Shown: positions 1 to 37,666 of the stretch, one piece after another | How the letters are laid out: each line of letters begins with the position of its first letter | Position numbering within the stretch: the first letter of the stretch is position 1 | DNA from: Methanomassiliicoccales archaeon | Lineage (GTDB): Archaea > Thermoplasmatota > Thermoplasmata > GCA-020350865 | Assembly (NCBI GenBank): GCA_020347705.1 | Contig: CP070739.1 | Coordinates: 2,541,158-2,578,823, forward strand | DNA length: 37,666 nucleotides | Direction of reading: 5' to 3' | Notes under the pieces: generated by a model | The model's input: the letters and a program-made list of their open reading frames with translations, nothing else | Told to the model about the DNA's origin: nothing | The model's database searches: none | Translations under genes and position numbers: made by a program

Positions 1-1233
1 CTCATTTTTATAATACTTGGAATAAGGCCTGGGGCCCTCCTCAAAACCGATTTGTACCGGCATTTTCGGATGGCGATAACGTTCAAAGAATCTTTTTTCG
101 TAGCGGTATACGATGGGGCGGTGGATGGATTCAGGTCCTGTGTAAAAAAATGCACTGCTCTTACTGGTATTTTCGAACCTCTCAAGGTATTTTTTGTATC
201 GACGAAGCTTTTTTAATGCCGACAGCAGGCTAGGATGATTTCTTGCACGCACCTCAACGTACTCCCATAACCTTCCCTCGTAAATGCTCTGTTTGATCCC
301 CGCGATTTCAGCGAAAATGACATAAAGATTGTGCATTGCAAGGGGCTTATAATCACCTTCCTTGTGGGATTTTTGAAGACTATTAACATCATTCTCGCTG
401 CATACAGGACATGAGCATGGCAACTCCATCATCTCAGTAAGTCGTCTCGTACCATCTGAAAAAAGGAGGCGTCCGTCCTTGGCGAATTTTACATATGAGG
501 CTGAGTCGAATAAATCGCATCCCAAGAGCACCGCCAGACCCAGGAACATCGGATGACCGCAACCGAAAAGATGCACTGCCTTTCCAGGGCTCAGACCTTT
601 TTTGGATGCGATGATGATATCCACTATTTCCCTGTACCTGTAACTTTCCATTAATGGAACCACCCCCCCAATAGGATAAAGCTCGCTTTTCAGCTCCGAC
701 AACCTCTGTGCACAGTATCTCCTGATCTCGGGGAAGTTACCTCCCTGGACGGTTAAGGCCAGGGCCATATCTCCTTTGATATTCACCGCCTCTGCGGCCC
801 TTCTCAGGGTCTCGTTCATATCTTCCCTCACTTTGTCTTCATCATCCCCTATTTCGGAAAATACATCGAGTATCGTCCCCACATCCGAGCCTATCCTTTT
901 TTGGAAATCCACTATCTGCAGGGGGTCCACTTCCACATCCTTATAAACATGGGTTTGGAATGTGCCGGAATCGGTCATTATAGCGCCATCAAAGTCTAAA
1001 AGCTCGTGAACTCCACTTTTTTCTGATTGTTCCCTCAACGCATCATCTTTGTGGATGATGTAAGCGTTCGTTATCACCATCTTAACGCCAAACAACTTCT
1101 TCATTTCCGAGGGGGAGATGATCATTTGATTGGGATTGATTACCGGTAATACTGCAGGGGTGTCAACATCCTGATGCCTGGTATGGAGTATTCCTATCCT
1201 GCCTAGTCCATCTCTGGCCTTTAGCTCGAACAT
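1..1233 (-). CDS. tgtA: archaeosine tRNA-guanine(15) transglycosylase, N-terminal part (runs off window start)
   Basis: Not in the ORF track. Manual translation from ATG at 1233: MFELKARDGLGRIG...TPAVLPVINPN...ITNAYII...IMTDSGTFQ...IGSDVGTILD, matching ArcTGT motifs (catalytic DSG); H-L-F-G-C-G-H-P and LFDSASY further on. Confidence 0.93.
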   Translation of the reverse strand, partial: MFELKARDGLGRIGILHTRHQDVDTPAVLPVINPNQMIISPSEMKKLFGVKMVITNAYIIHKDDALREQSEKSGVHELLDFDGAIMTDSGTFQTHVYKDVEVDPLQIVDFQKRIGSDVGTILDVFSEIGDDEDKVREDMNETLRRAAEAVNIKGDMALALTVQGGNFPEIRRYCAQRLSELKSELYPIGGVVPLMESYRYREIVDIIIASKKGLSPGKAVHLFGCGHPMFLGLAVLLGCDLFDSASYVKFAKDGRLLFSDGTRRLTEMMELPCSCPVCSENDVNSLQKSHKEGDYKPLAMHNLYVIFAEIAGIKQSIYEGRLWEYVEVRARNHPSLLSALKKLRRYKKYLERFENTSKSSAFFYTGPESIHRPIVYRYEKRFFERYRHPKMPVQIGFEEGPRPYSKYYKNE

Positions 1234-1288
1234 GCATTGAGAATAACGATGTAGGATATTATTTTTGTTGTGATATCAGTAACTGAGG

Positions 1289-3226
1289 TTATCCTTTACC
1301 TTTTTTCTTAAAAAGGATTACCAATAAAATAAGGACTATCACAATTATCGGGATTATTATCAAAATGAGGTAAGTGGGATCAAATTCCCCCTTATCTTCG
1401 GCTGGTGCAGATCCGCTTTCAGTTGTGAATGTGAACGAATAACCAGAGGATATCCTGTTTCCTGCAAAATCCTGGGCATTTTCAGATATCGATACAGTAT
1501 ATGTTGTTCCTCCCGTAAGCGATGCCTTTAAAGTTAGCCTGGTTCCGTCAGCGCTCCAAGTCCTTTCTGAAATCGACCCTGGTGAAATCGATACTGCGCT
1601 TTCTGTTGCAGCCGTATCCATGGACTCGCTGAATGTTATTGTAATGTCTATCGTCGAATCAACTTCGTTTGCATCATTCGCTGGGTTCGTATTAACAACT
1701 GTCGGTGAAGTGAGATCCTCAATTGATCCCGAGGTAAACGAGAATGAATACGGTGATGCAAGATTCATATCATCGGTGCACTTAGCAGCGGTGCTGATCG
1801 TAAAGGTGTACTGAGTATCCTGGTCCAGAACAGAAGAAGGAGTAAGCGTAATAATTGTATCTTGCTCTGTCCAAGCTGATGTCCAGGTAATAGAGGGGGA
1901 GCTCGAGATGGCATTCTCTGTTGTTGAGGTATCCATGGACTTGCTGAATGAAATGGAGATCCCGGTATTGAGGGGAACATCTGTTGCACCGTCATTTGGA
2001 GAAGTAGAGGAAATGGTGGGTGGAGCAACTTGGCCCGGTGAATTTTGCCAGACTTCCAACCCTCCTCCTTTGTATCTTCCAAAGAGCAGGTCCAATTTTC
2101 CGTCACCGTTCATATCACCAACGTGATTGCCGACATACTCGTTATCGGCTGGAAAATCCCCGGAGTTCTCGGTCCATGATCCCGCTCCATCCCCGTGATA
2201 CACATGGATGCCTGTGGTTCCATAACCCCCTCCGGTGGCAATGTCTGTGTTTCCATCACCGTCAAAATCATCGGCAGATATATCTAGATAGTCACCCGAT
2301 GTGGGAAGATTTCCGGATACGCTGGTCCATGATGTTGCATGGTTGACGTTCCTGAAGGCCCGTATTCCTTTCCCAGAACCTGCTCCGTAGGAAGAAATAA
2401 CCAAGTCCATTTGTCCATCATTATCTATATCCGTTGCATTGATTCCTGTAAACCTTTGGGAAGGTAATCCAGTGGATGATTCAATCCATGACATGGTGCC
2501 GCCGGTCCCCACATTGCCGAGAAAGACGGAAACACCTGCACTGCCACCGGCTGCAAGATCTAGATCGCCATCACCATCGAAATCCACGAGTACAACACCG
2601 CTGTCCCTGTCCTGATCATGGGGTATACCGGCCGAATTGTCGGTGAATACACCGGTTCCGTCACCAGTAAAAACATTTATTCCTTCCGTCGATTGATAGC
2701 CGCTTGTTGCGGCCAGATCAAGATTGCCATCGTTGTTGACATCACCTACCGCAACACCTCTCCAATAATCCGAGGTCGGCAATGATGTTGAGGATGTAAC
2801 CTCGGTAAATCCTCCTGAACCATCCCCTTTGAAAACATGAAGGCCGGTTGGAGTCGAGGCACTGTTACCCGGTGAACCTGCAAATATGTCCAAATTCCCG
2901 TCTGCATCATAATCCCCGCAGGCCACACCACCGAAACCACCGCTTGTGGCAGGATGCGAAGCTACTGGTGCCCAGTTTCCGGCCCCATCACCCAAAAAAA
3001 CACGAAGGCCGTTTCCATCCGATGCGGCAATCACATCCAAATGGCCATCGTTATTTATATCTTGGAAAGTGACCCCAAAATAGGTTCCTGATTTTGGAAG
3101 ATCGCCAGATGCGTCCCGCCAGGAACTCTCGTTACCGTCCTGTGCATTGGAATCCCGATGCTGAGAAATCAACATATACGAAAAGAGCATCACTAACACG
3201 ATAATTACAGATGTCAGCTTTCTCAT
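1289..3226 (-). CDS. secreted FG-GAP/VCBS-repeat beta-propeller protein with two SbsA/Big_5 Ig-like domains and C-terminal membrane anchor
   Basis: Signal-like N-terminus from MRKLTSVIIVLVMLF; about 7 DxxxDGxxD repeats; two 'P-x-V/I-x-S/N-T-x-P...I-x-I-x-FS-x-x-MD' domains; C-terminal TM followed by KKKGKG. Start moved from 3274 to 3226. Confidence 0.85.
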   Translation of the reverse strand: MRKLTSVIIVLVMLFSYMLISQHRDSNAQDGNESSWRDASGDLPKSGTYFGVTFQDINNDGHLDVIAASDGNGLRVFLGDGAGNWAPVASHPATSGGFGGVACGDYDADGNLDIFAGSPGNSASTPTGLHVFKGDGSGGFTEVTSSTSLPTSDYWRGVAVGDVNNDGNLDLAATSGYQSTEGINVFTGDGTGVFTDNSAGIPHDQDRDSGVVLVDFDGDGDLDLAAGGSAGVSVFLGNVGTGGTMSWIESSTGLPSQRFTGINATDIDNDGQMDLVISSYGAGSGKGIRAFRNVNHATSWTSVSGNLPTSGDYLDISADDFDGDGNTDIATGGGYGTTGIHVYHGDGAGSWTENSGDFPADNEYVGNHVGDMNGDGKLDLLFGRYKGGGLEVWQNSPGQVAPPTISSTSPNDGATDVPLNTGISISFSKSMDTSTTENAISSSPSITWTSAWTEQDTIITLTPSSVLDQDTQYTFTISTAAKCTDDMNLASPYSFSFTSGSIEDLTSPTVVNTNPANDANEVDSTIDITITFSESMDTAATESAVSISPGSISERTWSADGTRLTLKASLTGGTTYTVSISENAQDFAGNRISSGYSFTFTTESGSAPAEDKGEFDPTYLILIIIPIIVIVLILLVILFKKKGKG

Positions 3227-3500
3227 ATGAACGATCCTCCTGCTATTTTTTACCTCAAATTCTACCTTCATCAAACCTTATCCGTTGAAAATCTTTACGG
3301 TATAGATATGATTTTTGCTAATAATGACTATTTTGATAATGATCTATGGCGGTTTTTCACAACAAGGCTATTTTGTGGGGCTTCTTCACTAATAACTGCC
3401 ATTATTGGAAAATAACTACATCTGGTGGCATTATCAGAATTTCATGTAAGAATAACAAGCATTAAATAAGAGGCTGGCCTCTTCATGACCGGTAATTCCC

Positions 3501-3722
3501 ATGCCCGAAAAGATATGCTGGACATTGGCGGGACGTAAGAAGGTCTTCCTGGTGGATGATGAAAACAATATCATAAAGGAATTACGCGATCTCGGCCCCC
3601 TCTCGGAGATAGAGATGAAATGGGTAAAATCCAACTCCGGAATGCCGTACAAGGAATGGCTTAAAATTCAGGAGGAGAAGGAAGGGGAGGATGTGGAGGA
3701 AGGGGAAGCAGAAATAGAATAA
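3501..3722 (+). CDS. small hypothetical protein with acidic tail (73 aa)
   Basis: Fills the intergenic gap, TATA-like ATTAAATA at 3461-3468 upstream, protein-like composition. Confidence 0.6.
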   Translation: MPEKICWTLAGRKKVFLVDDENNIIKELRDLGPLSEIEMKWVKSNSGMPYKEWLKIQEEKEGEDVEEGEAEIE

Positions 3723-3775
3723 AGCACATTGGCAAATCCCAAAGGAAAGCCCCTCACATTGAAGTAACTTTCTTT

Positions 3776-5002
3776 TTATCTTTCCGAGACCAGCTTTGCG
3801 AGCTCTATAATCACCTCAACGGTTTTTTCCATGGATTGGACTGGTATAAATTCCTTTTTACCGTGGAAATTAATGCCCCCTGCAAAAATATTGGGAGTGG
3901 GAACTCCCATAAAGCACAACCTGGCACCATCTGTACCTCCTCGAATATTTCTCAGCTTCGGCTCGATACCCGCTCTCCTACAGGCCTCAAAGGCCATATC
4001 CATAACATGCGGATGTTTGTCTAAAATGATCTTCATGTTCTTGTAGGACTCTTTGATTTCCAAATTAATGTCTATATCTTGATATCTTTCATTCACCCTT
4101 CCCTTTATGGCTTCTAATTCTTTCTTCTTCTCTTCCATTCCTTCGTTCTTAAAATCACGGATAAGCACCTTTATTGTAGTCTCCTCGACAGCACCTTTAA
4201 AATTGTTTGGATGGAGATATCCCTCCCATCCTTCGGTGGTCTCAGGGGCCATATCCTCTGGAAGCAGGGTAATAAAATAACCTGCGGCCCTAATCGAGTT
4301 TCTCATCTTATTCTTGGCATAACCCGGGTGAACATTATAACCTTTAAATTTGCATATGGCAGTGGCCGCATTAAAAGTCTCGTTTTCAACCTCACCCAAC
4401 TCACCGCCATCTATGGTATATGCGAATTTGGCACCGAACCTGTCCACATCAAAAAATTCCGTGCCCTTTCCCACCTCTTCATCAGGCGTGAAAGCAATCC
4501 GTATTTTGCCATGCTTTATAGTTGGATCTTTAACCATCAATTCCAGTGCGGTCATTATTTCAGCCACACCGGCTTTATTATCCGCACCCAGTAAAGAAGT
4601 GCCATCCGAAGTTATGATGGTCTGGCCTACGTAATTCTTAAGCTCCGGGTTTTCATTCGGGGATATTACTATGTCTTCTTTTGGAAGTTTTAATTCCTTC
4701 CCGTTGTAATCTTTCCAGACTACCGGATTTGCACCACCGGGGGCCTCAGGCGAGGTATCCATATGAGCTATGAAGCCAACTACCGGCTTCTTCTCAAAGC
4801 CAGGGCTGGCAGGAAGGGTGGCCATGACATAGCAGTGCTTGTCTACATCGACATCCTCAAGTCCTATTGCCTTTAACTCCTCAACCAGCATATTAGCTAA
4901 AGTGAACTGCTTGTCAGTTGAAGGAACTTTTTCCACATCATCCTGCGATTGTGTATCGATTTTAACGTATCTGAGAAACCTATTTTCAACGGATTCTGAC
5001 AT
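3776..5002 (-). CDS. pepT: peptidase T (M20B tripeptidase)
   Basis: RFLRYVKIDTQS, AHMDTS, LGADNKAG, FTPDEEVG, IRGGTDG, NFHG motifs; GGTGA SD before ATG at 5002. Confidence 0.95.
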   Translation of the reverse strand: MSESVENRFLRYVKIDTQSQDDVEKVPSTDKQFTLANMLVEELKAIGLEDVDVDKHCYVMATLPASPGFEKKPVVGFIAHMDTSPEAPGGANPVVWKDYNGKELKLPKEDIVISPNENPELKNYVGQTIITSDGTSLLGADNKAGVAEIMTALELMVKDPTIKHGKIRIAFTPDEEVGKGTEFFDVDRFGAKFAYTIDGGELGEVENETFNAATAICKFKGYNVHPGYAKNKMRNSIRAAGYFITLLPEDMAPETTEGWEGYLHPNNFKGAVEETTIKVLIRDFKNEGMEEKKKELEAIKGRVNERYQDIDINLEIKESYKNMKIILDKHPHVMDMAFEACRRAGIEPKLRNIRGGTDGARLCFMGVPTPNIFAGGINFHGKKEFIPVQSMEKTVEVIIELAKLVSER

Positions 5003-5246
5003 CAATATCACCTATCAAGATCTTGACCGACATTGGCCCAAGTGTTTATTTAACCCCCATATGATTTTAATAATTTAATTCCTTCGCATGAACTATTATA
5101 ATACATCGTATCATTTCAAAGTTAATACACCAATACCAATATATAGGAGATTTACGAGAATATTCCCTGGATACTTTCGATTTAGATTCAAGATTGTATA
5201 GAAAGATTTATACTTTGATATGACTTTTACCATCACAGGTGAATCG

Positions 5247-5480
5247 ATGGCGATAGGTTTTATCCTGATTAGCACCGCTCCAGCAAAGGAACATGAGGTC
5301 TACAACGAGTTGAAAAAGATTAAGGAGATCGTGGAATTACATCCTCTGTTTGGAGAGTACGATCTCATTGCGAAACTTGAGGCAAAGAACTTCAATTTGC
5401 TGGGCCAGATAGTGGTGGACAAAATCCGCACCATACCGGGTGTGGTCGATACGAAAACACTAACTGGGATAAAGTTCTAG
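5247..5480 (+). CDS. stand-alone Lrp/AsnC ligand-binding (RAM) domain protein
   Basis: LFGEYDLIAKL...KIRTIPGVVDTKTL signature, no HTH; AGGTGA SD before ATG at 5247. Confidence 0.88.
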   Translation: MAIGFILISTAPAKEHEVYNELKKIKEIVELHPLFGEYDLIAKLEAKNFNLLGQIVVDKIRTIPGVVDTKTLTGIKF

Positions 5481-5496
5481 AAAGGAGGGATAAAAA

Positions 5497-5802
5497 ATGG
5501 TTGGAACTTGGCATTTCATAACGGTTTTAATATTGACTTTTGCACTCTTTACACTCATTGCCGGGATTTTTACAGCCTATTTCGGGGCTGGGAAGAGTAG
5601 AAAAATCGGCGGAGTATTAATCATCATTGCGCTCATCGTGGGCCTGTTCTATACGCTCCCTCCTATAAGGGAGGTGACTGGTGTGGTAGTTGGGGTGGAC
5701 ATATCTTCCATCATCATCGACGCGGTGATAATCCTTGTCGCTGCCATAATCGGAGCAGTATGTGCTTTGGCGCTGTTCCTTGGTGCGATAATGAAATCTT
5801 AA
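5497..5802 (+). CDS. small membrane protein, about 3 TM helices
   Basis: Strong SD AGGAGGG; three hydrophobic segments; 16 bp after the RAM gene. Confidence 0.8.
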   Translation: MVGTWHFITVLILTFALFTLIAGIFTAYFGAGKSRKIGGVLIIIALIVGLFYTLPPIREVTGVVVGVDISSIIIDAVIILVAAIIGAVCALALFLGAIMKS

Positions 5803-5862
5803 ACTGAATTCTATTTATTACATAAAATTGGAGGCCTGCAGCGATTTCATTGGGTGATATTC

Positions 5863-6330
5863 ATGGATGTCATGATAATTTTGGGCAGCGAGACCGATAT
5901 GGAAGTGGCAGAGAAGGCCATGAGCGTTTTTGATCTCCTGGGTGTGGATTATGAGATCAACATCGCCTCGGCGCATAGAACCCCCGAGCGAGTTAAGAAG
6001 CTCGTGAAAGACTCGAAAGCAAAAATATTCATAGCAATTGCTGGCTTATCGGCTGCGTTACCAGGGGTTATTGCCTCCTACACATTGAAACCCGTGATAG
6101 GAGTGCCAGTCAGTGGAAAACTGAACATAGATGCGGTTTTTTCGATTCTTCAAATGCCTCCTGGCGTTCCTGTGGGTGCTGTTGGACTTGACAACGGGCA
6201 GAACGCTGCATTATTTGCCGCTGAAATATTGGCTATTAAAAATAAAAAAATCGATAGAAAGTTGATGGAATACAGAAAACGGATGAAAGATAAAGTGATT
6301 GCCGATTCAAAAAAGATTTCCTCAAATTGA
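5863..6330 (+). CDS. purE: N5-carboxyaminoimidazole ribonucleotide mutase
   Basis: IILGSETD, SAHRTP, AGLSAALPG, PVIGVP, QMPPGVPV motifs; GGGTGA SD. Confidence 0.95.
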   Translation: MDVMIILGSETDMEVAEKAMSVFDLLGVDYEINIASAHRTPERVKKLVKDSKAKIFIAIAGLSAALPGVIASYTLKPVIGVPVSGKLNIDAVFSILQMPPGVPVGAVGLDNGQNAALFAAEILAIKNKKIDRKLMEYRKRMKDKVIADSKKISSN

Positions 6331-6391
6331 TAAAAATACATGGGAGATTGCTACCACCTGATCCTCATTAAATGATGAAGGTGTCTTCATT

Positions 6392-7339
6392 ATGTTCGAT
6401 CCTGAAAAATTTATAGAAGAGAAGATTTCAGAACTAGGAGAGCAAATTGAAGGTAAGGCCATAATCGGTGCATCTGGCGGTGTAGACAGCACCGTAGCCG
6501 CTGTGTTGGTAAGCAGGGCCATCAAAGAAAATCTCATGGCCGTATATGTTGATACTGGCTTTATGAGAAAAGGAGAAACCGAATTCGTTTCCAATATGCT
6601 CCGTGAACTCAACGTGAATTTTAAGGTCTATGATGCGGAAAACGAATATTTTGAAGCGTTAAAGGGGGTATCGGATCCCGAAGAAAAAAGAAAGATCATA
6701 GGTGAGAAATTCATACGTAATTTCGAGCAGGTGGCAAAAGACGAGACGGCGGAGTATCTGGTCCAAGGGACAATAGCTCCAGATTGGATAGAATCTGGTG
6801 GTGGTTTGAGAGACACTATTAAATCACATCATAATGTGGGTGCCCTGCCGAAAGATATTGGTTTGAAACTCGTTGAGCCACTGAGGGATATCTACAAAGA
6901 TGAAGTAAGAAAGGTTGCAAGAAAATTGGGGGTTCCTGTGGCTGAAAGGCAACCGTTTCCTGGGCCAGGATTGGCCATTAGAATAATAGGGGAATGCACC
7001 CCCGAGGCCACTGACACCATCAGAGAGGCCTGTGCTATTGTAGAGGAAGAAATCGATTCTGCCTCTGAAAAAGGTGAAATGGAAAGACCATGGCAGTACT
7101 TTGCAGTTCTTCTCCCAGTAAAGAGTGTAGGTGTGCAAGGGGATGTTCGGGCATATGGGTATACCATTGTGGTGAGATCCGTTCAATCCGTCGATGGAAT
7201 GACAGCAGCTTATTCGAAAATCCCCCATAATGTGTTAGAACGTATATCAACAAGGATCACTAATACCATGAAGGATAAGGTCAACCGAATCGTTTATGAT
7301 ATAACCAATAAGCCTCCTGCGACTATAGAATGGGAATAA
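6392..7339 (+). CDS. guaAB: GMP synthase subunit B (ATPPase, split archaeal type)
   Basis: SGGVDS PP-loop, IKSHHNVG, PFPGPGLA, KPPATIEWE; no glutaminase domain. Confidence 0.95.
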   Translation: MFDPEKFIEEKISELGEQIEGKAIIGASGGVDSTVAAVLVSRAIKENLMAVYVDTGFMRKGETEFVSNMLRELNVNFKVYDAENEYFEALKGVSDPEEKRKIIGEKFIRNFEQVAKDETAEYLVQGTIAPDWIESGGGLRDTIKSHHNVGALPKDIGLKLVEPLRDIYKDEVRKVARKLGVPVAERQPFPGPGLAIRIIGECTPEATDTIREACAIVEEEIDSASEKGEMERPWQYFAVLLPVKSVGVQGDVRAYGYTIVVRSVQSVDGMTAAYSKIPHNVLERISTRITNTMKDKVNRIVYDITNKPPATIEWE

Positions 7340-7513
7340 TAAAAAACCGCTAATTATTCTATTTTTATTGGTAACGAAATCAGTATTTCTAACGGGTAAA
7401 AAACGTCGAAAACGTTTGAAAAATTGTTGTTTTACAGAAAATAATGTTTCGTCATTTGACGATAATTTTTATATATTCATAGATGTATGCCCCGCAACAC
7501 AGGGGAGGTGAAT

Positions 7514-9232
7514 ATGAAATCTGACCTTGAAATAGCACAAGAAGCGAAGCTAAAACCGGTTGTCGAAATTGCGAAGAAAATTGGATTGGATGAAGATGAC
7601 ATAGAGCTGTATGGGAAATACAAGGCGAAAATAAAGCTGGAAGTTCTCGAGAAACTGAAAGACAGACCAAACGGTAAATACATAGACGTAACAGCGACAA
7701 CACCTACACCTCTTGGTGAAGGAAAGACCGTAATCAACATCGGTCTTACACAAGCTCTGGCAAAGATAGGAAAGAATGTTATAAGCACGCTCAGGGAACC
7801 CAGTATGGGACCTGTTTTCGGAATCAAGGGGGGTGCTGCAGGTGGAGGTTATGCACAGGTTGTACCAATGGAGGATATAAACCTGCATTTTACAGGGGAT
7901 ATCCATGCCGTGGGTGTGGCAAACAATCTCCTTGCAGCCATGATAGATAACCAGATATTCCACCCGAGATTCAAGAGAAAAAATCTTCTGAACATCGATC
8001 CAGATTCCATTACCTGGAGAAGAGTTGTGGACTTAAACGATTCTGCATCTACCAACGTGGACCTTGGAACAAAAGCTAGATTTGAGACTGAAGGATACCC
8101 GAGAGACACAGGATTTGATATCACTGTGGCATCCGAGGTAATGGCAATTTTGTCTCTGGCAAATGATCTAAAAGATCTTCGACAGAAACTAGGAAAAATA
8201 ATCGTGGCAAAGAACAAGGAAGGCAAACCTGTTACCGCAGAGGACCTGAAAGCTGCAGGCGCCATGTGTGTCGTGATGAAGGAGGCAATAAAGCCAAATC
8301 TCGTTCAGACAGTGGACAATGTTCCATGCATAATGCATGCAGGTCCTTTTGCGAACATTGCAATTGGAAACAACTCAATAATTGCCGATCGAATCGCTCT
8401 GAAACTCGCGGATTATGTGGTAACTGAATCTGGATTTGCTGCGGACTGCGGGGCAGAGAAGTTCCTGGATATCAAGTGCCGTGCAAGCGGACTTAAACCG
8501 GACTGCATAGTTCTTAACACCACAATCAGATCACTTAAGATGCATGGCGGCGGTTATGAGTTCCCACCGGGTAAGACCCCACCAAAAGAGGTCATGTTCG
8601 GCGAGAATGTTGAAGCTGTAAGAAAAGGCTGTTTGAACCTTGCTAAGCATATCGAAAACATGAACAAATTCGGTGTTCCAACCGTGGTTTGCATAAACAG
8701 ATTCACACCAGATACCGATGCTGAGGTTGAGGCTGTAATCGAGGAAGCGAAAAAAGCTGGTGCCGAGGCCTGTGTTCCAGTAACTGTTCATGCAGACGGC
8801 GGTGATGGAGGAATTGAGCTTGCCAAAGCAGTTGTTGAAGCATGTGACAAACCAAACAACTTCAAATTCCTGTACCCTGATGAAGCAACAATTAGGGAGA
8901 AGATCGAGACATTGGCAAAGGAGATCTACGGTGCAGACGGTGTGGAATTCTCGGAGCTTGCTGAGGAGAAGATGAAGCTGTATACAGAGTGGGGTCTTGA
9001 TAAGTTACCCATCTGCATGGCAAAGACACATCTTTCCATAAGCCACGATCCATCTAAATTGGGTGCACCCAGCGGCTACATGTTTCCTGTAAGGGATATC
9101 AGACCTTCAGCTGGTGCTGGCTTCCTCTATCCACTAGCCGGCGAGATGAGGACAATGCCAGGAATGCCTTCTCACCCTGCCTCAGAGAATGTGGATATCG
9201 ATAAAACCGGCAAGACCTTGGGGCTGTTCTAA
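7514..9232 (+). CDS. fhs: formate--tetrahydrofolate ligase
   Basis: TPTPLGEGKT, LREPSMGPVFGIKGGAAGGGYAQV, NLHFTGDIHA, HAGPFANIA, ICMAKT; GGAGGTGA SD before ATG at 7514. Confidence 0.97.
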   Translation: MKSDLEIAQEAKLKPVVEIAKKIGLDEDDIELYGKYKAKIKLEVLEKLKDRPNGKYIDVTATTPTPLGEGKTVINIGLTQALAKIGKNVISTLREPSMGPVFGIKGGAAGGGYAQVVPMEDINLHFTGDIHAVGVANNLLAAMIDNQIFHPRFKRKNLLNIDPDSITWRRVVDLNDSASTNVDLGTKARFETEGYPRDTGFDITVASEVMAILSLANDLKDLRQKLGKIIVAKNKEGKPVTAEDLKAAGAMCVVMKEAIKPNLVQTVDNVPCIMHAGPFANIAIGNNSIIADRIALKLADYVVTESGFAADCGAEKFLDIKCRASGLKPDCIVLNTTIRSLKMHGGGYEFPPGKTPPKEVMFGENVEAVRKGCLNLAKHIENMNKFGVPTVVCINRFTPDTDAEVEAVIEEAKKAGAEACVPVTVHADGGDGGIELAKAVVEACDKPNNFKFLYPDEATIREKIETLAKEIYGADGVEFSELAEEKMKLYTEWGLDKLPICMAKTHLSISHDPSKLGAPSGYMFPVRDIRPSAGAGFLYPLAGEMRTMPGMPSHPASENVDIDKTGKTLGLF

Positions 9233-9296
9233 GCTAAACCAAAATGGGTGTAAGAGGCATCGCCCTCAACCCCAATTGCGTTCCCATAATTGGCCC

Positions 9297-9331
9297 TTTT
9301 TTTCTTTTTTTTCTTTTTCAAATTTTTTTTT
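9297..9331 (+). terminator. oligo-T archaeal terminator region downstream of fhs
   Basis: Several T runs of 5-9 nt, preceded by two short hairpins at 9246-9293. Confidence 0.55.
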
Positions 9332-9429
9332 AAAACCTTTATTTTTGCTATCTTTTAGTTTTAATAGAAATTATTAAGCCATATGCCTACCATTGGGTTA
9401 ATAAGGACCCAAAAACGGGGAGGAGAACT

Positions 9430-12360
9430 GTGAATCGGGATTTCGGTCTAACGTTCGCGTTGACGATTCTGATAATGATACCAACAATAGGTTTGATTCC
9501 AATCGTGGAGGCAAAGGTCACGGTACACAGTGTAACCGTTACCACTGATAAAAGCGAGTACCCATTGGGAACGGAGGCCATTGCAAGGGCCGAGCTGGAC
9601 TTCACAGGTGCAAAAAAGGATCTACTTGGCGTGAATTTCACTTGGTATTACCCCAACGGCACAGTCGCAAAATCGGATTTGGAAGTTATGCCTGATGGTG
9701 GGGGTGTGGCTTATAGCTCATGGTGGTTAGACGAAATCGGCAATAACTATGTCGTAAACGCTACATACTCAGGAGATGAGACGAAATTCGATGAAACCAG
9801 TTTTGATGTCATAGATCCTCCTCTAATAAACGAGGTGAGCGGCCCAATAACTGTCGATACTATATGGCGCTCCTCTGATGGCCCATACATAGTGGTTGGT
9901 GATCTATTCGTGGAGCTCGGAGTCACATTGACAATCGAGCCTGGTGTTGTTGTGGAATTTTATAATGATACGGTCCTGAAAATAAACGGTACCATTATTG
10001 CGAGAGGAACCGAAACAAATATGATCACATTCACCTCGAACAACACAAACCCAGAACCAGGGGATTGGCAAGGTATTGAATTTAACAATGCGCATTCGAG
10101 CTCAGAAATCAGTTATGCCAGGATAGAATACTCCAATATCTGTATCGATATCTTCGATTCCTCCCCAACGATAACCAATAACCTGATCAGGGATGTGAAC
10201 CGTGCAGGGATACAGGCCTACAAAAGCTCTTCTTATATCGCTTACAATACAATCACCCACATTGTTTATGATTATGCCAGCAACAAAGGTATCAATCTAT
10301 TGGGTGAATGCGATGTTACGATCTACAAAAACACGATAACAGATGTGCAGGAATACGGTATAAAAATCAAGGACTCGGAACCAATTGTAAAAGAGAATTA
10401 TATTTCCGGAAGCATATATAATATATACTGTAATCAGAGCAATTCCATTATTGAAAAAAATACGTTGACAGACGCCGCAGATGGGATTTGGATAGATGGT
10501 TGCGAGGATGTACTGATAGCGAACAACACGATATCTGATTGTTATCAAAAAGGGATTCGCAGCGGAGGTTCCTCGTTGAGGATACTCAATAACCTCATTT
10601 CAGGCAATGGGGACAGTGGAATATATTTATACCATTGCCAAAACGTATTCGTTCTGAACAATAATTTCGAGGAGAATGAAAGAGGGATACACGGAAAATC
10701 CTCGGACATTTTAGTAATATTCGGAAATGGGGTGAACAACAGCATAAAAGACGGTATCTACCTCGAAGATTGTACGGATATCGACATATCGAACAACATC
10801 ATAGATGGCAACGAAAATGGAATCAATATCAAGGACACAGATTTTGTAGTTTTGAATTTAAATATCGCCTCCAACAACACAGAGAGGGCCCTATTCGCCT
10901 ATAACTCAATTGGAAACACCTTCGAGGAAAATTTCTTTTCAGAAAACAAACATGGTGTTTTTCTGTACTCAGCCAGCGCGAATATCGCGAATTGCACGTT
11001 TTCAAGCAGCTCTGATAGGGATATCTATTTGACCCAAAACTCGGGATTGATTGCCATAAACTCATCTTTCCATGACGAGAAATTACTGGTGTCCGGTGGA
11101 TGTGAGCTCACAGTGAAAAATTACCTCCATATATTCGTCCAAAACTCAACCTTCCATCCATTTCAAGGTGCGGAGGTTGAAATCAGGGATGGTGAGAAAA
11201 CGATTTACTCTATCCTAACTGATGACGAGGGATACTGTAGATATTTACTGCTCACAGACAGAACCTATTCCGGAAGCACCACACCCATTGAAAATATCAG
11301 TGTCGTGGAGGTAAATAGCGGCAATGTATTTCTCCTTGATAATCCCAGGGAAGTGGATATGTCATATTCTCATCTCGAAGTATTCAGTCCAGGCAATCCT
11401 TTATCCCTGGAAATAGTCTACCCTGCAAACAATTCCTTGGTTTTTGAAATTATCAATATCACAGGTACGGCCTCAAGCCAAAGCGGCCAAATTATAAAGG
11501 TTGAGGTGAGCGTGGGTGGAGGGGAATGGTTCTTGGCAAATCGAACTGGCGGCGATTGGTCTTTCTGGTGGTTCGAGCTTGATACGCAAACACTTGCTGA
11601 TGGATACCACAATATTTTGGTTAGGGTTTCTACCCAATACCATACCAATGAAACCTCTATCGAGGTTCTGGTGGATAATATCGGCAACAAGCCCCCAATG
11701 GTATCTATTACATCACACAACTCTCATGATGCGGTAAACGGTACCATTGTATTGGAGGGAACCGCTTTTGATTACGATGGAACAGTTAATTATGTGGATG
11801 TAAGAATCGATTTCGAGAAATGGAAAACTGCAGACAAATTAACCTGGAATTGGTCAGAATGGAGCATTGAAATAGACACAACAGACTATTCCAATGGCGA
11901 ACACAATATATCTGTGATGGCCGTTGACAATGCTACAGAGAGCATGGTTATTACCATAGTTCTCGTATTCGATAATAAAGACCTGCCTGAAGAGAATGGC
12001 GAAACTGATGATGGAATTGGACCCTTTCCCTGGTGGACCGTTCTGGGTGCACTGCTACTCATTATCGCGATCATCATGATTTTGATATTGATAGGGAGAA
12101 AGAGGGGAGAGGGTGAAAAGAGAGAGGAAGAAGGGCAAGTAGTGGAGGAAAAGACAGAAGGTGAAGCGGTAGAAGTAGAGGAAAAAGGGGAAGGAGAAGG
12201 GTTGGATGAGGAGGAAAAGGCAGAAGGTGAAGGGTTGCAGATGGATGAAAAGGGGGAAGGAGATGGATTAGATGAGGGTGTGGAGGGGGGTGAAGAACCA
12301 ATGGAGGAAGGACAAGGTATAGATAAGGAGATTGGAGGGAATGACAAACTAGGAGAATAG
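9430..12360 (+). CDS. cell-surface right-handed beta-helix (NosD/pectin-lyase-like repeat) protein with Ig-like domains, TM anchor and acidic cytoplasmic tail
   Basis: Signal peptide; LTIEPGV...F...GTIIARGT...ITFTS...PGDWQGI; many 'NN-I-x-x-N-x-x-GI' repeats; two C-terminal Ig-like domains; TM followed by RKR and an E/G-rich tail. Confidence 0.85.
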   Translation: MNRDFGLTFALTILIMIPTIGLIPIVEAKVTVHSVTVTTDKSEYPLGTEAIARAELDFTGAKKDLLGVNFTWYYPNGTVAKSDLEVMPDGGGVAYSSWWLDEIGNNYVVNATYSGDETKFDETSFDVIDPPLINEVSGPITVDTIWRSSDGPYIVVGDLFVELGVTLTIEPGVVVEFYNDTVLKINGTIIARGTETNMITFTSNNTNPEPGDWQGIEFNNAHSSSEISYARIEYSNICIDIFDSSPTITNNLIRDVNRAGIQAYKSSSYIAYNTITHIVYDYASNKGINLLGECDVTIYKNTITDVQEYGIKIKDSEPIVKENYISGSIYNIYCNQSNSIIEKNTLTDAADGIWIDGCEDVLIANNTISDCYQKGIRSGGSSLRILNNLISGNGDSGIYLYHCQNVFVLNNNFEENERGIHGKSSDILVIFGNGVNNSIKDGIYLEDCTDIDISNNIIDGNENGINIKDTDFVVLNLNIASNNTERALFAYNSIGNTFEENFFSENKHGVFLYSASANIANCTFSSSSDRDIYLTQNSGLIAINSSFHDEKLLVSGGCELTVKNYLHIFVQNSTFHPFQGAEVEIRDGEKTIYSILTDDEGYCRYLLLTDRTYSGSTTPIENISVVEVNSGNVFLLDNPREVDMSYSHLEVFSPGNPLSLEIVYPANNSLVFEIINITGTASSQSGQIIKVEVSVGGGEWFLANRTGGDWSFWWFELDTQTLADGYHNILVRVSTQYHTNETSIEVLVDNIGNKPPMVSITSHNSHDAVNGTIVLEGTAFDYDGTVNYVDVRIDFEKWKTADKLTWNWSEWSIEIDTTDYSNGEHNISVMAVDNATESMVITIVLVFDNKDLPEENGETDDGIGPFPWWTVLGALLLIIAIIMILILIGRKRGEGEKREEEGQVVEEKTEGEAVEVEEKGEGEGLDEEEKAEGEGLQMDEKGEGDGLDEGVEGGEEPMEEGQGIDKEIGGNDKLGE
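12145..12276 (+). repeat. four 33-bp (11-aa) tandem coding repeats, EEKxEGExxxx
   Basis: EEKTEGEAVEV / EEKGEGEGLDE / EEKAEGEGLQM / DEKGEGDGLDE; units alternate A/B, giving a 66-bp higher-order period. Confidence 0.75.
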
Positions 12361-12393
12361 AAAGTCAATTCATATATATTTACCAATCCCAGC

Positions 12394-14313
12394 TCATCCA
12401 TTTTTGAAAAAATCCCTGCATTCTTTTATTACATCAGGACTTAATTTCAGATCTGGTAAAAATTCCTTAAAATGACTTGCTCTTTTGTCGAGAATTACAG
12501 CCACACCCCTGTCCTTCTCGTCTCTGATGAGTCTACCTATGGTTTGAAGGAGTCTTCTTGTGGTAGGGGCCTTGACTGCGTACTCCCAGCCCTTTTTGAA
12601 TTTCCTATCATAGAATATCTCCTGTGCTTTTTGTTTTGCCGAGGGTTTGGGATAGGGAATGCCCACGATCACCAGTATTTCCATCTGCTCTGAGGGGTAG
12701 TCTATACCCTCGCTCAGCCTTCCACCGACAACAGAGAGAAGTACGGCACCTTCTTGGGATCGTGATTTAAACCCCTCTACGAGATCCATTATCTCCCTTT
12801 GGTTCATACCCTGTTCTTCCACATAAAACCTTTTATTAATCCCAAAATATAAACCGTCGGCAAGAAAAAGCTTCATGATCCGAAAGCTCGGAAAGAAGAT
12901 GGCCGTATTTCTCTTAAATGCGGTGCTCAAACCCAGAAGATAATCCTCCATTTTCGGAATTAAAGTGCGGTCCTTTGACAAATCCTCATACCTCGTTGTC
13001 ACATCCTCTACATATATAACAACCCTATTTTCCATGGGAAAGGGCGAGGGAAATGAAGCCAAAATTGAATCTGATGGAAGGCCCACTGAGTCACGATATT
13101 CCTCAAGCGGCGTAAGTGTTCCCGACATATGGATTGAAGAGTGACACTCAAGCACTGCTTTTGATGCAATTGCGGGTTCAAGACAGTATATCTGAAGCTG
13201 CGTTTTTCCGTGATTGTGTATCAATTTCACGAATTCTCCGTTCTGCTGCTCAATCCAGAACGATAAAAAATGCCCAACTGAGTGGATATAGGAACGGGGA
13301 AGGACTCCGTCTTTTAATCTAACATCTTTTATTATCTCACCGTGAATGATGAGATCGCTTGCCATGGCTTTTAACTTCCTGCTCGTGATGTTATACTCGT
13401 GCATCAGTTCACCAAGAAATTCCCCAGGAGGAATAAAGGCATCCTCTTCTTCCTTTAAGTAATCCTTCTGAAAAACGGAGATAATATCCTTTATTCGCCT
13501 CATCAGTTTAGCAATATGAAAGCCATCCGAGGTGCGTAAATCCCCGAATTCCCTTGCCTCGGATTTGGCCATATCCAATGTTTTGATACCGAGTTCCATT
13601 GATTCGATATCTCTTGCGTAATCGGGCAGGTTGTGGGCTTCATCCACGATCAATATGATATCGCTTTCAGTGCAGCCCATCCATTCGAGGACCCGGGTTC
13701 TGATGAACTGATTGAAGAAATATATGTATGGTGCGGTCACTAAAACGGCATCCCTCACTAAGGATTTATTCGCTTCATAGGGACAGATACCTTCATCTTC
13801 ACATCGCTTAGTGAACTCCTCCACGGTTGGATGTGTTTCAAATGCCCAATTTCTTATAGAGGACGTATCTTCGATGCACACCTTCGCATAGTATTTGCAG
13901 GATTTTGGTTTAGTACCCTCGGAAATGGATTTTAAAACTTCCATCTTTCTTTTGCCGCATATCTTTGAAAGCTCATCAGGAGATCCTTTTGCCATCATCG
14001 AATCCTGCTTTAAGGAGGGACACATCTGATGCCTGCCTTGAATGCCCAAACCAAATATCTTCTCCTTTGCATTTATTTTCCTCAGCTCGTATATGACCTG
14101 CCTCTGCTGAGAATTTGTTCGTGTTAGGTAAAGCACCCTTTTATCCTGCTTTAGAGCGTATCCTAATGTAGGCACAAGAGTACATATCGTCTTGCCCGAG
14201 CCTGTTCCTGATTCCATGACAAGATGCGATTTCCCCTCAACGCTATCCGCGATAATTGTCATTATCTCGGACTGTTTCTTTCTTAATTCGTAGGGAAATA
14301 AAGAATCCACCAT
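12394..14313 (-). CDS. xpd: XPD/Rad3-family FeS-containing 5'-3' DNA helicase
   Basis: SGTGSGKT Walker A, FeS cysteines (MCP, IC, SCKYY, ICPYE), DEAH, MSGTL, EGID, QTIGRLIR. Confidence 0.92.
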   Translation of the reverse strand: MVDSLFPYELRKKQSEIMTIIADSVEGKSHLVMESGTGSGKTICTLVPTLGYALKQDKRVLYLTRTNSQQRQVIYELRKINAKEKIFGLGIQGRHQMCPSLKQDSMMAKGSPDELSKICGKRKMEVLKSISEGTKPKSCKYYAKVCIEDTSSIRNWAFETHPTVEEFTKRCEDEGICPYEANKSLVRDAVLVTAPYIYFFNQFIRTRVLEWMGCTESDIILIVDEAHNLPDYARDIESMELGIKTLDMAKSEAREFGDLRTSDGFHIAKLMRRIKDIISVFQKDYLKEEEDAFIPPGEFLGELMHEYNITSRKLKAMASDLIIHGEIIKDVRLKDGVLPRSYIHSVGHFLSFWIEQQNGEFVKLIHNHGKTQLQIYCLEPAIASKAVLECHSSIHMSGTLTPLEEYRDSVGLPSDSILASFPSPFPMENRVVIYVEDVTTRYEDLSKDRTLIPKMEDYLLGLSTAFKRNTAIFFPSFRIMKLFLADGLYFGINKRFYVEEQGMNQREIMDLVEGFKSRSQEGAVLLSVVGGRLSEGIDYPSEQMEILVIVGIPYPKPSAKQKAQEIFYDRKFKKGWEYAVKAPTTRRLLQTIGRLIRDEKDRGVAVILDKRASHFKEFLPDLKLSPDVIKECRDFFKNG

Positions 14314-14346
14314 AGCAGGTGAATCAATGGGCCAGAATAAAAATGT

Positions 14347-14769
14347 TTACTCTTCTTCATTCCTTTTCCAGATATCATCCGGAATTTCCGAGTATACGAG
14401 ATTTTCCTCTTCGGCCTTGATTCTTTCCTTCTCCTCTGCGGCCTCCACGAGCTCTCTGATCTTTTCCTTTCTGAACAGCCAGTAATGTATCCGCCATTCC
14501 CTTCCATCATAAAGAGTGGTTTCTTCCCTCTCAGTAGTAAGAAGGCCTGAATCTTCAAGCATGTAGAAAGCGTCCCTATCCTCAGGCTCTAAAACATTGT
14601 CTATGATCCTGTCGCTGTAACCGAAGAAATTCAAAACATGTTTTGCCATGGCTCTTGCTGCCTCGGTCTCCATACCGCTTTTGTCGATACTGTTTTTGAT
14701 CGCTTTGGTTAGGTCCTCGACAGTCAACGTGTCTACAGGTCCTTTTTTTAGTTTTGTCTTAAATGCCAT
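14347..14769 (-). CDS. conserved Thermoplasmata-type hypothetical protein (DUF6015-like), probable winged helix
   Basis: VLNFFGYSDRIIDNVLEPEDRDAFYMLEDSGLL...WRIHYW; AAGGAG SD; 33 bp upstream of xpd. DUF name is from memory. Confidence 0.7.
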   Translation of the reverse strand: MAFKTKLKKGPVDTLTVEDLTKAIKNSIDKSGMETEAARAMAKHVLNFFGYSDRIIDNVLEPEDRDAFYMLEDSGLLTTEREETTLYDGREWRIHYWLFRKEKIRELVEAAEEKERIKAEEENLVYSEIPDDIWKRNEEE

Positions 14770-14904
14770 TTTCAACAGCTCCTTACCTCACATATATCTG
14801 AGTACTTGTTTAGGTCACGCTACAGATATTACTAGGTAGGTATATTTATATTTTTCGTGTGTGTGAACCCAAATTGAAAATTTTAAAGATGTATATAAGG
14901 GGGT

Positions 14905-15657
14905 TTAATATAACGATAAATCCCCATTTTTTATTCGTTTTAATGTACAAATTAGGTTCTTTGAATTGTCGAATGCTTCTATATCACCCTTCATCACTTC
15001 TTTACCCAATCCTTTTTCTCTGGCCCTCTTGATATCTTCGATGATCCTAGGCATGGCCCTCACAACATCGTCAACGATGGTGATATTGGCCGCCTTTGAG
15101 GTCCTGGAAAGAGGATTTAGGTCTATTGCTATCACGGTCTTCCCCATTTTCTTGAGGGCCATGGCCCTGTCTCCGTCCTCCAAGGGGATTAGAATGACAT
15201 CGGCCCTCATCGTGCCCTCCTCTGAGCATACGCCCCTTTTGTGCTCCAATCCTGGGATTGTCGCGTCAGGTTTCTCTCCCAACACCTTCTTTGCACCGTG
15301 TTTTATTAAAAGTTCGGCGATTATCCTCACCCTTTTTTCGCTTCTGTAAAACAGATTGATTTCCAAATTCGCAGGAAGTAGCTCTGAAAGCTTTACCAAC
15401 TCATCCGGGACCAGTACCGCAGTGTTTCCGTTCACCGAGATCACAGGATGTTTTGCCATAATAAGATGATAGGCGGCGATTTTTTCGGCCAATTCGGCTT
15501 CCGGTATCGTCCTCTCTCCAATAAGATAATCAAATGCCTCCCCGCGGCCGTGTGCAATCAATCCTGCCTCGGCCACAATGCCAGCCTTCATCCCATCGAT
15601 GATCTTCTCTCTCTTTTTAAGGGATTCATATCTTGGATGGGATTTTGGAACATGCAT
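14905..15657 (-). CDS. pps: 4-phosphopantoate--beta-alanine ligase (archaeal phosphopantothenate synthetase)
   Basis: SHPRYESL, GLIAHGRGEAFDYLIGE, SVNGN, PLEDGDR, IDLNPLSRT. Confidence 0.93.
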   Translation of the reverse strand: MHVPKSHPRYESLKKREKIIDGMKAGIVAEAGLIAHGRGEAFDYLIGERTIPEAELAEKIAAYHLIMAKHPVISVNGNTAVLVPDELVKLSELLPANLEINLFYRSEKRVRIIAELLIKHGAKKVLGEKPDATIPGLEHKRGVCSEEGTMRADVILIPLEDGDRAMALKKMGKTVIAIDLNPLSRTSKAANITIVDDVVRAMPRIIEDIKRAREKGLGKEVMKGDIEAFDNSKNLICTLKRIKNGDLSLY

Positions 15658-15740
15658 ATCAAGGTGATTGTAATGAATTGAATTAATGTTTTTTGCTACA
15701 TCATTTATAAAATTGAGTTATCATCGGATTCAGATTGCGG

Positions 15741-16736
15741 CTATACGGTCCAAACGTACTCGATCCCGCCTGCAATCCTCAACCTCAGGTACGCATTTCC
15801 CATGAGGGTTACTTGGGTGCTCAATTCCTCGGATGGACTTGGGATGGTTCCGAGAGAATTTTCGAAGATATTTGGACCGAAAACTCGTCTCATGGCCTCT
15901 GAAGAGGAGGTGGGGTCTTTTAATATAAGGGTTCCCCCAGAACCGTCCCCGGTTGAAACCTCGAAGTGATAGATTAGGGATTCAAAGGGTCCCCAATCAG
16001 GATGTCCTTCTATCAAGGTATTGTCAACCTGTAATACGGGTGCTGTATACATCTGATCAATAAGGTCTACCCCACGGACGAAGAACACATCCCCAGAAAA
16101 GCCCTTCCCACAGGACACCAGGGTCATTTCGACTTGTGGGGATCCGTTTGCGTCTTCCAGAACAAGCGAATGAATCCATTGGGCCTGGGAATCGTACGAA
16201 TAGGTGAGCCTCTCACCTGATGGAGATGTCGCGAGAATGTCCACGATATAGGTGGTTCCACCATCGGGTAGGTCCGCGGTTCCTATTTCGCTTATGTAGG
16301 CCTTAAGATCATTGATGCCGAACATCGTAAAAGTCCATTCCTTCCCTTTTTTCAGGGGAAAGGATAACAGGGATTGGGGTATTCCCTTCTCATATATCCC
16401 CAAATCCTCCATCACCACCCTGCCGAGCATTGGATTGTAGTTGAGCACTCCATGACGCTGCGCGTCGGTTCTTGAAGATACACCTACTTGATAATCAGTT
16501 CCATCGTCCGAGGCCACCACGATTCTTGAGACTAAGTCCTCTGTATCCGGGGTCTTGAAGGAATAAGTCCAATACTGCCCCTTCTCCCATGTTGGAAGGG
16601 AAATTTCCGATGGCACCTGGCCCTCATCCGAGTACTCGATATATCCAGTAAGAATAGCACCCCCCAATAAAAATCCCACTATGAAGATAACGATTATAGT
16701 CAACATGGAAACCGATATCTTCCTCTTGATGTTCAT
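15741..16736 (-). CDS. hypothetical N-terminally anchored extracellular protein
   Basis: Basic N-terminus plus TM, P-x-W-x-x-G-x-x-W-x-Y motif; GAGG SD before ATG at 16736. Confidence 0.7.
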   Translation of the reverse strand: MNIKRKISVSMLTIIVIFIVGFLLGGAILTGYIEYSDEGQVPSEISLPTWEKGQYWTYSFKTPDTEDLVSRIVVASDDGTDYQVGVSSRTDAQRHGVLNYNPMLGRVVMEDLGIYEKGIPQSLLSFPLKKGKEWTFTMFGINDLKAYISEIGTADLPDGGTTYIVDILATSPSGERLTYSYDSQAQWIHSLVLEDANGSPQVEMTLVSCGKGFSGDVFFVRGVDLIDQMYTAPVLQVDNTLIEGHPDWGPFESLIYHFEVSTGDGSGGTLILKDPTSSSEAMRRVFGPNIFENSLGTIPSPSEELSTQVTLMGNAYLRLRIAGGIEYVWTV

Positions 16737-16929
16737 ATTCCTCAACCGCAGTAACATATTTGCTATCTTCACTATAAATGTTTTCATTCCTTCCCGAAAA
16801 GCAGTTAAGACAATAATTTAAAATTATGATGAGGGTTTCTTAAAACTGTTTGCGGCAGAAAAACGATTACCTTGGTCATATATATTTTTTCGCAAAAATT
16901 TCATTTACTAGAATGCTCATATCCCTATA

Positions 16930-17997
16930 ATGGTTGGAGACAGCGAGGCGTTGAAAAGGCTTGAAAGTTATGATATGGACGACTTGGTAATAGCCACGTT
17001 GTGCTCTCATACCAGTCTGCAGATTTTTGACGGTGCCCGAAAGGAGGGATTCAAAACTCTTGGCATCTCCATTGGCCCTCCATCCAAATATTACGATGCC
17101 TTTCCAAATGCAAGGCCTGATGAATTCCTGGTTGTGGATAACCATGTGGATATCCTATCAAAAGCTGATGAGCTGTGTGCCAAAAACGCGATATTGATCC
17201 CTCACGGCTCATTTGTGGAATACCTAGGGCCAGATAACTTCGAGAATCTAACGGTCCCCACCTTCGGGAACAGAAAGGTTCTCAAATGGGAATCCTCCAG
17301 AATCAAGGAAAGGGAGTGGCTGGAGGGCGCAGGTATAAAAATGCCGAGGCTGTTCACCAAACCCGAAGAAATCGATAGGCCTGTTGTGGTCAAGTTCGAC
17401 GGTGCAAAAGGGGGCAGGGGTTTCTTCATAGTCAAGGACTATGAGGAATTCAACAAGGTAGGACCAACACAGAGGTACACGATACAAGAATACGTTCTTG
17501 GGACAAGATATTACCTGCACTATTTTTTCTCGCCTCTAAAGGAGGAGGGATATCGCCTCTCTAATGGTTCCTTGGAGCTCCTCAGTATCGACAGGCGGGA
17601 CGAGACGAACATAGACGAGATGTACAAACTTGGCTCCCAGGAGGAATTGAAGAAATTGGACCTCTATCCGAGTTTTGTGGTCACTGGCAATGTCCCGTTG
17701 ACCATTCGAGAATCGTTACTTGCCGAGGTTTTTAATATGGGAGAAAAGGTGGTGGAAAAATCCTTCGACCTGTTCGGAGGCATAATCGGACCGTTCTGCC
17801 TTGAAACCATAGTGAACGACAAACTTGAATTCAAGGTGTTCGAGGTATCCGCCAGGATAGTTGCCGGAACGAATCCATTTATTTCAGGGTCACCGTATTC
17901 CGATTTTATAGAACCAAATCTCTCGACAGGAAGACGGATCGCACAGGAAATCAATATCGCCTGCGAATTGGACAGACTTGATGAGATTCTCAGCTGA
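16930..17997 (+). CDS. purP: formate-dependent AICAR formyltransferase (FAICAR synthetase, ATP-grasp) or close paralog
   Basis: IATLCSHTSLQIFDGARKEGF, IPHGSFVEY, GAKGGRGFF, GPFCLE, SARIVAGTN, TGRRIA. Confidence 0.9.
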   Translation: MVGDSEALKRLESYDMDDLVIATLCSHTSLQIFDGARKEGFKTLGISIGPPSKYYDAFPNARPDEFLVVDNHVDILSKADELCAKNAILIPHGSFVEYLGPDNFENLTVPTFGNRKVLKWESSRIKEREWLEGAGIKMPRLFTKPEEIDRPVVVKFDGAKGGRGFFIVKDYEEFNKVGPTQRYTIQEYVLGTRYYLHYFFSPLKEEGYRLSNGSLELLSIDRRDETNIDEMYKLGSQEELKKLDLYPSFVVTGNVPLTIRESLLAEVFNMGEKVVEKSFDLFGGIIGPFCLETIVNDKLEFKVFEVSARIVAGTNPFISGSPYSDFIEPNLSTGRRIAQEINIACELDRLDEILS

Positions 17998-18027
17998 AGG
18001 TTTCTTTTTCAATATTTTCAATAACCC

Positions 18028-19593
18028 TCAATGTTTAAACAGCCTTACACCCGAGAATACCATGGACATGCCGTGCTCGTTTGCAGCTGCAATGACCTCC
18101 TCGTCTCTCACCGACCCTCCTGGCTGGATTATCGCTGAAACCCCGACTTTTGCCGCGGCATCCACACCATCCCTGAAGGGGAAGAAGGCGTCAGAAGCCA
18201 TCACGCTGCCCTTGGCCGCTTCCTTTGCCTTGCGCGCTGCGATCATGGAGGCATCCACCCTGCTCATCTGCCCTGCACCGATTCCCACCGTCCGCTCCCC
18301 TTGGGCCAGAAGGATGGAATTCGATTTCACATGTTTTAAAACCTTCCAGGCAAATACCATTGTTTTAAGTTCAGCCTCGGTGGGTTTCTTCTCTGTGACC
18401 ACCTTCAGCTCCTCAACTTTTAAATCTGGAAAATCGCCAGTTTGAATGAGCAAACCACCTTTTACCTTCATCACCTTGTGCTCAACAGGAGATTCCCTGA
18501 TGATTGGCGTTCCGGTTTTAAGCAGTCTTATGCTCTTCTTTTTCGATAGTAGGCTGAGGGCATCTGGATGAAAATCTGGGGCGATCACCGCCTCGACGAA
18601 GTGCTTTTTGATCTCTTCTGCAGTGGCAAGGTCGCAATCCCTGTTCAATCCCACCACACTGCCAAAGGCAGATAGGGAATCTGCTGCCTCCGCGATGATA
18701 TAGGCCTCGGAGATGGTCTCGGCACTTGCCACGCCGCAAGGATTCGTATGTTTTATGACCGATGACGTGGGCCTTGTAAAGTCCATCACTATATCCAAGG
18801 CTGAATCCAAATCGATGATGTTGTTGAAGGAGAGTTCCTTTCCATGTAGCTTTTGCGCATTGCCTACGCATACACCAGTGAACCTCGTGTTTTTGTAGAA
18901 CGCGGCCTTCTGATGCGGATTTTCCCCATATCTGAGGTCCATTGCCTTCTCGTATCCCAGGTTTATAACCTCCGGGAAGGGTATTGTGGGTGTGAAGATC
19001 TTCTGAAGATAATCAGATATCACGCTGTCGTATTTTGCAGTATGCTCAAAAGCTTCCAGGGCCAGCTTGGAGGAAAACTCAGCGGAAATTCCCCCTCCGT
19101 TGCTCTTCAATTCTTCAAGCACATCATTGTATCTTCCTGGGTTTACTACCACTGCGACTCCATTATGATTCTTCGCGGCCGATCGTATCATCGTGGGTCC
19201 GCCTATATCTATATTCTCAACGGCCTCCTCCACACTGACGTCCTTCTTTTTAATCGTCTGCTCGAACGGGTAGAGATTCACCACGACCATATCAATAGGT
19301 GTGATGCCATGTTCCTCCAGCTGTGACATATGTTCTTCAGAATTCCTTATCGCAAGTATCCCGCCGTGGACTGCTGGATGTAATGTCTTTACACGTCCGT
19401 TCAACATCTCTGGGAACTTAGTATATTCAGATACCAGTGTGACCGGAACTCCTTTTTCTTTCAAGAGTTTTGCAGTTCCCCCGGTAGAAAGTATTTCCAC
19501 ATCATGATCCGTTAAGCCTTGTGCAAATTCGACGATTCCATTCTTATCCGAAACACTAATCAAAGCGCGTCTTATGTTGATCAATTTTCTCAC
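18028..19593 (-). CDS. purH: bifunctional AICAR transformylase / IMP cyclohydrolase
   Basis: ALISVSDK, STGGT, GRVKTLHP, IDIGGPTMIR, LRYGENPHQ, KHTNPCG, GQMSRVD, SDAFFPF, IIQPGGS. Confidence 0.97.
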   Translation of the reverse strand: MRKLINIRRALISVSDKNGIVEFAQGLTDHDVEILSTGGTAKLLKEKGVPVTLVSEYTKFPEMLNGRVKTLHPAVHGGILAIRNSEEHMSQLEEHGITPIDMVVVNLYPFEQTIKKKDVSVEEAVENIDIGGPTMIRSAAKNHNGVAVVVNPGRYNDVLEELKSNGGGISAEFSSKLALEAFEHTAKYDSVISDYLQKIFTPTIPFPEVINLGYEKAMDLRYGENPHQKAAFYKNTRFTGVCVGNAQKLHGKELSFNNIIDLDSALDIVMDFTRPTSSVIKHTNPCGVASAETISEAYIIAEAADSLSAFGSVVGLNRDCDLATAEEIKKHFVEAVIAPDFHPDALSLLSKKKSIRLLKTGTPIIRESPVEHKVMKVKGGLLIQTGDFPDLKVEELKVVTEKKPTEAELKTMVFAWKVLKHVKSNSILLAQGERTVGIGAGQMSRVDASMIAARKAKEAAKGSVMASDAFFPFRDGVDAAAKVGVSAIIQPGGSVRDEEVIAAANEHGMSMVFSGVRLFKH

Positions 19594-19768
19594 TTCCCTT
19601 TCGTTTTACCCCCCTTGTGGGCCTTTTACCATAATGGGATGTTAGTAAAAAAACTTGTTGCTAAAACCTGTTATCGCAATTCTCTCACATGATAAGCGAA
19701 CACACATAAATAGCCGAAGCATATTTAAATCAAAAAGGCATTAGCGTGGCTCAAGGAGAGGAGCTAAG

Positions 19769-20545
19769 ATGATTGTAATAAGCGAACGTATCAACGGTTT
19801 GTTCAGGTCTGTTGGGAAAGCCATCGAAACTAAAGACGAAAAGGCGATACAACAGTTAGCATTGGATCAGATTAAGGCAGGCGCAGACGTTCTGGATCTG
19901 AATACAGGTCCCGGTATGGACAACGAACCAGAGGTCATGGCATGGCTGGTGAAAACGATTCAGGATGTCACAGATGCCCAGCTCTCCATAGATACACCAA
20001 AACCCGAGGCTATGGAGGCCGGTTTAAAAGCGGTGAACAAGAGGGCCATGCTGAATTCCACAACAGCTGAGCTGAATAGAATGGAGGCCCTTTTTCCTCT
20101 TGTTAAGGAATACGATGCTGAGATAGTGTGTCTCACACTTGACGAGAAGGGCATACCCAACGATGCCATGAAAAGGAACGAGCTCGCCATGCTGATGATT
20201 ACCACAGCCATGGGGTACGATATCCCTGTGGACAATATCTTCATAGACCCTTTAATTCTTCCTGTGGGGGCGGCGCAGAATCAAGGTCCTGCGGTGATCG
20301 ATGCCATAAACATGTTCAAGATGCTTTCCGATCCTCCACCTAAAACCGTGGTGGGACTGAGCAACATCTCCAACGGAACAAAACAGAGATCACTTATCAA
20401 CAGAACATATCTATCCATGCTCATGGGTGCAGGCTTGACGGCTGCAATCATGGATCCAAACGATGAAGAATTGATGAAGGTGGTGAAAACTGGAGATATC
20501 CTGTTGAATAAGAAGTTGTACGCACATGGATATTTACAGGTTTAG
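19769..20545 (+). CDS. acsE: 5-methyltetrahydrofolate:corrinoid/iron-sulfur protein methyltransferase (AcsE/MeTr-like pterin-binding barrel)
   Basis: ERINGLF..., LDLNTG, SIDT, MLNST, IDPLILP, PPPKTVVGLSNIS, RSLINRTYL, ILLNKKLY follow acetogen AcsE end to end as recalled; AGGAG SD. Confidence 0.82.
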   Translation: MIVISERINGLFRSVGKAIETKDEKAIQQLALDQIKAGADVLDLNTGPGMDNEPEVMAWLVKTIQDVTDAQLSIDTPKPEAMEAGLKAVNKRAMLNSTTAELNRMEALFPLVKEYDAEIVCLTLDEKGIPNDAMKRNELAMLMITTAMGYDIPVDNIFIDPLILPVGAAQNQGPAVIDAINMFKMLSDPPPKTVVGLSNISNGTKQRSLINRTYLSMLMGAGLTAAIMDPNDEELMKVVKTGDILLNKKLYAHGYLQV

Positions 20546-20606
20546 AGCCCAGGTTACAAAAAGTTAAATAATCAAATAACCCTCTTTGTGTTCAGAGGGA
20601 ATTTAC

Positions 20607-21296
20607 ATGGTTCATCGATACAAAAGTTATATAAGAGGCTTTGATGAAGAACTGGGTGGAGGCATACCCGAGGGCCATATAATCCTAATATCCGGTACAC
20701 CGGGTACAATGAAGTCGTCTGTGGCCTACAATATACTCTATAATAACATCAAACACGAAGACTCCGTGGGTGTGTATGTTTCTCTCGAGCAGAGCAGAGA
20801 GAACCTTTTGTTCCAAATAAATAGTTTGGGACTGCAGGATGTGGAGGAGCTCAAACTCACTATTTTAGACATGGCAAAAATCCGCAAGGAGGTGGACATG
20901 ACCAGGGAGAAACCCTGGCTCGATGTTTTGAAAAGACATCTGAATTACCTGAAAGAAACCCTCAGCTTCGACTTACTGGTGATCGATTCATTGCCTGTCG
21001 TGGAGATGATTTCAAAGGTCGAGGACGCCCGTGCTTATCTGTTTTACTTTTTTGAATGGCTACGAGATCTGAAAGTTACAACCTTCATCATCTCGGAGAT
21101 ATCCACTGATCCCACAAAGGTATATCCCGAAGAGTTCTTGACCGATGGCATCATACTGTTGACCATGGAAAGGGTCAACGAGGTGGATGTACACCGCCGC
21201 ATCAGATGTGTTAAAATGAGGGGAGTAAACCACAATACAGGCTATTTCACATTGGAGTTCAAAGACGATGCGTTTCAGGCCAGCCAAGCGATCTAA
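20607..21296 (+). CDS. single-domain KaiC/RAD55-like RecA-fold ATPase
   Basis: GGIPEG, Walker A GTPGTMKS, YVSLEQ, Walker B LLVIDS, DGII, KMRG; GAGGG SD before ATG at 20607. Confidence 0.9.
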   Translation: MVHRYKSYIRGFDEELGGGIPEGHIILISGTPGTMKSSVAYNILYNNIKHEDSVGVYVSLEQSRENLLFQINSLGLQDVEELKLTILDMAKIRKEVDMTREKPWLDVLKRHLNYLKETLSFDLLVIDSLPVVEMISKVEDARAYLFYFFEWLRDLKVTTFIISEISTDPTKVYPEEFLTDGIILLTMERVNEVDVHRRIRCVKMRGVNHNTGYFTLEFKDDAFQASQAI

Positions 21297-21312
21297 AATG
21301 ATATAAGACCAT

Positions 21313-22539
21313 TCATATCTTATCCATGGTTTTAAGATACTTAATGAGGGTCAGCTCATCAGGAGTATACTTACCGCTCTTCTCAAGTTCACCTACATCC
21401 TCTGATTTGATCAATTTCAAAGCCAGGGGATTGCCCTCCGTCAACCTGAATATTCTCTCGAATTCATCCTTTTCGAGCTTCTTCTTGCCTAAAATGACCT
21501 TACAACTGGTTCTGTCCAGGCCTTTTAGGTGCATTTCTCTGAAACGCTCAGAATCCATGACTTCTTTGGTATAATACTTGACAGGTTTTCTGTGTAAGAA
21601 TATTATTTTTGCTCCACCAAACACATTTAGATCAGAAGACAAAAGTAACAAAAATCTTTTAGATCGTTCGTCAACTTCATCCAGGGAATCGAATACCAGC
21701 AATGAGTTCGTACCGCAAATGGCCGATTGCGTCCCCTTCAGAAGCTCCCCAATACCTTTTTCTTTTACCCTAAGAGCCGCCTTTAGCTCCCCTCGATTGA
21801 GTCTGACAAAGAATTCGGATAGATACTCCATCATCTTATCATATTTCTCACCTTTTTCGAATCCGAACCAAAAAACGCTGGCTTTGTTTTTAAAACTCAA
21901 GAGAGTCTGGGCAATGAGAGCGGATTTGCCTATTCCTTTATTTCCGTGCACCGATATCAGCGCGACCTTCTCATCCGCAAGCCATTTTTGCAGTGTGGCC
22001 ATCTCGTTTTTCCTTCCGATAAAATTCTTTGTTATCGGTACCTTATGCGGAATATCAAAGAGTCTTTTTTCCTCCAGATCTGCATCCGTTTTCGGGACTT
22101 TTGACAATAATTCCATGGATCGTTGGTTGATAATGCCCTCCCTGTCTATAAGCCTTACCAGATCTAATATGTCGAGTTTTATCCCCGTGATATCCCCTAT
22201 ATCGGATATCTTTACATTTTTTACCTTTCCGTTTAAGTCTCTTAATGGTATCCTTCTTTCCTCGAGATTTCTCTTGATCTCATTGGCCTGGTACATCCCC
22301 TTTTCCGTTAAAAAATATGCCTTGCGCCTCTTGTCCAATCCCTCAATATGCATCACACTTTCATATATGAGGCCCTCATCATCCAATTTTTTTACAGACC
22401 TTGGAACATGGGTTACCCTGATATCGATGGCGTCCGCTATGCCCTTTTGGGTTACAGCTTGTGGAACCTCCACCTCCTTTTTTGCGGTGTAATATCTTCT
22501 GAGATGAAGGAGTATGCGTTCGTTTACTGTCAGCTTGAT
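21313..22539 (-). CDS. wHTH plus STAND (NB-ARC-like) NTPase lacking a C-terminal sensor; probable non-canonical start
   Basis: N-terminal wHTH (LTVNERILLHL...VTQKGIA...HVPRSVKKL...YFLTEKG), FIGRKNE, Walker A GNKGIGKS, Walker B LLVFDS, GNPLAL. The frame is open 22 codons upstream of the track's GTG at 22473. Confidence 0.8.
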   Translation of the reverse strand: MKLTVNERILLHLRRYYTAKKEVEVPQAVTQKGIADAIDIRVTHVPRSVKKLDDEGLIYESVMHIEGLDKRRKAYFLTEKGMYQANEIKRNLEERRIPLRDLNGKVKNVKISDIGDITGIKLDILDLVRLIDREGIINQRSMELLSKVPKTDADLEEKRLFDIPHKVPITKNFIGRKNEMATLQKWLADEKVALISVHGNKGIGKSALIAQTLLSFKNKASVFWFGFEKGEKYDKMMEYLSEFFVRLNRGELKAALRVKEKGIGELLKGTQSAICGTNSLLVFDSLDEVDERSKRFLLLLSSDLNVFGGAKIIFLHRKPVKYYTKEVMDSERFREMHLKGLDRTSCKVILGKKKLEKDEFERIFRLTEGNPLALKLIKSEDVGELEKSGKYTPDELTLIKYLKTMDKI

Positions 22540-22633
22540 TGTGATATCCCCCTATCATTCGGATAATCCACTTCTTTGTATTTTATTGTTTCTTAATCAA
22601 CAAATGATGGATATACCATTTTGGGTAAATCAT

Positions 22634-22755
22634 AAATTTAGAATGATGGACCTGCCCGTGCTTCGGCTTAAGACAGGAGTAAATATAAACATAACCGAAG
22701 CGCTAAGGGCCATCATGTATTTAAGATAATAAAATTTGAATGATGGCCCTGCCCG
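22634..22755 (-). repeat. tRNA-Pro-linked ~97-bp module (inverted and direct copies of the tRNA 3' end around a conserved hairpin)
   Basis: 11-bp perfect IR 22706-22716 / 22740-22750; direct repeat 22634-22658 vs 22732-22755; hairpin 22658-22703. Confidence 0.75.
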
Positions 22756-22818
22756 AATTTGAATCGGAGTCACAGCGTCCCGAACGCCATAGGATTGACC
22801 AAACTACCCCACAGGGCC
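22744..22818 (-). tRNA. tRNA-Pro(CGG), CCA not encoded
   Basis: Cloverleaf GGCCCTG/CAGGGCC-A; D-loop AGTTTGGTCAA; anticodon loop TTCGGGA; T-loop TTCAAAT. Confidence 0.92.
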
Positions 22819-22950
22819 ATTTTTATGGTTGAATGAGATAATACCTTAAAATGATTGCTCTGCATCATATTCTACCCAAACATATGAAATATCAAGACAT
22901 GAGTACATTGCCAATGCTAATCATATATTAGTGTTATCTGAAAAACTTGT

Positions 22951-23181
22951 TCAAAATGTAGGCTCTTCGGTCCGCCTTTTAGGCCTTTTACGTCTGTAAC
23001 CATCACCCAATGGAACCCTTACAACCTGGTAGGTGGGCTCCCCATGTACATCCTTCTTCTTTTCGATATAAGCTATGTAACCCCAATCTGCATTGAGGTG
23101 CAACACTGAAATGTCCTTCCCGGGAGGTATGAGGGAGGTCATGTTTTCATCTCTTATCTGCGATTTAAGTGGAAATACCAT
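22951..23181 (-). CDS. small hypothetical protein with basic C-terminus (start 23181 or 23142)
   Basis: Beta-rich-looking core ISVLHLNADWGYIAYIE...YQVVRVPL, RRKRPKRR tail; TTTAAATA box about 30 nt upstream of 23181. Confidence 0.6.
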   Translation of the reverse strand: MVFPLKSQIRDENMTSLIPPGKDISVLHLNADWGYIAYIEKKKDVHGEPTYQVVRVPLGDGYRRKRPKRRTEEPTF

Positions 23182-23582
23182 TAAAGCGAGTGCTCTGTGG
23201 CAAATTAATATTTAAATATGATAAGATAAACTCTATCCTCTCATTACCAAAATAGATAATAACAACCCGAAATTGGATTAAAAAAAACCTATAAACCGAG
23301 GAATATCACATAAAAATCACGGTTTTAAGCCTTTACCGCCCCGGCAATCACCAGTAAAACTTATATTCGATAAACAGCGTTTTTAACCCCAAGGTAGAAA
23401 AAAACCTGGTAAAAAAAGGAGAAGATCATTCAAATTGGATTATTAAGATAATCGGCCATTTGTAAGGGACACTGATGAATGTAGCAAATAAATACGAGGT
23501 CAGTTATACCCCATCTACCGTGATAACAGAAAGAAACGGTATTATACGGTATTAGGGCACAGCCAAAATGTCATGAGGTATC

Positions 23583-25397
23583 GTGATGAATTATACCAAG
23601 CTATTAAGGGGATGGATTCTGATAGGGATAATCATATGTCTACTGCTTCCCCTTCCCAACGCCCTGGCTGAGTCCAACATCAAAACTGTTAGACATACCC
23701 CTCAAAATCCAGAAGTAGATCAAGTTATCACCGTTTTTGTCGATATAAACGATACCACCAATATCTCCAAGGTAAGTCTGCTATACTGCCAAATCGAGCC
23801 TTCTTATTTATGCTACACCCCACTTGAGATGACTCTCGATGCAAACGATAACTACACGGCCAGCATCACGCAAAATCTTGAGGGCATCACTCGATTGGGT
23901 TACAACATCACCATATTATATGACAACGGCTCCAAGGAATACTCTCCCGAAGAGGGCACTTATCATTACCTGAATATAACGGGCGGGGAAGATAAAACAC
24001 CACCCAGTCCCGCTGAGAACCTTCTCGCCTTGCAGGTTTTGGGAGGGGCAATAATAGTTGTTTTAGTTTTTCTGATCCTGAGGCATGTGAGAAACAAGAA
24101 GAAGGCCACATCTGGTAACAAAAAATTAACTGTGGTTTTAGTTGCTATATTTCTCATATTATCCGGTGCAGCGGTCATTCTTTTCTTTCTTGGTCAAGAG
24201 AGCGGTGAAATCGAAGAAGCCCCTGATTTCACATTAGCAGATATCGATGGCAATACTTTCAATCTCACGGATTTCAGGGGCCAGGTGGTCCTTTTGGACA
24301 TGATGTCCATTCCCTGTGAGAGCTGCAAAATAGTTGAGAAGGATCTAAAGGATATATATCCTGAGTACAAGGATGAGGTTGTCTTCATCAGCATAGACAT
24401 TCTCGCCGACGATACAGACGAAATGCTTCGCGATTATAGGGTTTCTCACGATATAGAGTGGACCATAGCAAGGGATACCGACGAGATCATTTTAAAGTAC
24501 AGCTCCGAGGCCATACCAAAGATCGTGATCATCGACGCAGACGGCTACGCAACTTACGAACACACTGGCACCACTGATAAGAGCGAGTTGAAAAGCGAGC
24601 TTGATCGAGCCATATCAGGTGAGGCTCAGGCTATATCCATCACTGAGGCAAGCCTTTTCAGTCTCGCCATCTTTGCAGGGATCGCCTCCTTCTTCTCTCC
24701 ATGCGCCTTTCCCATGCTCCCAGGTTATATCGCCTATTATCTTAGAAAGGATGTCGAGGCAGGGGGAAAGATCCCCATGAAGAGGGCTGCGCTGTCAGGA
24801 ACCATCTCAGCGACCGGTATTATCATAGTATATCTTATCATTGGGATTATTATGGTGTTCGCTGGGACATCTATAGAAGAATATACTGCATTCTTTACTC
24901 TCATCGTGGGCATTATTTTGATCGCACTCGGTGTGCTGATGTTCACACCGTTGCAGTACTGGAAGATCGTGCGTCCATTCCAAAACCTTTGGGCCCGATT
25001 AAAAGGCCTTGGTAAAAAAAAGAGCAAGGAAAAAGAGGGTAAAGAAACTGATTCAATTACCACGGGAGCAAGCGAACCAGGTTTTTACTCAGGCCTTTTC
25101 TTATACGGTCTCGGGTATGGCGCGGCCGCAGCGGGATGCACCGCACCTTTGTTTATTGCTGTGGTGCTTGCAGCCATGGCAATCGGGTCGTTTCTTATGG
25201 GCATCCTAATCCTCATTCTTTACACTGTGACTGCTGCCCTCCTGATGCTGGCTGTGACCATGGCTATAGCATATTTCGGGGCTGGAGCTGCACAGAAACT
25301 CTCTAAGCATACTGAGAAGATCAAGAAGATAAGCGGCGCCGTATTGGTAGTGGTGGGAGTGTATCTAATCTGGTTCTATTTGGCGGCTGCTGGGTAG
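23583..25397 (+). CDS. fusion protein: extracellular Ig-like domain, TlpA/ResA-type thioredoxin (CxxC) and CcdA/DsbD-beta transmembrane domain
   Basis: APDFTL...LTDFRGQVVLL...CESC...cis-Pro IP; then AGIASFFSPCAFPMLPGY and AAGCTAP, the two conserved CcdA cysteines. Confidence 0.88.
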   Translation: MMNYTKLLRGWILIGIIICLLLPLPNALAESNIKTVRHTPQNPEVDQVITVFVDINDTTNISKVSLLYCQIEPSYLCYTPLEMTLDANDNYTASITQNLEGITRLGYNITILYDNGSKEYSPEEGTYHYLNITGGEDKTPPSPAENLLALQVLGGAIIVVLVFLILRHVRNKKKATSGNKKLTVVLVAIFLILSGAAVILFFLGQESGEIEEAPDFTLADIDGNTFNLTDFRGQVVLLDMMSIPCESCKIVEKDLKDIYPEYKDEVVFISIDILADDTDEMLRDYRVSHDIEWTIARDTDEIILKYSSEAIPKIVIIDADGYATYEHTGTTDKSELKSELDRAISGEAQAISITEASLFSLAIFAGIASFFSPCAFPMLPGYIAYYLRKDVEAGGKIPMKRAALSGTISATGIIIVYLIIGIIMVFAGTSIEEYTAFFTLIVGIILIALGVLMFTPLQYWKIVRPFQNLWARLKGLGKKKSKEKEGKETDSITTGASEPGFYSGLFLYGLGYGAAAAGCTAPLFIAVVLAAMAIGSFLMGILILILYTVTAALLMLAVTMAIAYFGAGAAQKLSKHTEKIKKISGAVLVVVGVYLIWFYLAAAG

Positions 25398-25486
25398 TGA
25401 TTTCACGTTGAATATTGCATATGCTGTGTTTACAGATAAAAAAGATTTTCATTTTGTGTATCATTTCTTAATAGGTGTAACAAGAT

Positions 25487-26170
25487 TTAAGGGCCTTCCA
25501 AATCCCCACCGACCTCATAGCCGAATCCAAGGGCAGGGAATGGGTAAAGTACACCGGTACAAATATTGGCCAAGTGGGCATTGACCCTCCTGAAATAACC
25601 TGTTAAAAGTGCGTAACTTATCGCATTTGTCGTAGAGATTTTCTCATCTTCATTCAGCCTTTTTATTATGTTGTTGTGGATTTCTTTGACTCTATCGTGT
25701 AAGCCTATGACTTCTTTTGCCTTCTCATCATCAGATTGCTCTATGGCTATCAACGTCAAATCGAACATTTTGGAAAGATGATTTTTCATGCTGTTGATAT
25801 CCATGACATATCTTTCGTCCCCGAAATCTGCAGGGTACTCTATGCAAAGCTGGGCTATGTTTTTGCACAGGTCTCCGATTCTTTCATAATCTATAACGAT
25901 GCTGATCAGGACCAATGAAGCATTAAGGTTGGGTGCGGAAGTGACGGCCAGGTATTCCATGACCTCCCTTCGAATCATTTTCTCGCATTTATTGATGCGT
26001 TTGTCCTCCAAAGAGAGTCTTTTTGCCACATCTATATCGCATCCAATCAGGCATTTTGAAGATTCCTCGAACATCTCCTTCGCGAGCTTATGCATGTTCC
26101 AGGCATCGTCATAGGCCTTTTCAAGCAGTGGGGCTTTCGTCAAAGCATCGTAAATTTTTTTGAACGCCAT
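25487..26170 (-). CDS. phoU: PhoU-family phosphate uptake regulator
   Basis: DKRIN..E..IR, DYERIGDLCKNI and second repeat RRVNAHLANI; downstream of a Na/Pi transporter. Confidence 0.85.
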   Translation of the reverse strand: MAFKKIYDALTKAPLLEKAYDDAWNMHKLAKEMFEESSKCLIGCDIDVAKRLSLEDKRINKCEKMIRREVMEYLAVTSAPNLNASLVLISIVIDYERIGDLCKNIAQLCIEYPADFGDERYVMDINSMKNHLSKMFDLTLIAIEQSDDEKAKEVIGLHDRVKEIHNNIIKRLNEDEKISTTNAISYALLTGYFRRVNAHLANICTGVLYPFPALGFGYEVGGDLEGP

Positions 26171-26219
26171 GTTCTTTCCACCTCACATATGATGTGAATT
26201 ATGACTCTCATGAAACCTC

Positions 26220-27539
26220 TCAACTAAGAAGCAATATGATCAAACCCGGTATGATATAGAAGGCAATGAATATATATATTATCGCGACCTTCTTATTATT
26301 GATTACATAGGCACCGATTTTCTTTGCCATCCCTATTGGCACCCTTTTAAAAGGATAGATTATGCAAATGGCTATGGTATTGAATAACAAATGGGCGAAT
26401 GCAATTGAAAGTGCCGCTACAGCACTGCCTGTTTGACTTGTACTACCCCATTCCACAAATGCTGCCAATAAAGCGGTTACCGTAGTTCCAATATTGGCTC
26501 CTAAAGTGTAGGGGAATATTTGCTCTACAGTTAACACCCCGCCCCCGACCAACGGGACAACTAGGGAGGTTGTAATGGAGCTGCTTTGAATGAGAGCGGT
26601 TAACAACACCCCGAAACCAAAGCTGATATACGAGGTTTTGAACAGATATTTGCTGATGATGATCTGAAGTCTGCCCTCTATCAATATCCTCATAGAACTC
26701 GTTATGAATTTCAATGCAATGAAGAGTAGAATTATACCGATTACCACGGAAAGCCATTCTGCATTGGCACTTTTTGAAAATTCTCTAATCGGGGTTTCAA
26801 TAGGTTTGACAAGATCGTTAATCAGGGTGAATTTCCCCACACCCACACTTCCCACGAACCTTTCAGCAAAATAGGTGGAGAGCCTTTGAAGAAGGCCTTT
26901 ACCACCCCAGAAAAACTGGGTGATCAACTCTACGGGAAAGAGTATCGATGCGGCTATAACATTGAAAAAATCATGCACCACCGCTCCGGAGAACGCTCGC
27001 TCAAACTCTTTACCTCTGGTGATATGTCCAAAAGAAACGATTATGTTCGTAACCGATGTGCCAATGTTCGCTCCGATTATGATGGGGATGGCCAAAGGGA
27101 GAAAATCCGGCTCTGCGGCCACCATCCCCACAACCATTGATGTGGTGGCTGAGGAGCTTTGTATAATAGATGTGGCCAAAATCCCTATGAACAAACCCAC
27201 CAACGGGTTCGAAGCGGTTTTAATCATCCCTTCGGAGAACCCAGAGCCCATATCCTTGAAACCGCCGCTCATGGTTTTTATGCCGACAATGAAGAAATAG
27301 AGGGCCAGGATGAGGATAACAGCCCTCACATACCTATTGTTCAGGTATGGGGAAATCCTCTTGTTTATTTCCAAAATCCCTGCCTTTAACTTGGATCGAG
27401 GTTTCCTCAGGAAATAATCGTCTTTTAATACTCGATACTTCTTTTTTCTGGGGGGTATGGAATCTTTGGGGGAGGTCACATTCTGACCATTTGCTGGGCC
27501 TGTTGTCCCTGTATTACCCTCGTTTGATGAGTGCTCCAT
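26220..27539 (-). CDS. Na+/phosphate symporter (NptA/SLC34 family)
   Basis: Two QSSS repeats each followed by GANIGT; AHLLFN. Confidence 0.92.
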   Translation of the reverse strand: MEHSSNEGNTGTTGPANGQNVTSPKDSIPPRKKKYRVLKDDYFLRKPRSKLKAGILEINKRISPYLNNRYVRAVILILALYFFIVGIKTMSGGFKDMGSGFSEGMIKTASNPLVGLFIGILATSIIQSSSATTSMVVGMVAAEPDFLPLAIPIIIGANIGTSVTNIIVSFGHITRGKEFERAFSGAVVHDFFNVIAASILFPVELITQFFWGGKGLLQRLSTYFAERFVGSVGVGKFTLINDLVKPIETPIREFSKSANAEWLSVVIGIILLFIALKFITSSMRILIEGRLQIIISKYLFKTSYISFGFGVLLTALIQSSSITTSLVVPLVGGGVLTVEQIFPYTLGANIGTTVTALLAAFVEWGSTSQTGSAVAALSIAFAHLLFNTIAICIIYPFKRVPIGMAKKIGAYVINNKKVAIIYIFIAFYIIPGLIILLLS

Positions 27540-27871
27540 AAGAATTCAAAACCCGATTGGAGAAAAGCATACCCAGTATATTATAGTAGCTTATATAAAA
27601 TATAGTCTCTATATATTGGTAAGGAATCTATATAGAATTAAATAATTTGATAATACCAAAATGTTAACAATTTTGGATACAATAATTTCAATAGGGTAAT
27701 TCTTCATCGCTCATTCTTGACCTTCAATTGTCCTTGTAATTTTTTTTATCTTTAAATTACCCCTTTATTCTTTTAAAAACCCCCCAATAAACTCCAATAA
27801 CCTTATATAATAAAAATCGCTTAAGGGGGACTTGCTTTCCAAATTATCTTGTAAAACCTGGAGGATACGGT

Positions 27872-28402
27872 TTGGCAGATGAAAAAAAGGAAAATGCAGA
27901 CGTCAAAGACCCAGCTAAGCAGTCTGAGAAAGAGAAGGATCAAAAGGACGATTTTAAATACATCGTGAGGATTGCAAATACGGATTTGGATGGGGACAAG
28001 GTTGTGGTCCAAGCATTAACCGCAATAAAGGGCATCGGAGATCGTGTGGCGAAGGTTGTGGTCAATAGGACCAAAATCCCGAAAAATGAAAAGATAGGTA
28101 ATCTATCGGATGAGGATATAGAGAAACTCGAAAATTTCGTTTTAGAACTCTCGGACAACACTCCAGGATGGCTGATGAACAAGCAAAACGATGTATGGAC
28201 AGGGGAAGATATACATATTTTAGGCTCTGAAATGGAAATGCGAATACAAGAGGACATCAATATATTGAAAAAGATCAGATGCTACAGAGGGATAAGGCAT
28301 GAAAAGGGCCAGAAGGTAAGGGGACAGAGAACAAAGGCACACGGTAGAACAGGCCTAACCGTTGGTGTGGTGAAAAAAGCGCAGAAGCCAGGTAAAACTT
28401 AA
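27872..28402 (+). CDS. rps13: 30S ribosomal protein uS13
   Basis: YIVRIANTDLDG, IKGIG, YRGIRH...VRGQRTK; TTG start with GGAGG SD. Confidence 0.97.
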   Translation: MADEKKENADVKDPAKQSEKEKDQKDDFKYIVRIANTDLDGDKVVVQALTAIKGIGDRVAKVVVNRTKIPKNEKIGNLSDEDIEKLENFVLELSDNTPGWLMNKQNDVWTGEDIHILGSEMEMRIQEDINILKKIRCYRGIRHEKGQKVRGQRTKAHGRTGLTVGVVKKAQKPGKT

Positions 28403-28453
28403 TAGATATTCGTTGATCGAGATCAAATTGGATTTCATAGGATAAGTGAATGA

Positions 28454-29170
28454 ATGGGCGACCCGAAATTCAGCAGGAGAAAATACGATACGCCCTCGCA
28501 TCCTTGGCAGGGGGAGAGAATCAAGGAGGAGAATGAGCTTTTAAAAAAATATGGGCTGAAAAATAAACGTGAACTTTGGAAGGCACAATCCATGCTCAGG
28601 AATTATCGGAGACAGGGAAGAAACGTATTGGCTAGACTCCGGTACGGTGATGTGCAGGCAGAAAAGGAGAGAAAAGGTTTACTTACGAAGCTCGCTAACC
28701 TTGGGTTGCTACCAGATGACGCATCATTGGACGATGTATTGGGCCTGGAACTGGAACGGATATTGGAACGAAGGCTGCAAACCCTGGTTTATATGAAAGG
28801 TCTTGCATATACACCTTCCCAAGCGAGACAGCTCATCGTTCACGGGCATACCGTTGTTAATGATCGAAAGGTCACTGTACCGGGATATTTAGTTAAGAGA
28901 AACGAAGAGCCGACCATCTCTTACAATCCATACTCACCAATAGCAAATGAATTGCATCCGATAAGACCTACACCCGAACATGTAGAAAGAGTGACAAGAG
29001 AGTTCTCTGGGCAGAAAGACGCTTTGGTAGAGGAAGAGAAGATGGTAGATACTCCCAAGGATAAGGGTGAGGAAAAAGTGGTAAAAGAAACAGGACCTAA
29101 ACCTAAGGACGAGGAGAAAACAGGTAGGAAAAAAGAAAGTGATAAAACCGCCGCAGGAGGTGCCACCTAA
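28454..29170 (+). CDS. rps4: 30S ribosomal protein uS4 with charged C-terminal extension
   Basis: MGDPK...[32 protein letters not shown]. Confidence 0.97.
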
Positions 29171-29553
29171 TGGGAAAGCGCGGTATTGCCCATATCCATG
29201 CCTCATTCAATAATATAATCATCACCATAACCGATTTAACAGGGGCCGAGACCATCACCCGTTGCTCAGGGGGAATGGTTGTAAAGGCCGCAAAGGATGA
29301 AGCTTCCCCTTATGCTGCAATGAAAGCCGCGGAAAAAGCCGCAGACGCTGCAAAAGAGAAGGGGATAGATACCATACACATTAAAATAAGAGCTCCTGGG
29401 GGTAATAAATCCACCTCCCCAGGCCCGGGTGCACAGGCCGCGATAAGGGCCTTGGCAAGGGCCGGAATTCGAATCGGCCGTATAGAGGATGTCACCCCGA
29501 TTCCACATAATGGAACGAAAAAGAAAGGTGGACGGAGAGGCAGAAGGGTCTAA
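29170..29553 (+). CDS. rps11: 30S ribosomal protein uS11
   Basis: [44 protein letters not shown]; TAATG stop/start overlap with rps4. Confidence 0.97.
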
Positions 29554-29633
29554 AGCTGTAGATGGCTCGCACGAATCAATATTAGCATTTATGATAGAAA
29601 ATTCAACGATTTATAAAACAGAAGGGGATTGAT

Positions 29634-30521
29634 ATGGAACTCGAAATTTTAGAATTGACGGATACAAAAGCAAAGTTCATCGTCTCCGAAATATCACCTC
29701 CAGCTATCAATGCACTGAGAAGGACGTTGATTGCGGATGTCCCAAAGATGGCCATCGATAATGTGGAATTTCACCTTGGTCCCATCAGAAACGAGCACGG
29801 GAAGGAATATGAAAGTATCACTCCATTATTCGATGAGATCATTGCCCACAGACTTGGAATGGTTCCCATTCCCACTGATCTTGATTTATTCGTATTCAGA
29901 GATGATTGCGTTTGCAAAGGAGAGGGATGCCCGAATTGTACCATCATGTACTCCCTCAATAAAAAGGGCCCGTCAGAGGACGATAAGAAGGAAAATCTTA
30001 CCGTATATTCCGATGAATTGCAGCTTGTGGTCCAAAAGGTTGAAGGAGTTTCCGAGAAAAAATATGCTGAAAAGTTCCAAATCAATAAAAAAATACCTCT
30101 TGTTAGGTTGAACAAGAGCCAGGCATTATTACTATATGCCACAGCTGAATTGGGCAGGGGAAACGACCATGCAAAATGGCAGGTAGCACAGGCGGTGGGT
30201 TACCAGTATTATCCAATCATAAATATCGATAAAAAGAAATGTGACAGCGGTGGCTCATGTGTGGAAAGCTGCCCCAAAAATGTACTTGAGCAAAAGAAAA
30301 AGGAAATCATTGTTGCTAATCTGGAGAATTGTAATATGTGTGGAACTTGCGAAGAGGTGTGTTCCCTTGGGGCTGTCAAAGTTGATGGCGACGATTCAAA
30401 GTTCATTTTCCAATTCGAAACCGATGGGGCGCTCTCCGCAAAAGAGGCTATAACCCGGGCACTGGTCATTTTGGAGGATGAGTTCGAGGAATTGCGTGAT
30501 CTGGCAGGCAAACTAAAATAA
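29634..30521 (+). CDS. rpoD: DNA-directed RNA polymerase subunit D (Rpo3) with ferredoxin-like FeS domain
   Basis: NALRRTLIADVP, DEIIAHRLGMVP, HAKW, CVESCP...CNMCGTCEEVC, FETDGAL; canonical operon position. Confidence 0.96.
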   Translation: MELEILELTDTKAKFIVSEISPPAINALRRTLIADVPKMAIDNVEFHLGPIRNEHGKEYESITPLFDEIIAHRLGMVPIPTDLDLFVFRDDCVCKGEGCPNCTIMYSLNKKGPSEDDKKENLTVYSDELQLVVQKVEGVSEKKYAEKFQINKKIPLVRLNKSQALLLYATAELGRGNDHAKWQVAQAVGYQYYPIINIDKKKCDSGGSCVESCPKNVLEQKKKEIIVANLENCNMCGTCEEVCSLGAVKVDGDDSKFIFQFETDGALSAKEAITRALVILEDEFEELRDLAGKLK

Positions 30522-30632
30522 CCTCCACCTTTTTTTAATCCTCAGCAGGTTCTCGCATACGATATCGATTCATCTGCTTTTTTAAAAGACGGGCATCGTA
30601 AATTCTATCTGCTTTTAAGTGATACGTATTGC

Positions 30633-30691
30633 GCCACGATGAAGAAGAACGCTAATCTGAAAGATGATGAGTGATGGGCGATCTGAGTGGC
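30633..30691 (+). ncRNA. box C/D 2'-O-methylation guide sRNA
   Basis: Terminal stem GCCAC/GTGGC; box C ATGAAGA 30639-30645; 11-nt guide; D' CTGA 30657-30660; C' ATGATGA 30664-30670; 12-nt guide; D CTGA 30683-30686. Confidence 0.88.
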
Positions 30692-30784
30692 AACCTCAGG
30701 TTATTCAACGACCTTGACTAAGCGAGTCTCTCTTCCATATTACCGAAATTCATTAATACAATCTTATCGGTATACTCGCTGATA

Positions 30785-31711
30785 TTGATGGCAAGGCTAG
30801 AGGGCGTTGAATTTCTTTCTTTAGATAAAACCGAAGACCAACTCGTTTTAGTGGTATTCGCTTGCCTTATCATTTCCTTTTTTTTCGGCCTTCAGCCCGG
30901 AGGATTGTACGCCATTTTGTGGGCGGCCACAGGTCTGGCAGCCCTAATCTGCATATATTTCGCCTTTCCCCATATGTGGCAGTCCGGGCTGCTTTTATAT
31001 GCTAGCTACGGAATCTCTGCCTTCGGGGTGATTTTTATCGTCTTTTGGTATGACTTGGTGATGTTATTTGGGATTTCCATCCCCTTGTTGATCGGGTTTT
31101 TTTTTATTGCATCTGCATTTTATATAGCTTTCCACATCATTCAAAATATCAAGAAGGTTAGAGATGCGTCAGTAAAGAAAGATGGTTATCCTACCCTGGG
31201 TTTTTGGAGTATAGGGGTATTTTCCTTCGTCATTTTTTCGATTCTGTCCATCCTAGGTTGGGCATTATGGGCCGACTCGGGTGGAGGGGGGATTCGATTC
31301 TACCAAATCTTTGAGCCAGTGATCGCATTCCTGCTGGTTTATACTCTATGGCTTCCGGACAGAAATATCGACTGGAGCGGCGAAAAACTGCCAGAATCAA
31401 CGGCCGCGAAGTTCATTACCGATAAATCCAAGGCCATAAGGAAAAAGGTTGTAATGACGAAAAAGATCTGCCCCGAGTGTGGCTCGAAGTTAAGGATTGA
31501 GAAAAAGATATGTCCATCCTGCAACAACACCCAGAAATTCGGTTGGTGTGTGACTTCCGAAGCTTATGTCCTACCCTGTACCAAATGCGGGAGCATGTCC
31601 CTTTATGGGAAGGAAAAATGCAGCCAGTGCCAAAATCAACTCTTTGATAAAGTTGTATGCAGTGCCTGCCAAAAGGCATTTCCAATAAAGGAATGGATTG
31701 TTGAAACCTGA
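30785..31711 (+). CDS. membrane protein (about 6 TM) with C-terminal multi-CxxC zinc-ribbon domain
   Basis: Hydrophobic N-terminal two-thirds; CPEC, CPSC, CTKC, CSQC, CSAC. Confidence 0.8.
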   Translation: MMARLEGVEFLSLDKTEDQLVLVVFACLIISFFFGLQPGGLYAILWAATGLAALICIYFAFPHMWQSGLLLYASYGISAFGVIFIVFWYDLVMLFGISIPLLIGFFFIASAFYIAFHIIQNIKKVRDASVKKDGYPTLGFWSIGVFSFVIFSILSILGWALWADSGGGGIRFYQIFEPVIAFLLVYTLWLPDRNIDWSGEKLPESTAAKFITDKSKAIRKKVVMTKKICPECGSKLRIEKKICPSCNNTQKFGWCVTSEAYVLPCTKCGSMSLYGKEKCSQCQNQLFDKVVCSACQKAFPIKEWIVET

Positions 31712-31727
31712 TTTCACCACAAATGGG

Positions 31728-32618
31728 CTATATTTTTTTAATTCTACCCAACACAGGTTCGTATATCAGTCCTTTATCCAGGAGGGAATTTGTGGCTTCC
31801 TCGATTTGCATTTTGTTCATGCCCTTCTTCTCGGCTTTTTCGACGATCTCTTCCCAAGATGCTCCCTTTACATTCGTGTCTAGGGCCTCTATTATCTCCA
31901 TGAATAAATTCTCGTTCTCCAAATTGCCCTCGGGGCTCTCAGGCTCTTCTTGCCCCTCTGCCTCGGTGATTTTTTCGCTTTTGATGTCTTGATATTCTGG
32001 TAGAAGGCATTTGAGGGCGTCCTGCAACATGCCGTTGAACCTCGCAATATCGATGTAATCGTAGTGCTCGATTGCCGAAAGGATCCCCTCTGCATTATTC
32101 CGACTTGCACCAAGAGAGATTATATTCTCAACCTCAGGTTTTTCCATCCGGAGGGCTTCGCCCATGATATCCAGTCTTTTTTGGAGATTCCGGCATGCAT
32201 CCATAATCCAGTAATCACGTATCTGTGAGTTGACCTCCTTGACGGTCTCAGGTCTTATGGAAACATATATCACACCTTCTTCCGGGGAGTAGGTGCGGCT
32301 TTTACCGATTACAGCAACGAACTTAGGGGGTTTGATCTTGGACAGCACCTGCGCAGCCTCGGGTTGGTACTGGCCTGCGGAGATATAGAAAACACCTGTG
32401 GGATCGGCGAGTCTCGCTCTCCACATAGGTTCGGTATCGGTCCCAATATTTTCCACGTCGGTTATGACGCCCACGACCAAAAGTCGGTTGATCTTCGCAC
32501 CTAAAGGGGTTATAACATAACTTGGAGCTCTTTCTTCCGCACTTATTTCGATATGTGTGGAGGAGTTATACTCACCTGCAAAAATCCGCCAAGCAGTCTC
32601 CCTGGTGATCATTTTCAT
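31728..32618 (-). CDS. RPA small subunit / RPA-associated protein (OB fold plus C-terminal wHTH)
   Basis: RETAWRIFAGE, TPLGAKINRLLVVG, DPTG, YQPEA, SIRPE, LLDKGLIYEP; overlaps the large-subunit stop. Confidence 0.85.
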   Translation of the reverse strand: MKMITRETAWRIFAGEYNSSTHIEISAEERAPSYVITPLGAKINRLLVVGVITDVENIGTDTEPMWRARLADPTGVFYISAGQYQPEAAQVLSKIKPPKFVAVIGKSRTYSPEEGVIYVSIRPETVKEVNSQIRDYWIMDACRNLQKRLDIMGEALRMEKPEVENIISLGASRNNAEGILSAIEHYDYIDIARFNGMLQDALKCLLPEYQDIKSEKITEAEGQEEPESPEGNLENENLFMEIIEALDTNVKGASWEEIVEKAEKKGMNKMQIEEATNSLLDKGLIYEPVLGRIKKI

Positions 32619-33937
32619 CCCTCCAGCTTCTCGAGCATTGCTTGTGCCTCTGCTTGTACGTCGATGCTCATCAATTGCGCGTCCTTCGAAATTAACATTA
32701 TGCCAAAATCATCTGAGGTGGCATCCCCGGTGATTCTGATAGGCGTGGCAATGAGCAATTTTTTAAGCTCGTCCTCTATCACACTGTGATCCATGGCATC
32801 CTTGGCCATTTTCCTGCATTCATCCACGTCCTTGCCAAGTAACTTTTCGGTAATCTCCCTTCCCATAACGGCAGTCAGGGCCCCTGTTCCGTCATCCAGC
32901 ACCGCTTTGATCCTCAAATCCGCTTTTCCCTCCACCTCGCCGTGGATTCTGCACACTCCTTTTTGAAGCACACGTTTGCATTCAGGACATCTGAATATCA
33001 GCCCACTTCCGCATCTAACATCTATTATTATCCCCTCAACGTCCACGTCAATTGCCCCGCCCCTTTCCATTAATTCCTCTATACTGTGAACCTCCCTCTC
33101 TGCCAGTTCTTTTAATGGAGGCAGTTCATCCTTTTCCAGAACCTCAACCTTGGCCCTTTCGTCGAAACTGAACTGAGGAATACCGCGCCAGGTTTTAACA
33201 TAACCTCCTTCTATCCTGATCACCATTCCCTCCTTCATTTTGAAGTCATGCCATGCAGAGAACTGGACCTTTCCTGTCTTATCTGCCATAACTCCAGAGA
33301 AGACCTTTTTCTCCTCACCACCTACATTTACTGTACGTGATTCCACAAAAAGCACTCTGGCAGTAAGTGATACATTGCTGATTCCTCCCCTAAGGTCCTT
33401 AACCTCAAAACTCTTGGGATTCGAAAAGGAGGGGGCTACGAACTTCGGCAGCGCATCCTTCGGCTCCAGTTTTATCGTCGTCCTTTCACCGAAATTAATT
33501 TGAGGTTGGCCTTTCCATTCTTTTGTGTACGCATTGTGAACTCTGATAACATCCCCTTTCTGGAACTGCCAATCGGAAACCTCCCAGGCCGTGAATGACA
33601 CACTGGCGGTTTGATCCCCTAAGATGCCATACACTATCGGTTTCTTCTCTCCACCCACGTCCACCTCTTTGTGGTTTACAGCTATCAACCTGCATAGTAA
33701 ATCGACACTTGACTCGTTTGGAGCAAGCTGTTCTATCGTCTTTGAAACACCTAGCCCAAGTTCAGATGGTGTGCCGCCGTACTTTTTAACAAGCATCTGC
33801 TTGGCCGTGCCAAGTGGTATTCTGTATTCTGTCAAATACTGTCTCAGCTCCTTCTCTATATCTTCACTATCGATCTTATCTTTCAGCACCCGTGCAATGT
33901 CTTCTACATGGGGTGCGATTTCTTCATTTCTCATCAT
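32615..33937 (-). CDS. rpa: replication protein A large subunit (multiple OB folds plus Zn finger)
   Basis: GILGDQTASVSFTAW, GVMADKTGKVQFSAW, RCPECKRVL...CRIHG, DLRIKAVLDDGTG. Confidence 0.9.
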   Translation of the reverse strand: MMRNEEIAPHVEDIARVLKDKIDSEDIEKELRQYLTEYRIPLGTAKQMLVKKYGGTPSELGLGVSKTIEQLAPNESSVDLLCRLIAVNHKEVDVGGEKKPIVYGILGDQTASVSFTAWEVSDWQFQKGDVIRVHNAYTKEWKGQPQINFGERTTIKLEPKDALPKFVAPSFSNPKSFEVKDLRGGISNVSLTARVLFVESRTVNVGGEEKKVFSGVMADKTGKVQFSAWHDFKMKEGMVIRIEGGYVKTWRGIPQFSFDERAKVEVLEKDELPPLKELAEREVHSIEELMERGGAIDVDVEGIIIDVRCGSGLIFRCPECKRVLQKGVCRIHGEVEGKADLRIKAVLDDGTGALTAVMGREITEKLLGKDVDECRKMAKDAMDHSVIEDELKKLLIATPIRITGDATSDDFGIMLISKDAQLMSIDVQAEAQAMLEKLEG

Positions 33938-34146
33938 TTGGATTCCTCCTTATCTTTATAGGAATTGTCAGAGAACCTGAATGCTGTATCCGTTTATATA
34001 ATTGAGGGAGAGGGGTGAGTGAAAGGATTGGCTCCGCAAATTCATATAAGATAATCATACCAGAAATATTCTTATACCAAAAATCTATATCATATAATTG
34101 TATCAAAATCGCAACAAATACACGTTTTAGGTTGGAATGTGTTTCA

Positions 34147-34905
34147 ATGAAAAAAAACGAATACAAACGTCTATGTGAACAGCTGAATAGCCAAGAGGAT
34201 GTACCACGTATCGCCCAAAAAACAGGTTTGGACAGGGAGTTGATTCTGGTTCTCTATACCCAAAAAACGGTTCGAAGGGCCACGAAAAGGTTCTACAAGG
34301 TCAAGCACAGAGCCAAGAACCTTCTTAAAAAATGGAATGAGGGCAGAACTTTCTTGAGACTCTCGAAGGAACTGGAATTCCCTCCCATTCTCACGGCGTA
34401 TCTCATACTTCTGGAGAGCAACATCACCAGAAAACGATTTTGGGATTACGTAAAAAACCCTGATAACATCAAGGACAACCGCCTGAGAAAGGAGATTACA
34501 GAGGTGGTAAAAAACGATATTGTGTACTCGCCTGAAGGAAACCAGATGCAGTATACACGGGGGAAGAGCGGCGAGAAGCGGCTTTGTGAGTGGCTGGATA
34601 GGCAGGACCTAAAATATCGAACCGAGGATCAATTGAAAGGCCATTACCAAAAAACTCCGGATGCACTTTTAAGTAAACCCATTAAAACCAACGGCATGAA
34701 CATTCACTGGATTGAATCAAAGGCCAGCTTTGGAGATGAAATCGAAATTCGAAAGAACATGAAAAGACAGCTTAAGGCCTACACCGAACTTTTCGGGGAG
34801 GGCATGGTGGTCTATTGGTTCGGTTTCATCGAAGGAGTGCATTTGCCTAAAAACGTGCTTATAGTTGATGGTAGCTTTTTTGAGAAGAATCTTGATGCAA
34901 CCTGA
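34147..34905 (+). CDS. TPD-motif PD-(D/E)xK nuclease-like protein (CDIN1/C15orf41 family)
   Basis: G..GE..L, TEDQL, KTPDALL, HWIESKASFG, QL..Y..LFG.GMVVYWFG; start moved to ATG at 34147. Confidence 0.82.
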   Translation: MKKNEYKRLCEQLNSQEDVPRIAQKTGLDRELILVLYTQKTVRRATKRFYKVKHRAKNLLKKWNEGRTFLRLSKELEFPPILTAYLILLESNITRKRFWDYVKNPDNIKDNRLRKEITEVVKNDIVYSPEGNQMQYTRGKSGEKRLCEWLDRQDLKYRTEDQLKGHYQKTPDALLSKPIKTNGMNIHWIESKASFGDEIEIRKNMKRQLKAYTELFGEGMVVYWFGFIEGVHLPKNVLIVDGSFFEKNLDAT

Positions 34906-34981
34906 AAGGACAATATTTTACATTCAATTTTCCAATAAGTATATTGGGTCTCATGTCGAGTCCCACCTGTCCAATATCAAA

Positions 34982-35101
34982 TCACGATCCGATACGCTTC
35001 CAGCCATTGTAATGCGCCTCAACAGTTTCAGATGCCAAATGGTTCAAGGCCTCAAAAGCCGTAAGAAGTACATAACCTCTGTCCTTGGGGACAATGAACA
35101 T
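34982..35101 (-). CDS. unannotated 39-aa small protein MFIVPKDRGYVLLTAFEALNHLASETVEAHYNGWKRIGS
   Basis: Perfect SD GGAGGTGA (35116-35109) 7 nt before ATG; below the ORF-track length cutoff. Confidence 0.6.
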   Translation of the reverse strand: MFIVPKDRGYVLLTAFEALNHLASETVEAHYNGWKRIGS

Positions 35102-35369
35102 ACTTTTTTCACCTCCTACCGTTTTTCTTCTATGTAGGCAAAAAGTTACTATGGAAGGAAACCCTATTAATCCTGAGGCTTGGAGGGGAATGAAAGTAAA
35201 GGGCCCAAAACGAAAGCTGGCATATCGAGGAATCTGTAAAAGTGCAGATCATAAACTGCTTCACCTATTCATTCTTGTCTAATCATTAACATATCCATGG
35301 CCTTAATTTTTTTTACAATTCAAAAAATGTTCTAAAACCGTTAAGTAGTAGATGCAGCATTAAGACATA

Positions 35370-35483
35370 GTCAACGCACTTCGCAGTATCCTACCCAACC
35401 TCTTACTGCGTGAAGTGAATAATAAGCGGCGTGGGCAAAACTCGCACCTACTTGAAGACCAATAAGTTTTCAAGTAGGTTTTT
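35370..35483 (+). ncRNA. candidate three-hairpin small RNA (last hairpin may be only a terminator)
   Basis: BRE/TATA-like AAAACCG-TTAAGTA at 35334-35347; hairpins 35377-35417, 35431-35445 and 35446-35479 (14 bp) then a T run; G-U pairs favour the + strand. Confidence 0.5.
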
Positions 35484-35489
35484 ATTATT

Positions 35490-36173
35490 TCACAACTTCC
35501 TCAACCTCTTTTTTGCCATATCCCAAGCATAATCGTAGAGGTGCAGGCCTTTACTTGAGGCTATGATCTCTCCGTCTTCAACTCCGATTTCTTTTGCCAT
35601 CCATTCCTTGACCATTTGCAGTGCGGCCAGATTGGACGGAAAACCGGCCCAGAGATCCCATGATCTGAAATATAGCATGAAATGCAGTTTGCCGTACCTA
35701 ATCCTCGTATCCACTCCTCTCAGACACTGCGGGTCGTTTAATAGAAGGGAATCTGCATTTCCCACGGCCATGTAGGCCTGATTGGTGCCGAAACCGTCCT
35801 TCTTGTACATCTCGATAACTCTCGGGATCTGCCTCTCCAGATCTTCGCCATAGGTGTAGTCTTCCTCTGGACTTTTTATCGAGGTGATGATCTTCTCCAG
35901 ATACTTCTCGACATACTCCATGGAGGACGGTGGAGGAACGCCCAGGCCCTCTGGGATGTCAGGAACCAAGGGCTTGACAAAAGGGTGCGTTATTTGGACA
36001 GTTATGTAATCGAATTCGAGCCGCCTCTGGCCCTCATAGCTTCCCCTGTCGATTGTGTATTCGTGCCCGCTTTCAAATATCTTGGTTAAGCATTGATACC
36101 ATGCATCGGGGAGGCTGAAGGCCTTGATATGCACGAATTTAAGCTCATCTTTTTCTCTCTCTTTCTCACTCAT
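35490..36173 (-). CDS. thyA: thymidylate synthase (archaeal-type ThyA)
   Basis: YTYG, PQCLR (catalytic Cys), YFRSWDLWAGFPSN, GLHLY. Confidence 0.88.
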   Translation of the reverse strand: MSEKEREKDELKFVHIKAFSLPDAWYQCLTKIFESGHEYTIDRGSYEGQRRLEFDYITVQITHPFVKPLVPDIPEGLGVPPPSSMEYVEKYLEKIITSIKSPEEDYTYGEDLERQIPRVIEMYKKDGFGTNQAYMAVGNADSLLLNDPQCLRGVDTRIRYGKLHFMLYFRSWDLWAGFPSNLAALQMVKEWMAKEIGVEDGEIIASSKGLHLYDYAWDMAKKRLRKL

Positions 36174-36295
36174 GAATTTTCCGTATAAGTGTGTATTGAT
36201 TTGTAATTTGTGGTTTTACTGAGACGGACGTCCATAAAAAATCAACAGCAATTGACTTAAACAACCTTGTCTATTAGGGTTATCGCCTTCTTTTA

Positions 36296-36379
36296 GCGAG
36301 GGTAGCTAAGCTTGGTCAACGGCGCAGGATTGAGGGTCCTGTCCATAGAGGTTCTTGGGTTCAAATCCCAACCCTCGCA
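36296..36379 (+). tRNA. tRNA-Leu(GAG), CCA not encoded
   Basis: GCGAGGG/CCCTCGC-A acceptor; anticodon arm CAGGA-TTGAGGG-TCCTG; long variable arm; GGTTCAAATCC. Confidence 0.95.
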
Positions 36380-36533
36380 TCGTATTAAATTTTTATATAG
36401 TCAAAGATGCGAGGGTTTCGTGTTTGAGTTATGCTGGGACGTTGCTATGTCTTAAACTCAAACACCTAACACTTGGTTCCAATTAAATCTGTCAAACTCG
36501 GTCACCCAAAAAAGCTGTTTGTCCGAGTTATGT
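36367..36533 (+). repeat. tRNA-Leu-linked ~98-bp module plus a degenerate second unit
   Basis: 12-bp perfect IR 36370-36381 / 36406-36417; hairpin 36420-36465; degenerate direct copy of the tRNA end 36465-36488 (17/24); GAGTTATG recurs at +99. Confidence 0.7.
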
Positions 36534-36551
36534 TATTATTCAACCTAAATC

Positions 36552-37666
36552 TTAATCTTCAGGAGGAGGTGGAATTTCCTCACTCAAATCCTCAGGAGGG
36601 GGAGGCAGGGGTTCAGATGGGGGCTCAGACGGGGGTTTAGATGGAGGTTCAGATGGGGTTTCAGGTGAAGGTTCTTGAGCCGCTTCTTGGCTTTCATCAG
36701 CGGTTTCCTCTAATTGTGCATCCTCACCATCTACTGGTTCCGGGCTTTGTTTTATCTCGGGGCCCCTTTTCCTCAAAGCAACCCAAAGGTTGATGACAAA
36801 CAAAACGATTATTACAATTATTAAGAACCAAATCCACAATAGATCCTCTGGCTTAGAGTCCTCGGGCTCTTCTTCAACTATGTCTTTGGATTTTATCGTT
36901 ATCATGACACTTGCACTCTTTCCACCGGCTGTTACGTTCACATAACAGGTCCCTGTAACCGATGATGCCTTGAAAGCTGCAATCTGTAAATCCTGTGAGG
37001 TGATTGTTCCAAGATCATTATTTATACTCCAGGTATAGGTAATATCGTCTATGGGATTGTTTTGCGAATCGTAGGCCTGGGCCAATAAAACCACTGTTTC
37101 GTTTGCATTAATGCTCACCTCGGATGGAGTGATAATAATAGAATTCACGGAGATTGTTGAAAAATCCCATGAGTGAGGAATCAACCCAGAAGTCAAATCA
37201 TTACCAGCCATATCTTTTCCCGTGGTAATTTGGAACGTGTAGGTGGTTCCCAGAGCAAATGGATTATGGAGTAATGTAAGAACTATGTTTCCATTGCTCC
37301 AACCTACAAACCATCCTCCCGGATCAGGAGAACATACATAATCGATAGAGGAAGTATCCATTTTTTCGCTGAATGTTACGATAATATGCGTGCTCAGATT
37401 TACATTGGCCTCATCATCAGCTGGTGAAGTGGAAATAATTATAGGTGCAACCAGGTCTCCCAAAGTGGTAAATCTCCAGGGATTCTGAGCTCCATCGGGA
37501 TCAAGGTCATTTCCCGCAATATCCCTCCCATCGATAATATAAAAATCATAGAGGGTTTGAAAAGCAATCTGATTGTGTGAAAAAGTCACAACCGTATCAC
37601 CACTGCTCCAACTCTCAGACCATCCCCCTGGATCGGGAGCACAAAAATATTTAATCGATGACGTAT
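36552..37666 (-). CDS. surface protein with repeated SbsA/Big_5 Ig-like domains, TM anchor and Pro/Glu-rich tail (N-terminus outside window)
   Basis: Frame open to the window end (TSSIKYFCAPDPGGWSESW repeats the later TSSIDYVCSPDPGGWFVGW); TM followed by RKR; PSEPP repeats. Confidence 0.85.
   Translation of the reverse strand, partial: TSSIKYFCAPDPGGWSESWSSGDTVVTFSHNQIAFQTLYDFYIIDGRDIAGNDLDPDGAQNPWRFTTLGDLVAPIIISTSPADDEANVNLSTHIIVTFSEKMDTSSIDYVCSPDPGGWFVGWSNGNIVLTLLHNPFALGTTYTFQITTGKDMAGNDLTSGLIPHSWDFSTISVNSIIITPSEVSINANETVVLLAQAYDSQNNPIDDITYTWSINNDLGTITSQDLQIAAFKASSVTGTCYVNVTAGGKSASVMITIKSKDIVEEEPEDSKPEDLLWIWFLIIVIIVLFVINLWVALRKRGPEIKQSPEPVDGEDAQLEETADESQEAAQEPSPETPSEPPSKPPSEPPSEPLPPPPEDLSEEIPPPPED

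Follow-up and report, generated by a model that had tools for sequence, protein, structure and literature searches.

Short hairpin modules behind tRNA genes in one lineage of Thermoplasmata as a probable family of insertions at tRNA 3' ends

What is the short sequence unit that follows the tRNA-Pro gene of this archaeal DNA, and why does a unit of similar build stand behind an unrelated tRNA-Leu gene? The stretch of 37,666 nucleotides that was analyzed (the window) belongs to a 3.2-Mb metagenome-assembled Thermoplasmata genome of 375 joined contigs and 43.5% G+C (G000), whose tRNA genes are intron-rich (34 tRNAs, called by ARAGORN with introns allowed). A sequence-only reading of the window had proposed a non-autonomous element that lands at tRNA 3' ends and duplicates its target, or else a switch in the pre-tRNA trailer.

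Two modules in one window and their conserved hairpin

We denote the tRNA end as T1 or L, the spacer as S, the inverted copy of the tRNA end as L', the hairpin as H2 and the distal copy as T3. H1 is the helix of L and L', M1 the module type first noted, and R1 a covariance model of H2 that was built from nine copies. At tRNA-Pro the layout listed earlier was recovered in full, with every part at its place on the minus strand (Table 1). The L arm of this module is composed of the last bases of the acceptor 3' strand, the discriminator and four trailer bases, and its T3 repeats the T-stem 3' strand, the acceptor 3' strand and the trailer of tRNA-Pro. The same layout had been claimed for tRNA-Leu(GAG); spacer, inverted copy and hairpin are indeed present there, but the distal direct copy is hardly recognisable, as no 7-mer copy with one mismatch or less was detected at 36466..36495. 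At this locus the match to the host tRNA therefore holds for the inverted copy only. The H2 stem of the tRNA-Leu(GAG) module differs from that of the tRNA-Pro module by paired changes. A possible mini-ORF in the H2 loop was rejected when inspected by hand, as the ATG and the TAA are out of frame.

Table 1. Parts of the two modules in the window (positions counted from the first nucleotide of the window).
Feature	Position	Strand	Basis or remark
tRNA-Pro(CGG), host gene of module 1	22742..22819	-	ARAGORN; orthologues in 3 congeners and one outgroup genome
L arm (T1), module 1, AGGGCCATCAT	22740..22750	-	sequence; 5' arm of H1
23-nt AT-rich spacer, loop of H1, module 1	22717..22739	-	T4 run, then TATA-like stretch
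L' arm, module 1, ATGATGGCCCT	22706..22716	-	perfect reverse complement of L arm
Hairpin H2, module 1	22658..22703	-	R1 score 58.5 bits; covariation; RNAalifold
H2 stem arms, module 1 (9 bp)	22695-22703 with 22658-22666	-	sequence
H2 loop motif TTATG-N14-TGTCTTAA, module 1	22668-22694	-	sequence
Loop piece TTATG, module 1	22690-22694	-	
Loop piece N14, module 1	22676-22689	-	
Loop piece TGTCTTAA, module 1	22668-22675	-	
Bulged purine of H2, module 1	22667	-	sequence
T3, module 1	22634..22658	-	direct copy, offset 97, 1 mismatch and 1 indel
tRNA-Leu(GAG), host gene of module 2	36296..36379	+	ARAGORN
L arm, module 2 (tRNA end and 2 trailer bases)	36370..36381	+	12-nt perfect inverted repeat
24-nt AT-rich spacer, module 2	36382..36405	+	T5 run and TATA-like stretch
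L' arm, module 2 (12 nt)	36406..36417	+	reverse complement of L arm
Hairpin H2, module 2	36420..36465	+	perfect 9-bp stem; R1 score 56.5 bits
H2 loop motif, module 2	36429-36455	+	sequence
Expected T3 place, module 2	36466..36495	+	faint likeness to tRNA-Leu end only

Whether the hairpin exceeds chance depends on what is counted. The bare loop motif does not withstand comparison with shuffled DNA, since its three matches in the window at two mismatches compare with an expectation of 1.4, and three are also reached in 13 of the 100 shuffles, whereas both window copies are recovered by R1 at E ~1e-11. The motif plus its stem is thus decisively beyond chance. A constant hairpin motif with covarying stems had been read from the two copies, and the larger set bears this out: in 66 copies aligned to R1, 93.3% of the stem cells are paired as compared to 68.0% in shuffles, and changes on both sides were observed in eight of the nine stem pairs (161 cells). 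RNAalifold adds three invariant TTA:TAA pairs and one bulged purine to H2, and several positions of its loop are conserved as well. An inverted repeat abuts 45 of the 73 hairpin cores in the census described below, as compared to 2.4 expected and a maximum of 5 in 30 shuffles. Since the stems vary and still stay paired, and the loop is conserved, a folded single strand, either DNA or RNA, is suggested as the recognised form.

The non-Watson-Crick stem cells, read on the tRNA-sense strand, are C-A or A-C in 29 instances and G-T or T-G in 13, counted over copies that are related to each other. As a weak hint, the stem mismatches favour the opposite strand as the one that folds, and this strand is likewise predicted to form both hairpins. 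In the minimum-energy fold of tRNA-Pro with its module, the tRNA 5' strand pairs with T3 and T1 pairs with L' (z = -2.39, with 5 of 200 shuffles folding as well), and this weak prediction is the sole point in favour of a pre-tRNA trailer switch. Archaeal bulge-helix-bulge introns are marked at their boundaries by two 3-nt bulges separated by a 4-bp helix, and no such motif was seen by eye in the sequence and predicted fold of the tRNA-Pro module. Rfam gave no match at gathering score in the window and only noise (E > 3) around the module, and it offered no family for the sequence upstream of one non-tRNA copy; these negative results carry little weight, because the same searches missed both tRNAs too.

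Linkage to tRNA genes and geometry of the modules

The sequence-only reading had met the module twice, and this apparent rarity was not upheld. An M1-type module of constant size and layout was found behind at least 15 different tRNA genes, and modules follow most tRNA genes of G000, where M1 stands beside at least three other types. Most copies lie ~35 nt behind the tRNA gene. Among the 26 matches listed for G000, 14 follow an ARAGORN tRNA of the same strand at a distance of 33-298 nt, and one follows a tRNA with its hairpin flipped; another seven stand, as judged by eye, behind tRNA-like 3' ends that ARAGORN missed, located at contig gaps or within arrays. The remaining four of these listed matches have no tRNA link, three being part of a tRNA-free repeat and one following unidentified sequence. 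The tRNA ends themselves gave a similarly one-sided picture: for the 34 tRNAs, direct copies of the last 12 bases (one mismatch or less) number 18 in the first kilobase downstream as against none upstream, and inverted copies number seven downstream, all at an offset of 23-25, and two upstream, far away.

A pattern-based census of G000, 21 loci of the congener G004 and 14 metagenome loci yielded 73 hairpin cores, 26 of which directly follow the T-loop and are referred to as first modules. Their spacer is 23 or 24 nt long in 21 cases and contains a run of four or more T's in 22, and the distal direct copy is present in 19. L' measures 8-13 nt, mostly 9-12. By eye, the spacers share a common pattern of a T-run and then a TATA-like stretch, the latter ~25 nt ahead of the first G in the H2 stem. 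In both tRNA-Ala genes L' has an A opposite U70 where the tRNA 5' strand has a G, and L' is therefore a true complement of the tRNA 3' strand. An origin of L' from the 5' strand of a duplicated tRNA gene is refuted by the same two genes.

L' and T3 decay without a common rule: tRNA-Leu(GAG) of G000 has a perfect L' but has lost T3, and tRNA-Glu of G001 combines a perfect T3 with two mismatches in L'. The idea that L' is always the better preserved of the two was rejected on such counter-examples in both directions. A terminator behind T3 was rejected as well, with TTTT soon after T3 in 3 of 19 cases.

Departures from the standard layout were of several kinds. Three of 61 hairpins are flipped, i.e. 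the inverted repeat is found only on the other side. The flipped segment is bounded either by the two stem arms or by L' and T3, which form an inverted-repeat pair. A tRNA-free subfamily consists of a conserved, dispersed ~112-nt unit in which both arms of the first hairpin are the unit's own sequence, with three copies in G000 at 87-91% identity and eight in the G004 loci examined. Besides M1, other short module types stand behind tRNA genes. Their hairpins differ, yet they are built on one plan with M1: first comes an AT-rich stretch, next the inverted repeat of a segment of the tRNA 3' region, placed ~23-25 nt behind its template, and finally a hairpin and a direct repeat of the tRNA end. 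A single array can contain several types, and in some two-tiered M1 units L' and H2 are separated by an additional inverted repeat and spacer.

Spread of the family and variation at orthologous loci

At E <= 0.01, R1 matches 27 times in G000 and 43 (G004), 41, 27 and 17 times in the four congeners. At E <= 1e-4, matches were obtained only in the five genomes of the genus and in one further genome (G012) among 151 sampled genomes of the class. Outside the genus this amounts to 1 of 146 sampled class genomes; G012 belongs to another family, in which it is the only positive of eight sampled. The module is therefore neither rare nor general, and represents a family expanded in one lineage. The copies in G012 sit in a repeated context without tRNAs, and Tandem Repeats Finder detected no array at them. 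All 14 metagenome contigs with the subfamily pattern show the hairpin in a module-like context (by eye, 11 with full or flipped layout, two within arrays of modules and one truncated by the contig edge), and ARAGORN called a tRNA upstream in eight of them. In viral contigs the subfamily pattern gave no match; the loose motif gave more than 114, and the hairpin was found in none of the 80 loci examined by model.

Orthologous tRNA loci hold zero, one, two or three modules, sometimes of other types. An empty counterpart to a filled site, as the earlier reading had suggested looking for, was found at tRNA-Glu(TTC): the site is empty in G000, occupied by one module in G001, and by one module and another type in G003, next to the same flanking gene in all three. 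In G001, T3 is followed by the homologue of the native G000 trailer. The spacer lacks homology to this trailer and thus belongs to the insert. Exactly 13 bases are doubled, corresponding to the T-stem 3' strand, the acceptor 3' strand and the discriminator, and the inserted unit comprises spacer, mirror copy, hairpin and this 13-nt duplication. The proposed duplication of the target is hence seen in one clean empty/filled pair. The order at a filled site is T1, a spacer of 23-24 nt, L', a short linker, H2, T3 (~13 last tRNA bases) and native trailer, and the tRNA therefore stays intact. Spacer, L', linker and H2 are either all there or all missing, precisely at the tRNA 3' end, and the second ~13-base copy goes with them.

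Further loci illustrate how variable the content can be. At tRNA-Leu(TAG), G000, G001 and G003 have a module and G004 lacks one, and the tRNA of G002 is immediately followed by the integrase gene of an element whose far end was not within the 2.4 kb examined. The tRNA-Ala(TGC) gene is followed by M1 and M3 in G000, M2 and M3 in G003, M1 in G002 and two M1 in G004. All direct and inverted copies at this gene in G003 carry that genome's own T-stem variant, which fits templating at insertion or later correction within the hairpin. Behind tRNA-Pro(CGG) we found one module in G000, one with flipped hairpin in G004, one and a solo tRNA-end copy in G002, at least two in G003, and two in G001, the first of them degenerate; in G005, of the nearest outgroup family, a plain T-run follows the tRNA. 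Trailer bases and L' have changed together at this locus, with three states across the five genomes, and H1 has therefore been kept paired, through either selection or correction. In G002 and G004, different states persist in T3. In G006, a genome of another family, a direct copy of the tRNA-Pro end is located ~100 nt downstream.

Explanations for the modules and their implications

Taken together, we consider it probable, at roughly 0.55, that the modules form one lineage-specific family and are short non-autonomous units that insert at tRNA 3' ends. Each module is a non-coding unit of ~85-110 nt with two hairpins, and the proposal of the sequence-only reading is strengthened by high copy number, patchy spread in one lineage, arrays and differences between orthologous loci. 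A trans-acting enzyme specific for folded single-stranded hairpins would carry out the insertion, with H2 as the handle and L' pairing with the last bases of the target. T3 would provide a fresh target for the next insertion, which would account for the arrays, and modules may be lost by recombination between the direct copies T1 and T3. The match of L' to each tRNA could be templated at insertion, or corrected later within the hairpin. No identical copies were seen among the modules, and recent movement is therefore not proven; presence and absence could also come from deletion between direct copies of old arrays.

An enzyme for such insertion was searched for among several families, and the HUH, tyrosine, IS110, TnpB and Cas1 searches tied none to the modules. 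The Y1 HUH transposase (PF01797) is above cut-off in 5/5 genomes, with 5-17 matches each, and G004 contains a 661-bp IS200-type element, defined by two identical copies, whose hairpins are unrelated to the module. Tyrosine integrase genes are likewise present in 5/5 genomes, in G004 as only two fragmentary matches, and in G000 two of them lie beside tRNA-Ser(GCT) in an element cut by contig gaps. Copies next to HUH (TnpA), IS110 or tyrosine recombinase genes had been suggested as a lead; at six Y1_Tnp and six integrase loci, R1 with filters off gave no match (best E 1.1). The earlier statement that the window lacks a recombinase stands for the two families checked, Y1_Tnp and Phage_integrase, with no match inside G000:2541158-2578823. 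Cas1 (PF01867) was detected in 0/5 genomes of 80-91% completeness, with a control positive in 7 of 14 known genomes. The IS110 transposase (PF01548, DEDD), which would accompany a bridge RNA, was found in G004 only, one of five genomes searched (three of the genus, G012 and G005). For the TnpB Zn-ribbon (PF07282), the protein partner of an omega-RNA, there were marginal partial matches in long frames of G000 and G004, none of them a convincing TnpB, and none in G012. The ~100-nt units examined contain no ORFs, and by eye the ends of the tRNA-Glu insert (AT-rich spacer and H2 3' arm) are not complementary, i.e. form no terminal inverted repeats.

How do the modules compare with systems already described? 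According to the cited account, tyrosine-recombinase integrative elements leave the tRNA intact, place a direct copy of its end on the far side and accrete in tandem (PMC9897764). The module resembles them in its target (the tRNA 3' part), the intact tRNA, the far-side direct copy and the tandem accretion. It differs in being gene-less and only ~100 nt long, in a duplication of ~13-18 nt instead of tens of bases, in its internal inverted target copy and conserved hairpin, and in that the same unit stands behind many tRNAs. Of the features of an att remnant, the module has a direct repeat made of the tRNA 3' part, but no integrase gene or larger element lies between the repeats. At the ends of IS200/IS605 elements and their miniature derivatives (PATEs, REPs), hairpins act as strand-specific handles, and an internal guide immediately next to the hairpin on its 5' side base-pairs with the target beside the element, as at the left end of IS200/IS605; in IS200/IS605 this guide pairing spans ~4 nt and the target is not duplicated. 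Here too a hairpin adjoins a target-complementary stretch and Y1 genes are present in 5/5 genomes, whereas the pairing spans 8-13 nt, 13 nt are duplicated and the resident IS200-type hairpins are unrelated. Like MITEs, which derive from DDE transposons, the modules are short, non-coding, multi-copy, lineage-specific and flanked by direct repeats; unlike MITEs they lack terminal inverted repeats (by eye), have a long duplication and a strict target, and match that target in part of their own sequence.

Casposons duplicate 14-15 bp of their target. The cited account describes their integration at tRNA 3' ends with target duplication (PMC5137440), and the modules have this location and a duplication of similar length. 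They differ from casposons in that Cas1 is absent from the five genomes and the module has neither terminal inverted repeats nor genes. The distal repeats of E. coli tyrT are tandem units behind a tRNA gene, each with the last tRNA bases, and resemble the module arrays in both respects. The tyrT repeats are however found at one locus, have longer units, no conserved hairpin and no inverted target copy, and do not form a genome-wide family. In Methanopyrus kandleri a palindrome stands ~10 bp behind about half of the tRNA genes and is proposed to be a maturation signal (PMC5217627). It shares with the module the restriction to one archaeal lineage and the fixed short distance behind tRNA genes, but is described there as a simple 19-nt palindrome with neither a tRNA-end copy nor a mirror copy, and that part of the paper reports no arrays or dispersed copies (PMC5217627). 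A search of a limited literature collection returned integration footprints, MITEs, casposons and the M. kandleri palindrome, none with the architecture seen here.

One alternative, which we regard as unlikely, is a host function in cis, in which the unit would be a lineage-specific 3' cassette, either a termination or 3'-maturation signal or a small RNA gene. As a signal, L' would pair with the tRNA 3' end and trailer in read-through transcripts. As a gene, the TATA-like box ~25 nt before H2 would give rise to an RNA of H2 and a tail identical to the tRNA end; ~25 nt is the archaeal promoter-to-start distance, and H2 with its tail could therefore be a small RNA. The fixed position and spacer (23-24 nt in 21 and a T run of at least four in 22 of the 26 first modules), the stems that stay paired, the loop conserved at many positions and the joint changes of trailer and L' in orthologues are in line with a host function, as is, weakly, the predicted tRNA-Pro fold (z = -2.39) that pairs T1 with L' and the 5' strand with T3. 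The M. kandleri palindrome, a maturation signal as proposed in the cited part of its source, sets a precedent (PMC5217627). Indeed, the orientation bias, the 93% paired stems, the fixed spacer and the paired changes of trailer and L' fit a selected function as well as mobility. A required host function is however hard to combine with a module that neither the sister family nor 145 of the 146 other class genomes searched possess, that is missing behind several tRNA genes of G000 itself, that varies from 0 to 4 copies per tRNA with types mixed, and that occurs in flipped copies and as a dispersed tRNA-free subfamily. Moreover, the spacer T-run should stop most tRNA transcripts before L', and a T4 run soon after T3 is present in only the 3 of 19 cases mentioned above. 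The mobile-element and host-function readings are compatible and do not exclude each other.

Within the preferred reading of insertion modules, a bolder version holds that the element is programmable by base-pairing: the hairpin would recruit a recombinase acting on folded single strands, and an 8-13-nt guide, re-templated for each target, would set the insertion point. The sequence-only reading had already combined a constant scaffold with a target-matched guide; with no HUH, tyrosine, IS110, TnpB or Cas1 enzyme tied to the modules we carry this idea forward as speculative, and quite unlikely to hold. To our knowledge, an internal inverted copy of the target is not produced by any transposition chemistry described so far, a point that counts against the broader reading of insertion modules as well.

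We find it very unlikely that the modules are scars of virus or plasmid integration, left when integrase-mediated insertions at tRNA 3' ends were later deleted down to the element ends. According to the cited account, integrated elements of archaea often have partial tRNA copies next to them (PMC9897764), all five genomes have tyrosine integrase genes, some of them behind tRNA-Leu(TAG) of G002 and, as a pair, beside tRNA-Ser(GCT) of G000, and the direct copy of the tRNA-Pro end in G006 would suit such an origin. Remnants of random deletion would however differ from each other, whereas one compact and constant module follows at least 15 tRNA genes, and an inverted target copy is not a feature of att sites. 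The duplication of ~13-18 nt is also short compared with the 44 bp of an example given in the cited account (PMC9897764), G004 combines 43 matches with only two fragmentary integrase matches, and no hairpin was found near the six integrase loci or in viral contigs. Purely local evolution, in which old tandem duplications of tRNA 3' parts were shaped by unequal crossing-over and hairpin correction with no insertion at all, would suit arrays with variable unit numbers and flips between inverted repeats, but is hardly credible, as it leaves unexplained the same hairpin and spacer behind many unrelated tRNAs, the dispersed tRNA-free subfamily and the copies in one genome of another family, and L' is not derived from the tRNA 5' strand.

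A family of insertion modules thus remains the reading we favour, and it has consequences for how such genomes are assembled and annotated. The modules break short-read assemblies at tRNA genes, and contigs of three DNA sequencing runs stop at a module. Fragments of tRNA ends made by modules could furthermore be mistaken for provirus att sites. The 3' ends of tRNA genes are classic landing sites of large integrating elements, and here a tiny gene-less module uses the same site at most tRNA genes of one uncultured genus, with an inverted target-matched stretch that is explained by no described transposition or integration chemistry. If the module is a host signal, it would add a new lineage-specific layer to archaeal tRNA 3'-end formation. 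Should the match act as a guide, we would have a natural case of sequence-programmed insertion with a very small scaffold, and one such scaffold could colonise every tRNA gene of its host without destroying any.

Further modules behind tRNA genes and a tRNA-free relative

Two other module types were found behind tRNA genes (see table), and the second often shares one array with M1, the roughly 100-nt unit that carries an inverted and a direct tRNA-end copy around its hairpin. The second type combines AT-rich sequence, an inverted copy of two tRNA parts (T-loop and 3' strand of the T-stem), a ~40-nt hairpin that differs from the M1 hairpin, and a direct copy that begins within the T-loop. The third has conserved ends and is closed, like the second, by a tRNA-end copy beginning within the T-loop. 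A further repeat stands free of tRNA genes with C-rich sequence on either side; its first hairpin is its own and its second is the same as in M1, and the copies in the genome with the window are 87-91% identical.

Features recorded around the modules (G000, genome with the window; G001 to G004, its congeners; L, fetched locus; C, contig)
Feature	Length	Location	Strand	Position
Second module type		G000:C1 1362826-1362600, 2774313-2773800, 2838768-2839000, 2512273-2512560		3' of tRNA genes, all outside the window
Second module type, additional		L316 (G003)		
Third module type	~130 nt	G000:C1 1493001-1492600, 3040173-3039950		
Third module type, short forms				3' of tRNA-Ala(TGC), tRNA-His, tRNA-Gly(TCC)
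Third module type, additional		L325 (G003)		
tRNA-free repeat	~112 nt	G000:C1 571900-572080, 902970-903150, 1734100-1734290		
tRNA-free repeat		G004: L136-L142, L150, L154		
Conserved element	~85 nt	L128 (G003), L129 (G001), L130 (G002)		~250-400 nt 3' of tRNA-Pro(CGG)
Degenerate second loop-like motif		window 36517-36560	+	~60 nt 3' of tRNA-Leu module
Tyrosine integrase gene		L329 (G002:C21)		starts ~45 nt after tRNA-Leu(TAG)
IS200-type elements, two	661 bp each	L155 and L160 (G004:C1, about 2860309-2860969 and 3338969-3339629)		

Neighbours of the host tRNA loci

The conserved element behind tRNA-Pro(CGG) has a long closing stem and may be an unannotated small RNA. In three congeners it separates the modules from the following gene; it is absent from this position in G004 and in the genome with the window. 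The loop-like motif near the tRNA-Leu module has TTATG and TCTTAA correctly spaced without a matching 3' arm, and gave no match to the covariance model of the M1 hairpin. Rfam searches of the window returned no tRNA match at the two tRNA genes, not even when a 451-nt stretch was searched with a cut-off of E <= 10. Since both genes thus went unreported, Rfam negatives on the window or the module are to be weighed with care.

Elements with enzyme genes

The tRNA-Leu(TAG) site that holds the integrase gene in G002, where the locus looks like a classical integrated element, carries the hairpin module in three congeners. Both IS200-type elements of G004 contain a Y1 transposase gene, and because they are identical and differently located they are a sign of recent transposition.

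tRNA introns and tRNA-end copies elsewhere

Introns of 14-145 nt are present in many tRNA genes of the genome with the window. In tRNA-Gly(CCC) of G001 (L010, contig C41) we observed an apparent ~46-nt insertion within the T-loop, where an intron would be non-canonically placed; the ARAGORN call for this gene has no intron. Behind tRNA-Pro(GGG) of G006, a genome from another family of the class (L177, contig C18), the inverted tRNA-end copy is absent and a direct copy lies ~100 nt downstream, past a different hairpin. Short tRNA-end duplications may be more widespread than M1.

Follow-up and report, generated by a model that had tools for sequence, protein, structure and literature searches.

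Nucleotide C1402 of 16S rRNA touches the P-site codon. Bacteria methylate its ribose with a protein enzyme, and eukaryotes do so with guide RNAs. Archaeal box C/D sRNAs have guide spacers of 10-12 nt and follow the N+5 rule (PMC7994747). A single row of a table in a 2024 review unites P. abyssi Cm1369, E. coli Cm1402, yeast Cm1639, human Cm1703 and Arabidopsis Cm1645 (PMC11542601). In the part of supplementary file 1 of Dennis et al. 2015 that is used here (PMC4644070), four sRNAs carry the guide core relevant to this nucleotide: M. maripaludis sR106 (Mma sR106), M. kandleri sR114 (Mka sR114), Sulfolobus acidocaldarius sR122 (Sac sR122) and Ignicoccus hospitalis sR11 (Iho sR11). With 255,854 reads, Mma sR106 has the highest count among the supplement rows examined (PMC4644070). 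Gaspin et al. 2000 and Omer et al. 2000 aside, literature searches on the C1402 site and its guides brought up no paper describing the guide as widespread in Euryarchaeota.

Here we analyze a 37,666-nucleotide stretch of a Methanomassiliicoccales genome (the window), for which an earlier note had proposed a box C/D guide RNA directed at C1402. The note had described this nucleotide as methylated by RsmI in bacteria and, by a C/D snoRNA, at the equivalent eukaryotic site. As judged from its sequence and its relatives, the interval 30633-30691 is a real, conserved box C/D guide RNA gene. Its anatomy, its conservation, the covariation of its stem, the genes for its protein partners and a matched change of guide and 16S rRNA are observed directly. 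The reading that we prefer, with a probability of about 0.7, is that of a ~59-nt box C/D sRNA whose D guide would direct 2'-O-methylation of 16S C1402 and whose D' guide is lineage-specific.

Anatomy and genomic setting of the element

The element comprises 59 bases on the + strand (window 30633-30691) in the order stem-C-guide-D'-C'-guide-D-stem. Spacers of 11 and 12 nt together with internal D' and C' boxes give it the layout of an archaeal box C/D sRNA. The C-D'-C'-D architecture with a terminal stem had been recognized in the earlier note, every coordinate of which checks out, and G30678 is indeed the fifth base upstream of box D and hence the N+5 position. The 5-bp stem directly adjoins box D and lies 3 bases from the first G-A of box C, an arrangement that would correspond to the usual kink-turn layout.

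Positions of the box C/D element and of nearby sequence signals in the window
Feature	Position	Strand	Remark
T7 run directly after the rpoD stop	30530-30536	+	terminator-like
Conserved upstream block GTAAATTCTATCT	30598-30610	+	possible promoter
5' strand of terminal stem, GCCAC	30633-30637	+	pairs with 30687-30691
Single bulge base, G	30638	+	between 5' stem and box C
Box C, AUGAAGA	30639-30645	+	differs from RUGAUGA at position 5 (A, not U)
D' guide AGAACGCUAAU, 11 nt	30646-30656	+	N+5 = C30652
Box D', CUGA	30657-30660	+	at least 90% conserved in 98-sequence alignment
Linker, AAG	between box D' and box C'	+	
Box C', AUGAUGA	30664-30670	+	UGAUGA invariant in 98 sequences
D guide GUGAUGGGCGAU, 12 nt	30671-30682	+	N+5 = G30678
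Box D, CUGA	30683-30686	+	window sequence and alignment of homologues
3' strand of terminal stem, GUGGC	30687-30691	+	covarying stem

The box C variant AUGAAGA is common to all five genus genomes, with AUGAUGA or GUGAUGA in other families, and the Rfam models place AUGAAGA of the window element as box C. Reading box C as ACGAUGA, with a spacer of 14 nt, was rejected, since this register would use up the terminal stem and disagrees with the homologues.

Rfam at gathering thresholds gives no match in the window. The Rfam scan proposed in the earlier note, run by E-value on 321 bases, returns C/D families only: 19 of 19 matches belong to this class and lie on the + strand over 30631-30693, though all are below their gathering scores. 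The top match is snoPyro_CD (RF00095) with 31.1 bits (E 7.6e-5) against a gathering score of 45, and sR1 (RF01152) reaches 19.2 bits on the window RNA, again against 45. Since neither gathering score is reached, we assign the RNA to the C/D class only and to neither Rfam family. The window locus is the best snoPyro_CD match genome-wide. A second C/D-like match in the genome (22 bits, E 0.04) is devoid of D' and D boxes and was discarded.

A search of both strands of the 3.2-Mb genome finds a loose pattern for the full architecture at three places, namely the window locus and two overlapping positions in a coding repeat; the same pattern gives 0 matches in each of five first-order Markov simulations. 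The predicted fold is no more stable than that of shuffled sequences (z -0.55), and such unexceptional stability is unremarkable for an RNA that is shaped by proteins.

The element is intergenic, with the genes for S13, S4, S11 and RpoD upstream, and no ORF of at least 40 codons overlaps it on either strand. This gap after S13-S4-S11-RpoD is the position given in the earlier note, just downstream of rps13-rps4-rps11-rpoD. RpoD is of the Rpb3 type with a 4Fe-4S insert, and the downstream neighbor is a membrane protein with weak zinc-ribbon matches. The rpoD gene ends at 30521, and the element begins 112 nt past it and ends 94 nt ahead of the next ORF. The terminator-like T7 run suggests that the sRNA probably has its own transcription start. 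Spacings of ~27-29 nt upstream are typical of archaeal TATA boxes. The best-conserved upstream block in the five-genome alignment, GTAAATTCTATCT, is centered at about this distance before the stem and is a possible promoter. The TTTTAAG sequence that had been called TATA-like does lie at 30613-30619, but its role as a TATA box is doubtful: it is only 14-20 nt from the stem, is poorly conserved and varies within the genus, and the better-kept block is found further upstream.

Conservation of the gene and covariation of its terminal stem

A DNA search of 60 relatives finds the sRNA in 20 of them, including four of four within the genus; one further match, in G005, falls outside the sRNA. In all five genus genomes the gene order S11-RpoD-sRNA-membrane protein-RPA-like protein is kept, and the sRNA forms a conserved block within an otherwise variable spacer. 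The sRNA is 92-97% identical among these genomes, compared with 75-78% for RpoD. The 16 other relatives that bear the sRNA have neither RpoD nor the downstream protein within 1.5 kb of it, which indicates that it is an independent gene.

On a broader scale we used a degenerate guide motif in which N+1 to N+3 are free and Y at N+8 and R at N+7 are allowed. Of 401 sampled Thermoplasmata genomes, 312 contain it; the corresponding figures are 206 of 259 for genomes of good quality and 84 of 105 for genera. It nearly always occurs once per genome, and a reversed-pattern control gives a single match. The sample includes the unpublished genomes G097 and G301, which are counted in the motif figures only. 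In named genome records, the C'-guide-D motif occurs at no fewer than 121 loci (at least 121), among them loci in Methanobrevibacter and Methanobacterium (Methanobacteriales), Thermoplasmata, Archaeoglobus, Thermococcus, Altiarchaeota, Iainarchaeum, Poseidoniaceae and Hydrothermarchaeales.

The terminal stem was analyzed in an alignment of 98 distinct sequences with the guide in the D position, counting six terminal pairs. In this set 88.3% of cells are paired versus 48.7% after shuffling, with 0 of 500 shuffles reaching 88.3%, and 220 cells are altered on both sides versus 83 in shuffles. The covariation score is 0.88 compared with 0.18 for shuffled sequences, and sliding the partner strand by 1-3 columns leaves 25-39% paired. 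Each of the four inner pairs is formed in at least 97% of the sequences and occurs as between three and six pair types. Of the 98 rows, 78 were gathered with a pattern in which the D guide is fixed, so the alignment gives no independent word on guide conservation; the stem columns lie outside that pattern.

Predicted targets of the D and D' guides

Fibrillarin (270.5 bits), Nop5 (177 bits) and two members of the L7Ae family (94.6 and 66 bits) are encoded in the genome, all above the Pfam cut-offs; the three components named for checking in the earlier note are therefore all present. By analogy with the class, one kink-turn would be formed by boxes C and D together with the 5-bp terminal stem that closes them, and a second by C'/D'; L7Ae would bind both, and Nop5 and fibrillarin would then join. 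The D guide would pair with 16S CGCCCGUCA and place C1402, a decoding-center nucleotide, in the active site of fibrillarin for 2'-O-methylation. Transcription, RNP assembly and methylation of C1402 are steps that we infer from sequence.

The host assembly, a metagenome bin of 374 pieces joined by N runs, contains no 16S or 23S genes. The pairing of the D guide was therefore assessed on 16S rRNA from the same genus, full length in G003 and as a 3' fragment in G004. Both read ACACCGCCCGUCAAACC, with CGCCCGUCA at E. coli positions 1400-1408, and position 1340 of the G003 16S aligns to E. coli C1402. On this sequence the D guide forms 9 bp from N+3 to N+11, eight of them Watson-Crick and one a G-U at N+8, and N+5 is opposite C1402. 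N+2 (A) mismatches C1399, N+1 (U) faces A1398, and a tenth pair is absent because the same-genus 16S has A at 1409. Both the 9-bp duplex with one G-U at 1400-1408 and the placement of N+5 on C1402, as described in the earlier note, thus hold on the same-genus 16S and its alignment to E. coli.

The strength of this pairing on G003 rRNA is not above chance, with 462 of 1000 shuffled guides doing equally well; when a full 23S is included, the 16S score of the D guide is reached by 313 of 600. Since pairing strength is not significant, the assignment to C1402 rests on comparison, and the guides and 16S sequences of the class do support the target that had been proposed. In genus g27 of family f19 the guide is GACAGGCG in three of three genomes and the 16S reads CGCCUGUCA, also in three of three. 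The sister genus g90 has the guide GACGGGCG in all three of its genomes and 16S CGCCCGUCA in the only one of the three in which that part is assembled. The g27 double change consists of C1404U in 16S and a G-to-A change in the guide, neither of which is found in g90. A matched change of this kind would be expected only where guide and 16S are paired in the cell; it is one event, in a family other than that of the host, and is read from sequence comparison.

Among 150 listed guide variants, N+8 is U in 93 (G-U with G1405) and C in 57 (Watson-Crick with G1405), and the register is kept in all. In family f16 the guide has GGGCAGU in place of GGGCGAU; on the standard 16S of this family (G019) the mismatch moves by one base and no pair is lost.

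The host-type guide, with U at N+8 and A at N+2, also resembles a complement of helix 92 in 23S rRNA. The same RNA and RNP might therefore act mainly or additionally on 23S UCGCCCAUUA at C2558 (E. coli numbering), a reading that we regard as unlikely but well worth weighing. With UCGCCCAUUA the host-type guide would form 10 bp (nine Watson-Crick and one G-U; N+2 to N+11), which is longer than the 16S match. In an alignment to E. coli 23S, the base opposite N+5 is C2558, a helix 92 nucleotide situated two bases beyond the A loop. The 10-bp pairing is found in G005, from the order of the host, and in G044 and G041, with 9 bp in G017, and it accounts for both the conserved A at N+2, opposite U2555, and the retained U at N+8. 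A precedent is M. kandleri sR64, whose D guide AUAGUGGGCGAG is nearly identical to the window guide but has 23S C2832 (helix 92), not 16S, as its predicted target in the part of Dennis et al. used here (PMC4644070). The same source equates E. coli C2556 with its C2830 (PMC4644070), so its C2832 should correspond to C2558.

The 23S sequence of the host genus is not assembled across the helix 92 region. Of the 12 class genomes examined, 11 have UUCGCCCAUUAA at the 23S site and G017 has UACGCCCAUUAA. In all eight of the 12 genomes with C at N+8 of the guide, a C-A mismatch cuts the 23S pairing to 6-7 contiguous bp while 16S keeps eight Watson-Crick pairs. The f19 double change tracks 16S and not 23S, and the f16 guide with GGGCAGU matches the host guide in its number of 16S pairs but makes fewer 23S pairs. 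Moreover, the 23S pairing score (9.5) is reached by 108 of 600 shuffled guides. The comparison thus points to 16S C1402 as the conserved target of the guide family, with the 23S site possible for U-type guides, that of the host included. It is conceivable, although we consider it improbable, that one 12-nt guide serves both 16S C1402 and 23S C2558, which lies next to the A loop. Being wobble-compatible, the host-type sequence UGAUGGGCGA can, as predicted, pair with both 16S CGCCCGUCA and 23S UCGCCCAUUA: the partner of U at N+8 is G1405 in 16S or A2561 in 23S, that of G at N+10 is C1407 or U2563, respectively, and the conserved A at N+2 has a partner only in 23S, U2555. If true, dual targeting would account for the persistence of a weak G-U in the 16S duplex across so many lineages. 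A change of N+8 to C would then have cost a lineage the 23S site, and g90, one such lineage, would subsequently have changed N+2 to G, extending the 16S pairing.

The remaining readings do without methylation or without a guide RNA gene. The RNA could be made and bound by proteins yet serve only as an rRNA-folding chaperone or as an orphan guide, leaving C1402 unmethylated. Such a role is very improbable: it would fit the short 9-bp pairing, but the N+5-on-C1402 register is kept in every guide variant observed, and chaperoning alone needs no fixed distance from box D. In its favor, Cm1402 is absent from the H. volcanii 16S modification list of Grosjean et al. (PMC2584109), and in the parts of the sources used here C1402 of I. 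hospitalis is methylated to less than 50% (PMC5389701) and the nearest published homologue, Mma sR106, bears the entry 'NP NP' (PMC4644070); on the other side, Cm1402 has been measured in N. equitans by Seistrup et al. (PMC5389701). Still harder to credit is a protein-binding kink-turn in the rpoD 3' UTR or in the 5' leader of the downstream membrane-protein gene, with no separate RNA gene. The position of the element relative to both neighbors (112 nt from rpoD, 94 nt from the next ORF) is fixed in five of five genus genomes, but the 16 other relatives carry the sRNA away from both genes (neither within 1.5 kb), a T7 run separates rpoD from the element, and a conserved guide would make no sense in a purely cis-acting element. 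A last reading, a fortuitous arrangement of the boxes in spacer DNA without function, could be argued from the Rfam scores below gathering level and the unexceptional fold; this is refuted by the 0 matches in five simulated genomes, the conserved island, the stem covariation and the motif count of 312 of 401 against one control match.

For the D' guide of the preferred C/D sRNA, the earlier note had offered no target, and we find a weak candidate. All genus guides share AGAACGC at N+5 to N+11, with either U or C at N+4 and differing bases at N+1 to N+3; the GAACGC core also recurs in G008 and L055. Among 16S matches, the best is UAAGGCGUUCU at positions 1010-1020 of G003, with 8 bp from N+4 to N+11, where N+5 falls on G1014, equivalent to E. 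coli 16S position 1082. Either base at N+4 pairs with the opposing G. In G008, from another family, 10 of the 11 positions of the D' guide GGAACGCGUUG pair with the G008 16S at this site, and all 11 positions of the L055 guide GGAACGCCUUG would pair with the G003 16S sequence. The pairing is not above chance, as 369 of 1000 shuffled guides do equally well. A comparison with four full-length 23S sequences from class relatives gives no match that is consistent across the genus guides.

Position ~29 of tRNA is not known to be a usual guide site. Among the 17 tRNAs that aragorn detects in the genome, the best D' match is to the anticodon stem of tRNA-Pro(CGG) (8 bp, N+5 at about position 29); it is no better than the 16S candidate and was set aside. 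We name 16S position 1082 only tentatively; the lineage-specific D' guide may direct a second methylation there or may be decaying.

Comparison with known guide RNAs

With this analysis the genome gains an RNA gene that had not been annotated and a likely modification of its rRNA. The presence of the motif in 312 of 401 Thermoplasmata genomes and at 121 or more loci in named archaeal genome records suggests, from sequence matches, that this is among the most widely kept archaeal guide RNAs. The C1402 guide is kept even in genomes with few other detectable guide RNAs. For annotation, it is of use to know that the Rfam thresholds miss this C1402 guide RNA. Specialists may find interest in the breadth of conservation, the f19 double change, the 23S look-alike site and the proposed target of Mma sR106.

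M. maripaludis is a mesophile with few C/D sRNAs, seven being listed in the part of Dennis et al. used here (PMC4644070). Its sR106 is, like the window RNA, dual-box and has the core GAUGGGCGA in the same D position, but its D' guide is unrelated and both guides are marked 'NP', no predicted target, in that source (PMC4644070). Our comparison offers 16S C1402 as a concrete proposed target. Iho sR11, Mka sR114 and Sac sR122 share the core GAUGGGCG at the same box distance as the window guide; in these RNAs, however, the guide is in the D' and not the D position, the partner guides differ, and the guide reads GGGCGG, which also pairs with C1399 (all from the same part of PMC4644070). The G of GGGCG is N+5 in all four RNAs, Mma sR106 included, as in the window guide. 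Guide-motif loci of Thermococcus and Archaeoglobus carry the same guide, there in the D' position, and pass the gathering score of the Thermococcales C/D sRNA sR1 of Rfam (RF01152) in five of five cases tested (49.1-54.5 bits against 45).

Both the RNA class and the C1402 target are already in the literature, as Ignicoccus sR11 and Pyrococcus Cm1369, and the locus involves no new mechanism. Bacterial RsmI and RsmH act on the same nucleotide, C1402, but are protein-only enzymes. The eukaryotic C/D snoRNA guides, such as Arabidopsis U43 (PMC11542601), address the same ribosomal nucleotide as is proposed for the window guide and, like it, are of the C/D type.

A conserved block upstream of the membrane protein gene

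The intergenic region following the C/D guide RNA contains a block of about 40 nt directly upstream of the membrane/zinc-ribbon ORF. An alignment of the five genus genomes, including that of the host, shows the block to be near-invariant in all five and more strongly conserved than the surrounding proteins. Within it lie an imperfect inverted repeat (ACCGAAA ... TTATCGGT) and, approximately 26 nt upstream of the ATG at 30788, an AT-rich stretch. The block may constitute a promoter for a leaderless mRNA together with a regulator binding site.

Features discussed in the text (window, whole stretch; G000:C1, host genome contig)
Feature	Location	Strand	Sequence or composition
C/D guide RNA	window 30633-30691	+	
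Conserved block	window 30743-30781	+	ACCGAAATTCATTAATACAATCTTATCGGTATACTCG
tRNA-Pro(CGG) gene	window 22742-22819	-	
Fibrillarin gene	G000:C1:2460408-2461046		
Nop5 gene	G000:C1:476768-477223		
Short tandem repeat, coding-like	G000:C1:3135662-3135731	-	units: ACC/CCC/GCC followed by TGACGATGAAGA

RNA and protein genes of the host genome

Archaeal fibrillarin and Nop5 genes are adjacent as a rule. In the host bin they lie on separate assembly pieces, a separation that could reflect fragmentation of the bin alone. Aragorn detected only 17 tRNA genes in the whole genome, and neither rRNA genes nor a convincing C/D sRNA besides that of the window were found in the whole bin. Since the bin is 81% complete, these counts do not represent true absence. 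A short tandem repeat mimics the C/D box pattern twice and is a trap for motif-based sRNA finders. Within the window, the anticodon stem and loop of tRNA-Pro(CGG) share 8 bp of complementarity with the D' guide of the sRNA, which is probably a chance match.

Guide position and partner guides across archaea

In Archaeoglobi and Thermococci, the guide that precedes box D in the window sRNA occupies the D' position, after box C (loci L033, L045, L058, L065, L088, L100 and others, from the motif scan of named genome records), indicating that the guide moved within the RNA during evolution. The partner guides are lineage-specific. Many Thermoplasmata records retain a D' guide ending in AGAACCAG ahead of box D' (e.g. 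L021, L035, L051, L068, L085, L091). The D' partner in Methanobacteriales is a different guide, ACCCUAUGAGCU, in every case among the loci listed (L034, L039, L046 and about 40 others), and a Hydrothermarchaeales locus (L057) carries both Methanobacteriales guides with their positions swapped. The complement of ACCCUAUGAGCU includes CUCAUA, and the N+5 rule selects the C of CAU. By sequence, this site resembles wobble position C34 of tRNA-Met, a candidate target. A guide for C34 of tRNA-Met, sR-tMet, is named in haloarchaea (PMC4033218), and the predicted target of the Methanobacteriales D' guide would be the same site.

Follow-up and report, generated by a model that had tools for sequence, protein, structure and literature searches.

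A genus-restricted family of hairpin modules with direct and inverse copies of tRNA gene ends in Thermoplasmata

The DNA that follows the tRNA-Leu(GAG) gene in the stretch analysed here (37,666 nucleotides, referred to below as the window) is almost certainly one member of a multi-copy hairpin family and not a device specific to tRNA-Leu. The family is restricted to one genus and is anchored on the ends of tRNA genes. The host assembly (G000) is a 3.22 Mb, 81% complete archaeal genome of the Thermoplasmata. An earlier note on this DNA had regarded the module as a device of tRNA-Leu and tRNA-Pro, a view that gives way here to that of a genus-wide family with copies at most tRNA genes. Reading of the tRNA 3' flanks in this genome revealed that in a unit the tRNA end (X) is followed by an AT-rich spacer, then by the same end copied in inverse form (aX), by a hairpin (hairpin A) and finally by the end once more in direct orientation (X'). 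The spacer measures 23-26 nt and begins with a T run. The inverse copy is 9-13 nt long, reaches 1-4 nt into the genomic trailer and sits 1-4 nt 5' of the hairpin foot; it always matches its own tRNA, trailer bases included. X' is a direct copy of tRNA positions ~61-73, and most terminal X' copies are followed by T runs.

At tRNA-Leu(GAG), X and aX form a perfect 12-bp inverted repeat with arms 24 nt apart (Table 1). The 46-nt hairpin that follows is predicted to fold with -20.8 kcal/mol (z -5.2). The direct copy (36367-36390 and 36465-36488) is identical at 17 of 24 positions with an offset of +98, GAGTTATG is repeated at an offset of +99, and GTCAAA is present at both 36400-36405 and 36491-36496. 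The earlier note had pointed out all of these elements as well as TTTATATA and the T5 run within the spacer, and every one of them was confirmed. Perfect inverted repeats of at least 9 nt were found at the gene end of 11 of the 31 testable tRNA genes, compared with 68 of 20,000 random genome positions; at a length of at least 11 nt the figures were 8 of 31 and 8 of 20,000. The 24-mer of the direct copy is matched at 17 or more of its 24 positions by 17 of the 3.2 million positions of the genome, and ~0.001 such matches are expected per 200 nt. The features after tRNA-Leu(GAG) are thus far beyond chance. The sister module in the window, at tRNA-Pro(CGG), has a perfect 11-bp inverted repeat and a direct copy that extends ~16 nt into the trailer.

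Table 1. Coordinates of the module at tRNA-Leu(GAG), of its sister copy in the window and of mirror-image modules (window positions unless a contig or locus is named)
Feature	Position	Strand	Evidence or remark
tRNA-Leu(GAG) gene, no encoded CCA	36296..36379	+	ARAGORN; Rfam RF00005, 47.1 bits
X: final 10 nt of the tRNA and 2 trailer nt, left arm of the inverted repeat, AACCCTCGCATC	36370..36381	+	12/12 complementary
AT-rich spacer, 24 nt; includes T5 run (36390-36394) and TTTATATA (36392-36399)	36382..36405	+	sequence
aX: inverse copy of tRNA 3' end and trailer, GATGCGAGGGTT; 2 nt 5' of the hairpin foot	36406..36417	+	complementarity
Hairpin A copy 1: 12-bp stem, invariant GTTA...TCTTAA at the stem top	36420..36465	+	fold, covariation
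Hairpin A copy 1, match to covariance model R1	36417-36469	+	53.1 bits
Decayed direct copy of the tRNA end (17/24), then shortened second spacer ending in GTCAAA	36465..36496	+	repeats, alignment
Second hairpin: remnant of 3' arm, AACTCGGTCAC, and linker, CCAAAAAAGCTGTT	36495..36519	+	alignment with L002; arrays in L110, L111, L112
Third hairpin A copy: 5' arm and loop retained, 3' arm gone where ORF 36552-37664(-) ends	36520..36563	+	nhmmer E 0.013; alignment with L002
Sister copy: tRNA-Pro(CGG) 22742-22819, X 22750-22740, 23-nt spacer, aX 22716-22706	22632..22819	-	
Sister copy, hairpin A and direct copy	22654-22706 (R1 match); 22657-22632 (direct copy)	-	
Mirror-image 5' modules, GTGGCAGGCAAGCTGCCAC-type GC-rich hairpin	G000:C1, upstream of tRNA-Ala genes at 809962, 907711, 1756948, 2838768; L108:1-100 (shown strand)		spacer 22-24 nt

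We used the thymidylate-synthase-like gene beside tRNA-Leu(GAG) to locate the orthologous locus in two relatives (L001 and L002). L001 has a 5' module and no 3' module at this tRNA. L002 has both a 5' module and a 3' array, the first unit of which carries its loop in inverted orientation, keeps the ends of the spacer, 11 of the 12 positions of aX and the stem, in which two compensatory changes have occurred. This unit is followed in L002 by a clean copy of CCCTCGCA, located in a 39-nt stretch that is missing from the window, and then by two more hairpins. This alignment identifies positions 36465-36563 of the window as what is left of the second and third units of an old array that the species share, with 36465-36510 opposite a decayed second unit, and the linker CCAAAAAAGCTGTT resembles the linkers of hairpin arrays in relatives (L110, L111, L112). 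The earlier suggestion of a decayed, older tandem unit was therefore correct, and the weak third hairpin belongs to these remains. The same note had asked whether relatives share the inverted repeat: the layout is common to relatives of the genus, but one close relative has no 3' module at tRNA-Leu(GAG). At four-fold degenerate sites of the neighbouring gene, 27/74, 34/78 and 26/75 positions are identical between the three species (about 36-44%). Three other features of these loci were recorded. The thymidylate-synthase-like gene (window 35490-36173, minus strand) has bacterial closest relatives outside the genus, at 64-77% identity (Thermodesulfobacteriota and delta-proteobacterial MAGs), which hints at inter-domain transfer. 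Five tandem 12-nt units of the GGTTCAGATGGG type (36598-36673) form a low-complexity linker in the C-terminal part of the Big_5-domain ORF 36552-37664(-). Upstream of tRNA-Leu(GAG), L002 contains a repeat of ~140-165 nt that has C-rich flanks and two hairpins, of which one, GGTTAYGC...ATCTTAARCC, resembles hairpin A (L002:2290-2342, minus strand). This repeat is absent from the window and from L001, indicating an insertion polymorphism; four copies with 87-92% identity lie in G000:C1 near 571978, 903051, 1734205 and 1969026, none of them beside a tRNA.

We also determined how many tRNA genes of this genome carry the module. ARAGORN, run with introns allowed, returned 34 tRNA genes, one of which was a spurious 608-nt prediction, leaving 33. 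Hairpin A lies downstream of 16 of these 33 genes. A profile search yielded 33 hairpin copies at E <0.05; 21 of them, serving the 16 genes, follow a predicted tRNA on its own strand at a distance of no more than 900 nt, and several others adjoin tRNA ends that ARAGORN missed or that are broken by contig gaps. For 63 distinct hairpin copies we measured the distance from X to aX. Forty-three rows had the required 8 or more complementary positions and no more than 1 mismatch, and after removal by eye of 8 rows that represented other hairpins or AT-rich chance matches, 35 units were left, of which 28 have a gap of 23 or 24 nt. Units stack in tandem, and hairpins also stack within one aX...X' bracket. 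Behind other tRNAs the same plan is followed by other hairpin families (B, C and more), and several tRNA genes are preceded by mirror-image 5' modules in which the first 13 nt are present as a copy and, beyond a hairpin, as an inverse copy, followed by a spacer of ~23 nt. At one tRNA (G000:C1:200011-200130) the direct repeat extends ~40 nt into the trailer.

Several tRNA genes showed other peculiarities. The tRNA-Gly and tRNA-Glu loci contain an extra hairpin of the CCCGTGG...CCACGG type in or beside a duplicated T arm (L113:130-250, L114:310-421 in G004, and G000:C1:3169150-3169260), which may be an insertion or an intron in the T loop. The genes for tRNA-Thr(CGU), tRNA-Thr(UGU) and tRNA-His each have, at position 37/38, a structured intron of 120-145 nt, and the three introns are related (G000:C1:841838-842051, 1492782-1493001 and 2063406-2063599), and tRNA-Trp has an intron of 136 nt. 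Inspection by eye of the 19 intron-bearing predictions found neither hairpin A nor hairpin B in the introns.

The stem of hairpin A covaries. Each of 24 aligned copies carries GTTA and TCTTAA unchanged; 96.9% of the cells of their 12-bp stem are paired, and compensatory changes that altered both sides were observed in 58 cells distributed over 8 of the 12 stem pairs. None of 500 shuffles reached the observed pairing or covariation, and pairing fell to 24-42% when the partner was shifted by 1-3 columns. The stems of 60 distinct copies comprise 662 Watson-Crick cells, 5 G-T, 14 A-C and 12 other mismatches. In at least four copies the loop is inverted with the GTTA/TCTTAA motifs intact. Within the unit the hairpin is a subterminal imperfect palindrome, and the unit ends (the start of the spacer and X') are not inverted repeats of each other. 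A permissive local Rfam scan of the module returned no family except tRNA, the best of the other matches, to miRNA models, reaching 17-21 bits where the cut-offs are 70-78. A scan of the whole window at gathering scores was blank even for both tRNAs, though in the permissive local scan tRNA-Leu reached 47.1 bits, above the cut-off of 29; since two real tRNAs were missed, a blank produced by the fast filters is unreliable here.

A covariance model of hairpin A (R1) detected 35 copies in this genome and 26, 23, 48 and 61 copies in the four other genomes of the genus, and none in 36 further Thermoplasmata genomes of the same order and class. The named relatives, one of which is a 5.16-Mb chromosome, are MAGs from the Thermoplasmata. 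Relatives carry the same X-spacer-aX-hairpin-X' unit, often two in tandem with a period of ~97-98 nt, and in some of them arrays of hairpin plus a 12-15-nt linker are enclosed by a single aX...X' bracket. A degenerate hairpin pattern matched 14 metagenomic loci, 10 of which have the full layout, and had 0 matches in viral contigs; a viral origin was rejected on the latter result. In the 5.2-Mb relative, ~20 tRNA matches lie on one strand within 3 kb (G004:C1:4640571-4643566), and among the matches listed there is no hairpin A in that region.

Orthologous modules were compared between species. The first unit behind tRNA-Ala(TGC) could be aligned in three genomes and those behind tRNA-Leu(TAG), tRNA-Leu(CAG) and tRNA-His in two genomes each. 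In these alignments aX and X' are near-identical and the hairpins ~70-90% identical, and the DNA past the last X' is unalignable. Between orthologues, the trailer bases and the 5' end of aX vary in concert: the pair is CT/AG at tRNA-Leu(CAG) here and TC/GA in G003, and at tRNA-Glu a TT trailer pairs with AA in one genome and a C with G in another. The inverse copy thus follows its tRNA and the genomic trailer across tRNAs and species, in agreement with the specificity for the tRNA that the earlier note had proposed. Presence, copy number and loop orientation differ between species, as at tRNA-Ala(TGC), which has one unit here and two in G004. No clean filled/empty pair was present among the loci compared, and the X/X' arrangement resembles a duplication. 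The family is conserved well above background, which argues for either selection or an efficient self-correcting process. The family is probably maintained and, judging from this conservation between species, may have been co-opted in the manner of bacterial REPs.

The pairing between these elements could operate in RNA or in DNA. At tRNA-Ala, aX has the sequence GGACCGG or GGACCCA, which is Watson-Crick complementary to the 3' strand (A3 opposite T70), whereas the tRNA itself has G3 (GGGCC..., G3-U70), which is not copied in aX. A derivation of aX as a duplicate of the tRNA 5' end is ruled out by this difference and by the leader bases. In the hairpin stems G-T is rarer than A-C (5 against 14), and the mismatches of X:aX have no excess of G-T. 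The numbers are small, and we regard them as leanings, not proof, toward DNA-like rather than RNA-like pairing. The earlier note had taken the perfect inverse copy as a hint of selection on pairing with the tRNA in RNA. The pairing does track the tRNA; the strict Watson-Crick pairs, the few G-T pairs and the occurrence of loops in both orientations fit complementarity at the DNA level at least equally well. In a read-through RNA, the X:aX helix is predicted to replace the acceptor stem (-66 kcal/mol, z -4.3), so that the earlier idea of two mutually exclusive folds, with the tRNA 3' end drawn away to aX, appears thermodynamically sound in the model. A predicted aX:X' helix of 9-12 bp is found in most family members and is only partly formed at tRNA-Leu(GAG). 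The predicted folds consist of a helix, a symmetric internal loop of 2-4 x 2-4 nt and another helix, and X:aX is a 12-bp helix without bulges; on inspection, the archaeal BHB motif (a 4-bp helix between two 3-nt bulges, one on each strand) is absent from them. An AT-rich block with TTTAAT/TTTATA motifs is situated 24-45 nt upstream of the GTTA motif, a distance that would place a transcript start near the hairpin foot. The position of TTTATATA fits an archaeal TATA box that would start a transcript at the hairpin foot, as had been suggested. In L001 and L002 the 5' modules lie between a conserved promoter block and the tRNA and should therefore be transcribed.

As the reading that we favour, at a probability of roughly 40%, we propose by analogy that hairpin A is a REP- or PATE-like palindromic repeat that acts, or formerly acted, on single-stranded DNA in the way of the ends of IS200/IS605 transposons. 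In such a scheme the element would target X by means of aX as its guide and would have X' as its own right end, and one hairpin with one long guide (aX, 9-13 nt) would serve both cleavage sites, as if two IS200/IS605 transposon ends had been superposed. Tandem growth would take place behind X'. Template-switch correction of near-palindromes could keep aX and X' matched to the tRNA, the tRNA copy itself being held by selection on the tRNA; the scheme assumes that aX and X' are re-made for each new tRNA. Constant spacing and orientation, inverse and direct copies specific to the tRNA, tandem growth and the two exclusive pairings would all follow from the scheme. According to excerpts from PMC3201880, the left cleavage site of IS608, which equals its target, is 19 nt 5' of a subterminal hairpin and the right site 10 nt 3' of its hairpin, and each of the sites base-pairs with a guide immediately 5' of the hairpin foot, by which it is recognised. 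Excerpts from PMC3119063 describe archaeal PATEs that lack a transposase, including 52-bp forms with a single palindrome. The likeness, as far as these excerpts describe the IS608 LE/RE and PATE ends, lies in a subterminal hairpin with a guide 5' of its foot that pairs with a site a fixed distance upstream or just downstream, and further in the lack of terminal inverted repeats, a length too short to code, strand-specific orientation and single-palindrome mini-forms (PMC3201880, PMC3119063). Unlike IS200/IS605 elements as described in the same excerpts, the present modules have one hairpin for both sites, a 9-13-nt Watson-Crick guide in place of 4 nt with non-canonical contacts, a target that is the end of a tRNA gene and varies by copy, a distance of 23-24 nt plus the guide in place of 19 nt, and no linked tnpA or tnpB.

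High copy number, an intergenic palindrome of ~40-50 nt, arrays with short linkers, confinement to one lineage, conservation and possible co-option are shared with REP/BIME/REPIN sequences and their RAYT (TnpA-REP) as portrayed in excerpts from PMC3333891 and PMC8266576. In comparison with that portrayal, each copy here is anchored to and bracketed by a tRNA end, array copies are direct and not alternating, and the module belongs to an archaeal host. All 5 genomes of the genus contain Y1 transposase genes, as do 13 of the 36 that lack the hairpin. The flanks of four Y1 loci of G000 were read, in a genome that is 81% complete, and held no hairpin A; a link to these genes was rejected on that account, and none of the four is a RAYT-like gene flanked by hairpin A. 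Two Y1 copies of G000 share only ~507 nt of coding sequence. A TnpB/omega-RNA arrangement, with the hairpin as scaffold and X' as guide, was likewise discarded, as G000 has no convincing TnpB and only three weak zinc-ribbon matches within giant ORFs. The length of the guide, 9-13 nt as opposed to 4 nt in IS608, and the lack of a linked transposase stand against the single-strand DNA scheme. Moreover, conservation between species and covariation of the stem would be predicted by a host function and not by decaying insertions, and the repeat of ~40 nt of trailer described above is not predicted by a cut exactly at the tRNA end. The sequence comparisons make a host-level role likely, besides mobility or in place of it.

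The strong rival to the single-strand DNA scheme is a functional RNA module, which we consider possible, at well below even odds. Such a module could be a pre-tRNA trailer (or, for the 5' modules, a leader) in which aX pairs with the tRNA 3' end or with X' and thereby gates processing or quality control of read-through transcripts, as the predicted exchange of the acceptor stem for X:aX and the 5' modules downstream of the promoter block of L001 and L002 would allow. It could also be a separate small RNA gene, with the spacer as a BRE/TATA promoter and a start at the hairpin foot, whose product would be hairpin A and a 13-nt tail equal to the tRNA 3' end; the promoter-like AT-rich block and the T runs after most terminal X' are consistent with this form. 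Or the aX:X' helix could resemble an acceptor stem and form a minihelix that RNase P and RNase Z would cut. Such tRNA-like minihelices, or t-elements, serve as RNase P and RNase Z processing signals in plant mitochondria and in Haloferax 5S rRNA. The modelled aX:X' helix reproduces the acceptor stem and part of the T stem and in RNA could be a processing signal of this kind; unlike t-elements, it does not keep G3-U70, is decayed at tRNA-Leu(GAG) and has DNA-like pairing statistics. A function in RNA is further favoured by the conservation of orthologous first units where downstream DNA is not conserved and four-fold sites are near saturation, by compensatory stem changes between paralogues as well as between orthologues, and by the invariance of GTTA and TCTTAA in 24 of 24 copies. 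However, neither stems nor X:aX mismatches have an excess of G-U over A-C, the A3-U70 pair in place of G3-U70 at tRNA-Ala argues against an identity mimic, inverted loops retain their motifs, one relative has no module at tRNA-Leu(GAG), X' has decayed in the tRNA-Leu(GAG) copy, and there is no Rfam match. A likeness of the 3' arm of the hairpin to a T loop was dropped because, by eye, it showed no correlation with the T-loop variant of the neighbouring tRNA.

Other explanations have less in their favour. Templated repair synthesis by SD-MMEJ yields inverse and direct copies of the local flank, and the modules might be footprints of breaks repaired by snap-back or loop-out synthesis with template switching, the hairpin having been copied from other loci, with neither mobility nor function. 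The inverse and direct flank copies, which include genomic trailer bases and vary in extent, are what such repair would leave. We consider it improbable, however, because a constant spacer (23-24 nt in 28 of 35), a constant orientation, 23-61 hairpins per genome and conservation between species are too regular for repair. Partial copies of a tRNA 3' part beside an intact tRNA gene are also the classical mark of integration, and in known cases the copies span 9-23 kb (excerpts from PMC9897764). The modules share this direct 3' copy downstream of an intact gene with integrating viruses, plasmids and ICEs, but unlike these, as the excerpts present them, they measure ~100 nt and not kilobases, have no integrase, include an inverse copy and place the same insert at many tRNAs. 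An origin as attL/attR leftovers of tyrosine-recombinase viruses or plasmids is therefore largely refuted and very improbable: the copies lie at an interval of ~98 nt that contains no ORF, the hairpin recurs at 16 different tRNAs, site-specific integration makes no inverse copy, and viral contigs gave 0 matches. An ordinary terminator hairpin or a chance repeat, for which the T run after the tRNA might speak, is refuted by the counts, namely the enrichment statistics, the size of the family and the covariation. We also rejected priming of aX from a mature tRNA, as at a retrovirus-like primer-binding site, since aX complements the genomic trailer (TC, TCAT, TT, C) and not CCA; RVT_1 was found in 2 of 5 genomes of the genus and is absent from G000, G001 and G004.

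Transfer RNA genes are classic landing sites of mobile DNA, and in archaea they are well known for being interrupted, split and permuted. What we describe here is a set of hairpin modules in which direct and inverse copies of the tRNA terminus stand at fixed spacing, located at both ends of most tRNA genes throughout a genus. Full-text literature searches and excerpts from PMC9897764, PMC3218864, PMC3201880, PMC3119063 and 10.64898/2026.10.13.758758 yielded no description of such tRNA-end hairpin modules. It is rather unlikely, even with both options counted together, that the family represents a new class of mobile DNA that re-templates its guide and its target copy from the adjoining tRNA gene, or else a dedicated small RNA that serves as guide or sensor tRNA by tRNA. 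If the small-RNA option were true, a promoter in the spacer would drive, for every tRNA gene, a conserved protein-binding hairpin whose 13-nt tail has the same sequence as the 3' end of that tRNA. In the annotation of these genomes, the modules account for spurious partial tRNA matches and odd 'terminator' hairpins. If they are single-strand elements with a long pairing guide, they would constitute a natural, programmable, tRNA-directed insertion system and a possible route to the disruption of tRNA genes; if they are RNAs, they would form an unknown layer of tRNA-specific processing or sensing.
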